Positions 1-64,000 of a stretch of 64,000 nt of DNA are shown here, in pieces. Origin of the DNA: a virus; IMG/VR virus record IMGVR_UViG_3300025030_000067, positions 26,535-90,534 of that record; one strand, given 5' to 3'. The notes beneath the pieces are model-generated. The model made no database searches, was not told the DNA's origin, and saw nothing but the letters and a program-made list of their open reading frames with translations. Made by a program: the position numbers and the translations under genes. Numbering within the stretch: position 1 is the stretch's first letter; every line of letters starts with the position of its first letter.

Positions 1-1095
1 AACCCAGCTCTGGAGTGCTCCGCCAACGAAGCAACGACGCTCTGATTTGCCGCTTGGACCACTCATATAGGCGCAATGCGCGTCTGCCATGGAATGGATT
101 GCCGCTGCAGACGTGATCGGCACAATCAGGTCTATCTTCATGGTTTTCAGCAGGTCGAAGGCTGCCTGCCAATCGTTGTTGGTGGTCGTGCCATTCGAGC
201 CACCATTCAGGAAAGTCCAGCCAACATTTGCCGGGATCGTGCCGGCGTCAGTGTTGCGTGAGGCAAGCACGTATCCTGACAGTTTGTTGATGCCATCCAC
301 GATCGCCTGCAGGTCGGATTTGGCTGTGAACGCTGCTGTCTTGACGTCCTGTGTGGTTACCGTATCAAGCTGAATGGATAGGTCAGTCTTTGGCTGTTTT
401 GTGGTTGCAACAGCTGTGTACTTCGCCACTCCGGCAACGTTGAAGCTGTTGATGGCGTCTACCAGTGCCTGAATGGTTGTGAAGGAGTTCAGGTCGAGAT
501 TCAGGTTGTCAGCGGCCACGGCTGTTGCATTGGTGGTCAGCAGGTGCGTGGCGGCAGAGATGTTTACGGTCATGGTGCAGGACGCGGCGGCTCCGGTGTA
601 CTGGATGCTGAACGAGTCCTTGGTCAGGTTGTCGAAAATTTCAGCATTGTCGACGTACTGAATTGTGACCTTCTTGCCTGTGGTCCCGGCTTCGATTTTG
701 GCTTTCACCTGGTTGGCTGTCTGGCCGAATAGGTAGCTGGTCAGCGTGAGCACGTCAGCAACCGCAGCATCTTTGAATGTCTTGCTCGATGCTGTCGCAG
801 GGTTTACCGGAATCAGATAGACTTCGCTGGCTCCCTGTGCGCCTGGCGATGGATCGAACAGCAACTGTGCGCCCAGCCGTGCCTCTGCCGAGTCGGGATG
901 AACCAGCTGGTTCACCAGCGATGGGCTGTTGATTTTGATGGCGGTTCCTGGCGGGATAAGCCCGACCATTTCCGCGAGAATCGCTACCTTGTTTGCCCCA
1001 CCAAGTGGACTGTTGGCCAGTGCCGACGAATCGATGCGGCTGGCAGCCTGGGGGATCAGGTAGTATTTACCGTTCCAGAGAACTCCTTTGCCCAT
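1..1095 (-). CDS. Contractile tail sheath protein (N-terminal part; runs off the window)
   Basis: Not in the ORF track because it is partial. Read manually from ATG at 1095: MGKGVLWNGKYYLIPQAASRIDSSALANSPLGGANKVAILAEMVGLIPPGTAIKINSP...; GGAGG upstream; follows the neck genes; N-terminus typical of myovirus sheaths. Confidence 0.75.
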   Translation of the reverse strand, partial: MGKGVLWNGKYYLIPQAASRIDSSALANSPLGGANKVAILAEMVGLIPPGTAIKINSPSLVNQLVHPDSAEARLGAQLLFDPSPGAQGASEVYLIPVNPATASSKTFKDAAVADVLTLTSYLFGQTANQVKAKIEAGTTGKKVTIQYVDNAEIFDNLTKDSFSIQYTGAAASCTMTVNISAATHLLTTNATAVAADNLNLDLNSFTTIQALVDAINSFNVAGVAKYTAVATTKQPKTDLSIQLDTVTTQDVKTAAFTAKSDLQAIVDGINKLSGYVLASRNTDAGTIPANVGWTFLNGGSNGTTTNNDWQAAFDLLKTMKIDLIVPITSAAAIHSMADAHCAYMSGPSGKSERRCFVGGALQSWV

Positions 1096-1097
1096 TG

Positions 1098-1364
1098 TTA
1101 CTTACCTCCTTTTATTTGCCATTCGGCCCATGTCAATGCTGTCGGCATGGTCTCGAACAGTCCGAGTAATGTTGCCCATTCGCTTCTGTATTTCCTGCCG
1201 TTGATCTTCTCTGCTTGGCACAGGTGGGTGAATGCCGCTTTTGTCTCGACCCGGGCTTTCGGTATTTCACTCAAAAACTCTTCCAGGGTTACCGGGAACT
1301 CAGATACTTCCGTGGCTGGTTCTTGCGTTGGAGCAGATTCTGTTGTTGCATCGGCTTTTGCCAT
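1098..1364 (-). CDS. Hypothetical virion-module protein (88 aa)
   Basis: ORF with AAGGAGG RBS, in operon context. Confidence 0.6.
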   Translation of the reverse strand: MAKADATTESAPTQEPATEVSEFPVTLEEFLSEIPKARVETKAAFTHLCQAEKINGRKYRSEWATLLGLFETMPTALTWAEWQIKGGK

Positions 1365-1403
1365 GATGTTTCCTCCTTGATGTTGATATACGCTACAGTT
1401 AAT

Positions 1404-2048
1404 TTAAATCTGAACGTTGGTGCCGGTTGCGTAATTACCGATTGGCACACGCTTGGTCCACGAATTCTGTACTTTGCAGCTGATCTGCACTGCTCGGTTG
1501 AAGACTGTCTGAGGCAGGTGCTCCTGTTCCGGCTTGAGGTCTGCGACTGTGATATCAATCTCATATGCCCCTATGCCGGCCAGTGAATCTTGGGCTTCGC
1601 AGATGAATCTCTGTACCAATCGTGCCAGCCAAATCGCTTCGTCTATTGTTGCGGTCACCACATCGACCCGGTATATTGCTGATGCGACATATCCTTTCGG
1701 GATGTCCCAGTGGGTTTGAGTTCCGGTTGCAGGGTATGGCTGTGACTCGCCCAATAGATCGTTCAGAAACTTATCTGCTGTGTTCTCTTGACCAAGGCTG
1801 ATTCCGATCTGCGGGAGCGGCATATCCAGCAGCGGGAAGTGTGGAAGGATGTATACCTGTCCGTCGTCTCTTTTGCGGAGATCACCCGTAAAAGTCTTAC
1901 GGGTGATGTAGGCGGTTATTTCCGCAATCTCTCCTGCGTCCAAATCGTCGAAAGTGTCATTGATCGCAAACCCGCCATCCGCTTTCGCTGCCGCAAACTT
2001 TTCGAAGAACAGTTTCACCAGATATTTATCTACGTTCGGGAATCCCAT
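1404..2048 (-). CDS. Putative tail completion/terminator protein
   Basis: 214 aa; position just upstream of the sheath gene; LPQIGISL motif seen in tail terminators. Confidence 0.55.
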   Translation of the reverse strand: MGFPNVDKYLVKLFFEKFAAAKADGGFAINDTFDDLDAGEIAEITAYITRKTFTGDLRKRDDGQVYILPHFPLLDMPLPQIGISLGQENTADKFLNDLLGESQPYPATGTQTHWDIPKGYVASAIYRVDVVTATIDEAIWLARLVQRFICEAQDSLAGIGAYEIDITVADLKPEQEHLPQTVFNRAVQISCKVQNSWTKRVPIGNYATGTNVQI

Positions 2049-2815
2049 TATATTGTTCCCATGCTTACTGTTGCGGTCTGGAGGTCAAGTACCGCTGCCT
2101 GCTGCACCATGGCTTCTACTGCTGGCTTGCAAAAAGCAGATACCGCTCCGGCAATATTATGCGGCTTGTATCCGGGGTGTATCCATGACCCGGGAGCTGA
2201 CTTGTCGCTGACAATTCGGAAAGTCATATACTTGTTTTGAGTGGCCTTGGCGTAGGTCTTCTCGATCCTTACCATCCCCTCGAATCTGCCGTTCTTGTGC
2301 TGATAACCGCTTGTCGGGTTCTTCCCTGGTGCGTGTTGAGTCTCGGTACCCGTGAGCCTGCCGCCCCACTTGATGGCGTTGCCCTGCTTGACGCTCGCTT
2401 TGAGTGCTCTTGCCTGTTTGTAGACGTCCTTCGGCATTGCCGGGAAGTTGCTGTTTGGCGAACTTCCGTTGCCTGTGCCTTGCCGAAACGGGATGATGTT
2501 GTATCTGCCGTTCTTCCCGATTCGTGCCTTTGGTCCGTTCAGGAGTGCCGGCTTCATGTCGAATGGAGCGCAACCGTTTTCCAGCTGCTCCGCAACTTTT
2601 GATGTCGCGACGACCTGCTGGCTGATGCTGTTGCCTTGGGTCAACTGATCTCTGGTGACGATGCTGTCGGAATAGATGCGTCGCAGACCGATATTATTTT
2701 GAACCGGGAGCATACCGGGGATGGTTTGTATCCCCATCACAGCCTGCTGCCATTGAGCCTGGACGAATCCTGCTGCTCTCTCAACGGCTGCTTCTATGTT
2801 TGGGGTATCGTTCAT
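2048..2815 (-). CDS. Putative neck/tail-completion protein
   Basis: 255 aa; FDMKPALL...YMTFRIVSDKSAPGSWIHPG resembles SPO1/Twort-type neck proteins. Confidence 0.6.
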   Translation of the reverse strand: MNDTPNIEAAVERAAGFVQAQWQQAVMGIQTIPGMLPVQNNIGLRRIYSDSIVTRDQLTQGNSISQQVVATSKVAEQLENGCAPFDMKPALLNGPKARIGKNGRYNIIPFRQGTGNGSSPNSNFPAMPKDVYKQARALKASVKQGNAIKWGGRLTGTETQHAPGKNPTSGYQHKNGRFEGMVRIEKTYAKATQNKYMTFRIVSDKSAPGSWIHPGYKPHNIAGAVSAFCKPAVEAMVQQAAVLDLQTATVSMGTI

Positions 2816-3444
2816 CTCGACTCCATGAGGTGTTTCTTGCGCAACATGACCTTGCTGCCGAGGTCGTCTCCGTGGGTAATTCTCTCAATTGGTGGCACAA
2901 ATACCAGCCATTCGATGTATGCCCGGTACTTGATCGTATATCTGATGGCGGTTGCTGGTTTGATGCCGGTTTTGCCGGACCAGTCCCAGGCAATATTCTT
3001 GCCTGATAGTCTAAAGTCGGTTCCTTCAACGTACTTCTGTTTGTTTTCGTCAATACAGAATATGCCGCTGACTCCCTCGTAATAGAGTTTGTCGGATATT
3101 CCTGCTCCTCTTACCAGTGGATCGCCCTGGCCGTATGGCAGTGGCCACATAAAAATTATCTTGTCTCCCTCGCTCACGGTGTCTGATGTGAGTGGGGAAA
3201 AGACGCAATCTCCCGGCATGAATACTCCGGTTTCCATCAGCTCTCGCCGCTGGCTGATATCGGTCACCAATCCCGTGATAATCTTTTCTTCTGCATACAG
3301 CCAACCGCCTGTTTCGTGTTCCATGCAGTTCGGGTTTGGTTGGCCACTGGCATCATGGCAGAAACAGCGCAGGCCAATCAGGTGCCGGACCTGCTCTCCT
3401 TCTTCGGCTACAAAGTTATCAACGGCGTCGATTGGAATTGGCAT
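2812..3444 (-). CDS. Putative head-closure/neck protein
   Basis: CxC...C motif near the N-terminus; start overlaps the upstream stop (TGATG); synteny. Confidence 0.5.
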   Translation of the reverse strand: MPIPIDAVDNFVAEEGEQVRHLIGLRCFCHDASGQPNPNCMEHETGGWLYAEEKIITGLVTDISQRRELMETGVFMPGDCVFSPLTSDTVSEGDKIIFMWPLPYGQGDPLVRGAGISDKLYYEGVSGIFCIDENKQKYVEGTDFRLSGKNIAWDWSGKTGIKPATAIRYTIKYRAYIEWLVFVPPIERITHGDDLGSKVMLRKKHLMESR

Positions 3445-4799
3445 CACAGCACCACGCACGAGATACCGCGATACAGGTTGCGCAGTCGCGGCAGATTGGT
3501 TTTGTTCCAGTCTTTGTATTCCTGGATGGCGGTGTCGTAGACGCCTTTTGCGTTGTAGCTCTGGCTTCTACTGACACCGTCCTTGCTGATGCTTTCGCTG
3601 GTCATTCCTGATCGCCACGCTTGCTCTGCGGTAGTCAGGATCGATATGGCCGAGGTGTAGCCGACCATCTTGATTATCTCTGCCGGGATCTTCTCGTCTA
3701 TGCCGAGAATGGCTTTGTACCGCCAGAAATCGGCGATGAATTCGCGCACGCCCCAGAAGTTTATGCCCATGAAGAATGTCCAGTATTGTGCGTACTGGCT
3801 GTTGTACGGCAGGACATCCACGTTCCCGCTCTTGCGGTTGACGGTCAGTGCGCCTGATTTCAGTTCCATGGCCCTGGTGTTACCGATGTAACCCACGAGG
3901 TCTGTCACTTTGCCTACCTGATGATATGGAAGGTCGAGGTGCCACCCCATGCCGCGTTTGTTAAAATCCTTCTCGTAAAAAGTGAGCGGTACCGCTTTCG
4001 AGTCGAAATATTCCCCCTGTTCCGGATTGGAATAGTACGGCTCGGTTGCTACTCGGGTTGGCTCCAAGAATATCTTGAGCATGCTCTCGACTTCCTGAGT
4101 GGCCTTTTCAATTTCGCTCTGCAGGAAGCCATCGGCCAGTTCTTCTTGGTCGAGCAGGATCCCTTCGGCGGCATCAGCGGATGGTAGCGAGAAGAAATCC
4201 ACGTCCACCTCGCAATAATTGCCGGTGGCGTCCAACAGGATCTCGCTGGTGCTGTTTTTGGTGATAGGGATTGGTGTACCCTTGCCCCAAGTCAGTGTGT
4301 TGCCTGTGGCTTTATATTCAAGGCCAACGACGCCCTTCTTGGTGCCCTTGGATACGCCCGTGATGGTTACTCCGGTCACGACGGCAGGCTGCCGCTTCGG
4401 CATCAGTTTGTATCCGGACACCAGATGTAAACCCTGGCAGTAGGTCCGCCGCATTTCGTCTGCCGTGATGATGGACACTTTGAACGCAGCGACCGAAGTC
4501 AGATCGCCTTGTGTCGCTGTGATCTTGTAGTCGCCTCGGTTGATATGCGTTGTCCCGTCTGCATCATTGATGTTGGCCAGATCGAACTCTACGACAATCC
4601 CCTTGGCTGCGCTTCCGCTGAATACGATGGCCTGGGTAGCCAGCGGGACGCCTTTCTTTTCCAGGGAAATAACTACTGGCTCCGAGGCCAGGTCGATGGC
4701 GGGAGAGGGTACGATCCTCGCCTTCACCACCGACCTTGGAGCCTCGTATCGGGAATATTCATCTCGGTTGAGATATATGCCGACCCCGGTAAGTGCCAT
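3444..4799 (-). CDS. Putative head-tail adaptor protein
   Basis: 451 aa; C-terminal SESISKDGVSRSQSY typical of head-tail adaptors; synteny. Confidence 0.55.
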   Translation of the reverse strand: MALTGVGIYLNRDEYSRYEAPRSVVKARIVPSPAIDLASEPVVISLEKKGVPLATQAIVFSGSAAKGIVVEFDLANINDADGTTHINRGDYKITATQGDLTSVAAFKVSIITADEMRRTYCQGLHLVSGYKLMPKRQPAVVTGVTITGVSKGTKKGVVGLEYKATGNTLTWGKGTPIPITKNSTSEILLDATGNYCEVDVDFFSLPSADAAEGILLDQEELADGFLQSEIEKATQEVESMLKIFLEPTRVATEPYYSNPEQGEYFDSKAVPLTFYEKDFNKRGMGWHLDLPYHQVGKVTDLVGYIGNTRAMELKSGALTVNRKSGNVDVLPYNSQYAQYWTFFMGINFWGVREFIADFWRYKAILGIDEKIPAEIIKMVGYTSAISILTTAEQAWRSGMTSESISKDGVSRSQSYNAKGVYDTAIQEYKDWNKTNLPRLRNLYRGISCVVL

Positions 4800-5027
4800 T
4801 TATGCGATCTTCTTGGCGTCAACAGCGACAAACGCTGGCGTGAAACCTGTACCAGAAGAACCGTCCGGGGCTTTTGTGGCGACAGCACTGTGTGTGTGGA
4901 CTGAATATGCTGCTTTCAGTTCTTCGACTTCATCCACCAGCTTGTTGAACTCTTCGCGCATAGCGACCAGTTCTGCTCCATATGCTGCCTTGTTTGATCC
5001 GAATGTCCGTGTTGTTCGTGTTGCCAT
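4800..5027 (-). CDS. Hypothetical protein (75 aa)
   Basis: AGGAGG RBS; in operon. Confidence 0.55.
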   Translation of the reverse strand: MATRTTRTFGSNKAAYGAELVAMREEFNKLVDEVEELKAAYSVHTHSAVATKAPDGSSGTGFTPAFVAVDAKKIA

Positions 5028-5060
5028 TGCGACACCTCCTGGTTATATGGGTTACTTCAG

Positions 5061-5435
5061 TTACTTCGCGAGTGCTTTGCTGCGTTTTGCGGCTTCGTCC
5101 ATGACGCTCTTGCGAGGGTTTTCACTGATGCGTGCTTCTTCCGCAATCAGCTCTTCAATCTCTTCGACCGTGATGGCTGCCCTGATCTTCTCAATCATCT
5201 CGGCTGCTGTTGCGATTTTGGCATCTGATTCTTTGCCGCCGTCTGCATCGACCTTTGGCTTCCAATAGTCGGGCAGGCCGATTGAGAGAAATGCGCCGGC
5301 TTCGTCGTTGTCGCACATGGCCAGAAACACGTCGGGTGTGTCAGTCTCTTTGAATTCGACCGTTACGGATTCGCCTTTTACCTTTGTGGCAATTTTGCCT
5401 TTGTGGCGGGATGCTATTTCGATGGTCTTTGACAT
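5061..5435 (-). CDS. Hypothetical protein downstream of capsid (124 aa)
   Basis: AAGGAG RBS; in operon. Confidence 0.55.
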   Translation of the reverse strand: MSKTIEIASRHKGKIATKVKGESVTVEFKETDTPDVFLAMCDNDEAGAFLSIGLPDYWKPKVDADGGKESDAKIATAAEMIEKIRAAITVEEIEELIAEEARISENPRKSVMDEAAKRSKALAK

Positions 5436-5461
5436 AAAAGCTCCTTGGAGTGATTTGATAA

Positions 5462-5485
5462 GCGGGAGGCCGTTAAGCCTCCCGC
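5462..5485 (-). terminator. Hairpin/terminator after the major capsid gene
   Basis: GCGGGAGGC-N6-GCCTCCCGC perfect 9-bp stem 20 nt after the capsid stop; weak U-tract. Confidence 0.6.
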
Positions 5486-5506
5486 CTTGTTACATATACG
5501 CTACAC

Positions 5507-6946
5507 TTATGGCGCAGTGTATGTACCGCAGTTTTTGTAGATCATCACTCGTTCAGGAGCTTTGATCACGGAAACGATGTACAGCAGCAGCATGAACGGG
5601 AAGGTTGTGCCTACCTGTGGCAGCGGCATTTTGATAAGCGGTGTCATCTGAGCGATGGCGATGTCGCGTGCGTCCGGCTTGATCACCAGTGCGATGCCGT
5701 CAGAAGGTTTACCGGCTGCATCCACAGTGCTCCATTCGCCCTTGTCAACGAAGGTCAGGTCGCCGGAAGCGGTCTGCGCAACCTTGGCAATCCATTTCGC
5801 GTCAGAACCGTTTGCCAGCTTACCGCGATAGATGCGGTATCCAGTAGCGCCGGCCAGGCGGGTAACTACGATGGTCACCTTTGTGGTGGCATCAGGTACT
5901 GCAATGGCACTGGTAATGGTCCCGAGGGATTCGCCAGTGTCGTTGAACGCGGCCACTGTGTAGTAATATGTGGCGGCGAGGTGCTGACCGGCAGCGTCGT
6001 CGGCTGCTGCTGGCTGGGTTGTGATTGCTGGTGCGGCAGGAACGCCAGCCGGTGCGGCAGCCAAAGGTGCGGCAGCTTCGACTTCCTGGAGCAGAATGGA
6101 GTAGTCGAAATTGAACCGACCGAACTGCGTATCGTATCCGTCAAGGTTTTGTCCCAAGGAATACGTCGGCTGCTGTCCGCCGTCCTTGTTGAAGCGAACC
6201 ATGTTGCGGGATGCGAACTGCTGGTTCAATCCTGCGGTTACGTGTGCCGACTGCAGCACGTTGTACCCGTTGACACTGGCCTGCTTGCCGGTGGTTACCA
6301 GGGACTGGGCGGCAACGTCCAGTTCATTGAAAGTCAGGGGAGCGCCCTTCATATCAATTACGTTCGCCGAGTTGGCAGCGGTCAGTGCAGCCAAGAGCCC
6401 GTCGAAGTTTACTTCTTCGCCGTTCTCGTCCTTGATTGCAGACTGGCCGAACACCAATTCACGCTCTACTTTTTCGAGAAGCTCCAGCGTGCGGTCACGG
6501 TTCTCGCGGACGGTGGGGTCTTCGAAAGCGCCGCCATTCTGTCCAGTGATCAGCATCTGGTGAGTGATCCCGCCGAGTACGCCGAGGAACTTGTTGTAGA
6601 TACCTTTACGCTCAAACGTAGAGGTTCCGCCCTTTGGTGCCCCGCCCTGACGGAAGCCAGCGCCACCGCTGCGGTTGGAACCGAAGCCTTTGTGGACGTT
6701 GTACTCGTAGTAAGGCTGCGCACTGGGAACCTTGGGGAGCATGTTGAACAGCTTGAAGTGCTGCTCGGTGATGAGTACTTCTGTCATCACTGCATCCAGG
6801 TTTTCCAGCATGAGTGGTCCGGACTGAATGCCTCCGGGACCGCTGTTGGTGGTTGCGAGTGCTTTGCGCAGGTCGTCGACGATACCGTCACCGGTCTGGT
6901 TGTAGCCACCGCTTTTCAACATCTGATCGTAACTTTGTACTTCCAT
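5507..6946 (-). CDS. Major capsid protein (SPO1/Twort/A511-like) with an inserted FN3/Ig-like domain
   Basis: 479 aa; LRKAL...LMLENLD...FKLFNMLPK...YEYN pattern; TYYYTVAAFNDTGES...ATGYRIYRG FN3-like segment; strong RBS. Confidence 0.85.
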   Translation of the reverse strand: MEVQSYDQMLKSGGYNQTGDGIVDDLRKALATTNSGPGGIQSGPLMLENLDAVMTEVLITEQHFKLFNMLPKVPSAQPYYEYNVHKGFGSNRSGGAGFRQGGAPKGGTSTFERKGIYNKFLGVLGGITHQMLITGQNGGAFEDPTVRENRDRTLELLEKVERELVFGQSAIKDENGEEVNFDGLLAALTAANSANVIDMKGAPLTFNELDVAAQSLVTTGKQASVNGYNVLQSAHVTAGLNQQFASRNMVRFNKDGGQQPTYSLGQNLDGYDTQFGRFNFDYSILLQEVEAAAPLAAAPAGVPAAPAITTQPAAADDAAGQHLAATYYYTVAAFNDTGESLGTITSAIAVPDATTKVTIVVTRLAGATGYRIYRGKLANGSDAKWIAKVAQTASGDLTFVDKGEWSTVDAAGKPSDGIALVIKPDARDIAIAQMTPLIKMPLPQVGTTFPFMLLLYIVSVIKAPERVMIYKNCGTYTAP

Positions 6947-6977
6947 TTGGGTGTTCCTCCTTTTGTTGTACGGTGCT

Positions 6978-7664
6978 TTACAGACCGATTATTTTTTTGA
7001 CGTCGTCGGGGAGACGGCCAACGTCTTTGTAAGTGCCGAATATCGACAGGTGACGAGCGTCTACCTGCCCTGCCTGTACTGCTTTTGTCAGCGATTCTGA
7101 AATATCAGATATTGATTTGGTGAGTTCCTCCACCACTTCAACACCGCCGATGCCGAACTTAGCCTGGCCGGGAGATAGTGGTTTCGCTCCGAGTTCGGTT
7201 ACCGACTTCTCGATGCGTTCCATATCTTCATGGCGAGATTTGGCAAGGGATGCGATCACCTTGGCCTGCTTGATGTTCAAATTCAGCAGAGCAGCGACAG
7301 ACTTTTTCAGCGAGTCAACTTCGCCGGCAAGGCCTACCGTCATCTCCTGGACCGATTTTTCGAGAGACGCGAACGCATCGCTGGCTTTTACCAGCTCTTC
7401 ATCGTAGTTCTCGTCCTGCGTGGATTTGTCGAGGTCGGCTTCACCTTCGCCATCTCCCTCTTCTTCGCCAACGGGCTCTGCGCCTTTGTCGTCCTCGTCA
7501 CCGTCCGGCTCTTTGTGGCTTTTGGTCAACTCATCGCCGAGTTCTTCTTCCAGAGACTTGGTCAACTCGTCCAGTTCGTCTTTGGGCTCTTCTTTGACGG
7601 ACTTTTCAAGATCATCAAGCTCTTCCATCGCCTTATCTAAGGCTTCTTGATTCTCTACACTCAT
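6978..7664 (-). CDS. Putative scaffold protein (acidic coiled coil)
   Basis: 228 aa, acidic; lies between protease and capsid; about 9 LxKS-like motifs. Confidence 0.65.
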   Translation of the reverse strand: MSVENQEALDKAMEELDDLEKSVKEEPKDELDELTKSLEEELGDELTKSHKEPDGDEDDKGAEPVGEEEGDGEGEADLDKSTQDENYDEELVKASDAFASLEKSVQEMTVGLAGEVDSLKKSVAALLNLNIKQAKVIASLAKSRHEDMERIEKSVTELGAKPLSPGQAKFGIGGVEVVEELTKSISDISESLTKAVQAGQVDARHLSIFGTYKDVGRLPDDVKKIIGL

Positions 7665-7691
7665 TCGCGTTTCCTCCTTTTGATTTGCTGC

Positions 7692-8648
7692 TTACGGTTT
7701 ATGTAAAATTCCCGCTGCCTTTACTAACGCTGCGAGGTCTGGCCTGTATTGGGCACCATGTATTGCTTTCCGCAGGAAGTTGATGCTCTGGCCTTTTGAA
7801 TATCCCTGACATTTTTGCATATGTTCGACGGCCCCGGTCAGACCACCGTTGAACTTCCCGGCTGAGTTAAAGCATCCGCAGTCCGTGTTGTTGCCGTACA
7901 GGATGCCGCTCATGCCTCTGTCGAGGTTTTCCAGCATGAGTGGTCCGGCTGACGTAGTGGACATCGCTTTATTCAGATCTTCGACGTCTTCTTTGCTCAT
8001 AGGTGCATGTGCTCCACAGCTGTGCCCTGGGGTATAGAGCGGGTGATCTGGTGAGCATTTGCCGCAGCAGAACGACTTACGGAAGAGCTCTATGGTGGCA
8101 TCCTCGTTAACCGGCTTGTGTGTCACTGCGAGATTGCAAACTACCGACCTCACGATCTTGTTGCCTTTGCGCTGCAGCACTCCGCCTTCTACCGAATACG
8201 CCAGTGCTCGTTTGCCTCCGGACTTTTGAAACGCGAGCCCCAGCTCCCACATCTCGTCGGCCAGCTTGGTCTGCTCGCTGGTGGTTTCTCCGGTGGGTTT
8301 GAGCAGTTCTCCTTCTACCCATAGGCCTTTGTCTCTGATCTCAGCTCTTGTGGGATAGCCGATGATGATCGGCATCTTGGCGCCTTTGACTACTCCGCAG
8401 CTCGGGCACTTGGACAGTGCATGGATGTGTCCGCATTTGAGGCACTTGGCGTAGTGGTCATAGTTCAGGTATCCGGATTTCATAAGCGGTCCGAAGTCGA
8501 TTCCGGATTGCAAGATAACTTCACCGTCCTGGTCCATGCTTTCGGTGGATGCGTATCCGCGAACGATACGGCGATCTCCACCTGCGCTCTTGCGTAGCTC
8601 CATCTCGATCGGTAACTCAAACAGGACTTGGTTGTCGGTTTCTTCCAT
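7692..8648 (-). CDS. Prohead protease
   Basis: RIVRGYASTESMDQDGE...LNYDH...LAYSVEG...LAVTHKPVN, HK97/SPO1-type protease motifs. Confidence 0.85.
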   Translation of the reverse strand: MEETDNQVLFELPIEMELRKSAGGDRRIVRGYASTESMDQDGEVILQSGIDFGPLMKSGYLNYDHYAKCLKCGHIHALSKCPSCGVVKGAKMPIIIGYPTRAEIRDKGLWVEGELLKPTGETTSEQTKLADEMWELGLAFQKSGGKRALAYSVEGGVLQRKGNKIVRSVVCNLAVTHKPVNEDATIELFRKSFCCGKCSPDHPLYTPGHSCGAHAPMSKEDVEDLNKAMSTTSAGPLMLENLDRGMSGILYGNNTDCGCFNSAGKFNGGLTGAVEHMQKCQGYSKGQSINFLRKAIHGAQYRPDLAALVKAAGILHKP

Positions 8649-8725
8649 CTGCTGCCCCTAGAACACAAAAAGACGGCTCCGGGTTTACCCAGATGCCGCC
8701 TATAACTGCGCTGACTCGTAGTTGC

Positions 8726-8920
8726 CTATTCGCCGTTTGCGCCTGTCAAGCGTTGTTTCGTAACTTCGATGTTGCCTTTTGGTGTTACCGTTATGTTTAT
8801 TTCCTGCCCTTTGAAGTAAAAACAGAGCGGGAAATCATCTCTTTTAAGCACTGGTATTGCCGCCGTTTCTGCCTGTTTGCTCTTTCGGAGCAGATATATC
8901 AGCTTCGGGGCTTTGTTCAT
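8726..8920 (-). CDS. Small hypothetical protein, probably leaderless
   Basis: ATG 8 nt downstream of a consensus -10 box; contains LLRKS. Confidence 0.45.
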   Translation of the reverse strand: MNKAPKLIYLLRKSKQAETAAIPVLKRDDFPLCFYFKGQEINITVTPKGNIEVTKQRLTGANGE

Positions 8921-8928
8921 TTGTTCTG

Positions 8929-8957
8929 ATTCTAAATATCGCTGTAGCGTATGTCAA
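8929..8957 (-). promoter_or_regulatory. Sigma70-type promoter containing the dispersed motif
   Basis: TTGACA-tacgctacagcgatatt (17 nt)-TAGAAT on the minus strand. Confidence 0.75.
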
Positions 8958-8966
8958 ACATTTTGC

Positions 8967-9287
8967 TTACGGTTTTCCACCATATCGCTTTTTGTCTTTA
9001 ATCCTTCTGTTTGGTCGCTTGCTGGTCATGTACGGTCGCTCGACTGTCATGATCTTTGTCACATCCTCGTCCGTGACGAACCGCCAGTACTCAGCGACGA
9101 AGTATCGGGCTGGCGTAAACCCGTTCTTGATGGTTCTGATGGCTGCTCCGTAGCCAAGGTCTACCTCTTCTGCTGTAGCTATGAGGCGGTCAAGTTCGGT
9201 CCGGTAGCATGGCGGTGGTTCGCTTTCCCATCTCTTCAGGAAGCGCAGCCAGGCATGCCTGGTGATTTCTGCTTTGCGTAGTGGCAT
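8967..9287 (-). CDS. Hypothetical protein, possible RelE-like fold
   Basis: EITRHAWLRFLKRW...WRFV...IMTV pattern. Confidence 0.4.
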   Translation of the reverse strand: MPLRKAEITRHAWLRFLKRWESEPPPCYRTELDRLIATAEEVDLGYGAAIRTIKNGFTPARYFVAEYWRFVTDEDVTKIMTVERPYMTSKRPNRRIKDKKRYGGKP

Positions 9288-10195
9288 TAGTAACGGATCC
9301 CGGCTCTAGCTTTGAGTAGGCCCATCTTCTTGACCTCTGCCATCTTGGAGTAGTAGTGCGGATCCTCGTCGAGATGTACCAATACGATTTTGGCGATCTT
9401 GGTCTCATCATGGTCCACAACGTCGGCATGCTCTTGCTCGTCGAACATGCCGTCACAGAATTCGTCCAGGTTGTACCGTTTCCAGTCAATGCCCATGCTG
9501 TCGCCCAACTGCTTACACATAGCTTCACCGGACTTTTTAAGTTCCTGCGGCATTCCTCGCCTTGCGGCAGCCAGCAGGTCTTCTGCCGTCAGAGGACGTC
9601 CGGCCTTCACCGATGCCTCGTCAATGGCTCGCTGGGCTCTGTCTCGGAGTTCGTCTTCTCTGAAAAGCCGTCCCGGACCTGTTTTGATGCCGTTGTCGGA
9701 TTCTGTAGGCGGAATATACTGGTTCCCACTCTGCAACTTTTTACCCTTCATGCTGGTCAGTGCTTCTTTGAATTCACCGAACGGCCAGATACTCATGCTG
9801 CCAAAGAACCGTGGCTCGCTGTAGGATGCGTGGAAGGCCCGGACAGCTTCTCCAGGCGTGTTCAGGCCGACGAAACACTTGTCTTCGTCGTACTCAGTGA
9901 AATCCGGGGCTCTGGTTGTATGGACTACATAGACCTCGGAATTTGCGGAGGGATCTGGCCCAACAAAGACGTCTACTGCATCTCCGTCTGTGGCCAGCGT
10001 GCCTCTTATGTAACCGTATGGTAGCGACATTCTGCTCATGCCCTGGCTGCCGTCCTGCGGATTGTGCCATTCGCGACATCGGCTGCGTCCGGTCTCGATG
10101 CTGATCGGGAGACCATTGAAGTTGACCCTGCCATGGAGCTGGCGGGATTTGATCAGTGATGGTAGGTGCTTGATACTTTTTTTGTCTTCTATCAT
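9287..10195 (-). CDS. Polyvalent-protein-type inorganic pyrophosphatase domain plus C-terminal DUF5661-like domain
   Basis: GLPISIE...YGYIRGT..TDGDAVDVFVG...YDEDKCFVG; C-terminal EQEH...IAKIVLVHLDEDPHYYSKM. Confidence 0.7.
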   Translation of the reverse strand: MIEDKKSIKHLPSLIKSRQLHGRVNFNGLPISIETGRSRCREWHNPQDGSQGMSRMSLPYGYIRGTLATDGDAVDVFVGPDPSANSEVYVVHTTRAPDFTEYDEDKCFVGLNTPGEAVRAFHASYSEPRFFGSMSIWPFGEFKEALTSMKGKKLQSGNQYIPPTESDNGIKTGPGRLFREDELRDRAQRAIDEASVKAGRPLTAEDLLAAARRGMPQELKKSGEAMCKQLGDSMGIDWKRYNLDEFCDGMFDEQEHADVVDHDETKIAKIVLVHLDEDPHYYSKMAEVKKMGLLKARAGIRY

Positions 10196-10593
10196 GCGAT
10201 GTCTCCGCTTACCTTGCTGTAAAGTTCCCCTGGCGATACCTGTCTTGGGCTTAAGCCCATTGCTGCGGCTGCCAGCTCAGAGCAGTACCAGCGACTGGGG
10301 TCGTCGAATCCAAGCGTAATAAGTCCAAGGATTCCCAGCCAGTCGTAACCCTTGCCGACTTGATTGAGAAGCCATGGCGCATCTTTCTGTAATTCAACTT
10401 CAACCACATCCCAGTTGTCCCGGTTAAAAGTCGTTACTGGAGCGGTTCGGACTTTTCCTGACCAGGCGTCGGCGGCACAGGCTATCCCACCCACTACAAT
10501 CTCGACGTGGCTGTACCGGCTTTTCGTCCACCACCTGATCACCTTGTCAAAAAACTTGCCCGGAGCTTTATAAAACCAGAGCTGTGCTTCCAT
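10192..10593 (-). CDS. Permuted papain-like amidase (YiiX/YaeF-like)
   Basis: SRYSHVEI...GKGYDWLG...WYCSELAA. Confidence 0.65.
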   Translation of the reverse strand: MEAQLWFYKAPGKFFDKVIRWWTKSRYSHVEIVVGGIACAADAWSGKVRTAPVTTFNRDNWDVVEVELQKDAPWLLNQVGKGYDWLGILGLITLGFDDPSRWYCSELAAAAMGLSPRQVSPGELYSKVSGDIA

Positions 10594-10700
10594 GCGTCGC
10601 CTCCGTTATTTTCAGTCCCAGCATCCAACAGGGAAATGTTCGGGGCAGCAAAAGAAATCCTTGCAGCCTCGGCATTGTTCTCCGAAGCATGGGTTCTCAC

Positions 10701-11111
10701 TTACTTCGGTTGTCTCTTCCGTATCGCGTACCAATATTTTAATTCTCCGCTTTCCAATACGTTAATTCCCTGCCACAGCTTGTTCGGGTTTGGGTCGTGG
10801 ACCACTACGCCATTCTGGTCGATGATTATCGCGTGAGTGGCGTTCTCAAACGTCTTGCTTGCCACGCAGGCCTCGAAGTAACCGTCTACGCTGTCTGTCA
10901 GCTCCAACCGATCTTTGTCCGGCATTAAGCACCCGATGTATTCGTATCCCATGGCGTAGAGGAAGTACCAGTACACGTCAAACCAGCCGCGTTCCGGAAA
11001 CTTGCGGAAGTTCGGCACCTGGTCAATTTCGAGATCAAATAAGCTGGCAACTACCGCTCGCTGGCAGTCTCCGGTACCAACGCAGACGATTGTCTGGTAT
11101 ATGGGTGTCAT
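10701..11111 (-). CDS. Hypothetical protein, possible papain-like fold
   Basis: GDCQRAVVASL...HAIII...VVHDPNP. Confidence 0.45.
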   Translation of the reverse strand: MTPIYQTIVCVGTGDCQRAVVASLFDLEIDQVPNFRKFPERGWFDVYWYFLYAMGYEYIGCLMPDKDRLELTDSVDGYFEACVASKTFENATHAIIIDQNGVVVHDPNPNKLWQGINVLESGELKYWYAIRKRQPK

Positions 11112-11207
11112 TGTTTCTTTTCTCCTGGGCAATTATTGCATCCGAGTCCGCAGGATCCGTCGCAACGCTTCTCTTTTGTAACTGGGCACCGAAAGCAGGT
11201 TGCCATG

Positions 11208-14200
11208 CTATGCCTCCAACTGTTTAATGTGGCGTTCGAGCATGGCGCCGACTTCTGCCGAGCCTTGCTTGCCGAGCCGTTCATGACCTTTGTATTTAAG
11301 GATGTTTTTAGCTGTTTTGGCGTATTTTTCGGGGGTCGAATAATCCGGGTGGTCGGTGTTTATCCCCATGCCGCCGCGACCTTTTTTATCGTGCCGCTCG
11401 AATGCGTCGTGAAGTTCCTTGACCATCTCATGGTGAGGTTGCCCTTTTTGCGCGACATTCGCTGTTGCTCCGGATGCTGTGGTGCGAGTGTATGCAGCAT
11501 GATCGGAGTGCTGTGACTTGCGTAAGATATGCGCTACAGAGAGGGCACAACTTTTCCTGACTGGCTCCTGTACTGTTTTGGGGCTTCCGTCGCCCTTTGG
11601 TCGTTTCGACTTGATCAGGTACATTTCACGTCTCCTTCCCTTAAATAACCTCACTTGCAGTAGTCCTGAGTGATCACCCGGGAGATGATCGGCCATGGGC
11701 TCTTTGTTTTCTTTGGCCGGCATGTTTTCTTCTTTCCATTTTTCCCAATGGGTGTGGGCTCCGTGGACCTCTTCTTCTGCATCGAGTATCCGCTGCTTGG
11801 TGTGATCATCCAGTGTGCCCCAGTGGGGGAGGTGGGCGAACCGTTCCTGTCGCAGTTTATGGAGCTGGTGGCTGCTCTCGGTACGTGCCAGCTTGATTGC
11901 GTAACGCTTCACTCGGCTGTCTTCGTGGGCATCGATGTGTGCAAGTGCCCCGGATGCAGTCGTGCGGTCGTAGGCTGTGACGTGCGATTTCAGGAGCCGA
12001 ACGGCTGCGGTTTCGCTGCTGACTCGTCCTTGCCTGCCTGCTCTCGTTTGTTCTTGGGTTTCTTCTTTTTGGACTTTGCAGCTGCAGCTTTCTTCTTGTC
12101 CGCAACATCCATTGTGTCCGCATCCGCAAGAGCTTTTTTCAAGAGTTCCGACTTCTTCTTGTACTTTTCCTCGTCGCTTAATTCCGCCATTGCTTCCTCC
12201 GTGCGATTTTATCAGGTGTGTTAAGGCTGGCCGCTGTAATGACTTTTTCACACCATCATCGGAACTATTCACCTTGTCAAGAGCCTGCTTTACGACCTGC
12301 TCTTTGTTCTTTGGCTCCGCTGGTCCCGAGAACATGTCCACCTCGGGGTTTTCCCGGCTGGCAACCTCGTTTTTGATGCCGTTGCTGATGGCTCGGAAGA
12401 CGTTTTCCAACCTGTTGCGAGATCCGGCTCGGTCGCTGATCGCCAGTATCATGTCAACGGAGTGATCAGTTTTGAACTTCGGGGTGTCTCCGGTGAAGTC
12501 CAGCGAGCCAGCGTTTTTAAGAGTGTGCTCCAGCTCTGCCTTACTCTGGTTCTGGTGTGCCAGTGTGTACTCGATCGCTTCCATCATGTCCGGCACCACG
12601 TCCAGGTCGTCATGGCCTTTGATCTGGGCGAAGTCGCCGACGCACCCGTTCAGCGCCTTGAGTATGTTCCTGATCTTCGGCTTGGCGCTCTCGGCTTGCA
12701 GCTCGGTCAGCATGGAGCTGCCGTATACTTTCGTGAAGACCGCGTTCTGGATCCGCTCGATGCATTTCTTGTTCGGGTCGCCGTCAGCATCGCGCAGGCC
12801 GGCTGATTCGTTCTTGCCCAGCTTGTCGAGGAATCCATTGATGAAGTCCATATTTTCGTCGTTGTAGATTTCACCGTCTTCGTCGACCGCGAACTTCTTG
12901 AGCAGGCTGTCGTCGATTCTGGCCGAGTCATTCCATGCCTGTTCTGCTGGCGAAGAGCCGAGGTTGCCGGTGTCGTTGGCTTCTCTGGCAAACTCTGCCC
13001 GGTCGGTATTTTTGTCGTCATCGCTGCGGACTCTGACCAGTACCGGGTTTTTCATCTTCTCGACATCTTCCGGCTTTATGCCGAACGTGTCCGCTTCGCC
13101 TTTCAGCCATTCCTTGTAGTGATCCGCCAGTCCGCGCTTGTACGCTTCCGTCAGGGCGATGGTGCGACCATTGCCGCTTTCGACAGCTCCATCCTTGCCG
13201 ACGATTGGAGCGCCATGAGCAGCCATTGAACCGGCACCGAAAAGTTCCGGCTTGATATCGTTCATCATGTTTGCCATTTGCATCTGGCTCGATAGGCGTT
13301 CCCGTTCTCGGGGCTGTATCTCTTGAGGGTAAGCTCTGTTGATATGTCCCTGGATGGTGTGGGAGGTCGTCAAGTCGTCGGATTCCACCAGCGCATACTT
13401 ACTGCTGACCTCGTTCATCTTGGCCGTGTAGGCTTTGTTCTCTTTGCCCATGACGAACTTAGGCTCTTTCTTGCCGGTGTCCACGCTCTGGACTTCCTTC
13501 TTGCCCTGGAGGCTGGATATCTGCTCTTTGTCCTTGCTCGGGTCGCCACCGGCGAAGTGTACCGTGTGGCCGTCGCTATCCTTCGACATGATTATGGAGT
13601 GGCCGTCTTTCTCGTATTTCGTCGCGGTGCTGTCGCGATCGACCTGGTGACCGTAGTGCTTCAACAGCTTCTCGCGGTAGTCGTCAATGGCCGCCGTGTA
13701 GGTGTTGCTCCGGCTGGTGTTTATGTTCTTGAGTACTGAGACTGGGTCGTCGCTGGCTGCTGCGGCTTCGCGCATCTTCTTCATGCCGCGTTCGGCTGTC
13801 TGTAGAGCTCCGTTCTCCCGGTTCTTCGCCTTGATCTCTTCATGCTCCGGCATGTCTTCTTTTTTGCCGCCCTTGTGCCCTTCGATTGGCTTCACCTGAT
13901 GGACTTCGCGCTCTTTCCAGCCTCGGCTCTTGAGGTGTTCGGCCAGCTGATCGCCGTGTTTCAGTTTGGCTCCCGAGTGTATCTCTTCTCCATGCTCATT
14001 TTGGTGCTTGAGCACGTCCTGGTGCTTCTTGACACGTTTGTCGTCGTGCTCTTGCACTACCGAGCCGTCCTGCCTGGTATATTGCTTTACGTGGGACTTG
14101 ATCAGCATGGACCGATCCATGAGATTGTCGGCTCTCAGGCTCTTGGTGAATATGTCGATATCCATCAGCGCCTGTTCCCAATTATTGAACCGGATGGCCC

Positions 14201-15710
14201 GGTCGTCGAGATACACGTCCGCGATTGGCTTTCCGTCGTTGCTGTCTTCTGGTTGATCGGTTTTTTTGTTGATCTCGTCATATGGGATGTCGTTAAATCC
14301 GAGATAGCCTCGCAGTGCCGGTGTTTCCTGCCGAGTGGTGAAAATGATGATTTTCCATCCCGCTTGCTTAAGTGCCTGCATGGCTGCCGAGACTTGCGGC
14401 AACGGTTCTCCGAACGTCTCGGCCCCTTGCCATCCCTGCGAGTAATCGGCAATTACTCCGTCGAAGTCCACACAGATGGTCTTCTGGTGGATGCTTGCCG
14501 ACTTTCTGAGCGTGGTCTCTTCCCGCAGGCTTTTGAGGAAGCCGAGCAGCTCCTTGGCTCCCTTGGTCCTGGCTAGTCGTACCAGCGCCGTTTGCATATG
14601 CGACTTGACCGCCGCTGCGTCCCATCTGTCTACTGCTTCTGATCGAACACCTGTCCGGTTGAGCGCTGCCGCGATATCCTGTTCTTTGTATCCGTGGTCG
14701 AACCGACCAAGGCCGAATTTCATTTTGATTATGGCGGATGCAATCGGGTCGTCGAGTGCGTCCAGCTGCTCTGCGATACCGTTTGCGAGTCCTTCTTGTT
14801 TAGCTGCGTTCGATTCGTTGGCTGGTCCTACTGCGGCTTTTGCTGCGATATCGCGCATGCCTGTTTCGTAATCGTCTTCACCCTGGGTGTCGTATGACTG
14901 TTCTTCCTTCAGTCGGTCGTTGTTGGTGATCAGGTGGCGCATGGCCGCCGTCTTGCCGGTACGGGCTATCGTTTTGGCGACGTTGCTCTCTGATGCGGTG
15001 CCGGCCAGATAATTCTTGAACTCCTGTATGTCGGCATCGCTGGCGTTGGTTCCGGATGTTCTCAGGGCTCCGATCGCCGCCGTGATGTATTCGCTGTACA
15101 GTTCGTTCGCTGCCGGGTCATCGTTGTGGAGCACTCCGTTGGCGACAACGTAGTTCGGGTTATATCCGTTTCTGCTGGCCAGGTGTTTGAGCGTCCCTTT
15201 CATTCTGTCAACTATGGCCGGGTGCTGCAATATCTCCGCCTCTGGCATGCCAATGCGTTCCATCCCGACCAGCGCCCTGCGTGTGCTTTCCTCTGCCGTC
15301 ACACGGCCACCTGTGCCCTTTGGTGCTTTCTCCGCCGTATGCTCTTCTTCTGTCCAGATGTGGTCTCGGCTAATATCTTTTATATGCGGAGGGTTTAGTG
15401 TGTATCCTTCGCGTACTGGTTTAACTTCGTATCCGGTCTCGTGGCTGCCACCGACGATATGTCCGCGCTTTTTGCGGTTCATCTCCGGGGTGCGGTAGTA
15501 GATCTTTTCGCCATGTTTCGGCTCGGAGCTTTCTTTGCCTCGTACCTTCACCTTGCGTTGGTGTTCTGCGACTTGTGCGATGGCCCCTGACGCGAGGTGT
15601 CGTGTGCCTGCGTGTACCGTATGGACTTCTTCATGCTTGGGCGGCTGGTAGTCGAACAGGCTCATTTGTGATTTTCTGAGGTAGAAGAATTGCGTGATGT
15701 GTTTGATCAT
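11208..15710 (-). CDS. Large polyvalent internal-head protein (sigma region-4-like, HAD phosphatase and DdrB-like ParB domains)
   Basis: GGAGG before MIKHITQ (ATG 15710); IIKMKFGLG...EQDIAAAL (sigma-4-like HTH); ICVDFDGVI...YLDDRA (HAD); YPQEIQPRER...GAPIVGKDGAVESGNGRTIAL (DdrB-ParB). Confidence 0.75.
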   Translation of the reverse strand: MIKHITQFFYLRKSQMSLFDYQPPKHEEVHTVHAGTRHLASGAIAQVAEHQRKVKVRGKESSEPKHGEKIYYRTPEMNRKKRGHIVGGSHETGYEVKPVREGYTLNPPHIKDISRDHIWTEEEHTAEKAPKGTGGRVTAEESTRRALVGMERIGMPEAEILQHPAIVDRMKGTLKHLASRNGYNPNYVVANGVLHNDDPAANELYSEYITAAIGALRTSGTNASDADIQEFKNYLAGTASESNVAKTIARTGKTAAMRHLITNNDRLKEEQSYDTQGEDDYETGMRDIAAKAAVGPANESNAAKQEGLANGIAEQLDALDDPIASAIIKMKFGLGRFDHGYKEQDIAAALNRTGVRSEAVDRWDAAAVKSHMQTALVRLARTKGAKELLGFLKSLREETTLRKSASIHQKTICVDFDGVIADYSQGWQGAETFGEPLPQVSAAMQALKQAGWKIIIFTTRQETPALRGYLGFNDIPYDEINKKTDQPEDSNDGKPIADVYLDDRAIRFNNWEQALMDIDIFTKSLRADNLMDRSMLIKSHVKQYTRQDGSVVQEHDDKRVKKHQDVLKHQNEHGEEIHSGAKLKHGDQLAEHLKSRGWKEREVHQVKPIEGHKGGKKEDMPEHEEIKAKNRENGALQTAERGMKKMREAAAASDDPVSVLKNINTSRSNTYTAAIDDYREKLLKHYGHQVDRDSTATKYEKDGHSIIMSKDSDGHTVHFAGGDPSKDKEQISSLQGKKEVQSVDTGKKEPKFVMGKENKAYTAKMNEVSSKYALVESDDLTTSHTIQGHINRAYPQEIQPRERERLSSQMQMANMMNDIKPELFGAGSMAAHGAPIVGKDGAVESGNGRTIALTEAYKRGLADHYKEWLKGEADTFGIKPEDVEKMKNPVLVRVRSDDDKNTDRAEFAREANDTGNLGSSPAEQAWNDSARIDDSLLKKFAVDEDGEIYNDENMDFINGFLDKLGKNESAGLRDADGDPNKKCIERIQNAVFTKVYGSSMLTELQAESAKPKIRNILKALNGCVGDFAQIKGHDDLDVVPDMMEAIEYTLAHQNQSKAELEHTLKNAGSLDFTGDTPKFKTDHSVDMILAISDRAGSRNRLENVFRAISNGIKNEVASRENPEVDMFSGPAEPKNKEQVVKQALDKVNSSDDGVKKSLQRPALTHLIKSHGGSNGGIKRRGKVQEEVGTLEKSSCGCGHNGCCGQEESCSCKVQKEETQEQTRAGRQGRVSSETAAVRLLKSHVTAYDRTTASGALAHIDAHEDSRVKRYAIKLARTESSHQLHKLRQERFAHLPHWGTLDDHTKQRILDAEEEVHGAHTHWEKWKEENMPAKENKEPMADHLPGDHSGLLQVRLFKGRRREMYLIKSKRPKGDGSPKTVQEPVRKSCALSVAHILRKSQHSDHAAYTRTTASGATANVAQKGQPHHEMVKELHDAFERHDKKGRGGMGINTDHPDYSTPEKYAKTAKNILKYKGHERLGKQGSAEVGAMLERHIKQLEA
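11990..12190 (-). CDS. Candidate nested, out-of-frame Lys-rich small protein
   Basis: GGAGG-5nt-ATG inside the polyprotein ORF; 66 aa, contains LLKKA. Confidence 0.4.
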   Translation of the reverse strand: MAELSDEEKYKKKSELLKKALADADTMDVADKKKAAAAKSKKKKPKNKREQAGKDESAAKPQPFGS

Positions 15711-15738
15711 CCTTGCCTCCACTGTGGTCGTAGCAATA

Positions 15739-15767
15739 ATACTATGCTATGCTGTGGCGTATATCAA
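15739..15767 (-). promoter_or_regulatory. Sigma70-type promoter for the polyprotein, containing the dispersed motif
   Basis: TTGATA-tacgccacagcatagca (17 nt)-TAGTAT. Confidence 0.65.
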
Positions 15768-15815
15768 ATTGTTTGCCGTATCATTTCAGGTTTAACCCTT
15801 TGGGTATGTGTATTC

Positions 15816-16174
15816 TGATGGTTCTTTGAAAACTGCATAGGGAAGATGATGGTCGGAGCGGTATCTACGCGCAAAGAGTATATGTGACGAATCTGACGGT
15901 AGCTGGTCCCGAGAGGTGTAAAAACTCCAGCGGAAAACAGAATTGATCGAGAGCACAGCCACAAACTACATGATCAGGTGAAAGTCCGGTGGTAAGGGTA
16001 GATCTTGGGCAGTCCGGGTAAGGGTGGCGTTGAGGGTATGTGCTACATGGGGTATCGGGATGATCATCGGAGTCAGAAATGGAGGCCGACCAAGGCGACT
16101 TGGTTGGGTGCCCAACACTCATTGCGATGAGGGCTATGTGTAGCGATCCCTATGCAGTTTTGAATCAACCATCA
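15816..16174 (+). ncRNA. Candidate ~360-nt structured non-coding RNA
   Basis: Perfect 15-bp terminal inverted repeat (15829-15843/16147-16161) extended by TGATGGTT/AACCATCA; internal hairpins; no credible ORF; strand inferred from G-U pairs. Confidence 0.5.
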
Positions 16175-16193
16175 CAGGTAAACGGGGGCATTT

Positions 16194-16418
16194 GTGGCTA
16201 AATCAACGGTAAATATTGGCAAGCGAACGGCAGAACAGCAGTTCTATGCCGAGGCAGAAATTTTGGTATCGACTCCTGCTGGAGAGGGTGTCTTTTATGG
16301 CATGACTCATAGTCGCAATTCCTCACAGGAAGTTCTGGCGAAGGTCTGTTACGTCGATAGCATTGTGCTGGTCCCGCTTTCTGATGTGAAGATCGTACGG
16401 TCTGGAGGTGTCGCATGA
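16194..16418 (+). CDS. Hypothetical protein
   Basis: ORF coupled to the next gene (ATGA overlap). Confidence 0.45.
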   Translation: MAKSTVNIGKRTAEQQFYAEAEILVSTPAGEGVFYGMTHSRNSSQEVLAKVCYVDSIVLVPLSDVKIVRSGGVA

Positions 16419-16723
16419 AAGGCTTGCGTTGTTCGATCTACCAGAATCCATCTGGTAATTTTTCTGCTGGTGGCATCTCGTCGCGGGTTCGTCAGGTTAC
16501 TTTGGTTGGAGAAGACATCGATGGTGTCTTTGAACCGTCTGACGATGCGCCTGCCGTGCATCTCTGCAAGCGTCAGCTTACCGAAGATCGGGAACATGTC
16601 TTCGCAAAGCCGGTGGAGTTTGGTGCCTCGCATTCTATGATGGGCGGTTGTTTCATCTGGACGTCCGATGGCCGTTTCCCGGCAAACTATCCCATCCCTT
16701 TGCATGATCGCGTTGAGTCGTAA
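16415..16723 (+). CDS. Conserved-looking phage hypothetical protein
   Basis: GGAGG RBS; MMGGCFIWTSDGRF...IPLHDRVES. Confidence 0.55.
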   Translation: MKGLRCSIYQNPSGNFSAGGISSRVRQVTLVGEDIDGVFEPSDDAPAVHLCKRQLTEDREHVFAKPVEFGASHSMMGGCFIWTSDGRFPANYPIPLHDRVES

Positions 16724-16758
16724 TTGTACTGTAGCGCATATCTAATTTTGGAGGTTTT

Positions 16759-18354
16759 TTGATGTTGTCTAACAAAAGTTTCTATCCTACACCGGCTGCA
16801 CTCGTACAGAAGATGGTTTTCAAGATTAAGGGCCATCCGCGCAAGGTGTTGGAGCCGTCTGCCGGCAAAGGAGACCTGGCGGAAGGCGTTTCTTCCCGCT
16901 GGAAATACTCCGGCAGTCATGCCGCCGAACTGTCTGTGATCGAGATCAATCCGGACTTACAGGCGACCCTCCGGGGTAAGGGGCTCAGTCTGATCGACTC
17001 CGATTTTCTAGCCTACTCGGGTGCTGACCAGTTTGATCTGATCATCGCCAATCCTCCGTTCGACGACGGCGACAAGCACTTGCTCAAGGCTCTCGATATT
17101 ATGTATCGAGGCCAGATCATCTTCCTTCTAAACGCCGAGACGCTCCGTAATCCTCACACCAATGACCGCAAGCTGCTCGTGCGCCGACTGGAAGAGTCTG
17201 GAGCCGAGATTGAATTTATTCAGAATGCCTTTCTTGCTGCCGAGCGTAAGACCTCTGTTGAGGTTGCCCTGATAAACATCGTAATCGACCGCAAGGTTGA
17301 GGATGATCTGTTTGCTGGCTGCGACGATCACTCGGCTCGGGCTCATCAGACGGTTGCGGATAAGCATGAGGTGTCCACGGGCAAAACGATCGCCGAGCTG
17401 GTCCTTGAGTACGACGATATCATCCGGGTTGGCACTGACACCGTAGTCGGGTTCTATCGCAATTACCGGAAGGTTGGCCAGTATCTCTCGCTAAACGATT
17501 GTGGCAAAAACGACAAGTCATATTCTTCGGACGACCTCACCACTCTCATGCAAAACCAGGTCAATGCTCTTCTAAAATCTGTCCGCACCTGCTTCTGGCG
17601 TCGGACGTTGGAACTTAAAGACTTCAAGGCCAAGTTGACTGAGAAAAAACGCCGAGAGTTTGAGGATGCTCTGGTGTCGCATTGCCATATGGACTTCACC
17701 GAGTCGAATATCCGCCAGTTCATGCTTAACCTGGTCGGCTCTTACGAGCAGACGCTGACGGACGCCGTCCTGGACCTATTCGATATGTTCACCGTTCGGC
17801 ACTGCTACGAGCGGGGTGTTCACGAGAAAAATGTTCATATGTTCAACGGCTGGAAGACGAACAGCGCCTTCAAGGTTGGGCGCCGAGTAGTTATCCCGGT
17901 CCGGTCCGGCTATGGGTCTCCGTTCCTCGGGTACCGGGGCTGGGAGTTGAATTATTCCGCTGCCTCTTTCCTGGACGACGTTGACAAGGTCATGAATTAC
18001 TTTGATGGCGGTACTCCGTATCGCTCTCTTTCCAATGCCATCACGGGTTCCTTTGCCAATGGCGACAGTTCGGGGCAGTCCACCTATTTCAAATTCATTT
18101 GTCACAAGAAGGGCACCATCCATCTCACGTTCATAAGCGAGGACATCCTGCGGCGCTTCAACGTTGTTGCCTGTCGCGGCAAGGGCTGGCTGCCGGGTGA
18201 CTTCGGGGCGAAGGGCTACGGCCAGCTGTCGGCTCCCGAGCGTGCCGTGGTGGATTCGTTCGAGGGCGAGAAGTCCTACGATGCCAACCGTACCGTTGCT
18301 TTGTTCGGCGGATCCGCTCTGCCGCAGATAGAATTGTTTCAGGAGGCCGCATGA
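16759..18354 (+). CDS. SAM-dependent DNA methyltransferase with DUF4942-like C-terminus
   Basis: FYPTP, VLEPSAGKG, IIANPPF motifs; GWKTNSAFKVG; KKGTIHLTF. Confidence 0.8.
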   Translation: MMLSNKSFYPTPAALVQKMVFKIKGHPRKVLEPSAGKGDLAEGVSSRWKYSGSHAAELSVIEINPDLQATLRGKGLSLIDSDFLAYSGADQFDLIIANPPFDDGDKHLLKALDIMYRGQIIFLLNAETLRNPHTNDRKLLVRRLEESGAEIEFIQNAFLAAERKTSVEVALINIVIDRKVEDDLFAGCDDHSARAHQTVADKHEVSTGKTIAELVLEYDDIIRVGTDTVVGFYRNYRKVGQYLSLNDCGKNDKSYSSDDLTTLMQNQVNALLKSVRTCFWRRTLELKDFKAKLTEKKRREFEDALVSHCHMDFTESNIRQFMLNLVGSYEQTLTDAVLDLFDMFTVRHCYERGVHEKNVHMFNGWKTNSAFKVGRRVVIPVRSGYGSPFLGYRGWELNYSAASFLDDVDKVMNYFDGGTPYRSLSNAITGSFANGDSSGQSTYFKFICHKKGTIHLTFISEDILRRFNVVACRGKGWLPGDFGAKGYGQLSAPERAVVDSFEGEKSYDANRTVALFGGSALPQIELFQEAA

Positions 18355-20589
18355 AACCGCAAGAGGTAGTCACTCGTCTGATGGAGATGCGCACGGAAGT
18401 CCTGCGCACGATGCCGCATGTTGGCTGTAGCCCGTTATTCAATCCGGAGACCGACCCTTTTTCTCCGTTTTGTAATTGCTACAAGCGTGACCTGCTTCGT
18501 GCTCTTTTGGCTGCCGAGGGCGATGTCCGTGTTGCTCTTGGCCTGGAGCCGTTCTGATGTCATTCCACCGTCCCGGCTTTTACCCGGTGAATGAAGGAGG
18601 TAATTGTAATGGTTGATCCGCGCATAAAACTGATGGTCGATAAGCTCTGGCTGGAGTGTGAGTATGGCCGTATCGATGATGATTGGACGTGTGGCTTCCT
18701 CATGGACATGAAGGCCCGTATCAAGCTTGACCGTCCCTTTTCTGACAAACAGATTGAGAAAATTGAGCAGCTCTTCGAGAGGTACTAAAAATGAGCAATT
18801 CACTTATTGAATATGATCATGCGGTAAAAGAGGCACGGGCTGGGCGTGGTCGGTCGGTTTCAGATGAAGAGCTGTATAACCACATGCTGAAAAACTATCC
18901 CGAGTTTTCCCGCCTACCGTCGCTGCAGGACGTTATAAAACAGGCAATTGGTGGTGGGTACGCCGTGCGCCATGATTCTGGTCGGCTGTTCCTACTGCCT
19001 GACCATACCAAGGGGGTTTTGATATGAGTCGCACACCTGGCTCGTGGTCTGTTCGTGAAGCTTATTCCAATGGAGAGCCATGTGGCTTTGTAGTCCATTC
19101 CGGAGCCATTGATATCTGTGAAGTTGCATCTCGGGATGATGCTGATTTATTGGCTGCTGCTCCAGATCTTTATGCGGCTTGTGACGAAGCTGACACTGCT
19201 TTGGCGGTTATCGGTATTTCCGAACTTACTCCGCAGGCTCGGGGCTGCGTTCGTGAGGCTTGGCCGATGGTCCAGGCTGCGAGAGCGAAGGCTAGGCCGG
19301 GGAGCGTTTACGCCGAGGTCATTGACGAGGCTCACAAGTCGGAGATATCGCGGCTCGATGCTGTCAATTCCGATCTGCAGGCGGCACTGAAAATGATGCT
19401 GGATTATGTCAATGGCCTTCCAACAATGCCTTGCATCAGTAAGGCTATGGTGGTAGTGGGGGCTGCGCGTAGCGCCTTGTCCAAGGCCGGGGGTTCCGTA
19501 TGAGCAAGCATAGTCCTGGACCGTGGGAGTATCGCCATTTTGCCGCATGTTCGACCGGGAACCATATTGAATCGGCGTCCGACATGGTGAAAATTGGCAG
19601 CAAAATGATTCATATTTACAACAAGCACGATGCCGTCCTTATCTCCGAGGCACCAAATATGCTTGGCATGCTGGAGCTTGCCTTGAAGTATCTGGAACAT
19701 CCAGACGTGCAGGCCATTCCTTTTGCTGCTCCAGCCGAGTGTGTTGCTGACCGTATGCGTGCTCTCATTGCAAAGGCAAAAGGCGGAAAGTCATGATTGC
19801 CGCACGCTTCCGCAATGGTCGACTGTCGTTGGCAGTGCCTTCTCGTGGTGAGTTTGGTGATTGCATTTGCGAGCACATGCTGACTTATGACGAATTATTA
19901 GATATCCAGCAGAGTATAGATTCGGCTTTGTCGGAATATTTGGTTTATAAACTCTCTGATGGCGACGCCGATGTTGCCTGATCCTTTTGATCCGTTTGTC
20001 AACGTTGCCGGCTTCGTCAGAGAGTGTTGGCGGTGTGGTCATGTCTTGACCCGGGAGAATGACCATCTGCACAAGTGTCCTGTATGTGATGATTCTCGGC
20101 TTGTCCCGTACGGCAGTAGATTTGAGCTAACGGCGGATTTCCTTTATTGATCTGATAGACAGCAGTAAATAGTCCTGATATAATTGCGGCATATTCCCTG
20201 GAGGGTGTATGCCGCTTTTGTGTCCGGACTGTGCATATTCTGCTGACGAAGACGAACCTTACTGCTCCCGCTGCGGTCATGATCTTGTGCGTTCGCTCCG
20301 GCAGCGCAGTGTCCCTGTTGTGGTTCCTCGACAGGAGGTGGTAGTTGATCGCTTCAAGGTCAACTGCGTCTGCTATGGAGAGGTTCTTCGGTTTGATCCG
20401 GTTGACGAAGCGATGTCGTCTGTATTTCGCTGCGCCAAGTTCCAGCAGCGTGTTGATTGCATCGGTTGCCCGATCTGCACCAAGTGTGGGCAGCTCAAGT
20501 GTACTTGCGGTTTTGTCGGCATATCCATCGATGTGAAAATAAAAGGCACCGTCATCGAGACAGTGCCTTTGCGTGATCGGCTGGAATAG
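18351..20589 (+). other. Cluster of about 8 small hypothetical ORFs (18351-18557, 18591-18788, 18791-19027, 19024-19503, 19500-19796, 19793-19981, 19959-20150, 20209-20589)
   Basis: Tightly coupled ORFs with ATGA overlaps; two carry the phage TPGPW...LIAAAP motif; two are Cys-rich. Confidence 0.55.
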
Positions 20590-20595
20590 CTTTAG

Positions 20596-21156
20596 TTATG
20601 CGTTTTTCTTTGCTGCCCATTCCCTGTGGTATTTATTGTAACAATCCGCATGATAATAATTTTTCTTGTGTTTTTTCATATTAGCAACGTCATCGTACTC
20701 GTGACACCCACTACATTTTCTCCAGTCTTCGTTTCCGCACTCTTTTAATGCAATCATCTTTCGATGTATCGTTTGATGTTCTGCCCGGTTCTTGCAAATC
20801 ACTATTCCATACTTGTCGGTTCTTCCTTTGTTGTTATCCGTATGGTGAACCACTGCTCCAGGAGGCAATGGGCCACCTATCATTTTTTCTGCGATAACAA
20901 TATGTTCAAGCACATATCCATTGGAGCACGAACGCGGATGTTCTGGCATCAGGATCGTATTGTAACCTTTTGCTGTTTTGCGGTTGCCGCCTTTCCATTG
21001 GCTATGTTTTTCTCCATGTTGAGGTGGATTGTGCCCTGGACAATACTTGTTTGGGTCTCCTTTTTTGATGCCGAGCCTGGCATTGCTTCTGCTTTGGAAT
21101 TTCGTCTTTCCTCCGCATCCACAGTGACACTCTCCGTATGAAATATCTTTTTCCAT
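20596..21156 (-). CDS. HNH homing endonuclease
   Basis: CHCGCG; YVLEHIVIAEKMIG...VVHHTDNNK. Confidence 0.75.
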   Translation of the reverse strand: MEKDISYGECHCGCGGKTKFQSRSNARLGIKKGDPNKYCPGHNPPQHGEKHSQWKGGNRKTAKGYNTILMPEHPRSCSNGYVLEHIVIAEKMIGGPLPPGAVVHHTDNNKGRTDKYGIVICKNRAEHQTIHRKMIALKECGNEDWRKCSGCHEYDDVANMKKHKKNYYHADCYNKYHREWAAKKNA

Positions 21157-21160
21157 CTTA

Positions 21161-22393
21161 TTAACCACCTCTGTTTCTGTGTTTTGCCCACGTCTCATGC
21201 CCGGTGTACTCATACGGCCCAGCACAGGCACACCAAGGGTGGACAAGTCCAGCAACGGCCTTGAGTGTTTCGGCACCATCGCTTCTCCCGCCTGGTACTG
21301 TTTTGCCCCCACGGACGGGGTGCGGCTTACGACCTATATTTGTTCCGTTATTGATCAGGCGCGACAGCTTAAACAGCCGGGGTGTTTTCCCGTCTTTCTG
21401 TAAAAAAAGGTGTTTGCATTGAGCGCAGGCATCCGGCATCGGTCTCTTGTAGACCAGTTTATCAATGTTGCCGTCCTGCAGCAGCTTGTGCGCCATGCCT
21501 TGTTTCTGTGCGTCCGTCAGCTCATAAAACGCCACTCGGTCCCAGTCTCTTGCCTTGTCGGTCATGGTATGGTGCAGCTCGCTCGAAAACTGTCGCCACG
21601 TCTCGACCGGCCTGTCTGGTGTCGCTATCCCCTGCATCTGCTTCTCGTCGCGGTCCAGCACCTTCCTGTTGAGTTTCCTCGCGTGGAAGTCGATTGCCAT
21701 ACTGCGCACTGTTTCGGCCTGCTTCTTCGCCCACAGTTTCCCGGCTTCCGTCGCAAGATCGGCTGCATTGTTGGTGATGAAGTTCGCTGTCTGTTGTTCG
21801 GCCACGGCGATCGCGTGTAGGTCGGGTGCCAGTATCGGCGCATGAAGTGCCAGCTGCATGACCTCCTGGTATGTCTTGCCGGCTTCCACCGCCTCGATAA
21901 ATTTACCCATCAAGAAAGCGTTGCGAACGAAGTACATCTCTGCCGGTACCGAGGCAGCGAAGGTTTCCGGGGTAATCCCGGCATCCACGAGTCCGAGTTG
22001 CTTCCATCGTTCGAGCAGATCGGGTGCTGGCTGATAATCCACCGACTGGATCTGGCCGGCGACGAATGCGAACCGGTCGTTGATTGCCTGTTGTAATTGT
22101 CTCAACTGATCGGCGGTCAGCGGGGAATGGGAGACCGCCTTTTCCAGCTCTCCCTTGTTGATCATCCTGGCGTACCGTTCGATATCCCTTGCCGCCTGCC
22201 AGTACTCCTGCTGCATCATGTGGAACAGGATTCTCATGGCCTTGGTCCGGGGCTCCTTCGGGGTGTTGTCACAGGCGCAGGCCTTGGTCAGTGTATCGAT
22301 TACTTCTGGTTCGATACCGCTGGCCACTGCCATGCCTGAGAGCGCCTTACGGAGCTGGTCGTCGGTGAGGTTGTGTTCGACGGTCAGGTTCAT
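21161..22393 (-). CDS. Head morphogenesis protein (MuF/SPP1 gp7-like)
   Basis: DWDRVAFYE...ACAQC...VHPWCAC; near portal. Confidence 0.7.
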   Translation of the reverse strand: MNLTVEHNLTDDQLRKALSGMAVASGIEPEVIDTLTKACACDNTPKEPRTKAMRILFHMMQQEYWQAARDIERYARMINKGELEKAVSHSPLTADQLRQLQQAINDRFAFVAGQIQSVDYQPAPDLLERWKQLGLVDAGITPETFAASVPAEMYFVRNAFLMGKFIEAVEAGKTYQEVMQLALHAPILAPDLHAIAVAEQQTANFITNNAADLATEAGKLWAKKQAETVRSMAIDFHARKLNRKVLDRDEKQMQGIATPDRPVETWRQFSSELHHTMTDKARDWDRVAFYELTDAQKQGMAHKLLQDGNIDKLVYKRPMPDACAQCKHLFLQKDGKTPRLFKLSRLINNGTNIGRKPHPVRGGKTVPGGRSDGAETLKAVAGLVHPWCACAGPYEYTGHETWAKHRNRGG

Positions 22394-23751
22394 TATTTCG
22401 CCGATCTGTTGTGCTCTTTGACCATATTCATGTGCAGGTCTTCGTCGGCTGAGTCTTTTTCGGCGTGCCCTGCGGCTTTCAGGTGGAGTGCCGCCGCTTT
22501 TGCGTGGTCCTCTTTTGTTTTCGCCTTGTCGCCGACCTCGAACGCCTCTTTATCGGCTGCCTGGTATTCTGCGGATCCAGATCGGAACTTGCTGCCTGCT
22601 GGCTTCTCGGGTGCTTTGGCTTTTTTATCATGCTCTGCAGCCAACTCGTGCTTAACTGCAATCTTGGAGTGGACATCGAAAGCCGCATCGTCATGTTCGT
22701 TTTTAGCCATTTCCATGGCTTTGTTGTTGAGTTTGGCGGCTTCTTGGTGGTCTTCTTTGTTCCCGGATGCAGTCGCTTTTTTACTGGCAGAGAGTGCAAC
22801 CTGTCGCATGCCGTCTTTGCCACCTTTTTTGTAATAGTGTTCCGGTTCTGACGATTTGTTTGACTCTGTCGCCTTTTTCTCGTGCTCTGCAGCCTTGGCT
22901 TCATGCTCGGCACTTCCCTCGCTGTCGTAGTCCAATTTTGCCGCTTCCTTGTGGGCATCGGCTGCGGCCTTGTGGTCGTCGGTTGTACCGCTCTTCTTGG
23001 CTTTGTCGCTGGCTGCGTATGCCTTATCGGTGGCGCTGATGGCAATACCAGACAGTCTCTGAACTTCCTTTCCGTGGGTTCTGGCTTCACCCGTGTGAAA
23101 ATCAGCCTTTTTCTGGGCTTCTTTCTCTCCTGGCTTACCGTAATGCTTATTTGCAAGCGCCATGTATGCGGTTGACGCTCTCATGTGCTGTTCCATCGCC
23201 AGCATATGCAGGCTGCTGCGTTTATTCAGCGTTGCGCTGTCGTGTGATGGCAGTTCGTTCCCTTTATCGTCATGGGACTCGCTGAATGCATGCCTGGTGA
23301 TTTCGTTTGCGTGGTTGCCAGAGTTTTCTGCATGATTTTCTTCATTGCCGCGATGGTAGCTCGCCATGCTGTGATTGGCCTGCAGGTGTCGGCTGGCTGC
23401 GTGCATGTGTTCGTTGATCTGTTCGTTGGTTGATGCGTGTCGAAGTGCCTCTACGTGAGCGTGAGCAGCGTCTGCATGGTTGGCGGCGACTACCTTCGTA
23501 TCTCTTGGGTCGTCCCAGTTATGTTTTGCCTGAGTTTCTTCAGCAAGTTTGCTGGCTTTCTGTGCTGCCTGCCGCTTGTCGTCATGTTCTTTTACCTGGA
23601 CGCTGGCCCCCGACGCCGTCGTGCGGGTGTATTCCTTGACGTGGCTTTTTCGGAGTGCCTCGGTATGGATGCTTCCGCCGACTTCGCTCTTTTTCAATTG
23701 TTCCACGGCTTCTGATGCCTGATCGATGGCTTGTTTAAGTTCGGTGTTCAT
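22393..23751 (-). CDS. His/Ala-rich putative internal head protein
   Basis: 452 aa; LRKSHVKEYTRTTASG motif; AAxAHxxAA helical repeats. Confidence 0.55.
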   Translation of the reverse strand: MNTELKQAIDQASEAVEQLKKSEVGGSIHTEALRKSHVKEYTRTTASGASVQVKEHDDKRQAAQKASKLAEETQAKHNWDDPRDTKVVAANHADAAHAHVEALRHASTNEQINEHMHAASRHLQANHSMASYHRGNEENHAENSGNHANEITRHAFSESHDDKGNELPSHDSATLNKRSSLHMLAMEQHMRASTAYMALANKHYGKPGEKEAQKKADFHTGEARTHGKEVQRLSGIAISATDKAYAASDKAKKSGTTDDHKAAADAHKEAAKLDYDSEGSAEHEAKAAEHEKKATESNKSSEPEHYYKKGGKDGMRQVALSASKKATASGNKEDHQEAAKLNNKAMEMAKNEHDDAAFDVHSKIAVKHELAAEHDKKAKAPEKPAGSKFRSGSAEYQAADKEAFEVGDKAKTKEDHAKAAALHLKAAGHAEKDSADEDLHMNMVKEHNRSAK

Positions 23752-23764
23752 TGAGTATCTCTCC

Positions 23765-25093
23765 TTATGGCATAGTCCAGATTAGGCCGTGGCCTTTTGA
23801 TGCTGCCCATTGCTTGGCGTGTTTCTTGGCTTCGGCATATGGCATGTTCGGTGTCACGATGTAGTCTTCGCCTTCCTTGTGGTTTGCGAAGTCAATCTTT
23901 CTATTCTGGCTGAACATCCATCTGCCTGTTCCCTTCGGTGTCTTACCGTGGGACATTTCGTGTTCAGTAGTTTCTACCGTTACTCGCGAGGTTGGAATGG
24001 CTGGTTTGCTCTGCGTTGCGGAGGGAGCCGGGGTTTCTGCTTTCGGTTCTTCCTTGATCTTGGAGATGTACCGTGCGTAGTCGTATCCTTGCGAGTCCAC
24101 CAGATACCGGTTGCCGTTCGTATGCTTCAGGATGAATGATTTGTGGCCGTTGGCTTCTTGCTTCTTCATGAACTCTTTGCTGAATGAGGTTCCGCCTGGC
24201 ACGATCTCACCTTTGTATGTTCTCGGGTGTGTACCGTATACTTCGCCCATGGTGTGATGCCTGGCCTCGGTGCCTTCGACTTCTTTGGCTGGTATATGTG
24301 GCGGGTGCCCGTTTCTGGCATCGTCGCTGTCGGCATGACTAAATTTTTCCAGTTTTGAGTGCATCCTTTTCACGTACCGGTTTGACACCTGCTGCAGGTG
24401 CTCGCTTGCTTCCGTTTCGGTCATGTCGGCTTTCGGAGCTGCTGCTTTCTCTGCCATCATCTTCACATCGGACAGGACATCGTGAGCTGCTTTGGCTGTT
24501 GGGTTGGCTTTGAGGGCTTCCAGCTTGTGGTCGATGAATGGTTTGTATTCGGCCATCTTCGGGTCGGCGGCTATCTTGGCTACCGCTTCGTGGGTCATAC
24601 TCACCAGTTTGGCGACGTGCTGTTCATGCTCGGTTTGCTCTGGATTGGCTGCGAGCTTGTCTTGGCGATTTTGCTCACGCTCGTGCTCTAAAGACGTTTC
24701 AAAGTGGTGTTGGTTTTTTCGCATGTGGTATGTGTATGGCGATGAATCTTCTTTATAAAGTTTTGCTGCTTGATGGTGGAGGTTCATGGCGTGCTGATGG
24801 GCTGCAGCAGCCTCGGCGTGCGTGTGGGTGCTGAGTCCATTAGTGGCAAGATCGTAGCTGATATTGTCGGCGTGGTGGCTGGCTTCCATGTGGTGTTCGG
24901 GAAGCCCTTGCGCTCCCTTTGCCTGAATGTGGCTCACGGTGCCGCTGGCATTCGTTCTTTCGTACCCGACGTGGTGCGGATCCCCAAACAAGCTCATTTG
25001 GCTCTTCTTGAGGATTTCTGCCATCTGCTGGCCGAGGTCGATCGCTTTCGCGAGGTCTTCAATTTCTTTACTCATGGTGGCTGGCTCCTTCAT
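23765..25093 (-). CDS. Putative internal head protein
   Basis: 442 aa; LKKSQMSLFG...YERTNASG motif shared with the polyprotein. Confidence 0.55.
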   Translation of the reverse strand: MKEPATMSKEIEDLAKAIDLGQQMAEILKKSQMSLFGDPHHVGYERTNASGTVSHIQAKGAQGLPEHHMEASHHADNISYDLATNGLSTHTHAEAAAAHQHAMNLHHQAAKLYKEDSSPYTYHMRKNQHHFETSLEHEREQNRQDKLAANPEQTEHEQHVAKLVSMTHEAVAKIAADPKMAEYKPFIDHKLEALKANPTAKAAHDVLSDVKMMAEKAAAPKADMTETEASEHLQQVSNRYVKRMHSKLEKFSHADSDDARNGHPPHIPAKEVEGTEARHHTMGEVYGTHPRTYKGEIVPGGTSFSKEFMKKQEANGHKSFILKHTNGNRYLVDSQGYDYARYISKIKEEPKAETPAPSATQSKPAIPTSRVTVETTEHEMSHGKTPKGTGRWMFSQNRKIDFANHKEGEDYIVTPNMPYAEAKKHAKQWAASKGHGLIWTMP

Positions 25094-25131
25094 CGTTTCG
25101 TTATATTGGTTAAGCCATGTGTCTTGAATGA

Positions 25132-26865
25132 TCAGTCGAGTGTGATCTTGAGGAACTTCGTCTCGGGCTGTGACTTCCGCATTGACTTGTAATACTGGTC
25201 ACTGTCGCCGCCCTGTTGATCGTCTCCCTGGTCTTCGTCCTGATCCGGTTCTTCTTCTGCCTGTTGCTGCTGTGCGAATGTGTTCAGGTAGTTCGGGATC
25301 GGCACGTCTGCAGGGTAATTCCATGGGTTCTTGTCGTACTTCTCTTTGTTCTCGTCGCCCTCCTGGAGCTTGCTGTACTGCTCTGGCGGCAGGTAGAATC
25401 CGATGGGGGCTCCGCCTTCTTCCATGCGACATTCGTTCTTGGTGATCCATTTGGAGACTCGGCTGGTGCGGATATCGACCGCCTGTTTCTCGTCTTCCGG
25501 GTTCAGGCCAACAACTATCAGCTTGAGGTCGTCATATCTAGGTTTAATGAGTGCGTCGGTGAGCCATTCCGCCATGTCGGTGATGGAAGGGATGAGTCCG
25601 TGTTCTTTCGAGAACTCAATTTCTCCGGAGGCATTACCGGCAAAGATGCTACCGCCGCCTGCGCCACTGTCGGTCTCCATGTTCAGTGTGCTGGGGTGGG
25701 CTCCGTAGGCCGAGCATTTGAACATGACCATCATCCTGATCATCTGGTCGAACAGCATGTCCTTTGGAGACTCGCGGAGCTTCACGCTTTCGATCTTGAA
25801 GTTCTCCATGTCGCCGGCAGGGATTACCGGCAGGCGCCAGTTGTTGCCGACTCCACCAGCCTCGCCAAGTATCTGCTGCTTGAACGCGGCCAAGCCTTCT
25901 TTGTCGTAGTCGCCGGAGACCGTCAGCACCTGCTCGGGATAGTTGGTCTTGAACATCTCGCGGTTGTATGTGAATGCCATGAGCAGGCTGGTGGTGATGT
26001 CCAGTGACTCTTCCAAGCGGGATGTACCGTATCCCCATCGGTTGAGCCGGTCGCTCGGGTTACTGATGTGGACGCTGATTTCGTCGTCGGTGAATGCAGC
26101 TGTGATCATACCGTCGATCATCTGGACATAGCTGGCACGGGCGAGGTCAAACCCGGTGGAGTACGACATCTTGTTTATCGTGTCTCGGCCTACCTTGCCG
26201 TTGCTCTCGTTCTTTTGAGCCCATGCCCGAATTGACTCATCCACGTTCTTGATCGTCTCTCCTGGCAGCCAGTGGAATGCTGCGTAGCCTTGGCCGTCTC
26301 GGCGTTTGTATCGGAGGATGCATTTGCGGTCGATGATCAGCTCCGTGCGGGTCAGAACGCCGACGAGGTCTTTCAATCGGGTATGTGGCCGGACGTTGTG
26401 CGGGTAGAGGTAGATGTGTTCGGTGGGCGTCGGGTCGCTGATGAATTTCTCCATCTCGTGGCAGCGTTCTTTATCCTGTCTGGTGACCTTGTAGTCGGGA
26501 TCATCTGCGCGGTCGTGAACAACTCTGAATCCAATCTCCTTGTTCTTGCCCTCATTGGCCTTCTGCCAGATGCGTTTCTGCTGGTCGGTCCGGGCTCTGA
26601 TCAGGATGCGGTCGAGGGTGGATTTTTCTGCGGCTTCGTACAGGATGGAAAACTGCGGGGTGCCTATTGGCTTTTCTCGGGCTCCCATTACTATTGAGTT
26701 GTTTAATGCGAATTTGGAGAAGAAAGACGCTTTATTTTCGTCTCTTCGCATTTTATTAGCTTCTGATTTTATCAGGTCGTCCGCTGAATGTTTTGGCACC
26801 AATAATCCTGATGAAAGTTGCACTGACTCTTCAAACACTCTGTTCAGGAATAATTTGTTATGCAT
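25132..26865 (-). CDS. Portal protein
   Basis: 577 aa; GYGTSRLE, NNWRLPVI, KDMLF, SKEHGLIP, ITKNECR motifs of SPO1/Twort-type portals. Confidence 0.85.
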   Translation of the reverse strand: MHNKLFLNRVFEESVQLSSGLLVPKHSADDLIKSEANKMRRDENKASFFSKFALNNSIVMGAREKPIGTPQFSILYEAAEKSTLDRILIRARTDQQKRIWQKANEGKNKEIGFRVVHDRADDPDYKVTRQDKERCHEMEKFISDPTPTEHIYLYPHNVRPHTRLKDLVGVLTRTELIIDRKCILRYKRRDGQGYAAFHWLPGETIKNVDESIRAWAQKNESNGKVGRDTINKMSYSTGFDLARASYVQMIDGMITAAFTDDEISVHISNPSDRLNRWGYGTSRLEESLDITTSLLMAFTYNREMFKTNYPEQVLTVSGDYDKEGLAAFKQQILGEAGGVGNNWRLPVIPAGDMENFKIESVKLRESPKDMLFDQMIRMMVMFKCSAYGAHPSTLNMETDSGAGGGSIFAGNASGEIEFSKEHGLIPSITDMAEWLTDALIKPRYDDLKLIVVGLNPEDEKQAVDIRTSRVSKWITKNECRMEEGGAPIGFYLPPEQYSKLQEGDENKEKYDKNPWNYPADVPIPNYLNTFAQQQQAEEEPDQDEDQGDDQQGGDSDQYYKSMRKSQPETKFLKITLD

Positions 26866-27334
26866 TGGCCGTCTCCTGATAATTCTTCCAAGACTGGTTG
26901 TTTAATATTTTAGCGGTCTGAGCGATTGATAGTCCGTATCTCTGGCCGATTGATTTATATGTTCCGGTTTTCCCGTTTCGTCGCATTTCCTGCACTTGCT
27001 TGAGTGTTACCTTTGCTTCGTTGTGACGTTCTCCGTCTGGTTGACGCCGCTTCTTGGTCCTGTCTGCTACGTTTTCTATGTTTGTTCCGACGAACAGGTG
27101 GTCGGGTCGGATGCATCTGGGGTTGTCGCATTTATGCAGGACTTGCAATCCTTCTGGTATCGGGCCGTTGTGCATCTCCCAAGAGAATCGGTGCGCTTTC
27201 CCCATTTTCCCGTGGTGGTGAAAGAACCCGTATCCGTCTTTATCTCTTGCTGCCTGCCACTCCCAGCACTCTTTGCTCTTGTCTACTTTCTCCCAGAAGT
27301 TTTCTTCCGGCGTTCTGACTGGCCATCTTGGCAT
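26858..27334 (-). CDS. HNH endonuclease
   Basis: FWEKVDKS.ECWEW...AHRFSW...VLHKCDNPRCIRPDHL.GT..EN. Confidence 0.9.
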   Translation of the reverse strand: MPRWPVRTPEENFWEKVDKSKECWEWQAARDKDGYGFFHHHGKMGKAHRFSWEMHNGPIPEGLQVLHKCDNPRCIRPDHLFVGTNIENVADRTKKRRQPDGERHNEAKVTLKQVQEMRRNGKTGTYKSIGQRYGLSIAQTAKILNNQSWKNYQETANA

Positions 27335-27482
27335 TTCACATCTCCGTGTGCGTCCCGATTATTCTCTGTGCCCAGGACGGTCGGAGTTCCGTCTTTTCTC
27401 CCGCTAAAGATAGGGCACAGCATGTCTTGTTAGACAATACTGTGCCCTAATTTGTAGCGTATATCAAACTGTTTGCCGCTGG

Positions 27483-27725
27483 TTAGCCTTTAACCATATA
27501 CAGAGTTTTACCTCTTATAATTGCAAGAAGTTCTGCATCTGTCTTCTCTTGGACCGGTCCATATACCGTCTCTGCAACACCGTGAATCCAATTAAGGAGC
27601 TTCTCTGCATCCGCGATCACGTCATCGCTATTTATCCCTCGTCCATGGCTGTCCGCACTTTCCAATATTTCTTTACTCATCTTCAAACACGTTAATCTTA
27701 ATTTTCGTTGGTTCATTGGTTTCAT
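27483..27725 (-). CDS. Hypothetical protein (80 aa)
   Basis: AAGGGAG RBS; directly after the downstream array. Confidence 0.5.
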   Translation of the reverse strand: MKPMNQRKLRLTCLKMSKEILESADSHGRGINSDDVIADAEKLLNWIHGVAETVYGPVQEKTDAELLAIIRGKTLYMVKG

Positions 27726-27745
27726 CTCCCTTTTGGGTTTAATGT

Positions 27746-27863
27746 TTGGGCGCTTTGTAGATCTGGTTTTCTAATTATGCTTGGCACGCTTCCTTGTATT
27801 GGTGTTCTTATGTGGAGTGGCTCGCTACGTCAACGTGGTTTTCTTTTGCACCTTGGCTATGCT
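27746..27863 (-). repeat. TIGR-like array, downstream part (3 units of 36 nt)
   Basis: On + strand TGGCWCGCT-type repeats at 27746, 27782, 27818, 27854 alternate with TGGTKTTCT at 27764, 27800, 27836, separated by unique 9-mers. Confidence 0.8.
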
Positions 27864-28864
27864 GCTTGCTTCTCCCCGCCATGGACGTATCCCAGCTTCG
27901 CCTCGTGGTAGGGTAGCGACACCGGCAGACCCTCAATGGTCCTCCAAGCTGTGTAGAGGTCGATCAGGAACATCTTGACCATGTAGCGCATCGCGGCGTT
28001 GTGTCGGTGCCCCTTCTCGCTCACGGTTTTCTCTTTGCCCTTGTCGTTGGTTTCGGTTCGGTCCTTCCAGTTGGTGTGATTTTCCAGACGGTTCTTGTAG
28101 TCGTCATATATCGTCCGGTATTTGCTCTCACCGGCTCTCAGGAAGCTGCTGGCGAGCACTCCCATCAGTTTTGTTTTGAGGAATGGGTTGAATGTGATTC
28201 CGTTCCTGATCGCTGAGTTACCTTCTTTGTCGATATACGCTACAGTCTGGAGATGCTCTTTCCTTCGTGATCGGCCTTTGCCATCATCTGCGCAGTCGAG
28301 TCCTGCATACTTCCAGATGCTGCTCGGGTGTCTGGACTTGGTGATGTCGATCTCGCTGATGATCACTCCTGCCATGGCTGGGCCTATGCCTCTGACGCCT
28401 TCGAGGAATTCGACGTATATCGGGTAATCTTCGAGTATCTTGCCGAGCATCCGGAAGTGCCGGTTCTCTTGGGATTCGAGGTCTTTGTATTGCGATATCA
28501 GGCAGAGCTCCGTGTAGTCACTGATCACTGGATTTCCCTTGAATTTCTTTTTGCTGGGCAGGCCGTCTGCCGTCAGTAGTGAGTAGTGTTTATCGAGCAG
28601 TTGGGACACAAGCCCTGCGATCTTCTTTTCTTCTTTTTCCGTCTGTTCCAGCTCCGCGACTGCTCCGGTGGTGACCAGTTTGTTGGCATTCCGTATCCGT
28701 GCCAGCAGTTGCTGCGATTCGGCGTCGAGTCCTTCTTCTGGTTCGCTTGGTGCCTGGCCGAGTTTGGCCTTGAAGTTGCCGACTATCCTGTTTCCGGTTT
28801 GGATGCGGAGCTTCTGGATGTCGTAGCTCCCTCTTACGATGGTTTTCAGATTTCCTGCTGACAT
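27857..28864 (-). CDS. Nop-domain, IS110-related RNA-binding protein without a nuclease domain (TasA-like)
   Basis: FLEGVRGIGPAMAGVIISEIDI...SSIWKYAGL...FNPFLKTKL...GHRHNAAMRYMVKMFL; no N-terminal DEDD RuvC; no IS110 catalytic SG loop; flanked by 36-nt arrays. Confidence 0.8.
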   Translation of the reverse strand: MSAGNLKTIVRGSYDIQKLRIQTGNRIVGNFKAKLGQAPSEPEEGLDAESQQLLARIRNANKLVTTGAVAELEQTEKEEKKIAGLVSQLLDKHYSLLTADGLPSKKKFKGNPVISDYTELCLISQYKDLESQENRHFRMLGKILEDYPIYVEFLEGVRGIGPAMAGVIISEIDITKSRHPSSIWKYAGLDCADDGKGRSRRKEHLQTVAYIDKEGNSAIRNGITFNPFLKTKLMGVLASSFLRAGESKYRTIYDDYKNRLENHTNWKDRTETNDKGKEKTVSEKGHRHNAAMRYMVKMFLIDLYTAWRTIEGLPVSLPYHEAKLGYVHGGEKQAA

Positions 28865-28886
28865 GATGCCTCCTTGGTTGGTTTGG

Positions 28887-29292
28887 TGGTTCCTCTCTTT
28901 AGTAGTGGTTTTCTTAAACCGAATGGCTCGCTATTGTCTGTTGGTTTTCTTAATGTTAATGACTCGCTCTACGTATCTGTGTTTCTTTTGATGAATGGCT
29001 CGCTTCGTTATGCTGGTTTTATCTTCTTTATCGGCTCGCTCACTACATTTGGGTTTCTTTTCTGGAATGACTCGCTTCGGTCGTTTGGGTTTCTCCCATT
29101 TCTTGGCACGCTCAATATTGCTGGGTATCTCTTTTTTTCTGGCTCACTTCGTCAGGATGGGTTTCTTCTGCGTTTTGGTTCGCTCTTTCATCATGGTGTT
29201 ATTACAAGTGCTGGCTCGCTGTCTTCACTTGGGTTTCTTTTTGAATTTGGCTCGCTATGAAAAGATGGTTTCCTTTCTCATTATGGCTTCTC
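28887..29292 (-). repeat. TIGR-like array, upstream part (11 units of 36 nt)
   Basis: Edge-type repeats TGGCTCGCT (+) every 36 nt from 28924 to 29248, with degenerate ends at 28887 and 29284; loop-type TGGKTTTCT offset by 18 nt; all spacers 9 nt and distinct. Confidence 0.9.
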
Positions 29293-29327
29293 TTTCTATA
29301 AGTCTCCGTCACAGAATGATGCCGATG

Positions 29328-30068
29328 CTACGGAATCGTTATTTTGTGCTTGCCAAATACCGGGTTGATCTTAATCGCGCACCATGCGATTGCGTATAGC
29401 AGCTTCGATGTAATCCACCAGCAGCGGTCAGTAGTGTCGTTCAAGTTGATTGCCCATTGTTGGTATTCTTCCCGATTGACGATGCCGTTGTATCCGCCGC
29501 CATTGTTGTTTATCCCTGGGCCTTGCCAAATGAAAACGGCGTGATCGTCGGAACGGAAGTATGACCGAAACTTTCTGGCGAATGGCTGTATCTCCGGGGT
29601 GTAGACGAATGGGCTTGTGTCGTCGTATAGGCCGATGATCGGGAGTATCTTCTTGCCCTTGTACAGCACTTTGATGAAGTGCGACGATATCGCGATGTTC
29701 AGGTAATTCTTGAACTTCGTCATTTTATCCGAGTAATAGATGTCCATCATGTACCAGTCGAAGTTGGTGGAGCACTGCTGTTCTATTTCTTCGATCAGTG
29801 CGATCGCCAGCGGCTTGTTTGTTCTGGCTCTGTACCAATTGATCTTGTCGTCCTGGTCGCGTATGGAAATCTTCTGTACGTCCGGTTCGTCAAAGAGGTA
29901 GTAGGCAATGATCGTGCGGTGTTCTTTGTATTCGCTTGAGACCACTGCCATGCCGATCTTCGCCATGAGCTCCATTTCTTCCACCGTGAAGTCGCCCAGC
30001 ACGGTGTTGAAGCCCAGTCTCTTGATTTCCAGAAAATCCGCTCCGGATGATGCGTACACAATTTTCAT
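29328..30068 (-). CDS. Putative glycoside-hydrolase-like TIM-barrel protein
   Basis: LGFNTV, IIAYYLFDEPD, FDWYMMDIYY patterns. Confidence 0.5.
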   Translation of the reverse strand: MKIVYASSGADFLEIKRLGFNTVLGDFTVEEMELMAKIGMAVVSSEYKEHRTIIAYYLFDEPDVQKISIRDQDDKINWYRARTNKPLAIALIEEIEQQCSTNFDWYMMDIYYSDKMTKFKNYLNIAISSHFIKVLYKGKKILPIIGLYDDTSPFVYTPEIQPFARKFRSYFRSDDHAVFIWQGPGINNNGGGYNGIVNREEYQQWAINLNDTTDRCWWITSKLLYAIAWCAIKINPVFGKHKITIP

Positions 30069-30069
30069 G

Positions 30070-30399
30070 TCACTGTTCTCCGTGGTAGAAGATTGGTATG
30101 CCGCGAGTGCTTGCGTGCTGATGCTCCATGACGCTGCCGGGGCTGTCTCTCCACCCTGGCACCATCACTACGGCGTCGCATTTGTCGAGTAGCGGGATGC
30201 AGACCTTGCGCATCCAGTCGCCATGCTGCATGTGGGCGAACTGCGGGTCTTCATCCCAGAAGGCGGTTATTCTGTGAGGGATGATCGGGGCGAATCCAAG
30301 GTGCATCATGTGCTTGCCGACTACTTCGGCGGCGTCAATGTTGGCTTGGACTTCTTCTCTGGTGGGGGCTGTGTACTTTCCTGCGACGTAGCAAATCAT
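30070..30399 (-). CDS. DUF4406/nucleoside 2-deoxyribosyltransferase-like protein
   Basis: CYVAGKYT...CDAVVMVPGWRDSPGSVMEH. Confidence 0.7.
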   Translation of the reverse strand: MICYVAGKYTAPTREEVQANIDAAEVVGKHMMHLGFAPIIPHRITAFWDEDPQFAHMQHGDWMRKVCIPLLDKCDAVVMVPGWRDSPGSVMEHQHASTRGIPIFYHGEQ

Positions 30400-30660
30400 T
30401 TCTTTCTCCTGGATCGTTTTTCGTTGCTGTGGAGTGCTGCGTGGGATTTGTTGCAATGTTCTCGTTTTTCCCAGTTGTGGTCCAGTTCTTGTTCTCCTTG
30501 AACCAGTTCAGTGCCGCACCATAGGCAGACCTTTTGATTGGTCACTTATCTCTCCTGATGGTTCCGGTCTTTTTTAGTTTCCGCCGTTCGTGCCGGTTGG
30601 CCGGTGCAGTCGGTGCCGGCACAACAAGCAATAGGTTGTTGAATCCTCCAAGGCACACCG

Positions 30661-31182
30661 TCAGCATAATTTCCTCCGAATGGCACTATGTATTTTTGGG
30701 TCGTATGTTTCTCCTATTGCTTCTGCGTATTCGGTCAGAAGGAACCAGCTGCCCAGCGCCTGCCCTTCGTCTCCCGCCTGAATTATTTCTCCCGGTAAAA
30801 GGTAGTGGTGACCATCGGGTTGCAGTCTTCCTACTGAGAATTCCCTGGCCTCTTCTTGTGATTGATGCAGATACATCTCCACCTGCTGGCCGATTGGTTT
30901 CTCTTCGTCTCTGACCATCCCGAGTATCCCGTAACCGGATATGTCCCGGTATGGCGATTCTCCGAGCGCATGTTTGTCTGTGGCAATCCGGAACAGCTTG
31001 TCGATGATCCTGGTCACTAGCTGCATATCGCCGTACTGCTCCGGCTGGACTCCGTTCGGGTAGAGGATGCGGAGGATGTCGCCACTTTTACCGACGCTGT
31101 CGCCGTATGCCGTGTTCTTGACGTCCACTTCTTTACCGCTGGCTTGGCCGGCGTTCTCGTATTTACCGATTTCTTTCCGCAT
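30661..31182 (-). CDS. Nucleotide-modification-associated (DUF1599-like) protein
   Basis: KNTAYGDS...IIDKLFRI...ESPYRDISGYGIL. Confidence 0.55.
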   Translation of the reverse strand: MRKEIGKYENAGQASGKEVDVKNTAYGDSVGKSGDILRILYPNGVQPEQYGDMQLVTRIIDKLFRIATDKHALGESPYRDISGYGILGMVRDEEKPIGQQVEMYLHQSQEEAREFSVGRLQPDGHHYLLPGEIIQAGDEGQALGSWFLLTEYAEAIGETYDPKIHSAIRRKLC

Positions 31183-31447
31183 TGGTGACCTGCTCCTTTT
31201 TCTTTATTCTCCAGCGTCTGCCGGCCACGTTTGCCAGTTGCGGCAGCTCTGCCAGTTCCCCGTGCGGTCCAGTCACGTCATTCGCTTCTCTAGCTGCATC
31301 CCATTCCTCATATTCGCCTCTTACAGCGTCGGCTTGTTCCTGCTCTGTCAATGCTGACCATCTGCCGTGTTTTGCCCTGCCTCGGTTATATTCCTTGGCG
31401 ACCTCTTGAAAAAATCCTGTCAGCGGGTGGTTGGTGATGTCGGGCAT
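31163..31447 (-). CDS. Possible MazG-like protein
   Basis: GEYEEW...ELAELPQLANVA acidic helical pattern. Confidence 0.4.
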   Translation of the reverse strand: MPDITNHPLTGFFQEVAKEYNRGRAKHGRWSALTEQEQADAVRGEYEEWDAAREANDVTGPHGELAELPQLANVAGRRWRIKKKEQVTNAERNR

Positions 31448-31810
31448 GCGGCTTCTCCGGTACTTCTTGTTGATATTGATATTTCGATGTTGGTGCGACA
31501 GTTCGGGCAGATCACGATGGCTGCCAGCTTGGTTTCGTCGGGTCCGCAGACCACGTCCTTATGGGTGAGGTCGGCGTTGATTGCTTTGTTGCAGTTCGGG
31601 CATCCCGTGAACAGTGTCATAGTCGGTCCTTTCCGTATCTGATGCCGTTGCTCTTTTTGCATGTGATGCGGTGGTAGTATGTTTTCCCGTTAACCTCGAT
31701 CAGCACATGCTCCTTGCACTTGTCGCATTTTTCCCAACGGCGACCGGTGTTGCCTGCGGTCTTCTTGAAGTCTGGCACCTGGACTTCTTTGGGTGGCGTG
31801 GTGGCTTCTT

Positions 31811-32206
31811 TCACTGCTTCCTCCCGTTTGCTTCGAGTAGTGCCGCCTTACACATGGCTTCTGGAAATGTTGAGGCGACCACTCGGTATCGTTTGCTGTC
31901 AATATCTGTGGCGTGTTGTATGACGACGGTCACGTCCTCGGGAGTCACGAATATATCAACATCGTTGCCATGCGACTTGATCGCTTCAAGGACTTGCCAT
32001 GCCTGGCTGTTGTTGGCCGATGGTCGCCAGTCATCTACGTGCGCTGGGCACGAAGTCATGGCCTTGTTCTTTTCCTCTGCTTGGCAGTAGCAGGCGGTAT
32101 TCCGAAAGTGTACTGCCCATCCCATGATCTTCTCGGCCACCAGCTTATTCAGGTCTTCGTCTGGCTCCATCTGGTTGACGTATTGTGGGTATTCGTCGGT
32201 GGTCAT
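31811..32206 (-). CDS. Phage ABA-sandwich-like protein
   Basis: LNKLVAEKIMGW...PSANNSQAWQVLE...PEAMCKAAL. Confidence 0.6.
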   Translation of the reverse strand: MTTDEYPQYVNQMEPDEDLNKLVAEKIMGWAVHFRNTACYCQAEEKNKAMTSCPAHVDDWRPSANNSQAWQVLEAIKSHGNDVDIFVTPEDVTVVIQHATDIDSKRYRVVASTFPEAMCKAALLEANGRKQ

Positions 32207-32502
32207 GGTTTCTTTGGTCTCCGATAGCTGCCAAGCCTGTCCTCGCATTGGCCGATTATTGATTTCAGGGTGCGCCGGTATTCCTGGCGTCCTCGTGTTG
32301 ATTCTTTGCTTCGTGCCAGCCTTATGACGATGGTGTACATCTGGTCAGTGTCCTCGATGGTTTCCATCCCTTGGCCGTGTCGATTTGGTGCTTTTTTCAT
32401 TGGTTGCCTTGTAGCGGAATGTGTCTATTTACTCGACGCTTGTATCACATTATCTGTGGTATACGCTACAGCTTTTTAGATATGCGCTACACTATAGGCT
32501 CA

Positions 32503-32520
32503 CAGGGGCTTTCGCCCCTG
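32503..32520 (-). promoter_or_regulatory. GC-rich hairpin with GAAA loop (DGR target-recognition-like, or a terminator)
   Basis: CAGGGGC-GAAA-GCCCCTG on the minus strand, 36 nt after the stop of the C-type-lectin gene. Confidence 0.55.
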
Positions 32521-32556
32521 CTAACCCATCAGATAACCAGAGAGTCAGATTGCAGA

Positions 32557-33531
32557 TTATCCTATAAAAGCGGGACGGAAGCCGACGTAGCTGTACACGT
32601 TGGAGCGCTGATTGATCAAGCTCAAGGCAGCCAGGCCAGCATTCGAGGAGTAGCTCCAACCGCCACCCCGGAGCGGCATGGCCTCGAAGTTTTCGGTGTT
32701 ATCGGCCCATACGTGGCCTGGTATGCCGAGGCTGCCGTCGCAGGGACACAGCAGCGCCTGGTAGATGGATGCCGGGAGGGGTTGATCTGCCTTGGCGGTG
32801 ATTTCGGCGAATGGCGTGCTCAACCAGTCTCTGTCGGTGATCTTGTTGGAGATCTCAATGTCGCTCTTTCCGTTGATGACTGCACCGGTTTCCGCCCATG
32901 CTGATTCTTTGGCTGTGAATTCGTTGTTTCTCGGCATGATGATCTTGCCACTGGCCAGCTTCAGTCCGTCCACCCATTCCCAGACGTTGCCCACCAGATC
33001 GGCAATCCCGTGCATTGTGCCATCGTGGCGCCATGTATCCGGTCCTGATCCGGTCAGGGTCTTGCCGCCGTCGCCCGATGGCATGCCGGACTCTTCTTCA
33101 TTCTTGTGCGACTTGCCATAATCGGTGTTGCCGTGCGCGTCTCCGTATCCGTTTTTTGCCATCCAGAGTGCGACTGCTGCCCACTCCCAGTTGGTGAGCA
33201 TGTGGAAGCCTGGGCCAGCGGCTATGCAGGCCGCTCGTGCGTTGTCGAAGTTGATGCCGGTTTTAGGGGTCTGGTAGGGGAGTGAGATCGCTTGGCCGTT
33301 GCTGATGATGGCCTGGTAGGTGCCGATGTGGATCTCGCTCTTTTCGACGCCGTTGACGATGAAGGCCGGGTGCAGTCCAGTTCCCATGCTTTCGCTGATG
33401 TCCTCGCACTTGAACGCTGGTATCACGTTGAAGTATGACGGGTAGCCCTTGGTGGTCCGCCTGACGGTTTGCTTGCCCTCTGATGCTCTTTCTACCTGTT
33501 CCCTCAGTGAATCCTTGATGATGATGTTCAT
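32557..33531 (-). CDS. FGE-sulfatase/C-type lectin fold protein, DGR-target-like
   Basis: HPAFIVNGVEK, LTNWEWAA, DLVGNVWEW, RGGGW...GFRPA C-terminus. Confidence 0.8.
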   Translation of the reverse strand: MNIIIKDSLREQVERASEGKQTVRRTTKGYPSYFNVIPAFKCEDISESMGTGLHPAFIVNGVEKSEIHIGTYQAIISNGQAISLPYQTPKTGINFDNARAACIAAGPGFHMLTNWEWAAVALWMAKNGYGDAHGNTDYGKSHKNEEESGMPSGDGGKTLTGSGPDTWRHDGTMHGIADLVGNVWEWVDGLKLASGKIIMPRNNEFTAKESAWAETGAVINGKSDIEISNKITDRDWLSTPFAEITAKADQPLPASIYQALLCPCDGSLGIPGHVWADNTENFEAMPLRGGGWSYSSNAGLAALSLINQRSNVYSYVGFRPAFIG

Positions 33532-33594
33532 GTAAACCTCCTTTTAGTGGTGTTGCTTGGTATAAGCCTGGTGGCTAAAATGATGCTGGACGCT

Positions 33595-33920
33595 CTATCT
33601 GCCTTGCAGCCGTCTCAGGGCGCTTACCAGCATCGCTTGTTCTGCCTGCATATTCTTTTCGGGAAAATGGAACTCCTGTTGGCTGCTCCAGATGTTGCCT
33701 TTCGGTCCGATCTGCTGTCTCGGCTTCCCGTTTTCCATTATCCAGATCAATCCCCATTTTTCCGGCAGGTCTTTTGCCGTGATGATTCCAGCGGGGCAGA
33801 GGTAGAATCGGTATGTTCCCATTCCCATCCATGGGTTGCGGCGGAACAGTTTTTTTGCGTCGGCCAGAAAGTCGGAACGGCTTGTCTTGCATTCGATCAG
33901 GGTGGAGGTGCCATCGACAA
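33595..33920 (-). pseudogene. 5'-truncated PD-(D/E)XK-like phage nuclease fragment
   Basis: Frame reads *FVDGTSTLIECKTSRSDFLADAKK...YRFYLCP...WGLI with an in-frame TGA just upstream and no proper start. Confidence 0.45.
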
Positions 33921-34238
33921 ATCAATTGGCTTGTACCATCCGTCTATTTGCAGTGTGACCGCTACTCGGCCAAGCGGTTTGTGTTCCGGACCACCAACTC
34001 TCCTTGCATTGAGCCCTTTACAGAGGTGGTCTACCAGGGCGGCATTGCCTACTGCACCGTCTGTCCATGGTGCGGCAATCAGATCAAAGTCCCGCTTGAG
34101 CGAACCATGGACTCCTACGGCGTACCCGACTTCTCGCGCCAGCTTCCAGATAAGTCGAATGTCCGGCAGCTTTGGGTCTTCCCATCCAGGCGCTGGTTTA
34201 TCATGCTGTGGTGGTGCTACTAAATCCGGCCATGCCAT
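33897..34238 (-). CDS. Hypothetical protein (nucleotidyltransferase-like GS..RDFD motif)
   Basis: GYAVGVHGSLKRDFDLIAAPW. Confidence 0.5.
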   Translation of the reverse strand: MAWPDLVAPPQHDKPAPGWEDPKLPDIRLIWKLAREVGYAVGVHGSLKRDFDLIAAPWTDGAVGNAALVDHLCKGLNARRVGGPEHKPLGRVAVTLQIDGWYKPIDLSMAPPP

Positions 34239-34454
34239 TGTCCTGCCTCCGTTATCCGATGCTGTACCCGTCCGGCACAGCCGTTGTTCGGGTTTCGATG
34301 TTGTCGTATTCCTCTACTTCCCATGAGGCCAAGTTGAGGTCTACGTTGCAGGTGATGTTTTCCTCGCTACTCAGTAGCTCTTCGACTTCATCGTCTGGCA
34401 CGTCAATGTGCTGCCGGAACGTGATTGTCATCTTCCCGGTGATGTGGATCCGCT

Positions 34455-35789
34455 TCATGGTTGCTCCGGGTCATACTCACTGGGCTCGCCCTTCGCCAGC
34501 TTGACTAGTTCGACGATCTGCTTTTCAATATTTGCGTCCGCTAGAGTGGATCCGTCCAGGCTGCCGTCGTATGGCGGTTCTTGTGTTGGGAAGTACAGTA
34601 TGGCTTCCCCGTATCCATTTTCCATGTGGATGTGTATCTGGTAGTTTTCCGGCAGCTCGCCGCAGACCAGCTGTGTCATGCCGTGGATGGTCATTCCGAG
34701 TGGGACTATCTCGATCGGCATCTGTGTGTTCATTGCGGCCTTTAGTCGGACCATGTCTTCCTCGCTGAGTTCGACTGGCGATACCACGAAGAGGGGGCTG
34801 CTGCGCTCTTTGATGTACTGTTCGAGTGCCCTGATCTTGTCCAGATGCTTTTTGCTGATCTCGAATTCTTTTTCGAATAGATCTCTGTAATAATTCGCGG
34901 AATCGTTGCCCCAATCCGTCGATCGGTTCCAGCGGATTGTCTTTTCCGCAGTTTCGCACCTCAGTTCGTACTTTTGAATGTTCGTTTCCAGCTCCGCGAT
35001 GCGGTCCATTTGCCGGTCGATCACCACCGCTGCTTCTTTGAGCTGTGTGTGGGCGCCTTGTACCGCTTGCGCTTGCACCGCGACCACGTTGGCCTGCTCT
35101 GCGATGCGATGCACCAGTATTTCGGAGTCGATCAGCCTTGACACCTCTTCCGGCGTGTACTGGCTGTTGTTGTCTCGTATCCGGGCGAACATCACGTCGT
35201 GCTCGATCTGTAGGTTCTCGTTTTCCGACTCCAGGTCTTCGACGCTTTCCTGCAACTTGTCGTACTTGTCTGTTACGCACTTGATGATGTCGATGTCTGC
35301 TGGATCTGTTGGCGTGTTGTATGCGCCGACGTGGTCCCTTATCGACATGATCATGCCATGCATTCGCTTATTGGCGTCTTCCAGCTCGGCCATGCGTGCT
35401 ACTCTCTCCCTACTCCGCGCTGCCCCATTACGAGCCTCGCCTGGCGTTACTCCGAGATCATCCAGGGCTCTTTTGAAATCGTCACGTTCGGACTCCAGTT
35501 CGGTGACCCGTGTCCGCAGCTTCTGGCGTTCCATGGCGGTACAGTTGCAGCCGGCGTGGCCTGCTCCGTTCAGGAGGTTGCAGTCGCCGTCATGATCGAC
35601 TGTGGTGCTTTCCAGTAGGATGCTGGCTGGCATGCTCTTTGCCCAATCGAGCGCGGCTTTATGCAGCTGTTCTTCGCGTTGCAGGTGCGACATTATGGAC
35701 TCGTGATGCTGGCGTCTGGTTAACAGTCCTCCGCCTTGGCTGTTTGCTGCGTCTTCCAGTAAGGATATTGCTGCTTCTCTCGGCGTCAT
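34455..35789 (-). CDS. Coiled-coil hypothetical protein
   Basis: 444 aa; AAGGAGG RBS; heptad-rich. Confidence 0.55.
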   Translation of the reverse strand: MTPREAAISLLEDAANSQGGGLLTRRQHHESIMSHLQREEQLHKAALDWAKSMPASILLESTTVDHDGDCNLLNGAGHAGCNCTAMERQKLRTRVTELESERDDFKRALDDLGVTPGEARNGAARSRERVARMAELEDANKRMHGMIMSIRDHVGAYNTPTDPADIDIIKCVTDKYDKLQESVEDLESENENLQIEHDVMFARIRDNNSQYTPEEVSRLIDSEILVHRIAEQANVVAVQAQAVQGAHTQLKEAAVVIDRQMDRIAELETNIQKYELRCETAEKTIRWNRSTDWGNDSANYYRDLFEKEFEISKKHLDKIRALEQYIKERSSPLFVVSPVELSEEDMVRLKAAMNTQMPIEIVPLGMTIHGMTQLVCGELPENYQIHIHMENGYGEAILYFPTQEPPYDGSLDGSTLADANIEKQIVELVKLAKGEPSEYDPEQP

Positions 35790-36133
35790 GATTCCTCCTT
35801 TGAGGTTGTGGTTAATCTACGTCGATATTGAGTATTGCGACGTCAGCCACAACCTTGTGCTCGTGAGCGCCGACCCGTTTCCAGACTTGACAGAGTCCGT
35901 TTCTATCGTTGCATCCGATTTGCAGCGTCTTCGGCCAGGTCTTAGCCAATTCTTGCAGTGCTGTGATGGCCTGTTTTTCCTTTAGTGTTGGCGTCATGAT
36001 TCCTCCTTGGGTTTATTGTTGAAGTTTCTGCTTTGGTATTTGTATTCGGCTATCTCGATCATCTGCTCTTGCTTGGACATCCGCTGGAACTTCCGTGACC
36101 GCATAAGTTTGAGCAGCAGCTGATCTTTCATGG

Positions 36134-36373
36134 CTATTTTCCTCCGGTTGCAGGTGCTTCTATGTCTGCCCAGTGGCTGGGGTGACTATTTCTCATGGCT
36201 GGTTTGCCACTCAGCCTGTCCTTGTCGTGTTCCCAGTGCGGCTGCGGTTTTTTGTAGAACTCATCCTCATCCCATCTTCCAAATACCATGTTTATTCCGT
36301 TAAAAATTGGTTCTGGGTAGTAGAGCAGTATCCGTCTATCTTTTGGAGCGGTTTCTATTGGCTGCCAGTTCAT
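36134..36373 (-). CDS. DUF551-like phage protein
   Basis: MNWQPIETAPKD...PSHW. Confidence 0.7.
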   Translation of the reverse strand: MNWQPIETAPKDRRILLYYPEPIFNGINMVFGRWDEDEFYKKPQPHWEHDKDRLSGKPAMRNSHPSHWADIEAPATGGK

Positions 36374-36448
36374 TGTAATTCTCCTTTGTAGTGGCCTTCC
36401 CCTGCTGTAAGCCGGTCCACTACAATGACGTTGGTAGGGTTTCGGCGT

Positions 36449-38515
36449 CTATTGCGGTTCGCATTTCGCCCATCCTCTCTTTTCCGCTACGTGTTGAGCA
36501 TTGTCGCTTGGTGGTACCTTAACAGTGATGCCGCACTGCTCGCAGCGGTAGTGCTCGGGGTTGGCCTGCTGCGTCCAGTCGTGGACACCTTTAGCAGTGG
36601 CCTTCTTGGCCTCTGTCGCGAAATCTCCGAACGCTATGTTTCTGCCTTCGAGCTTGATGCGAGACAGTGCCAGCTCGCAGTACAGATCGGCATGCAGGAA
36701 GTGAGGGTCGAGACCGATGTTCTCGAAGACCATCCGGAACTTGCCCTGGCTCTCGTCGATCATCTCTTTGCGCCTGGCTACCTTCTGCAGGTGTACCCAG
36801 AACATCTGCTCACACAGAAACATAGTCACCGGGCGTCCGACGTTGTCCTGTACCGTTGCCTCGATGCCGCGTTCGTGCGGCTGTTCTTTGAGGCGGTGGA
36901 CATACTTCATCAGGTTCCACTCGATGCCGTGATACCGGGATATTTTCACGGTGTATTTGTTCTTGGTTTCTTCGCTACTTCTCTTTTCGCTTTGGTTGTC
37001 TTTTGGTCGGTCTCCCCAGATACAGATGTCATCGTCTCCCTTCTTGTCGTAGGAGTAGTCGGCCAGCCATACGCGACCTTTGTGGCGTTTTGCGAATCGT
37101 CGGGCTTCATTGATGTTCGGGAGTGCATCGACTACCGCAACATTGACGTCATACTGTTCCATGAGTTCGTCGCAGCGGTCCCATGGGTCGTCGGCGTAGA
37201 TCACTTCGATGTGAACGAGACGCGACTTACTCAGGCCGTTGTCGGTCTTCGGACCCCAGCAGCGTATGGTCACCACGTTAAATCCCCCCATCTGGTCAAC
37301 TCCCATGGCGCAGTTGCCTGCTTTGTTCAGCCATTTGAGGTCTGCGTTGACGGTGGCTCGGAGGATATCTTCGTTGACTATCTGGGATTCCGGCGCAAGG
37401 TATGCAATGCCGAGCTTGCTGTTGAAAAATTCTTGCAGGTCGGATGCTTCTTGGTATGCAGTCAGTAGCTTCTCTGCGTTCTGTCGGCATGAGAGTGTCT
37501 GCGGTATGTGGTAACCGATCACCTTGGAGGTCGGGTTATGCGGGATCCAGATTCCTTCCCTGGGGTTGTCGATTACTTCCTTGCAGACGGGGCAGATGTA
37601 GAACACGTTCGGGAGGTGGCGCAGGCTCGGAGTGACGCCGGCTGACTTCTCGCCGATGCAGTTCGGGAACACGTCGGCCAGCACCACTCCGTCGCTGCCT
37701 TTGCATTTGCACTTGCTGTGGAATCGGTGCTGGTTACTGCGCTTGTAGTATTTGTCGATGTTCGCGTCCGGGTAGCCTGCCGTGCTGAACTTGAAATCGA
37801 TAGGGTAGGGGCTGTGGCTGATACGCTCCATAGCTCGGTCGATGTCGCCTTCCATCATGCGGCGTACTTCGTCGAACAGGACGCCGAGCATTGGTATTGA
37901 TTCGGTCGATGTCTTTCCTTGCATGTAGGAGAAAAATACCTGCGAGGCTCCGAGCGATCGCACTCGTTTCTGGTCGGTACGGCGCTTCTCTCCCTCGTCA
38001 GCGGTTGGGTCCTCTCCCCATAGCGGCTTGATCTCCGGTATCGATCGCACGGTTGGTTTGAACCGGACGTCGGAGAAGATCATCGCCATTGCCTGGTCGG
38101 GCAGGAAGTAGCCGAAGTATTTCCCCCAGAACCGCATCGCCAGCCAGACGAGCAGCAGGAATCCGCCGATGGTCTTTCCTACCTGGGCGCCACACATCCA
38201 AACCGCCTGCAGTCCTTCCTCGTTCTTGTCGCCGGTCAGCTGAAATGCCTTGTATGGCTCCAGCAGGTATTCGTGGCCTTCCCATGTGAACGGCTCGTTG
38301 TCTACCTTGAGCGTCGGGCGTATCTTCTCGACGAAGCTGTACAGATCGTCCGGGCAGTCCTTGGCGATAGATGGCATTGTTGAAAATCGGCTATCATCTG
38401 ATATCAGTGCCCGTTGCCGAGCCACCTTCCGGAGTTCCAGATGGTGGGCGAGCATTTGTAAATACTCGTCGGGGTATGTGCCTTTTTTATTCGATCTGTT
38501 TGCCGTTGAGCGCAT
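36449..38515 (-). CDS. Terminase large subunit (gpA-like)
   Basis: MCGAQVGKT Walker A, VLFDEV Walker B, MGVDQ nuclease motif, Zn-binding cysteines. Confidence 0.9.
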   Translation of the reverse strand: MRSTANRSNKKGTYPDEYLQMLAHHLELRKVARQRALISDDSRFSTMPSIAKDCPDDLYSFVEKIRPTLKVDNEPFTWEGHEYLLEPYKAFQLTGDKNEEGLQAVWMCGAQVGKTIGGFLLLVWLAMRFWGKYFGYFLPDQAMAMIFSDVRFKPTVRSIPEIKPLWGEDPTADEGEKRRTDQKRVRSLGASQVFFSYMQGKTSTESIPMLGVLFDEVRRMMEGDIDRAMERISHSPYPIDFKFSTAGYPDANIDKYYKRSNQHRFHSKCKCKGSDGVVLADVFPNCIGEKSAGVTPSLRHLPNVFYICPVCKEVIDNPREGIWIPHNPTSKVIGYHIPQTLSCRQNAEKLLTAYQEASDLQEFFNSKLGIAYLAPESQIVNEDILRATVNADLKWLNKAGNCAMGVDQMGGFNVVTIRCWGPKTDNGLSKSRLVHIEVIYADDPWDRCDELMEQYDVNVAVVDALPNINEARRFAKRHKGRVWLADYSYDKKGDDDICIWGDRPKDNQSEKRSSEETKNKYTVKISRYHGIEWNLMKYVHRLKEQPHERGIEATVQDNVGRPVTMFLCEQMFWVHLQKVARRKEMIDESQGKFRMVFENIGLDPHFLHADLYCELALSRIKLEGRNIAFGDFATEAKKATAKGVHDWTQQANPEHYRCEQCGITVKVPPSDNAQHVAEKRGWAKCEPQ

Positions 38516-38993
38516 CTTCGATTTCCTGATCTGTCATTTCGTGGATTGGTTTCTTTGGAATCTCAAGCGTGAGCGTATTCTTGCGCCCACTGATCCGTTC
38601 GAGGTAGAAGTGGAGTGATCTTTCGCTACCTGCAAGTGCCAACGACAACAACTTTTGGCTGCATGCTGCGGTGCCTTTTGCCCTCCCAACCTCCAACGCC
38701 GTAACCAATTCAGGTAATTCATTTTTCTTTTGGCAGAAAACTTGATGCGTGATACCCGATAGGGCGGCGATTTCCTTGTCCCATAATCCCTGTGTTGCCC
38801 AGCTCTCTATCTTTCCATAGTCAGGTATCCATGGTTTTCGTCCGCCGCCTTTACCCTGTCTGCTTTTCTTTTTAATGTCCGGTTTTTTGTCTTGCTTTTT
38901 CTTTTGTTTTTCAGGTACTTGTGCCTTGACTGTTGTTTTCTTTGTCGAAGTCTTTGGCGCTTCTTTCGCTGGTGTTGTTTTCTTCTTTTCCAT
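38487..38993 (-). CDS. Putative terminase small subunit
   Basis: GRKP...GLWDKEIAALSGI HTH; directly upstream of terL. Confidence 0.7.
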   Translation of the reverse strand: MEKKKTTPAKEAPKTSTKKTTVKAQVPEKQKKKQDKKPDIKKKSRQGKGGGRKPWIPDYGKIESWATQGLWDKEIAALSGITHQVFCQKKNELPELVTALEVGRAKGTAACSQKLLSLALAGSERSLHFYLERISGRKNTLTLEIPKKPIHEMTDQEIEDALNGKQIE

Positions 38994-39027
38994 GGCTTAC
39001 TCCTGTTACGTATACGCTACAGCGATA

Positions 39028-40499
39028 TCACTTCTTTGCTCTCTGCTTCTCAACCTCAGAGAAAGGTATCAGCTTCCCCTTGTCGCCCATCAGCATCGGT
39101 TCCTCGCCGCAGTAGTCGAAGTATCGCTTGAGGGATGCTTGTGCATACCCTGGACTGAACTCCATGCCTCTGCCTTTGCGGCCTGATTTGCGGCAGGTGA
39201 CGATGGTGGTGCAGAGCCCGAAAAGAGGTCGAGCACGATCTCTCCGGGGCGGCTGCTTGATCTCACGTTCCGCTCCACGAGTCTGACTGGCTTCATGGTC
39301 GGGTGTATTTCGCTCTTGCCTGGCTTGTCGATTCTGATGATTGTTGTGGGCTGTGCGTTACGGACTTCTGTCAGGTGTGCAATGAGCTGTTTCTTGTCGA
39401 GCTTGGAGAGATCGAGGTCATCGTCGATCACGGTGGTCTGCGTGAAGTCTCCGGCGAAGTAGTGAGCTGCCCCTGACTTCCATCCGTACAGGATTGGCTC
39501 GTGCTTGTTGTTGTAGTCGCTGCGTGCGAGTACTGCTGCGTTCTTTACCCATATCAGGCATTGCTTCCACATGATGCCTGGTGTGTTGCAGATCGCGTTG
39601 CGGAAAACGTCTCCGACCCCGCCACCTTCGGCATGAGCTACGTAGAAGCATCCACCTGCCTTGAGAGCGTGGTGCATGGACGAGAATACCGCCATGAGGA
39701 ACTTGCGGAAATCTTCCTCGTTGAGGTTGTCGTTGTCTATTTTTCCTGCCTTGGTTTCGTAGGCAATGTTGTAGGGTGGATCCATCCAGACGCAATCGGC
39801 CTTATCTCCCATCATCAGCTTGTCGATGTCAGCGATGCTTGTGGAGTCGCCACAGAGCAGGCGGTTCTCCCCGAGTACCCAGAGGTCTCCGAGTTTGACG
39901 AATGGTTCTGGCACCGGTTCCACGTCAGGGTCTTCTTCGCCGAGCGTTTCTTTCTTGCCAGCGTCCAGTAGGTCTTTCAGTTCCTGTTCGTCGAATCCGG
40001 TCAGGCTCATGTCGTATCCGCTGTCGTTCAACTCCTGGAGTAGTTGCGCCAGCAGGTCATCGTCGAATTCTCCACCGTGTTGGTTGGCTGCAATGTTGGC
40101 CGCACGTTCCTTTGGTTCGTCCCAGGCTACTTCTCTGTATGAGAATTTGCCGTCTGGGGTTTCGATATAACCGATTGCGACGGTTCCGGTGTTGTCGGAG
40201 TGTTCTTCTTTGGTGATCGGCCATGACGAGTCAAGATTTTTCCCGCGCTGGTGTCCTGATACCAATCGTCCGGTTGTGCGGTTGAATACTACCCCTCCCA
40301 GATCGCCGAATTCCTTCATTGCCGCATTGAGCATCTCAAGCTTTTGTGGGGTGATCGTTCTGGGGTTGTATCCGCTGGAGCGAAGGTCAGCCGCAGTCGT
40401 TGGTGACATCTCTGTTGCCGGGGTCGCGAGGTTGCCCACGGTTTTATCTGGATCTTTCTTGCGTTTTACTTTGCTGCGTATCTTGGCTGTTACTGTCAT
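39028..40499 (-). pseudogene. ParB-N + N4/N6 DNA methyltransferase, frameshifted near 39212
   Basis: YNPR, VSGHQR (ParB); DPPYN, HPTMKP, VLDLFSGS; the natural continuation TTIVTCRKSGRKGRGMEFSPGYA lies in another frame and ends at TGA 39028. Confidence 0.75.
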
Positions 40500-41086
40500 G
40501 GTGATGGCTCCTTTGATATGTCTGCTGCAAATGTGAGGTCTGACAGGTATATTCCTTTGGTGGCGTTGCTGTATCTGCCTTGCAGGTACAGCCTGACCAT
40601 TTCAAGGCTTATTTCGAGCTCCTCTGAGATGCTTTTATTGCTTTTGCCTGCTTCCTTCATTTCAGCGATCTGCACTTTCTTGATCACCGCCTCTTCTGCG
40701 TAATACTGCCCCTTAAACTCGTCTGACCTGAAAGTGCGGCATTGTTTTATGTCGCCCTGTCTCATGTATCCAATGGTTTTCCTGTCCAGGGCTACGAGAG
40801 CGAATATATCGACGTCTTGAGAGGTGTATCTCTTCTGTTTGTTTTTGCCGTTGGTCTTGATGTGGAAGAAGTAGGCGGGTGTGCTTTCGCAAACTCGGTT
40901 GGCTGATGGATTCTTTTTTGCGGCCAGCGTGGTCTTAACTTGGATCTTGAGCAGTCTGCTATCTACATCTACCACCACGTCGTACGGGAGCCCTTGCTCT
41001 GACGGGTAGGCCACATATCCTTGCAGGATCAGGTCTGCGCATACGAGGTATTCACCTGCTTTGCCGATTTGTAATGCGTTTTCCAT
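40496..41086 (-). CDS. PD-(D/E)XK homing-type endonuclease
   Basis: GKAGEYLVCADL...PYDVVVD...IQVKT. Confidence 0.8.
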   Translation of the reverse strand: MENALQIGKAGEYLVCADLILQGYVAYPSEQGLPYDVVVDVDSRLLKIQVKTTLAAKKNPSANRVCESTPAYFFHIKTNGKNKQKRYTSQDVDIFALVALDRKTIGYMRQGDIKQCRTFRSDEFKGQYYAEEAVIKKVQIAEMKEAGKSNKSISEELEISLEMVRLYLQGRYSNATKGIYLSDLTFAADISKEPSP

Positions 41087-41115
41087 CCGCTTCTTCCTTT
41101 GTGGTTTAGTATACG

Positions 41116-41823
41116 CTACACACTGGCCGCAGCGGTATCACATTGTCCTTGCTTTGGCTGGAATCCGTTCTTGTGGCGACCTTGTGAATGAGCCTTTATC
41201 ATGCTTATTCTGATTTTCTCTCGGTGTTCTGGAGAATTAGTTTTCCCTTTATGTGCAATCCGCAATTTGTTTTTTTGTTCTTCGCTCATTGGGTTGTAAA
41301 TCCTGTTTTTTAATCCTTTTGCGCCTTTTTCTCTCATCGTCTCGCTAGTACATCGTTTCTTTGCGGCAATGCTCTGTTTTTCTCTTGTAGCTGCGGTCAC
41401 TGTTTTACCTTTTTGTGCTTTGCTGATTTGCATTTTTTGTTCATCTGAAATTGGTCCCATTGGATTCTTTTGGAACCTTATTTTCTGTGATGTTGCCATC
41501 TGGCTTCGGGTTTGTTCCCCGTGGGTTAATACTCCGCACCGGTTACTGGCTTGCATATTATTAAATGTTACGTCCGCTTTTAAAAGCCACACCCTTTCCC
41601 GTTCTCTCAAGTCATCCAGAGTTTTTACGGTTTCCAGTAAGAGGAACTCGAAGTCAGTGGCTCCATGCTTTGTCCATGACCTTTGCAGCCATGGGGCGTG
41701 ATGTTTTCCGCTGTTCAGATCAGATATGTGTTTGTTCCATCTCCTGCTAATGTTGACGGAGCTACCGATATATTGGATTCCAGTCGATATTTGTTTTATC
41801 GCGTAAATCCCAGCGATCTTCAT
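41116..41823 (-). CDS. GIY-YIG homing endonuclease with NUMOD3 repeats
   Basis: GIYAI...YIGSS; SEEQKxKIS..KGK repeats. Confidence 0.9.
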   Translation of the reverse strand: MKIAGIYAIKQISTGIQYIGSSVNISRRWNKHISDLNSGKHHAPWLQRSWTKHGATDFEFLLLETVKTLDDLRERERVWLLKADVTFNNMQASNRCGVLTHGEQTRSQMATSQKIRFQKNPMGPISDEQKMQISKAQKGKTVTAATREKQSIAAKKRCTSETMREKGAKGLKNRIYNPMSEEQKNKLRIAHKGKTNSPEHREKIRISMIKAHSQGRHKNGFQPKQGQCDTAAASV

Positions 41824-42218
41824 GCGTTTCTCCATCCTACTAACGGCTCTGGCAGAATCCAGAAGTGCCGCATCGATGCGACGTTCACAATATCCTTATC
41901 CATCGGCAGCACCTCTACCGCGTAAGCGTCACCGAGGCCGATTTCCCTTTTGATTTGCATCAATTCTTCCCAGCTGATGTCTTCTTCCCATGATCCGTAT
42001 TTCGACAGCATTGTGCGGCACACGGAGACGCGGATCACATCCGGGCTTTCTTGGTATACCTGTGCAAGGAACTTGTTGCTGCGCCATACCTCGATGATTC
42101 CTGGAGGTGTGTTTGCCGGCCAACCGTCTTTTGGTTGCACGGTCATTGTGGCGGGGTGTCTGCGGTTCTCGATTCTCATGGCGAGTCGTATCTGCTGGAC
42201 GCGTTTCTGGTTTTTCAT
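41820..42218 (-). CDS. Conserved phage hypothetical protein
   Basis: SWEELMQIK...AVEVLP...VNVASMRHFW. Confidence 0.6.
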   Translation of the reverse strand: MKNQKRVQQIRLAMRIENRRHPATMTVQPKDGWPANTPPGIIEVWRSNKFLAQVYQESPDVIRVSVCRTMLSKYGSWEEDISWEELMQIKREIGLGDAYAVEVLPMDKDIVNVASMRHFWILPEPLVGWRNA

Positions 42219-43006
42219 TTAGGGAACTCCTTGTATTCTTTGCCGTCGATTATCTCTGTCTTTGATTTCCCTCCCCATGATTTGAAGAAGAAGGCGGTGT
42301 TTGCTTGTTCGCACTGCTCTTTGATATCCATCACCCATTCCGGCTGCATCTGCCTGGCGTTGTGCCCCGTCTCGCCTCCGACTATTACCCAGTCCAGCAT
42401 GTCTGCCAATTTGGTTCGGTGTTGGTCTTCCAGTCCTCTGAATGGGTATCTCTTGAGCCCAGCGGCCAGTGTTATATATTCTTTGCCGAGGTCTAGTGGC
42501 CCCAGCAGTGGCTCTACGCTGATGAAGTGTTTGCCGGCGTATGTCTTGACCAACGGCACTATACGCTCGTCGGCATCCTGCTGGTTGGTGACCGTGACTC
42601 CCAGCCATACGAAGTCCGGCGTTTTGTCGAAAAACTTCCACTTATGCTGATCGAAGAATTCCTTCATTCGCTCTGGTTGCTTCGTCAGTATCTGGTAAAT
42701 GTGTTGTTGGTGGTGTTCAATTATGTCCATCACCCGGGAGACGAACTCGAACGGGATGGCCGGATCGAACAGATCGCCCATACTGTTGACGAATATCCGC
42801 TTTGGATTCTTCCATTGGCTGGGAATGTTCAGGCGCTCTTCGTGGCATGTGGGCTCGAAGCCGTTGCGGTATTGATGCTTTATTTTTGGGTTTGGGTGGC
42901 ACTTCATGCGTGTTGCGAAGGATTTTGCATAACAGTAACTGCAATCTTTGCTGCATCCTGTTATTGGGTTCCATGTGTGGTCTGTCCAGCTGATGCTGGT
43001 TGACAT
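42215..43006 (-). CDS. Gp37/Gp68 family (DUF5131) radical-SAM-like protein
   Basis: ISWTDHTWNPITGC..C..CYA, FVNSMGDLF, WVIVGGETG, FFFKSWG. Confidence 0.9.
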   Translation of the reverse strand: MSTSISWTDHTWNPITGCSKDCSYCYAKSFATRMKCHPNPKIKHQYRNGFEPTCHEERLNIPSQWKNPKRIFVNSMGDLFDPAIPFEFVSRVMDIIEHHQQHIYQILTKQPERMKEFFDQHKWKFFDKTPDFVWLGVTVTNQQDADERIVPLVKTYAGKHFISVEPLLGPLDLGKEYITLAAGLKRYPFRGLEDQHRTKLADMLDWVIVGGETGHNARQMQPEWVMDIKEQCEQANTAFFFKSWGGKSKTEIIDGKEYKEFPK

Positions 43007-43163
43007 ATCGCCTCCTGGTAATTTATTAGCGCCGGGAGGGTAGTGCTGGTTACCCTCCCGGCAAGCCCGATGCTGTTGCGATTGTACAGGCAGCGTGGGC
43101 TTCCACCGGCCAGTTAGACTGTCCAGCTGCCCATCACCTCCCCAGCAGAGCGGGTACTCTCGA

Positions 43164-43403
43164 TTACTTTGAAGCCTTGAATGTCAGTCCTGTTTTGGCA
43201 GCGATCTGGATCTCTGCGCCGGTCTGGGGATTGCGCCCCTTACGTGCTGCTCGGGTGGTCTGTTTGAATGTACCGAAACCTACCAGTGTCACCTTGTCGG
43301 CTGCCTGGATAGTTTTGGTAAATGCAGCTATCGTTGCTGCTGTGTCTTTCTTTGACTGTCCCGTCTCTTCTGCAATTGCATCAATCAGTTCTGCTTTTGT
43401 CAT
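43164..43403 (-). CDS. hup: HU-family DNA-binding protein
   Basis: MTKAELID...VTLVGFGTF...RAARKGRNPQTG. Confidence 0.9.
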   Translation of the reverse strand: MTKAELIDAIAEETGQSKKDTAATIAAFTKTIQAADKVTLVGFGTFKQTTRAARKGRNPQTGAEIQIAAKTGLTFKASK

Positions 43404-43440
43404 GGCCTTCTCCTTTTGCTGTGTTTTTTGATCCTGCTTT

Positions 43441-43671
43441 TTACGAGTGGCTGTTGATATAATCGATTGCTTCCTGCACGGTTGTGATCTTTTCAGCGTC
43501 TTCATCGGATATGACGATGTCGAACTTTTCTTCCAGTCCCATTATGAGCTCTACCTGGTCGAGTGAATCTGCGCCGAGGTCATCCATGAGGTTTGCTTCC
43601 GGAGTGAGCAGGGCTGCTTCTACGCCCAGCTGTTCTGAGATTACTTCTTTCACCTGCTCCGCTTTTGGCAT
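43441..43671 (-). CDS. acpP: Acyl carrier protein
   Basis: [41 protein letters not shown]. Confidence 0.9.
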
Positions 43672-43792
43672 TCGTTTTCTCCTGATGGGTTTATTTACGT
43701 CCGGGTCCGGCCTTTTCCTATCAGCCATTCGTACTGCGGTCCTACCCGGCTCTCTCTGGCGGGGCTGCCTGGCTGGCCCCTCTGGGTTTTTG

Positions 43793-44512
43793 TTACTGCA
43801 GGATGGTCGTGCCTTTCGGTAATTCTTCTTCCATCCAATCCTTGATGTTGAAGATGGCGGTGTTCTGCCAGTTTCCTCCGTCGGCTTCGAAGAGTGCTGC
43901 GGTTGTCCCTGCTCTGTCGCTGGACTTATTTACCCTGAACACGAAGGCTGCGGGTGGCTGCTCTACCTGAGTGAATGTCCGGTATGGCGCCAGGAGGATA
44001 GGGTTGGGAAGGATGGCGTTTTCTATCCTGGGGCCAGCCTTCACCGTTACCTGTTGCGATATACCGTCATCTACTGCCTTAACCGATGATTCGTCGGTGA
44101 TATTCCCGACCATTTTCAGCAGCGCTGCCGTGGTCTCGTCCTGCACGAAGTATGTCTGGAGCGCGATCATGAATTCATCCAGCGGCATGAATTGGCCGTA
44201 CCTGAATGTTTTGTGATCTATCTCTGCCGTGAGGTACGAGTGGCGCTGTATCCATGGGCCTTCGACCGTGGATACGACTTCGACCCGTTTGTGGCTGGCG
44301 ATGTGTACCACCGCGTTTGTTAGATCGATATTGTCCGGGTTCTGTCGGAAGTAGTCCGCGATACCTGTCAGTGTCGCGATTTTGATCTCTTCCTGGACTG
44401 GTGGCTTGATGGGCGACATTGATGAAAGAGTGTATTTACGACCGTCCACTTCTCTCGTTTCTGCGTTGCCTATCACTAGTTGCTGGATCTTCTCGATTGC
44501 TGCTTTAATCAT
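43793..44512 (-). CDS. Conserved phage protein
   Basis: DDGISQQVT...[13 protein letters not shown]...LFEADGG.W. Confidence 0.65.
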
Positions 44513-44515
44513 GGC

Positions 44516-44872
44516 TTAGTTGCCTCCTGCTGTTTTGAGGTGAACTACCTTACTTGGGGCTGTGTCCATCGGCAGCGACTGCTGTGCTGGGTTGTACTCG
44601 GTGGCGACCGGGCCGTCTTTGGTCATTGCGAGGAAGACCTGTGTTTCTTGCGGCAGGTCTTTGGCGAGTTTGGTGGTCATGATCGTTGTAATCGTGCCGA
44701 AGTCGCGGTTTGCGTTGGGCTTGATTTTGATCTTGATGGTGAGCTCTCTGGTCTCACCGGTTTTATTCGGATCCTGAATGTCCGCGTACAACTCTTTCAG
44801 TTTGAAGTCGGCCATCCCGACTACTTCACCGTTTTTAAGGTTTGCCAAGCTTACGTCTTCTTGTTCGTGCAT
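44516..44872 (-). CDS. Conserved phage protein, partner of the adjacent gene
   Basis: IQDPN...RELTIKIKIKP...TKLA; GGAGG RBS. Confidence 0.6.
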   Translation of the reverse strand: MHEQEDVSLANLKNGEVVGMADFKLKELYADIQDPNKTGETRELTIKIKIKPNANRDFGTITTIMTTKLAKDLPQETQVFLAMTKDGPVATEYNPAQQSLPMDTAPSKVVHLKTAGGN

Positions 44873-45087
44873 GTTGTTACCTCCGTTTTTATTTGTCTGC
44901 TGACCGGCTCAAGCCTTGTCCTCAGAATGATACTGGGCAGTCCACAGATCGGTGCAATTGTCGCTGCAGCAATATGCTTTGATTTTACCTTTGTGATTGA
45001 TGGCGACCGTTGCTGTGTATCCGTGGTGCATTTTCTTTCCGCATTGGCTGCATGGTTTGCTGCTGGTGAGTGCGACGTCTTTGCGTG

Positions 45088-46494
45088 TCATGGTTTCCGT
45101 TTTCCTTGTTTCATCTCGTAGTCTGGGTTGTCGTACAACCGTCCAGTGATTACGACCAGCGGGACGTGTTCTATCCCTTTGCCGGCGTGTAGGCGCCATG
45201 TTTTAATTCGGCGCTTGTGGGTGAGGCAGATCGTGAATGCTTCGTTTTGCGCATGGAGTTCGTCGGTCCTGTACCCTTCGAATGCCGTGTGTGTGCATCC
45301 CTCTACCTGACACTGGTTCTCTTTGTTGCTTTCTCTTTTTGCCTGGCTGGCCATCACGTAGTGTTCTTCGATATACGCTCCACAGAGGGTACAGCTCTTC
45401 GAGTGGGTGATATAAATGTGATTCCTGTTTTGGTCCTTCCTTAACCGGTAGGTGTACATCATGCCGCCACAGTTGGGGCAGGTCATGCATCCGGAGCAGG
45501 TTTTCTTAGTGCTATTGTGTTTGGCGCATGCGAACGTCCTGTCTCCGTTTTTCTTGTAGTGTCGGCAGTTCGGGTAATGGCCTCGGTCTTGGAGCATCCT
45601 TGCCATTCGTGCCTGTTCGTGTTCGTTGGGCCACCATCTGCGACCAGGAGTATCATCAAACACTTTTAGCTCCGTTCAGCCAGTCATTGAATTCTCTGAG
45701 TATTGTGTCAAAATCCTCCTGGTTAATTTCAGTGCAGCTTTCTACTCCCATGAGTTTTTTGAACGCATCTTTGCATTCCTGATCACATTTGATATACGCT
45801 CCAGTCTTCTCGGAAAGAAACGCGCTGAACCTCTGATTCTTGAAAAACGCTACGTGCAGTCCCTTGAGTGCCTTTGCATCTATTGTTCCTCGTTTGACCT
45901 CGACAGGCGCTTGTTGGCCTTCTGGCCGGATTGTCACAGTAACGAGTTGTCCTGTCATGGCCGTGAGCACAGGACCGTGTGATGCCTGGTGTTCGAATAC
46001 CGTTTCAACTACTAGAGAGAATCTCTTGCCTTTGCTCGGCACATCCACGATGAACGCCGGGTCTATGGTCAGGGTTGCGTCTTTTGTAACGAAGTCGACA
46101 ATCACCTTGCGATCTATCAGTGACGTGATGGCGGCTGCAAGCACCGAGTTGTCGGGGAGTTCTATGGTGCATCGCCATGCTTTGGCGGCTCTCATCCATT
46201 TACGCTCGATAAATGTGCAGGGGATATTGTTGGTCATGGGGCTGGATGACAAAGTGTGTTGCGGTCACAGTGTGTGCAGATGGTACTGCGCAGGGTGGTG
46301 TTCTGGGCTGCAGTTATCGCGGCCAGATACAAGTCGTCCAGCAGGGTTATTTGCTCGTGCATGGCGGGGCAATTCTTTTTGAGTGTTTCCTGTATTTCGA
46401 GGATTTGTTTTTCGATCGGTTCTTTGCCACTGTCTGCGCATTGCGCTAAGTGGTCGGTGTCTTCAAATGGGCATAGGGTTACTTTTGAAATCAC
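45088..46494 (-). other. Three hypothetical ORFs (45088-45663 Cys-rich, 45656-46252, 46234-46494)
   Basis: Overlapping consecutive ORFs in the leftward early operon. Confidence 0.5.
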
Positions 46495-46512
46495 TTTTGT
46501 TCCTCCGGGGTT

Positions 46513-46755
46513 TTATGCAGCTAGTTTTGTTTTTTTAGCTTTTCTGCGTCCATATTGTCCGCCGACCTGCATTTGCGTCAGAGCCTTTTTGACTTCCGCC
46601 TCAATAAACTTGTGAGGCTTGCCCGGAATATACGGTAAACGCCCACTGGTACAGAGGTTAGAGACGTACGTTCTGCCCCATCCGGTGAACCTCATAACGT
46701 CGTCGGTGTCCCAGAGCCTTTCAATTGATGCCTTGTTATTTTCACAATCGTTCAT
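46513..46755 (-). CDS. Excisionase/Cro-like HTH protein
   Basis: LWDTDDVMRFTGWGRTYVSNLCTSGRLP (HTH_17-like); divergent from CI. Confidence 0.7.
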   Translation of the reverse strand: MNDCENNKASIERLWDTDDVMRFTGWGRTYVSNLCTSGRLPYIPGKPHKFIEAEVKKALTQMQVGGQYGRRKAKKTKLAA

Positions 46756-46907
46756 AATATTACACTTTCACCTTTATTTTTTTATTAGCCGTGATATAAT
46801 TGCGTAAAGTTGAAACTTATTCGTGTTTTATAGCATTAAAAATAATGTGTCAACAGTTATTTATATGTCTCTCTCTTTTCTTTATTTACGGTTGGAGGGG
46901 AGGTGGT

Positions 46908-47552
46908 ATGGGGATTGGAGAGAGATTTAAAAAAGTCAGGGTGTGTTTGGGGTTATCTCAACCTGAAATGTCAGAGCGAATCAGTCTGTCACGTAATGCC
47001 TGGCAGACGTATGAACTTGAGCGTTCTACTCCTGGGACGGCTGTATATCAATCGTTGCTGAATTTGGGTTTCTCTGTTGATTGGATTCTAAACGGTGTTG
47101 GGACGATGAAAATAAATGAGGCTGAACATGCTTTACAAGGTTATTCATTTTTGCCGTTATACGCGACGGTCGGCAGCATGGGACCAGGCAGCGTCGGTGA
47201 TGATCGAGTTATTGATTGGCTTGCATTCAAGGATGAATGGTTACGCCTTGAATTGCGGACGTCTGCCGTGAACTTGGCTCTTATTGTCGCCGAGGGCGAT
47301 TCCATGTTACCGACCATTAACCCGGGAGATATGTTGGTTGTTGATCACTCCCGCAGCGCTTTATCTGGTGATGGTGTCTATGTGCTCAGTCTGTTTGGAA
47401 ATTGCCTTGTGAAGCGTGTTCAGGTTCTTGTCGATGGCTCAGTAACCATTGTTTCCGACAATCCGGCATATGCTCCGCAGATCGTTAAGAGTGCCGAACT
47501 TGATGGGTTGCATATCGCTGGCCGTGTTGTCTGGCACGGAAAGAGGGTATAA
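46908..47552 (+). CDS. CI-like repressor (XRE HTH + S24 peptidase)
   Basis: LGLSQPEMS...WQTYE; GDSMLPTINPGD...VKRV. Confidence 0.9.
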   Translation: MGIGERFKKVRVCLGLSQPEMSERISLSRNAWQTYELERSTPGTAVYQSLLNLGFSVDWILNGVGTMKINEAEHALQGYSFLPLYATVGSMGPGSVGDDRVIDWLAFKDEWLRLELRTSAVNLALIVAEGDSMLPTINPGDMLVVDHSRSALSGDGVYVLSLFGNCLVKRVQVLVDGSVTIVSDNPAYAPQIVKSAELDGLHIAGRVVWHGKRV

Positions 47553-48727
47553 TGGCGAAGGTGTACGTTCATAAAAAAAGAGGGTTTCAGGTCAGGTTCA
47601 CTCTCTATTTTCCGGATGGCTCATCCATTGAGAGATATCGATATTTTCCGACAAAGCCGGAGGCTGAATCGGTCAGGCGCAATTGCGAGTTTCTGGAAAG
47701 TGGCAGCCGTTCCGGGAATTTATCCCACCGTGAAGTGATACTGGCTCGGCACGATGGCTTGATAAATGAGGAAGAGGCTCGTTTGTTAACTGGGGGAAAG
47801 CTCGCTGTTGATTATGATCTCGATCGTATTATGGAGGCGCACCGCGTAACTATTGCGATATCTCACACTCCGGTGGCATTCGACAAGGCACACGCAAAAG
47901 CAAAGCTGATTTCTGACTGGCTCGCTTTACATCCTATTCCATCTCTGACGGATTCTGATGTGAAGGGGTATGTTTTAGATAGGCGGGAGGGTCGCCTAAA
48001 GTTCGTTAATGCCAAGACAAATTTCGTCCGAGTTGGTGTTCGGGATAAAACCATTTCCAACGAGATCCAGATTATGTGCGGCATCATCGACGAGGCCGTA
48101 AAGCTGAAAATGGTGGAGATCAATGTGGCCAGACTGGTGTCTGTCCCAGTGAAATCATCCAAGGTCAGACGATCTCTCACGCTGCTCGAAATATCCGCTT
48201 TGCTCAAGGCTGCTGACGCCAATCACCATCTCATGCATGGCCAGGTTCGCGAGTTCATATTGTTTGCTCTTTTTACTGGGTGGCGCCGGTCAGAACTTCG
48301 AACTATTACGTGGGATGATATAAATTTTGAATCGAAGAAGTTAATCGTACAGTCAAAGTTGATTGAGGGAGAAGAGGAATTTAACGCCAAGGCTGGAGTT
48401 GCTCGGTCGATGACCATCCCGGACAAGCTGATGCCGATCATCGAGGGCATGGAGCGCAAGGGGAGGTTTCTTTTTGGCGGCGATGCCCCTCGGGACATTG
48501 ATTCAATTTCGCAGGTCGTGAAACTGGTTATGCGGCGTGCTGGTATAGAGGGTGTTTCTTTGCATACCTGCCGGCACACGTTTGGTTCTTGGATCCTGCG
48601 GAAGACGGGCGGAGATCTCAAGGCTACGCAGGAATTGCTCGGCCATCTGGATATAAATACGACTGCTCTCTACATGCACAACATTCTCGACGGCAACGAT
48701 CCTTCGCAATCGCTTTCCTATGAGTAA
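47552..48727 (+). CDS. int: Tyrosine integrase
   Basis: TGWRRSEL, HTCRHTF, LLGH...TALY catalytic residues. Confidence 0.9.
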   Translation: MAKVYVHKKRGFQVRFTLYFPDGSSIERYRYFPTKPEAESVRRNCEFLESGSRSGNLSHREVILARHDGLINEEEARLLTGGKLAVDYDLDRIMEAHRVTIAISHTPVAFDKAHAKAKLISDWLALHPIPSLTDSDVKGYVLDRREGRLKFVNAKTNFVRVGVRDKTISNEIQIMCGIIDEAVKLKMVEINVARLVSVPVKSSKVRRSLTLLEISALLKAADANHHLMHGQVREFILFALFTGWRRSELRTITWDDINFESKKLIVQSKLIEGEEEFNAKAGVARSMTIPDKLMPIIEGMERKGRFLFGGDAPRDIDSISQVVKLVMRRAGIEGVSLHTCRHTFGSWILRKTGGDLKATQELLGHLDINTTALYMHNILDGNDPSQSLSYE

Positions 48728-48825
48728 TTTTCGTATGCGCTACAGTATTTTTGTCTTTTCTTTGTCTATTTTTACTGTTGCACTGACAAACGCAGTATTT
48801 GTGGGCACTGGCGGGGTTTCGCTCT

Positions 48826-48852
48826 CGGGTTCAAATCCCTCTGGCCACCCCA
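48826..48852 (+). mobile_element. attP-like core 1 (3' end of tRNA-His)
   Basis: GGGTTCAAATCCCTC-TGGCCAC-C-CCA: T-loop, acceptor strand, C73 discriminator and CCA. Confidence 0.6.
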
Positions 48853-49000
48853 AAAACTCCGTTACCCTTTTTGGGTTTCTTGCTGAATAAGTTTTTTCTG
48901 GTTTTGTTGGTTTTTGCTTTTTTTCTTTGTCATTCCGTTGTCTACTTTTTTTGTCAAACCCGCAGAACTAGAGCCTTTGCGGTCTGGCTGGTTTCAAAAT

Positions 49001-49028
49001 GAGGGTTCGATACCCTCCAGCCACCCCA
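49001..49028 (+). mobile_element. attP-like core 2 (3' end of tRNA-His)
   Basis: GAGGG-TTCGATA-CCCTC-CAGCCAC-C-CCA, followed by a terminator-like hairpin ending in TTTCTTTTT. Confidence 0.65.
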
Positions 49029-49173
49029 AAAATTTCGGCCCATAAAACCTAGTATTGCAGCGCTGCTGCCGGTTTAATGGGCTTTCTTTTTCGAGACAAG
49101 TTTCAGTATACGCTACAATCGTTCACCATTTTATACTGAAAAGTTTGTCAATCCTTTGTCAAGGGAGGTCGTT

Positions 49174-49752
49174 ATGGAATTCGCCGAAGTCTTGCGTAGC
49201 CGTCGTGAGGAATTAAAGCTGGGTGTTCGTGAGTTAGCTCGTGCCACCGAGAAGCCCTGGGTGCCCCAACCGATCAAGTCAGCCATTTATATCAGCCGTC
49301 TCGAAAACAAGGTGGTTGAGGAGATGCGTGCCGAAGCGATCTCTATCGACAAGCTTTGGGCACTTGGTGTTGCTCTACAGGTGTCGCCATTGGTGTTGTT
49401 GGCTTCGAGTCGGAACATGCCATCGCTGCTGGATGTTGTCTCTACGTTTGCATTGCGAGATTGCGCACCTGTTCCGTTCTCGTCTTTTTTGAAGGACAGG
49501 CGGAATGGGCTCGATCTCACGCTGTTGGGTGTAGAGGAAATGTCCCTGTCGGTATCTCCCTGGTCTATTTCAACTGGATATCTGTCGCAGCTTGAGACCA
49601 ACGTCGACGATCTGTCGGAGCGGTTGTCCGCCGAGAAGCTGTGGACGCTTGGCCGAGTATTCGACGTGGATCCTTTGTTGATGTATGTCCTCTCTCGTGG
49701 GATTGATCCAATGTATTTGTCGTCGGCTTCTCGCGACCGGCTATTTTCCTGA
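49174..49752 (+). CDS. Tandem double XRE-HTH regulator
   Basis: Two homologous halves: F..L..RR..L.L....YISRLE...KLWALG..L.VSPL and F..L..RR..L.L...YLSQLE...KLWTLG..F.VDPL. Confidence 0.75.
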   Translation: MEFAEVLRSRREELKLGVRELARATEKPWVPQPIKSAIYISRLENKVVEEMRAEAISIDKLWALGVALQVSPLVLLASSRNMPSLLDVVSTFALRDCAPVPFSSFLKDRRNGLDLTLLGVEEMSLSVSPWSISTGYLSQLETNVDDLSERLSAEKLWTLGRVFDVDPLLMYVLSRGIDPMYLSSASRDRLFS

Positions 49753-49827
49753 TATCATTTTGGTTTGTCGTCTTACCCGAACTCGTAGCCATTACGAGTT
49801 CGGGGGGTTATGTGAGCGGCAATCAGT

Positions 49828-49856
49828 TTGACATACGCCACAGCGGTGTGTATGCT
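49828..49856 (+). promoter_or_regulatory. Sigma70-type promoter containing the dispersed motif; probably leaderless transcript
   Basis: TTGACA-tacgccacagcggtgTG (17 nt)-TATGCT; ATG at 49863. Confidence 0.7.
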
Positions 49857-49862
49857 TCCCCA

Positions 49863-50210
49863 ATGCTAGATATTGACGACCCGTGGGTGAATCCTGCCCC
49901 TGCGTTATTCATACCAAAGCAAAAACCGGAACGGGACGAGGATTATTTAGCGTTCATCCGGACTCTGCCTTGTTCAAAATGTGGTCGCCCAGCTCCTTCT
50001 TGTGCTCATCACCATCCCCTCGCTGGTCATTCATCCACTGGTTCAAAAACTTCTGACTACAGGAGCGTTCCGCTCTGCTGTGAGTGCCACATTCCTGGAG
50101 TTCACCAGTATGGCAAGCTCACCTTTTGGGGTAATTTGGAAGCTGTCGAGGATCTTATCGCCAGGCTTAACATTCGCTATTTTTTTGGCGCTAATGTAGC
50201 GCATATCTAA
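49863..50210 (+). CDS. DUF968-like HNH-fold protein
   Basis: [14 protein letters not shown]...AHH...[11 protein letters not shown]. Confidence 0.7.
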
Positions 50211-50224
50211 CACAGGAGGTAATT

Positions 50225-50647
50225 ATGTCATCGCTTAACAAGGTTATGCTGATCGGTCGGCTGGGCAAGGATCCAGAGGTAAAATTCACCAGTTCCGGCA
50301 CCGCTGTCTGTAATTTCAGTCTCGCTACTTCGGAGACGTTTAAGGACAAGTCCGGCGAGAAGCAGGAAAAAACGGAGTGGCACAACGTGCAACTCTGGCA
50401 GAAGCTTGCGGAGATTGCTGGTGAGTATCTGATTAAAGGTTCCCTGGTGTACATCGAGGGGCGTCTGCAGACTCGTAAATGGCAGGACAAAGAGGGTAAC
50501 GATCGCTACACAACTGAGATTGTCGGTGAGCGCATGCAGATGCTGGGCAGCAAAGGTGATGGCGGGAGGTCTGATCGCGCCGCTTCCGGTTCTCAGTCTT
50601 CTGGTTATGAGAATAGCTCTATGCCGGATGATGACGTCCCGTTTTGA
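50225..50647 (+). CDS. ssb: Single-stranded DNA-binding protein
   Basis: [15 protein letters not shown]...EGRLQTRKW...DDDVPF. Confidence 0.95.
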
Positions 50648-50678
50648 CCACTTTTTATTAAATTATTGGAGGTAACAC

Positions 50679-51191
50679 TTGAACAGATTAATTGTGATTA
50701 TCGCAGCTGTTGCGCTGCTACCGAAGTTGGCCGGCTCGGCGGAATATTCCCGCACCGTTTCCGCCGAGAATGTGATTGAAAACCGTGGCGGGAAGGTCTT
50801 GCTCGTACCTCGTTCTGGCCTTTCCAAAAGAATCGAACGTTTTGCTGTTACCTATGGCGCCAAGCCGGATATTGCTCCAGAGTTGGCTGAATTGATTTCG
50901 GTGCATGAGCATCCTCGTGTCCTTGCGGCCATTGCGGCCAAGGAGTCCGGATTTAATTTATCGGCTCGTGGATCCGCTGGAGAGGTTGGCGCCTATCAGA
51001 TTATTCCAAAGCTGCACGGACATCCTGGCCGCACATGGGATTCCCAGACCAAGGCTGCCGAGCGGTTGTTGAATGAGCTGGTTTCTGACGCCAATGGAAA
51101 GCTTGAACCTGCTGTCCGTCATTATAATGGTGCCGGTCCGAAGGCGGTAAAATATGCCAAGCATGTTCTGGCGCTGGCTAAATCTATTTAA
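50679..51191 (+). CDS. Lytic transglycosylase (SLT domain) with signal peptide
   Basis: AIAAKESGFN..A...GEVGAYQI...HYNG. Confidence 0.75.
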   Translation: MNRLIVIIAAVALLPKLAGSAEYSRTVSAENVIENRGGKVLLVPRSGLSKRIERFAVTYGAKPDIAPELAELISVHEHPRVLAAIAAKESGFNLSARGSAGEVGAYQIIPKLHGHPGRTWDSQTKAAERLLNELVSDANGKLEPAVRHYNGAGPKAVKYAKHVLALAKSI

Positions 51192-51246
51192 AGTGTAGCG
51201 TATATCTAACTATTTGCTTGACGTTCTGGTTTTCGTATCGTAAGTA

Positions 51247-51370
51247 TCCTGAAAATTAAATATGACTATGCTGTATGCAGACAGCTTGTTCAACCTTTCC
51301 CTTAGTCGGGTTTTCTCGGCTGTTGGATGAAACCCTCATCAGGATCTGCATATCCTGGTGGGGGTTTTTT
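51247..51370 (+). promoter_or_regulatory. Structured leader/attenuator 1 with terminator
   Basis: Hairpin-loop TATGCAGA is complementary to terminator loop TCTGCATA; U-tract at 51365. Confidence 0.55.
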
Positions 51371-51392
51371 ATTTGGCTATTAAGGAGCATTC

Positions 51393-52139
51393 ATGGCTCG
51401 CATCAGGACGATAAAACCGGAATTTCCACAGTCTGAGAGCATGGGGCGTGTTTCTCGTGATGCCCGGTTGCTCTTTATCATGCTTTGGACACTTGCTGAC
51501 GATGCCGGGAGGCTTCGAGGAAATTCGCGAATGCTCGCGAGCCTTCTTTTCCCTTACGACGAACTCTCAGCGGAAACTATCGATGAGTGGATGAACACTC
51601 TCGAATCCGAGGGGTGTGCGCTCCGGTACTCTGTTGATGGAACGCATTATGTTCAGATATGTAACTGGCTGGATCATCAGAAGATTGACAAGCCGAGCAA
51701 GTCAAAAATTCCATTGCCTCCTGATAATTCGCGAACAGTCGCGAACACTCTCGACGATTCGCGAGGTGTCGTGACAGGAAAGGACCAAGGAGAGGATCGA
51801 GGACTGGATCATGGAGAGGATCGAGGACCAGGGGAAGGTGAGGTTGTCGTAGATATTCATTCTCCTACTCGGTTGACTTGTACTGACGTTCGGTTTCTCT
51901 TTCAGGCTTCTTTTGGAATACAAATGCCGGCTGGGGCAAATAACGTTGCTGTTGAAATCTGCGAGCGATACACCGCCGCTGCCATTAAAGACGCCTTTGA
52001 AATTGCTTCCGTTCAGAACAAACCTAATCTGGCGTATGTCCGGGGAGTTCTTGTGGGTGTTTCGCAGCCATCACCTAAAGCCGGTCTGGGCGTGATGAAG
52101 GTCGTTGCCAGCTCCGACCCCGAGTATTACAAATCATGA
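51393..52139 (+). CDS. Phage replication initiator protein
   Basis: MARIRTIKPEF...ADDAGR...NWLDHQKIDKPS; C-terminal NLAYVRGVL (DnaD-like). Confidence 0.8.
   Translation: MARIRTIKPEFPQSESMGRVSRDARLLFIMLWTLADDAGRLRGNSRMLASLLFPYDELSAETIDEWMNTLESEGCALRYSVDGTHYVQICNWLDHQKIDKPSKSKIPLPPDNSRTVANTLDDSRGVVTGKDQGEDRGLDHGEDRGPGEGEVVVDIHSPTRLTCTDVRFLFQASFGIQMPAGANNVAVEICERYTAAAIKDAFEIASVQNKPNLAYVRGVLVGVSQPSPKAGLGVMKVVASSDPEYYKS
51726..51836 (+). repeat. Putative replication origin (iteron-like repeats inside the initiator gene)
   Basis: TCGCGA-cored 11-nt-spaced repeats followed by a purine-rich GGAGAGGATCGAGGAC duplication. Confidence 0.5.
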
Positions 52140-52822
52140 GTGCCTCTTGTTCCATCCATAATGAAAATATACCTTGCGTGGTGTGTGAGCTGCTTCGTTC
52201 TGACCGTGAACGTATCGAAGTTTTAAGAGCCGCGAATGAGGCTACTATTTTGGCCGACCGGTTCAAGTCTGTTGGTATTGGCCTACGTTTTCAACACTCC
52301 GTCTGGTCTGATTACAAGTTGGTGGCTCCTGCTGCTGGCACCGCTATCGCTGCGTGCCAGAAATATGCTACGGACGACTCCTTGGATGTTGGTCGTAATC
52401 TGCTACTGCTTGGGGCTCCTGGCACTGGAAAGAATATGCTTGCTGCCCTGGTGTGCAAAGACTTGGTGGCTGGTGGTCGTATCGTGCTCCATACCACCGT
52501 TGCCAAGCTGGTCCGGCGCATTCGGGACTCCTGGCGTGGTGGTACGTTCGGAGATGGTGAGACGGCGGCGTTCGAGATATTTACGACGCCTGACTTATTG
52601 GTGCTTGACGAGATCGGAGTGCAGCGAGGCAGCGAGGATGAGGCCCGGATTGTCTTCGACGTTCTCAATGATCGATACGATGCCATGAAGTCCACCGTAC
52701 TCATATCGAATGAGCGGCTGTCGGATATTGAGTCGTATCTTGGAAAGCGCACCATGTCTCGGATTTTAGAACAGCACGTCCTGGTTCCGTTTACTTGGGC
52801 GGATTATCGGTGCCGGCCATGA
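52136..52822 (+). CDS. DnaC/IstB-like helicase loader ATPase
   Basis: GAPGTGKN, LLVLDEIG, RY...STVLISN. Confidence 0.85.
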   Translation: MSASCSIHNENIPCVVCELLRSDRERIEVLRAANEATILADRFKSVGIGLRFQHSVWSDYKLVAPAAGTAIAACQKYATDDSLDVGRNLLLLGAPGTGKNMLAALVCKDLVAGGRIVLHTTVAKLVRRIRDSWRGGTFGDGETAAFEIFTTPDLLVLDEIGVQRGSEDEARIVFDVLNDRYDAMKSTVLISNERLSDIESYLGKRTMSRILEQHVLVPFTWADYRCRP

Positions 52823-52966
52823 AAGTAATCACTCTCTCGGATCAGCTCGAATGGAGCCGGTCTTGTTTGAAAAAAATGCAGGACACTCGCAGGCCGCAGG
52901 AAGAGGTGGACCTTCAGGAGTCTGTCTGCTGGACGCTAGAAGCGAGAATTCAGGAAAAGACAGCGG

Positions 52967-53407
52967 TTGCTGGTGTTTTGTAAAGCTGGCCGTTCATACG
53001 ATGCTCTCCATCCTACGTGCAAGAGCTGCGAGCGACAGGCTGCCATGGTGTGCCGTGGGTCTCTGCAGGCCAAGGCCAGCAAGCATGGCAACACGAAGAT
53101 TGAAGTTGATGGAATAAAGTTTGATTCGAAGCGGGAGGCCGCTCGGCACCTTCACCTACTGATGTTGTTGCGAGCGGGGATGATCAGCGATTTGAAGCTT
53201 CAGGTTCCTTTTGTGCTGCAGCCGGCAGTGGTCTTGGATGGCAGAAAAAAACCGGCTTTACGGTATTTTGCCGACTTCACTTATCTGGAGCGTGGTCGCC
53301 TGGTGATCGAGGATGCAAAGTCGCCGCACCTTCGGAAGCATCCAGTGTACCGGAATAAAAAACACCTGATGATGTCGGTTCTTGGTCTGGCTATCACGGA
53401 AGTTTGA
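52967..53407 (+). CDS. DUF1064 endonuclease-like protein
   Basis: DGIKFDSKREA...YFADFTY...IEDAK. Confidence 0.8.
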   Translation: MLVFCKAGRSYDALHPTCKSCERQAAMVCRGSLQAKASKHGNTKIEVDGIKFDSKREAARHLHLLMLLRAGMISDLKLQVPFVLQPAVVLDGRKKPALRYFADFTYLERGRLVIEDAKSPHLRKHPVYRNKKHLMMSVLGLAITEV

Positions 53408-54196
53408 TCATTGTGGCGTCTGGTCTTGTGCCGTGTGTAGCGTATGTCGATCTTGGAGGTTTTTATGGTATGGGTATCTGATTCTGGTAACAGGCTGTCA
53501 AAAATAGAGATCGAAGCGGCGCATGCCGAGGGGCTGTTTACCGATGCCGAGTACCTGTTTTATCTCTCGGAGGTGGTGTAATGGCCTTTGTAACGTTGGG
53601 TGGCTTGGCATGTTTGCTCTTCTGCCTCTGGGAAATTGCACATGGGAGATAGAGCTTTGATGATGCCGATCGCTGGGCTTTCGTTTGCTGATGTCTCTCT
53701 TGCTGCAATGGAGTGCCATGGGAACAGGGTACGCACTGCCAAACGTCTCGGAGTTGGCACGCGGTCCCTTGATGCTGCAATCGATCGAGAAGGTTTGCAG
53801 CGGTGGTTCGTGTCAGGCCGTGGCCGGGGTGTTCGACCCCGTTCGATATGAGTGACTCGTGAGCAGATTGTCGAACAGGCACTCGCTGGGTATTTGCGCG
53901 AAGACGCTGCCGAAATTCTTGGAATCTCCAAGGGCTATCTGCGGGATTTATGCGAGCGGTTCAGTATTACGGAATTTTCCGAAAATCGCGGCTATCGTGT
54001 CCGGGTTGGGTTGAGAGGTTATTGTGGGTAAATACAAAGGGACTGAGGCTCGGTACAACGTATTGAGCGTGCGCTTGGATGATGATCTGGCGGAGTCGGT
54101 TCGTTCGCTGGTCCCGGTCGGCGTAACTTTAAGCGACTACTTGCGGGAGCTTTTTCGCCGCGAATGTAGCGCATGTCAAAATATCAAGGAGGCGGT

Positions 54197-54532
54197 ATGA
54201 CACAAATTGGTCTTGATTTTTCTGCTGGCGAATCGTTGAAAGAGTCGGGTATTTCAGCTGTTCTTGCGAGCGCTGACGCCGCGAATTTTAACTGGACCGA
54301 CTATGCCTTGTCTCTCCTGGAATACTTCGCAAAAAGCGTCCGACAGTTTTCTTCTGATGAGTTTCGGGCGCACTTTGTTAACCAGTTACCGGAACCTCCG
54401 CATCCGAACGCCTTTGGAGCGCTTTTCAATCGTGCCGCCAAGGCAGGCATCATCCGTCACGTCGGATATATAAAATCCGTTCGGGCTTCCGCTCATCGAC
54501 GGGTAGTTGGTGTCTGGCAGGTGGCAGTATGA
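54197..54532 (+). CDS. Conserved phage hypothetical protein
   Basis: AAGGAGG RBS; PPHPNAFGALF..AAK.GII. Confidence 0.6.
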   Translation: MTQIGLDFSAGESLKESGISAVLASADAANFNWTDYALSLLEYFAKSVRQFSSDEFRAHFVNQLPEPPHPNAFGALFNRAAKAGIIRHVGYIKSVRASAHRRVVGVWQVAV

Positions 54533-54756
54533 ATCCGGTCTGGGTGGCTTTTTGTTGTGGACTTTTCCTTGGATCGATCGCTGGTATAATGGTGATTGCG
54601 CTCTGCATGGCTGCGAAGCGTGGCGACGATCTTCCTCTTTGTCATTGCGACGATGCGGAACAAGGAAGGGCTTGCGGATCGTGTGATCGTCCATAGGGTA
54701 ATCTGTAGCGTATGCCTAAATTATCACTTGCATCTGTTTTGCCGATATGGCACTGT

Positions 54757-54870
54757 TCCTGAAAATTAAATAGCAACCGCTGGTCCAGAGCGTGTTTAAA
54801 TTATGGTGGATCCGGGAAACCGGTTGCACCCGCCCCTGAGGAAGCTGGACCCTTCCGATGGGGTTTTTTA
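54757..54870 (+). promoter_or_regulatory. Structured leader/attenuator 2 with terminator
   Basis: Hairpin-loop GGTCCAG is complementary to terminator loop CTGGACC; same TCCTGAAAATTAAATA start as leader 1. Confidence 0.55.
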
Positions 54871-54922
54871 TTGTCTTTTGTGTAGCGTATATCAATTTAA
54901 TTATTTTACAAGGAACGTGCTG

Positions 54923-56611
54923 ATGACTCCTTTAATCCTGAAATACCGTGACCGGTTTCGTAAATTTCCCCAGCTGGACATGAATTTTGGGGAGCTGATT
55001 ATTGACAACTTTGCTGGAGGCGGTGGTGCCTCCACCGGTATCGAGAAAGCTATTGGCCGTCCGGTCGATATCGCTATTAATCATGATCCAGGTGCTGTGG
55101 CTATGCACGAGACCAACCATCCTCAGACTCGGCATTTTTGCGAGTCTGTGTGGGATATTGATCCGCGAGAAGTATGTGCTGGCCGTCCGGTAGGCCTGGC
55201 GTGGTTTTCTCCGGACTGCAAGCATTTCAGTAAAGCAAAGGGTCGGAAGCCAGTCGAGAAGAAGATACGGGGGTTGGCTTGGGTTGTGTTGCGCTGGGCT
55301 GCTACGGTTCGCCCCAGGGTAATTATGCTGGAAAACGTGGAAGAGTTTGTCACGTGGGGTCCGCTGGTTACCGATCCTAATGGCGATTGCTACCCGTGCC
55401 CCAAAAACAGGGGTCGCACGTTTCAGTCTTTTGTGAATGCTTTGCGCCGGCAAGGTTACAAGGTTGAGCACAAGGAACTCCGTGCCTGTGATTATGGGGC
55501 TCCAACGATCCGAAAACGGTTGTTTCTGATTGCTCGTTGCGACGGGCAGTCAATTGTCTGGCCGGAACCAACTCACGGTGACCCGAAGGGTGAGCCAGTG
55601 AAGAGTGGGCAACTTGCGCCCTGGCGTACTGCCGCCGAATGTATTGACTGGAGCATCCCGGCGCCATCCATTTTTGAACGCAAAAAGCCGTTGGCAGATG
55701 CCACGTTGCGGCGGATTGCCAAGGGTATCATGCGTTACGTGGTGAATAACCCTGATCCGTACATTGTGACCTACTATGGCTCGAAAGGACCGGACTTTCG
55801 TGGGCAGCCGTTGGACGAGCCGTTAAAAACTCAGACGACGGAAAATAGGCATGCTTTGATTGTTCCCTCCATTATTCCAATCGCCAATTACAACGGCAGC
55901 AACACTGCGCATCCCGCTGACGACCCATTGCGAACAATAACAGCTTGGCCTAAGGGTGGCCACTTCGCTCTCTGTTCTGCTTTCCTCGCCAAGCACTACG
56001 GTGGCGTAGTGGGGCATGGGGTAGAACAACCGACTGGCACGGTAACGACCGCCGATCACCATTCAGTCGTAACAGCCTCGCTTATCCGCCAATTCGGTCA
56101 GAGTGTCGGCTCGTCTCCCTCGGCACCGGTAGGTACTATCACCTCGGGTGGTCTTGGAAAGACCGGATTGATTGCGTCGCACCTGGTTAAGCTGCGGGGA
56201 ACTTGCAGGGACGGCCAGCGCGTGACCTCTCCGATGCCCACCTGCACCGCCTCCGGAACCCATGTTGGTGAGGTGCGCACTTTCCTGCTGAAATATTATG
56301 GCAGCGACCAAGACCCTAAAATGGGCGACCCGCTCCACACCATCACCACTCGTGATCGTTTTGGCTTGGTAACTGTCCGTGGCGAGGAATATCAGATAGT
56401 AGATATCGGAATGAGAATGCTGGCGCCTCGCGAATTGTTCCGTGCCCAGGGCTTCCCTGAGAATTACATAATCGACCGGGACTCGCATGGAAAACCAATC
56501 ACTAAAACGGAGCAGGTTGCTCGTTGTGGGAATTCGGTTTGCCCTCCAATGTCCGAGGTATTGGTACGGGCAAACATGGTCGAAGCGGAAGTGTTAAGGA
56601 AGAAAGCCTGA
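54923..56611 (+). CDS. dcm: DNA (cytosine-5) methyltransferase
   Basis: FAGGGG, SPDCKHFS, ENVEEF, RKRLF, GNSVCP. Confidence 0.9.
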   Translation: MTPLILKYRDRFRKFPQLDMNFGELIIDNFAGGGGASTGIEKAIGRPVDIAINHDPGAVAMHETNHPQTRHFCESVWDIDPREVCAGRPVGLAWFSPDCKHFSKAKGRKPVEKKIRGLAWVVLRWAATVRPRVIMLENVEEFVTWGPLVTDPNGDCYPCPKNRGRTFQSFVNALRRQGYKVEHKELRACDYGAPTIRKRLFLIARCDGQSIVWPEPTHGDPKGEPVKSGQLAPWRTAAECIDWSIPAPSIFERKKPLADATLRRIAKGIMRYVVNNPDPYIVTYYGSKGPDFRGQPLDEPLKTQTTENRHALIVPSIIPIANYNGSNTAHPADDPLRTITAWPKGGHFALCSAFLAKHYGGVVGHGVEQPTGTVTTADHHSVVTASLIRQFGQSVGSSPSAPVGTITSGGLGKTGLIASHLVKLRGTCRDGQRVTSPMPTCTASGTHVGEVRTFLLKYYGSDQDPKMGDPLHTITTRDRFGLVTVRGEEYQIVDIGMRMLAPRELFRAQGFPENYIIDRDSHGKPITKTEQVARCGNSVCPPMSEVLVRANMVEAEVLRKKA

Positions 56612-56672
56612 TCATCATTCTGTTTATTTGGCTTTGTGAAGGTGTAGTCAATTCTTTTCGGAGGTTTTTTAT

Positions 56673-57041
56673 ATGTCAACACGGGCTTTAATCGCAGTAC
56701 CCAAAGAGGACGGCATTCATTACGTCTATTGCCATCATGACGGCTATCCGTCCGGGCTTGGTGCCGTTCTCCACGATCATTACAATTCATTTGAGGCTGC
56801 TTGTTCCATTCTGGATTTGGGCAACCTGTCTGGCTTGGAGGCAACCTTAGAAGCAAGCGATTTTTATCATCGCGATCGCGAAGAACCGATGGAGGATAAC
56901 TGCTCGATTGTTGTTGCTGATACCGACGAGCTGTTCGAAGTTGTACGCGATTACGACGCTGAGTATTGCTACCTCTGGGATGCTGTGAATAACCGCTGGA
57001 TTTGCCGTGACACTAAAACATGTATCGAAAGGAGTTTGTAA
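56673..57041 (+). CDS. Conserved hypothetical protein
   Basis: MSTRALI...YCHHDGYP..LG..L. Confidence 0.6.
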   Translation: MSTRALIAVPKEDGIHYVYCHHDGYPSGLGAVLHDHYNSFEAACSILDLGNLSGLEATLEASDFYHRDREEPMEDNCSIVVADTDELFEVVRDYDAEYCYLWDAVNNRWICRDTKTCIERSL

Positions 57042-57712
57042 TGTCTTTGTTGTTTCTCGATATCGAAACCATCCCTTCTCAAAAACCTGGCATGCTGGAA
57101 GAGTTCCGCGCCGTTGTTGAGCCTCCCGGAAACATCACCAAGCCAGAATCCATAGCAAAATGGATGGAAGAAAACGCCGCTGACAAGGCGCAGGAGTCGT
57201 ACCTCAAGACCTCATTTGATGGCGCTTTGGGAGAAGTTGTCTGCATTGGCTATGCCTTCGAAGATGAACCGGCTAACGTCTGCTGGCGGTCTTCACTGGG
57301 CACCTCGGAAGAGGTGATACTTTCCGAATTCTTCTGTGCGGTGACCGAGAACGCTGTTCGCACGAAGTCGCACCCTACCTATGTCGGCCACAATGTGCTG
57401 CAGTTCGATCTCCGGTTTCTGTTTCAACGTGCCGTGATAAATGGCGTAAAGCCTCCATATCCGCTGCGCCAAGATTCTCGCTACAACGGCGATGGAACCT
57501 ACGACACGATGTTGGCCTGGGCTGGCTGGGGTAATCGCGTCAAGCTCTCAAAGCTTTGCGACGCTCTTGGTGTTCCAGTTAAGACCGGTGGCATTGATGG
57601 CTCGCAGGTGTGGCTGTATGTGCAGGCTGGTCGCTTCCGTGAGGTAGCCGATTACTGCATTGAGGATGTTGAGGCAGTTCGTGAAGTTCATCGTCGCATG
57701 ACTTTTTACTAA
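57041..57712 (+). CDS. DEDD 3'-5' exonuclease (PolB-exo-like)
   Basis: LDIET, GHNVLQFD, YCIEDV. Confidence 0.85.
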   Translation: MSLLFLDIETIPSQKPGMLEEFRAVVEPPGNITKPESIAKWMEENAADKAQESYLKTSFDGALGEVVCIGYAFEDEPANVCWRSSLGTSEEVILSEFFCAVTENAVRTKSHPTYVGHNVLQFDLRFLFQRAVINGVKPPYPLRQDSRYNGDGTYDTMLAWAGWGNRVKLSKLCDALGVPVKTGGIDGSQVWLYVQAGRFREVADYCIEDVEAVREVHRRMTFY

Positions 57713-57721
57713 GGGGGATTT

Positions 57722-59041
57722 ATGTCGGAAGAATTGGTTGATGATGTTGTGGAGGCTGACGGTCGGTATTCCATGACTGATCTGATAGAAAACGGTGATG
57801 ATCGTGATATCCGAATGATTCTCGGTAGTCGGGATCGCATCCGTCCTGCTGGTAAAATTCGCCCTGGTATCAAGGCTCCAGTAGGGACTTGTTCTGCTGC
57901 CCAAAAAGCATTGTACGAGAAGATGTTGGCCGAAAACATTGGTTTCGACGCTATCGACGCCGAGATGTTGAAGCTTGAAGGCAAGGGCTCCACTCGCAAG
58001 TCCTGCCTTCGTCCTTCCAATTGTGATTATTTCGTTATTCGCGACGAGGACTTTTCCCGCGCTTCGGATGCCGAGCTGATTCGCTCGAAATACGCCGATC
58101 CTGACGGCAAGGTGCGGCGAATCCCAGTCTGGTTCCTGATGTCGGAGCGACACCGTGCTATCCCTCATGCTTTTACCGCGTTTGATGGCGGTGGGAACCT
58201 GCGCTGCGTCTCCTTTTATGATGGCGACAAGCTGAAATTCCGGTATCTCCCTCGTGAAATAAAAGCAGCGAAGCCCGAGGACTGGAAAGTCCTGGATTCG
58301 GAAAACGAAGACGATGCCACCAAGGCTTGCGGTCTGAAAGTGTCTTTGACTGGTGCGTACCATATTCAGATACCTGGTGTCCGCTCTGTCGGTGGAGTGC
58401 TGGTGAACACCAAGTCCTGGTATGGGCTCTCTGATGCTATGGCCGTCATAAACGAGGTCAGGAAGGTTATGGGGCGCTTCGACGGTCTGTTCCACGGCGA
58501 ACCGTTTTTTGAGCTGGTGAAGGTCGTGCAGACCATGAAGGTCGAAGGCAAGACCACTAAGCAGTGGATTGTGACTCTTGAGCTCTCCGTTGACATGATG
58601 GAGCTTGCCCGGTATGCCGAGCCGCAGGCTGTCGCTGCCCGGTCTGTGTCTGCTCTCTCACTGCTCACTGGCCGTCAGCCTGGCGCCATGTCGCCAGCCG
58701 TGTCACAGCCTGTTTCTGATGTGCCTGTTGCGGTGCCCGGACCAGAGCCTTTTGCTGGGTCCGAAAGTGCCGGAGCCGAGGTGAAGCCTGATTATGATCA
58801 TGCTGCAGCAGCGAAAGCTCTCTCTGATCTCATTTCACCACATGGGCTTACACTGGAAGAGGTGGAGATTTATTCCGCCAGTCAGGGGCTCGGTCAGGTT
58901 TTCGAGGATATGAGCAAAGCTGAAATGACGGATTTGTACAAGATAGTCCGTGCTGCGCTGAAAGAAGATGCGGAGAACTTTGTCGGGATGGTTCGGGAAA
59001 TCGCTGGGACCGTACCACCAGACGAGGCGGATCCGTTTTAA
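57722..59041 (+). CDS. Recombination-associated protein (Gp3/RDF-like)
   Basis: IRPAGKIRPGIK...DYFVI; located next to the exonuclease. Confidence 0.55.
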   Translation: MSEELVDDVVEADGRYSMTDLIENGDDRDIRMILGSRDRIRPAGKIRPGIKAPVGTCSAAQKALYEKMLAENIGFDAIDAEMLKLEGKGSTRKSCLRPSNCDYFVIRDEDFSRASDAELIRSKYADPDGKVRRIPVWFLMSERHRAIPHAFTAFDGGGNLRCVSFYDGDKLKFRYLPREIKAAKPEDWKVLDSENEDDATKACGLKVSLTGAYHIQIPGVRSVGGVLVNTKSWYGLSDAMAVINEVRKVMGRFDGLFHGEPFFELVKVVQTMKVEGKTTKQWIVTLELSVDMMELARYAEPQAVAARSVSALSLLTGRQPGAMSPAVSQPVSDVPVAVPGPEPFAGSESAGAEVKPDYDHAAAAKALSDLISPHGLTLEEVEIYSASQGLGQVFEDMSKAEMTDLYKIVRAALKEDAENFVGMVREIAGTVPPDEADPF

Positions 59042-59044
59042 CGA

Positions 59045-59335
59045 ACTGACGGGTGGGTCGCTGCCCTCCCTTAACCGGTGAGCCCAATAGTTGGGGAACT
59101 TCTGCTGATTGGCCAAGCCCTCGGGGTAGCAGATGCAAATACGGGTCGAACAGTGGGTGGCGTGACAGCTCGGAAAGACGAGCCTTGATTTTTACAGTTT
59201 GCAGCGTGGCCCAAGGACACCGAAACGGGCTTCTATCCGTGGCGTAAGCCCCGCTCTGCCGGGAGTCATGACCTCGTATCGGGCATTACCGGAATTCTGG
59301 TCCAAGTTGTGTTGGTATAAGCCACGCTGCAATTC
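59045..59335 (+). ncRNA. Candidate structured intergenic RNA(s)
   Basis: TTGCAGCGTGGC/GCCACGCTGCAA 12-bp long-range stem; TCTGCT/AGCAGA and GCTCG/CGAGC stems. Confidence 0.4.
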
Positions 59336-59361
59336 ATTATTCAAATAAATATGGAGGTTTT

Positions 59362-59811
59362 ATGTCTGGTTACAGTGGTTGCAAATTCTGTCAGGGCAAG
59401 GGTTGTCTCGCCTGCCCTGGTGAAAAGATGAAGGCGGAGGCAAAAGAGGCGGAACGGCGACTGAATAAAAACCCTCTATCCGAATCTGGCGCACGGTTTG
59501 CGGGGCTTGTGCTAGATGCAATCAACAGTCAGCCGGATCATTTGGGGCACAAAACAGAGCCGGTCAGCTTCACCCAGCCGAATCAGCCTCGCTATGAAAA
59601 CGGCATCTACCGCGACTGCCCAAAGTGCCGTGGCATTGGCTGTGTCTCGTGCCCGGAAGAGGCCGACAAGGAATATAAAAGGCAGTTCCCGGATGGTCCG
59701 CAGCCTATCGCGACGTTTAAAATTGATCCTAATGATCCTAATGATCCTCATGCAGCTGCGAAGGCTGTACGTGGTTTTCTTGAGTCCACCATAAAACATG
59801 GGGAGGTTTGA
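59362..59811 (+). CDS. Hypothetical protein with two CxxCxGxGCxxC Zn motifs
   Basis: CKFCQGKGCLAC and CPKCRGIGCVSC. Confidence 0.6.
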   Translation: MSGYSGCKFCQGKGCLACPGEKMKAEAKEAERRLNKNPLSESGARFAGLVLDAINSQPDHLGHKTEPVSFTQPNQPRYENGIYRDCPKCRGIGCVSCPEEADKEYKRQFPDGPQPIATFKIDPNDPNDPHAAAKAVRGFLESTIKHGEV

Positions 59812-59812
59812 A

Positions 59813-61159
59813 ATGTGCAAAGTCCTTCATACTGCTGATCTTCATTTCAGTATCAACACCGATAAGCTTGTCGAGGTCGTTCGCACCACGGATTTTCTGC
59901 TTGAGCGTGCCGTGATTGAACGTCCTGATGTGATCGTCCTCGCAGGGGATTCTGTAGACGAGTATGACGGCAGGATTCGACTCGATTCCGAGTGTGCTCG
60001 TGCCGCCATCTCTTTTGTGGAGCGTGCCGCTGATGTCGCTCCAGTGATAATCATCCGGGGCACTAAGAGCCACGACAGGGAGTCTCCGGCCATCTTCTCC
60101 CATCTACGCGCAAAACATCCTATTCATGTTGCTACCGAAATTGAGCAGATATGTCTCTGGTCTGACGGCCATTTCTATTCTGCAGATCCTGTCTGCGGTG
60201 AGTCTGTCGTATGCGCTTTCACTCTGGTTCCGTCTCTGGACAAGTCGTATTTGATGGCTGCCGACGACAGTTCTATCCGCTCCGGGAACATGGCTTTCAA
60301 GGAGGCGGTTCATGATCTCTTCGCCGGTTTCGGCATCGTAAATGACCAGTTCACGGCTCACAATATCCCGACCATCCTTGTGACGCACGGCATGCTGACC
60401 GGTGCCTGCTTTTCTTCCGGTCAGACCGCAATTGGTGAAGACCTGGAGTTCGGTCTCAATGACCTACATGCAGCCAAGGCAACCTATACCGCTCTTGGTC
60501 ATGTCCACAAGCACCAGGTCTTTCCCGGTAACGTAGTGTACTGCGGATCCCCTGGCCGTTTGAATTTTGGTGAGGCAGAGGATAAGGGTTTTGTGATTGC
60601 CGAGTTCTCTGATGCCGAGTGTGTTGATGTTCGGTTTGAGCAGACTCCCGCCAGGCGCTTCTGTTTTGGCGAGGTGCCGGAGTACACCGATGCGCAGGAC
60701 GTCTATGTTCGGGCAAATGCTCTTGCGGTTGATTGCCGTGGTGCTGATGTCCGCTTTCGCCTGCAGCTGCCAGAGGAATGCCGTGCTGATGTTGATCGTG
60801 ATCGTCTCGAGCAGATATTCTTGTTGGCCGGCGCAAACAAGGTCAAGCTTGAGATATCAATTATTCCGAAGCAGCGGTCGCGGTCGGAGGGCATCTCTCG
60901 CGTGGATTCGTTGCCGGAGAAGGTGTTGCGCTGGGGTGCTGTGGTTGGTGAGTCTATTCCTGACAGCGTCCTTGCGCTTGCCAGTGTTATTGAAGGCATC
61001 ACTGCCGAGGAACTGCTGGTGCAGGCGCAGGTTGCAGCTGATCCGCCTTTGGAGGCCGTGCCTGCCGTTCCTGTGGCTCAGTCTCGCATCGCTGGTGTCC
61101 ATGCTGCGTGTGATCGGTTCTTTGTGAATCAGGGTGGCCAGGCTGGGTTATTCGGGTAG
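59813..61159 (+). CDS. SbcD/Mre11-like metallophosphoesterase nuclease
   Basis: TADLH, AGD..D, GTKSHD, LGHVH, YCGS. Confidence 0.85.
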   Translation: MCKVLHTADLHFSINTDKLVEVVRTTDFLLERAVIERPDVIVLAGDSVDEYDGRIRLDSECARAAISFVERAADVAPVIIIRGTKSHDRESPAIFSHLRAKHPIHVATEIEQICLWSDGHFYSADPVCGESVVCAFTLVPSLDKSYLMAADDSSIRSGNMAFKEAVHDLFAGFGIVNDQFTAHNIPTILVTHGMLTGACFSSGQTAIGEDLEFGLNDLHAAKATYTALGHVHKHQVFPGNVVYCGSPGRLNFGEAEDKGFVIAEFSDAECVDVRFEQTPARRFCFGEVPEYTDAQDVYVRANALAVDCRGADVRFRLQLPEECRADVDRDRLEQIFLLAGANKVKLEISIIPKQRSRSEGISRVDSLPEKVLRWGAVVGESIPDSVLALASVIEGITAEELLVQAQVAADPPLEAVPAVPVAQSRIAGVHAACDRFFVNQGGQAGLFG

Positions 61160-61182
61160 GTTGTCAAATTGACGGGGATGAA

Positions 61183-61692
61183 ATGAGCGGTATGTTCGGG
61201 GAAAACATAGAGAGGCCGAAATATAAGAGCGTTGAGTGGTACACGCCATCATGGGTGTTCAGTACTCTCGGACTTACGTTCGATCTTGATCCGGCCAGTC
61301 CGCACGACATGGAAACGATGGTGCCAGCCTGTACCAAGTACACTTTGTTCGATAATGGCCTAAAGAAGCCGTGGTTTGGTCGTGTATGGCTGAACCCACC
61401 GTATGGCCCGGACACAGGGACGTGGGTTCGGCGAATGGCGCAGCACGGGAATGGAATAGCACTGGTGTTCAGCCGGACGGATGCAAGCTGGTGTCAAGAT
61501 GCTATGCGATCGGCGCAGGCGATGTTGTTTGTTTCTGGCCGGATAGAGTTTGTCCCTGGACGCGAGAATGCCCATAAAAAAAGCCGGTGCGGTGCCGGTA
61601 CTGTGCTCTTTGCCTGGGGAAGCGATTGCGTCGACGCATTGAGGAAACTCAGTGATCGTGGCGTGTTTATTGATGCAGCACAACGTACTTAG
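61183..61692 (+). CDS. Phage DNA N6-adenine methyltransferase
   Basis: EWYTP, FDLDPA, WLNPPY. Confidence 0.85.
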   Translation: MSGMFGENIERPKYKSVEWYTPSWVFSTLGLTFDLDPASPHDMETMVPACTKYTLFDNGLKKPWFGRVWLNPPYGPDTGTWVRRMAQHGNGIALVFSRTDASWCQDAMRSAQAMLFVSGRIEFVPGRENAHKKSRCGAGTVLFAWGSDCVDALRKLSDRGVFIDAAQRT

Positions 61693-61718
61693 CGTTTGTT
61701 TTGAAAGGAGAAAACAGC

Positions 61719-63040
61719 ATGTTGCCAAGAAAAATCGAAGAAATCGTAACTCCTGTCGTTGAAAAATTCATTGCGAGTCAAAATGGTAGATACCGGCAGC
61801 ATTGCAGCGATGAAATGCTGCTGGCGTTGATTGTATTTCGGCTTGGCGATCCGTCTCGTCGCGACGAGAAAAAATGTGTTGCCGAGGCGATGCTCGATGG
61901 TGATCGGAACGCTGCTTACGATGCTACCTGCTGGCTGTTTGAGCATATTCTAGAGCACAAATGCCGAGCTGGTGGAAACGGGCATCATGTAGCACAGGCG
62001 TTTTCAGAGGCCATGTCGGTTTTGCTGGAACCAGATCATTGATGGCTTCCGGGCTCACGGATACGGATTGTGTGGTTCGACTGCACGAAGGAGGGGTTAT
62101 GCCTAAATTTGAACGCGAAAATAGATATTTGGTGTTGAAGCGTCGTGATATTTCCAATTCTTTGACCGAGTTGGAACAGCAGATATTGCGTGAAATCACA
62201 ACCAAAGTGCGGCTCTACCGAGAGGGCGCTATGCAAAAACAGCCTCTGAAATGCGTTGTAGTAGAGCACGACTGGCCGGAATACGAGCCAACATGTAAGG
62301 CTATTGAACAGCGCATGACAGCCAAGTGCACTTGCTGCGCGAGGGGTGGTGAATACAACGGGTTTGGTAGTGATGGTCCACTACTATTTCACTGCGATTT
62401 ACCAAACGGGTGCAGTTGCCACGACTAAGGCACAACAAGGGGCTGATGAGCATGAGTTTTGATACTTCCGTTGTAGAGCGAATTCATCCCGACTACTGGC
62501 GCAACAGTCAGCTTTCGGTCGCTCGTTTCAGCTCGGGATGCAAGATCAATGGCATCTCGTATATTCTGGATCCCGACACGGATCATCTCGTCCGGTTCGA
62601 TGTCTGGCAGGTCGAAATAAAGGACAAGGCGAAGCAGAAGCGTGTCGCTGCAGCCGAAAAAAAGAAATGGGATGCTGCCGCTCAGTCAGGGCTATTTGAA
62701 TCTTTGGGGGCTGCGTAGCGTATGCCAAACTTTGTTGCTTTGTTGGTCATGGTCGTAGGAATGGCGCTGGACCACTATGGGGTTATTACTGCTCCTGCTT
62801 ATTGGACTGCTTATGGCTTTTGTGGTGGCCTTCTTTCATTCTGGGTGTCTTCTCGTGGCTGATCGTTGTTTGCGCTGTGGTCGTCGCCTTAAAGATCCGG
62901 TCAGCATGGCTCGCGGGTATGGAGCTGTATGTTTCCGTAAGTTGCGCCTCAGGAAGTCCAGGCGGAGGAAGCGCATGGTTGATTTTGACTGGCGGCAGCT
63001 TGATCTGTTTCGCGGACCAATGCAGCAAGAGTTGTTTTAG
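61719..63040 (+). other. Small hypothetical ORFs (61719-62042, 62099-62428, ~62446-62718, and a DUF6011-like Zn-ribbon ORF ending at 63040)
   Basis: RBS-preceded ORFs; CLRCGRRLKDPVSMARGYGAVC motif. Confidence 0.5.
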
Positions 63041-63222
63041 ACATCATTGTGTTTGTTGGCCTTTGGATGCTTGGAAGTAAAAACGAAGCACAGGAGTTGA
63101 TATGACCTTTTACCAAATTACATTCAAAAATGGAAAGACCATGGAGTTTGCGTCTTTTGATGTCGCCAGCGGGTACGCTGATTCCTTCGGGTTAAAACCA
63201 CCTGTTGAAGTGATGCTTTAGT

Positions 63223-64000
63223 ATGGAAAAAGTAATAACTGAACAACAGCTCAAGACTCTATTTCTTCGGCAGCGGCAATCGCTGCCGTTGCACATATTG
63301 AAGCAAATGACGTTAAGGAGAGTTGCTGCATGGCGTGATTACTGGCAGGGGCGAAACATGGATGTCTATGTATCTCTGGGCGGGAAGGATTCTCATGCCT
63401 TACTGCACCTGGTGCGCACCATGTTCCCTGATGTGCCTGGCGTCTTTGTTGATACCGGTCTTGAGTATCCGGAGGTAAGGGAGCTTAATTTGCGAACTCC
63501 GAACGTGATCGTTCTCAAGCCAAAAATGAATTTCAAGCAGGTGATTGATAAATATGGCTGGCCGGTTATCTCAAAGAAAATGGCGCAATATATTCATGAA
63601 ATACAGACTCCAACGGAGAAGAATAAAAACGTAGTGCGGTTGCGGACTACTGGATTTCGGGCGAACGGCACTCACAGTCCTATGTCGAAAATCAGCGATA
63701 AATGGCTGTACCTCAAGGACGCTCCCTTCAAAATCAGCAACGCCTGTTGTCACGTCATGAAAGTAAATCCATTGCGATCCTTTGCAGCCAAATCAAGGCT
63801 GGTGCCAATTATCGGGACCACCTCTGATGAATCGAAAGCGAGAGAGCATAATTTCATTCGGCACGGATGTAATGCCTATGGAAACAAGTTCCCGGTATCG
63901 ACTCCGATCATCTTTTGGACTGAGCAGCATGTGCTCCAGTACATTCGCGACAACCAGATCGAAGTAGCTGGCTGTTACGGCGATTTACATGAGGTTGCGG
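63223..64000 (+). CDS. PAPS-reductase-family protein (partial)
   Basis: Not in the ORF track because it is partial: VSLGGKDS, FVDTGLEYPE, YGWPVISK, CCHVMK, PIIFWT. Confidence 0.8.
   Translation, partial: MEKVITEQQLKTLFLRQRQSLPLHILKQMTLRRVAAWRDYWQGRNMDVYVSLGGKDSHALLHLVRTMFPDVPGVFVDTGLEYPEVRELNLRTPNVIVLKPKMNFKQVIDKYGWPVISKKMAQYIHEIQTPTEKNKNVVRLRTTGFRANGTHSPMSKISDKWLYLKDAPFKISNACCHVMKVNPLRSFAAKSRLVPIIGTTSDESKAREHNFIRHGCNAYGNKFPVSTPIIFWTEQHVLQYIRDNQIEVAGCYGDLHEVA

Follow-up and report, generated by a model that had tools for sequence, protein, structure and literature searches.

TIGR-Tas systems are an already known family (Faure 2025; Xu 2026), and the phage locus described here is a clean further member of it. 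According to the published description, FpTIGR of Flavonifractor plautii (Faure 2025, Science, PMC12045711) comprises a solo nuclease-less Tas protein of the Nop type from a tailed phage. Dual-repeat TIGR arrays are generally built from two alternating short repeats (8-12 nt) and spacers of about 9 nt. In FpTIGR-type dual-repeat systems, edge repeats alternate with loop repeats, either being 9 nt long, spacers likewise measure 9 nt and a unit 36 nt, and the arrays flank tas on the strand of this gene, with a 5'-truncated first and a 3'-truncated last edge. The same composition and layout is found in the genome of an uncultured 90-kb phage (90,534 bp in total) within the window, i.e. the whole stretch of 64,000 nt analyzed here; the phage locus and the FpTIGR type are thereby set side by side by published description and not by the FpTasA sequence. 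Typical arrays are described as ending with a 3'-truncated edge that is followed by a terminator (Faure 2025, PMC12045711). For TasA of the stem-loop type, MbTasA has been demonstrated experimentally to be an RNA-guided repressor (Xu 2026, bioRxiv 10.64898/2026.09.09.750476). An initial annotation of the DNA called the role of nuclease-less TasA poorly understood, which is partly outdated because Xu et al. 2026 showed repressor activity for the stem-loop protein; in the accessible parts of the literature, repression is found for stem-loop TasA (MbTasA) only and not for a dual-repeat phage TasA, and to this extent the statement stands.

Two arrays flank a single gene, tasA, on the minus strand, and an open frame crosses the larger array in the opposite direction:

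28897..29292, minus strand: upstream TIGR array, 11 units of 36 nt (sequence reading and pattern scan)
28887..28896, minus strand: degenerate closing edge AGAGGAACCA, which ends the upstream array 22 nt ahead of the start codon
27755..27862, minus strand: downstream TIGR array, three units of 36 nt (sequence reading and pattern scan)
27746..27754, minus strand: 3'-truncated closing edge AGCGCCCAA of the downstream array
28874..29260, plus strand: spurious hydrophobic ORF of 128 aa, not a gene, which arises because the array repeats every 12 codons

On the minus strand, each unit consists of the edge AGCGAGCCA (9 nt), spacer A of 9 nt, the loop AGAAAMCCA and spacer B of 9 nt. The dual-repeat/dual-spacer layout, the coding strand and the period of exactly 36 nt, which holds across all 14 units, had been proposed in the initial annotation and were confirmed upon re-reading of the minus strand, and its coordinates and counts (11 upstream and three downstream units) are correct. 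All 28 spacers are indeed distinct (28/28), and the three spacer pairs given as examples are the reverse complements of the units at 28968, 29004 and 29184. Truncated first and last edges are seen in both arrays: the first upstream edge, GAGAAGCCA, is degenerate on its 5' side, and the first downstream edge, GCATAGCCA, is 5'-truncated and includes the tasA stop codon TAG (27857-27859). The next gene begins 21 nt past the truncated closing edge of the downstream array. Box C deviates in several repeats (AGCGAGCCG, AGAAACACA and AGCGAGTCA), and the spacers are rich in A, with a low GC content of 35% vs 52% for the genome.

An edge-N9-loop scan of the window with a tolerance of up to three mismatches returned 14 matches, 12 of which lie in the two arrays and two elsewhere (three mismatches each), at an expectation of 0.27 by chance and with none of 100 shuffles reaching 14. 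When a stricter full-unit pattern was applied to the whole 90,534-bp genome, the same 12 units and one match with three mismatches were recovered, while five shuffles yielded 0-2. Solitary guides scattered elsewhere in the genome were not detected beyond chance in these pattern scans. The array is absent from the output of Tandem Repeats Finder because its spacers differ, and no Rfam family was found on the arrays. In CRISPR-Cas systems, cas genes accompany an array in which a single repeat of 25-36 nt alternates with spacers of about that length. Such a system was considered and rejected, as two different 9-nt repeats alternate here with 9-nt spacers and PADLOC gave no match for the protein.

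Both repeats start with AG at the position of box D and end with CCA (box C). Among 470 unique units from this and related loci, A1 is present in 97% of both repeats, G2 in 82% of the edges and 95% of the loops, C8 in 99% of both and A9 in 87% and 88% of edges and loops, respectively. The loop repeat features an A-rich tetraloop closed by G2:C7, positions 3-6 being A/C-rich and unpaired. In the edge repeat, compensatory changes with G:U intermediates occur in pair 2:7 (G:C 270, G:U 109, A:U 60, A:C 9) as well as in pair 3:6 (C:G 356, U:A 60, U:G 23, C:A 8), where the numbers refer to units and not to independent events and each variant was found in at least three loci. Shifted control pairs were largely unpaired in this covariation test. 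The repeats thus carry the published TIGR anatomy.

The features belonging to the protein are the following:

28869..28875, minus strand: ribosome-binding site AAGGAGG of tasA (sequence reading)
27857..28864, minus strand: tasA, encoding a nuclease-less Tas protein of 335 aa, Nop-type RNA-binding by homology (intact ORF, ATG at 28864)
27881..27910, minus strand: codons of the C-terminal stretch Y319-H328 (PYHEAKLGYVH; alignment to SpTasH)

Residues 7-308 of the protein align with positions 2-215 of the 215 positions of NCBIfam model NF052498, 'TIGR-Tas system RNA-guided endonuclease', at 134 bits (cut-off 100, E 6.9e-39). With a profile built from the 41-member family, only two proteins of solved structure fall below E 0.1, namely PDB 9mty (E 1.1e-20) and SpTasH (21kl/9w03; E 1.2e-15). 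We take 9mty to be TaTasR, since its 331 aa equal the length given for TaTasR by Faure et al. The similarity to TasR and SpTasH is restricted to their Nop part. A conserved N-terminal motif that starts at residue 5-16 aligns just past the nuclease domains of TasR (residue 123) and of the IS110 model (position 123). As had been stated initially, RuvC and HNH are missing: neither the protein nor any of the 41 family members yielded a Pfam match for these domains. It is accordingly a protein without nuclease domain, the feature defining TasA against TasR and TasH, and its conserved core begins at residue 5. A helical insertion of 38 residues (about residues 68-105) is common to part of the family only. 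The model predicted for the protein in the ESM Atlas has a pTM of 0.75, and its neighbors are unnamed viral clusters.

In SpTasH, guide RNAs are described to be processed by the dyad Y289/H296 (PMC13421893). Y319 of the phage protein aligns with Y289, while H296 aligns with Tyr326 and the conserved histidine, His328, follows two residues further; at least 90% of the 41 family members retain Y319, and the same applies to H328. Because of this offset of two residues, Tyr319/His328 is a plausible though not proven candidate for the guide-processing dyad.

The protein has also been read as a transposase. Pfam PF02371 is matched right at threshold (21.4 vs 21.3 bits), PHROG 4285 carries the label 'transposase', and homologues are so named as well, namely NCBI 'transposase [Oryzomonas rubra]' and ORF034 'transposase' of phage phiRSL1, all of which would be in line with an IS110-family transposase accompanied by a non-coding bridge RNA. 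The IS110 equivalog NF033542, however, reaches 27.4 bits, its cut-off being 140, and is covered at model positions 123-275 only. As the alignment starts at position 123, the catalytic, RuvC-like DEDD domain is missing. PF01548 is not matched, the flanking RNA is an array of 14 units and not a bridge RNA with two loops, and synteny of the locus is kept in a diverged relative. We reject the IS110 reading for lack of the DEDD domain and consider its probability negligible. The expectation that the gene would be mis-annotated as a transposase is correct for older resources; current annotation need not miss tasA since the protein passes the NCBIfam TIGR-Tas model.

Chains of CCA with a period of 18 were present at 21 of 28 related loci, invariably on the strand of tas and never on the opposite one, a statement that covers the loci scanned on both strands; with loci on genome contigs added, arrays were found at 27 of 34. 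In six whole phage genomes, chains of the array type occur solely adjoining tas. The closest full relative, G001, encodes a Tas protein that is 76% identical, and its genome is collinear at 66-75% nucleotide identity with the tasA module at a similar position. Both repeats are the same in its 28 units, and not a single spacer is shared. G001 has been classed as a provirus, and its Tas is identical to a protein that NCBI assigns to Oryzomonas rubra. At another locus, L059, tas is 91.6% identical at the nucleotide level, and the similarity ends at the first downstream edge repeat, the spacers being different throughout. Repeats are thus conserved and spacers replaced among relatives, some of which contain spacers of 8, 10 or 11 nt. 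A distant relative resides in the cultured Ralstonia phage phiRSL1. On the grounds of the array anatomy, the Tas-family protein and the arrays and covariation in the relatives, we identify the locus with high confidence as a dual-repeat TIGR-TasA system of a tailed phage. The TIGR-Tas-like interpretation with a nuclease-less protein put forward in the initial annotation is thereby borne out for every element that can be tested on sequence.

The relatives also bear on two alternatives. Plus-strand reading frames of 128 and 134 aa remain open across the upstream array, and the repeat region might hence encode a hydrophobic protein with a periodic 12-residue repeat. The variable 9-mers are, however, wholly replaced in relatives, where spacers of 8, 10 and 11 nt shift the frame, and the arrays always follow the strand of tas. 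Translation of the array into a conserved protein, a counter-possibility raised from the outset, is rejected on the basis of these replaced spacers and the frame-breaking ones of deviating length, among them some of 10 nt, and a coding function appears next to impossible. The anticipated mis-annotation as a hydrophobic ORF is real in that the 128-aa frame on the opposite strand results from the repeat period. The second alternative is a decaying or silent relic with an intact-looking ORF and arrays whose expression or processing has ceased. Some repeats are degenerate, no sigma-70-like promoter and no terminator-like site was found close to the arrays on the minus strand, and no target was found either. 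Against this stand the intact ORF, which retains 49 positions that are invariant in the family and about 70 that are nearly so, the exact period over 14 units, and the retention of the module, with renewed spacers, at a similar position in a relative diverged to 66-75% nucleotide identity. A relic is very improbable in our view.

For the TIGR-TasA system, a course of events can be outlined from the published systems as far as they are described (Faure 2025, PMC12045711; Xu 2026, bioRxiv 10.64898/2026.09.09.750476; PMC13421893). Arrays and tasA would be transcribed as a single minus-strand RNA. This precursor would be bound by TasA dimers and cleaved halfway through each edge repeat by means of the conserved Tyr319/His328 stretch, giving rise to up to 14 tigRNAs of 36 nt with the structure (A)GCCA-spacerA-AGAAAMCCA-spacerB-AGCG(A). 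Each ribonucleoprotein would then bind an 18-bp DNA site composed of spacer A followed by the reverse complement of spacer B, the two spacers pairing with different strands and a PAM not being needed. Lacking a nuclease, the complex may bend and occupy the DNA and thereby block transcription or replication at this site.

Which DNA is bound was approached by searching for matching sites. The search proposed in the initial annotation for 18-mers built from spacer A and the reverse complement of spacer B gave nothing beyond chance in phage genomes and part of IMG/VR. In the own genome (90,534 bp), both geometries with gaps of 0-2 yielded no sites at 0-2 mismatches. The 116 guides of six phage genomes had no sites at 0-1 mismatch in any of the six. 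For three of the 14 guides, exact 18-mers were sought in IMG/VR and found in 0, 2 and 2 contigs, each pair representing one phage sampled twice; the matched phages have 44% and 33% GC, and the matches are at about chance level by a rough estimate of the size of the collection. For phiRSL1, the 35 parsed guides have no sites at 0-1 mismatch in their own 231-kb genome and one at two mismatches (0-1 in five shuffles). When half-site 9-mers were counted in each of the six phages' own genomes, neither depletion nor enrichment was seen. Reports of natural targets of TIGR guides were not encountered in the literature as far as it was accessible. Most likely, the targets lie outside the phage, on the host chromosome or on rival mobile elements of a Geobacteraceae-type host. 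It is pure inference that host defence genes or rival phages are addressed, and the A-rich spacers may be directed against regulatory regions rich in AT, either of such a host or of rival prophages.

In a genuine TIGR-TasA system, the RNA-guided bending of DNA might also serve a purpose other than transcriptional repression, be it a block of replication, the segregation of plasmids or phages, assistance to an integrase or exclusion of rivals; regulation of own genes via imperfect sites is a further possibility. Roles of this kind are listed in the discussion of Faure et al. (PMC12045711), and the provirus status of the closest full relative makes functions linked to lysogeny possible. Also in favor are seven two-mismatch sites that were found outside the arrays when the 116 guides were compared with the same six genomes, vs a mean of 2.49 (sd 1.37) for shuffled partners, only one of 100 shuffles reaching seven. 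Wrong geometry also gave four such sites, however, none of the own genomes contains a site at 0-1 mismatch, and the excess in related phage genomes is weak and not established. Partner genes do not co-travel with tas in relatives: the neighbors here are an HNH gene, an 80-aa ORF and a 246-aa ORF, and neither a ParB-like nor an integrase gene is linked to tas. Altogether, we regard a role other than repression as rather unlikely.

Tentatively, and with considerable doubt, we suggest that the guide set of this phage lineage is renewed by recombination at the 9-nt repeats and not by CRISPR-like addition at a leader end: whole blocks might be swapped within an array, and crossovers in loop repeats might bring together an existing spacer A and a new spacer B, thus creating new 18-bp specificities in a combinatorial manner. 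Natural targets of TIGR guides and the gain of spacers are named as open questions in the discussions of Faure 2025 (PMC12045711) and Xu 2026, as far as these are accessible. As the family was published in 2025, the locus itself, a textbook-clean phage case, changes little. Its practical value resides in the lineage, from which two complete phage genomes are available that are collinear, share their repeats and have wholly different guides. The provirus with the O. rubra-assigned Tas and the cultured phiRSL1 could offer native-host settings for target finding. Through this native host, the collinear 28-guide provirus in the NCBI-named Oryzomonas rubra could provide the first natural targets of a dual-repeat TasA.

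Compared with described systems, box D is AG in the phage locus vs UG in the arrays of TasR systems including TaTasR, as far as reported (PMC12045711), and the terminator that follows typical arrays in the description of Faure et al. has no counterpart after the array. The locus differs from the FpTIGR type in that the upstream closing edge abuts the ribosome-binding site of tasA and the stop codon lies within the first downstream edge. With IS110 recombinases and Nop5 of box C/D snoRNPs it shares a distantly related RNA-binding domain (PF02371, weak similarity to the IS110 model); in contrast to IS110, a DEDD domain, a bridge RNA and transposon ends are missing. TasA of the stem-loop type is likewise a nuclease-less Tas, whereas the phage locus is of the dual-repeat type with loop residues present. 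RNA-guided DNA binding and repression have reportedly been shown for another stem-loop protein, PlTasA, by Guan et al. 2026. Among the proteins of known structure, TaTasR (9mty, by inference from its length) and SpTasH of Salicola phage CGphi29 (9w03, 21kl) are homologous to the phage TasA in their Nop part. The phage protein differs from both in lacking RuvC or HNH and in its extra 38-residue insertion, and from SpTasH in the histidine located two residues beyond H296. The processing tyrosine is conserved with SpTasH (Y319 = Y289), and the phage locus follows the same repeat logic as these two systems, with CCA as box C, an A-rich loop and an edge with an extra covarying pair.

The gene for the Tas protein, tasA, is enclosed by two TIGR arrays on the same strand:

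29292-28897, minus strand: upstream TIGR array, 11 units of exactly 36 nt (from sequence reading)
28896-28887, minus strand: degenerate closing edge repeat of the upstream array (AGAGGAACCA), 22 nt 5' of the tasA start codon
28864-27857, minus strand: tasA, an intact ORF of 335 aa preceded by an AAGGAGG ribosome-binding site
27862-27755, minus strand: downstream TIGR array, 3 units (from sequence reading)

Each unit has four parts of 9 nt, in the order edge repeat (AGCGAGCCA), spacer A, loop repeat (AGAAAMCCA) and spacer B. The first edge of the upstream array is kept in its 3' part alone (GAGAAGCCA), that of the downstream array (GCATAGCCA) is 5'-truncated and contains the tasA TAG stop codon, and the downstream array ends in a 3'-truncated edge (AGCGCCCAA). 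The 28 spacers of the two arrays are all distinct, A-rich and poor in GC (35% versus 52% for the genome; 35% versus 55% in G001, the closest full relative). An edge-N9-loop pattern is matched 14 times in the window, 12 of these inside the arrays, with 0.27 matches expected and at least 14 reached in none of 100 shuffles. In the whole 90.5-kb genome, the full-unit pattern retrieves the array units and one chance-level match, nothing else.

The tasA product can be read as an IS110 transposase or as a Tas protein. Its sole Pfam match, at threshold, is PF02371 (IS110 C-terminal region), and PHROGs labels it 'transposase'. The two readings are separated by NCBIfam: the protein reaches 134 bits with the TIGR-Tas equivalog NF052498 (cut-off 100) and 27 bits with the IS110 equivalog (cut-off 140), in an alignment that begins at model position 123, past the DEDD domain, and the transposase reading was rejected. 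When solved structures were searched with the tasA product alone and with a profile of 41 family members, only 9mty (E 1.1e-20) and SpTasH entries (E 1.2e-15) fell below E 0.1, both alignments being confined to the C-terminal Nop part of these proteins. We take PDB 9mty to be TaTasR because its 331 aa match the length stated in the available text of Faure et al. (PMC12045711). The initial annotation, whose array coordinates, counts of 11 and 3 units and example spacers all proved correct when the sequence was re-read, had described a protein without RuvC and HNH. This description holds: Pfam detects no nuclease domain, and the family's conserved N-terminal motif, which starts at residue 5, aligns to TasR only from residue 123, so that the RuvC/HNH lobe is without counterpart here. 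The absence of this lobe is the defining mark of TasA, and on sequence grounds the protein is a TasA. The ESM Atlas model is confident (pTM 0.75) and has unnamed viral clusters as neighbours. SpTasH processes its own guides by Y289 and H296, as stated in the accessible part of PMC13421893, and a Y/H loop is presented as a mark of dual-repeat systems in the portion available of Xu et al. (bioRxiv 10.64898/2026.09.09.750476). Here, Y319 aligns with SpTasH Y289, and the conserved histidine, H328, lies two residues beyond the H296 position; Y319 and H328 are a likely but unproven guide-processing pair.

Among the candidates scored, the Tas family comprises 2,808 proteins at E <= 0.001, and a relative is encoded in 27 IMG/VR loci. 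With the locus of Ralstonia phage phiRSL1 included, CCA-period-18 chains occur in 21 of 28 loci, always on the tas strand and never on the opposite one. After addition of the genome_contigs loci, tas-strand arrays are present in 27 of 34; each of the remaining seven either matches in part only or sits at the end of a contig. Six phage genomes, complete or nearly so, have chains of this kind beside tas and nowhere else. The edge repeat is nearly invariant across the clade (AGCGAGCCA, AACGAGTCA, AGTGAACCA and others), and the loop repeat varies in its middle. In 470 unique units, edge positions 2:7 covary as G:C, G:U and A:U and positions 3:6 as C:G, U:G and U:A, while shifted control pairs are mostly unpaired. 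This fits the two short pairs between tigRNA ends in the available text of Faure et al. (PMC12045711), and the repeats also fit an A-rich tetraloop closed by G2:C7 in the loop repeat. In nine loci (L023-L026 and L131-L135), the match is limited to tasA residues 5-68 (about 61% identity), and inspection of L023-L026 revealed no CCA-period array; the nine may be Tas relatives with another C-terminal part or array type.

The window is part of a virus record of 90,534 bp. Genes near the tas locus encode a portal protein, an HNH endonuclease and a nucleoside deoxyribosyltransferase-like protein. None of the neighbours travels with tas in the relatives, and the module therefore consists of the protein and its arrays. 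No close relative of the phage was found among deposited phages; sediment and groundwater metagenomes containing its DNA may be its source. The G001 record spans 89.8 kb, is classified as a provirus and is collinear with this phage at 66-75% nucleotide identity. Its Tas is 76% identical to the tasA product and 100% identical to NCBI 'transposase [Oryzomonas rubra]', which suggests that the lineage has a host of Geobacteraceae type. The G001 arrays contain the same two repeats in 28 units (14 + 14) and have no spacer in common with the window. In the metagenome contig L059, tas is 91.6% identical at the nucleotide level, and the first downstream edge repeat is the exact point at which all similarity stops. 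The nucleoside 2-deoxyribosyltransferase-like gene is situated upstream of the tas module here (30070-30456) and downstream in G001 (19373-19684); at some point in the lineage, the module was thus relocated or re-inserted locally.

Four IMG/VR contigs (L005-L008) with a Tas 57% identical to the tasA product show signs of array exchange. L005 shares with L007 flanks of about 96% identity but no more than five array units (units one and two, an internal one and two close to the end), which are separated by blocks of unshared units. L006, at 99.5% identity to L005, differs from it by an array indel of 36 nt. Re-pairing affects several half-guides: one spacer B occurs with different spacers A, and vice versa. 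These patterns suggest that blocks are exchanged and that crossovers take place in edge and loop repeats alike, not that units are added at one end. Two short contigs from an oil-sands metagenome (run X6) have upstream-array stretches in common with window positions 28982-29063 and 29177-29376. In one, the spacer A of unit 29004 (TTCATCAAA) and a partial loop are followed by a different spacer B and next unit, a possible though weak case (depth only 2-3) of a natural half-guide recombinant. In two of the compared phages, G004 and G005 (arrays in L047 and L052-L053), spacers A recur: GAAACTCAA is present twice in the G004 array, each time with a different spacer B, and AACGTTGAG in both G005 arrays, with B spacers alike in the first four bases. 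This suggests unit duplication, then divergence or re-pairing.

From the published systems, we propose that a single minus-strand transcript would comprise array, tasA and array, that TasA dimers would bind it and cleave inside its edge repeats, yielding 36-nt tigRNAs, and that each tigRNA RNP would bind an 18-bp DNA site reading, on one strand, spacer A and then the reverse complement of spacer B. Lacking a nuclease, the complex would bend and occupy DNA. As both ends of the message sit in edge repeats, one may speculate that guide processing also trims the tasA mRNA. The target geometry derives from the 8-nt 3' overhangs and the C-5 rule in the published text available and agrees with the order proposed first in the initial annotation. 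The 18-mer search recommended there found no target in the phage's own genome, the six phages or, for three guides, IMG/VR. The own genome has no site with two or fewer mismatches in either geometry at gaps of 0-2. The 116 guides taken from six phages matched none of the six genomes at 0-1 mismatch and gave seven sites at two mismatches (shuffle mean 2.49; seven reached in 1 of 100 shuffles; wrong-geometry control 4). Three of the 14 window guides gave 0, 1 and 1 independent exact matches in IMG/VR, in phages of unrelated GC content, by estimate about chance level. The phages' own genomes show neither avoidance nor enrichment of half-site 9-mers. The stem-loop TasA MbTasA represses reporters and one chromosomal gene in E. 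coli, according to the accessible part of Xu 2026 (bioRxiv 10.64898/2026.09.09.750476); in the available literature on TIGR-Tas, we found no published repression test of a dual-repeat phage TasA.

Three additional elements were noted:

28232-28244, minus strand (inside tasA), and 27453-27465, plus strand: copies of a 13-bp box (pattern search)
27353-27420, minus strand: int-alpA RNA motif RF02996 (Rfam, 38.8 bits, gathering score 35.8, E 8.4e-06)
L028 (phiRSL1) about 3540-4830, record 14258-15580: ORF034 / TIGR-like array

The box, TGTAGCGYATRTC, has 19 window sites at one mismatch or less (0.2 expected), 25 in the whole genome, 20 in G001 and 0-1 in four other Tas-carrying phages. The exact copy inside tasA is in sense orientation, about 370 nt 5' of the downstream array, and G001 has the box with one mismatch at the homologous tas codons (QTVAYID). 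The box is possibly a promoter or operator specific to this lineage, with a bearing on the timing of tasA and downstream-array expression. The int-alpA motif lies between the HNH endonuclease gene and an 80-aa ORF downstream of the array. In phiRSL1 (NC_010811.2), a cultured jumbo phage, ORF034, annotated 'transposase', is a full-length Tas homologue (36.6% identity over 99% of the tasA product). Behind it, approximately 1.3 kb annotated as empty form a TIGR-like array, with roughly 35-37 units, 8-nt repeats (AGYG..CC / AGNC..CC) and spacers of about 10 nt; ORFs 031-033, small and situated upstream, may likewise be artefacts of an array. No self-target was found for phiRSL1 guides in its own genome, and 'RSL1' and 'Ralstonia' are absent from the main texts of Faure 2025 (PMC12045711) and Xu 2026 (bioRxiv 10.64898/2026.09.09.750476).

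Judged by its sequence, the locus is a dual-repeat TIGR-TasA system as defined in the available text of Faure et al. 2025 (PMC12045711), in a family for which the accessible portion of Xu et al. (bioRxiv 10.64898/2026.09.09.750476) gives 20,096 tas loci and 4,126 dual-repeat arrays. It differs from the Faure-type systems, as far as these are described there, in minor points: its box D reads AG, the search for a terminator found none, and arrays and coding sequence directly adjoin. Arrays flanking tas on both sides, as at this locus, are common in TIGR-Tas systems in the available parts of both sources (PMC12045711; bioRxiv 10.64898/2026.09.09.750476). The main value of the locus lies in two collinear genomes between which the guide sets have been replaced, and in the tie to a named host.
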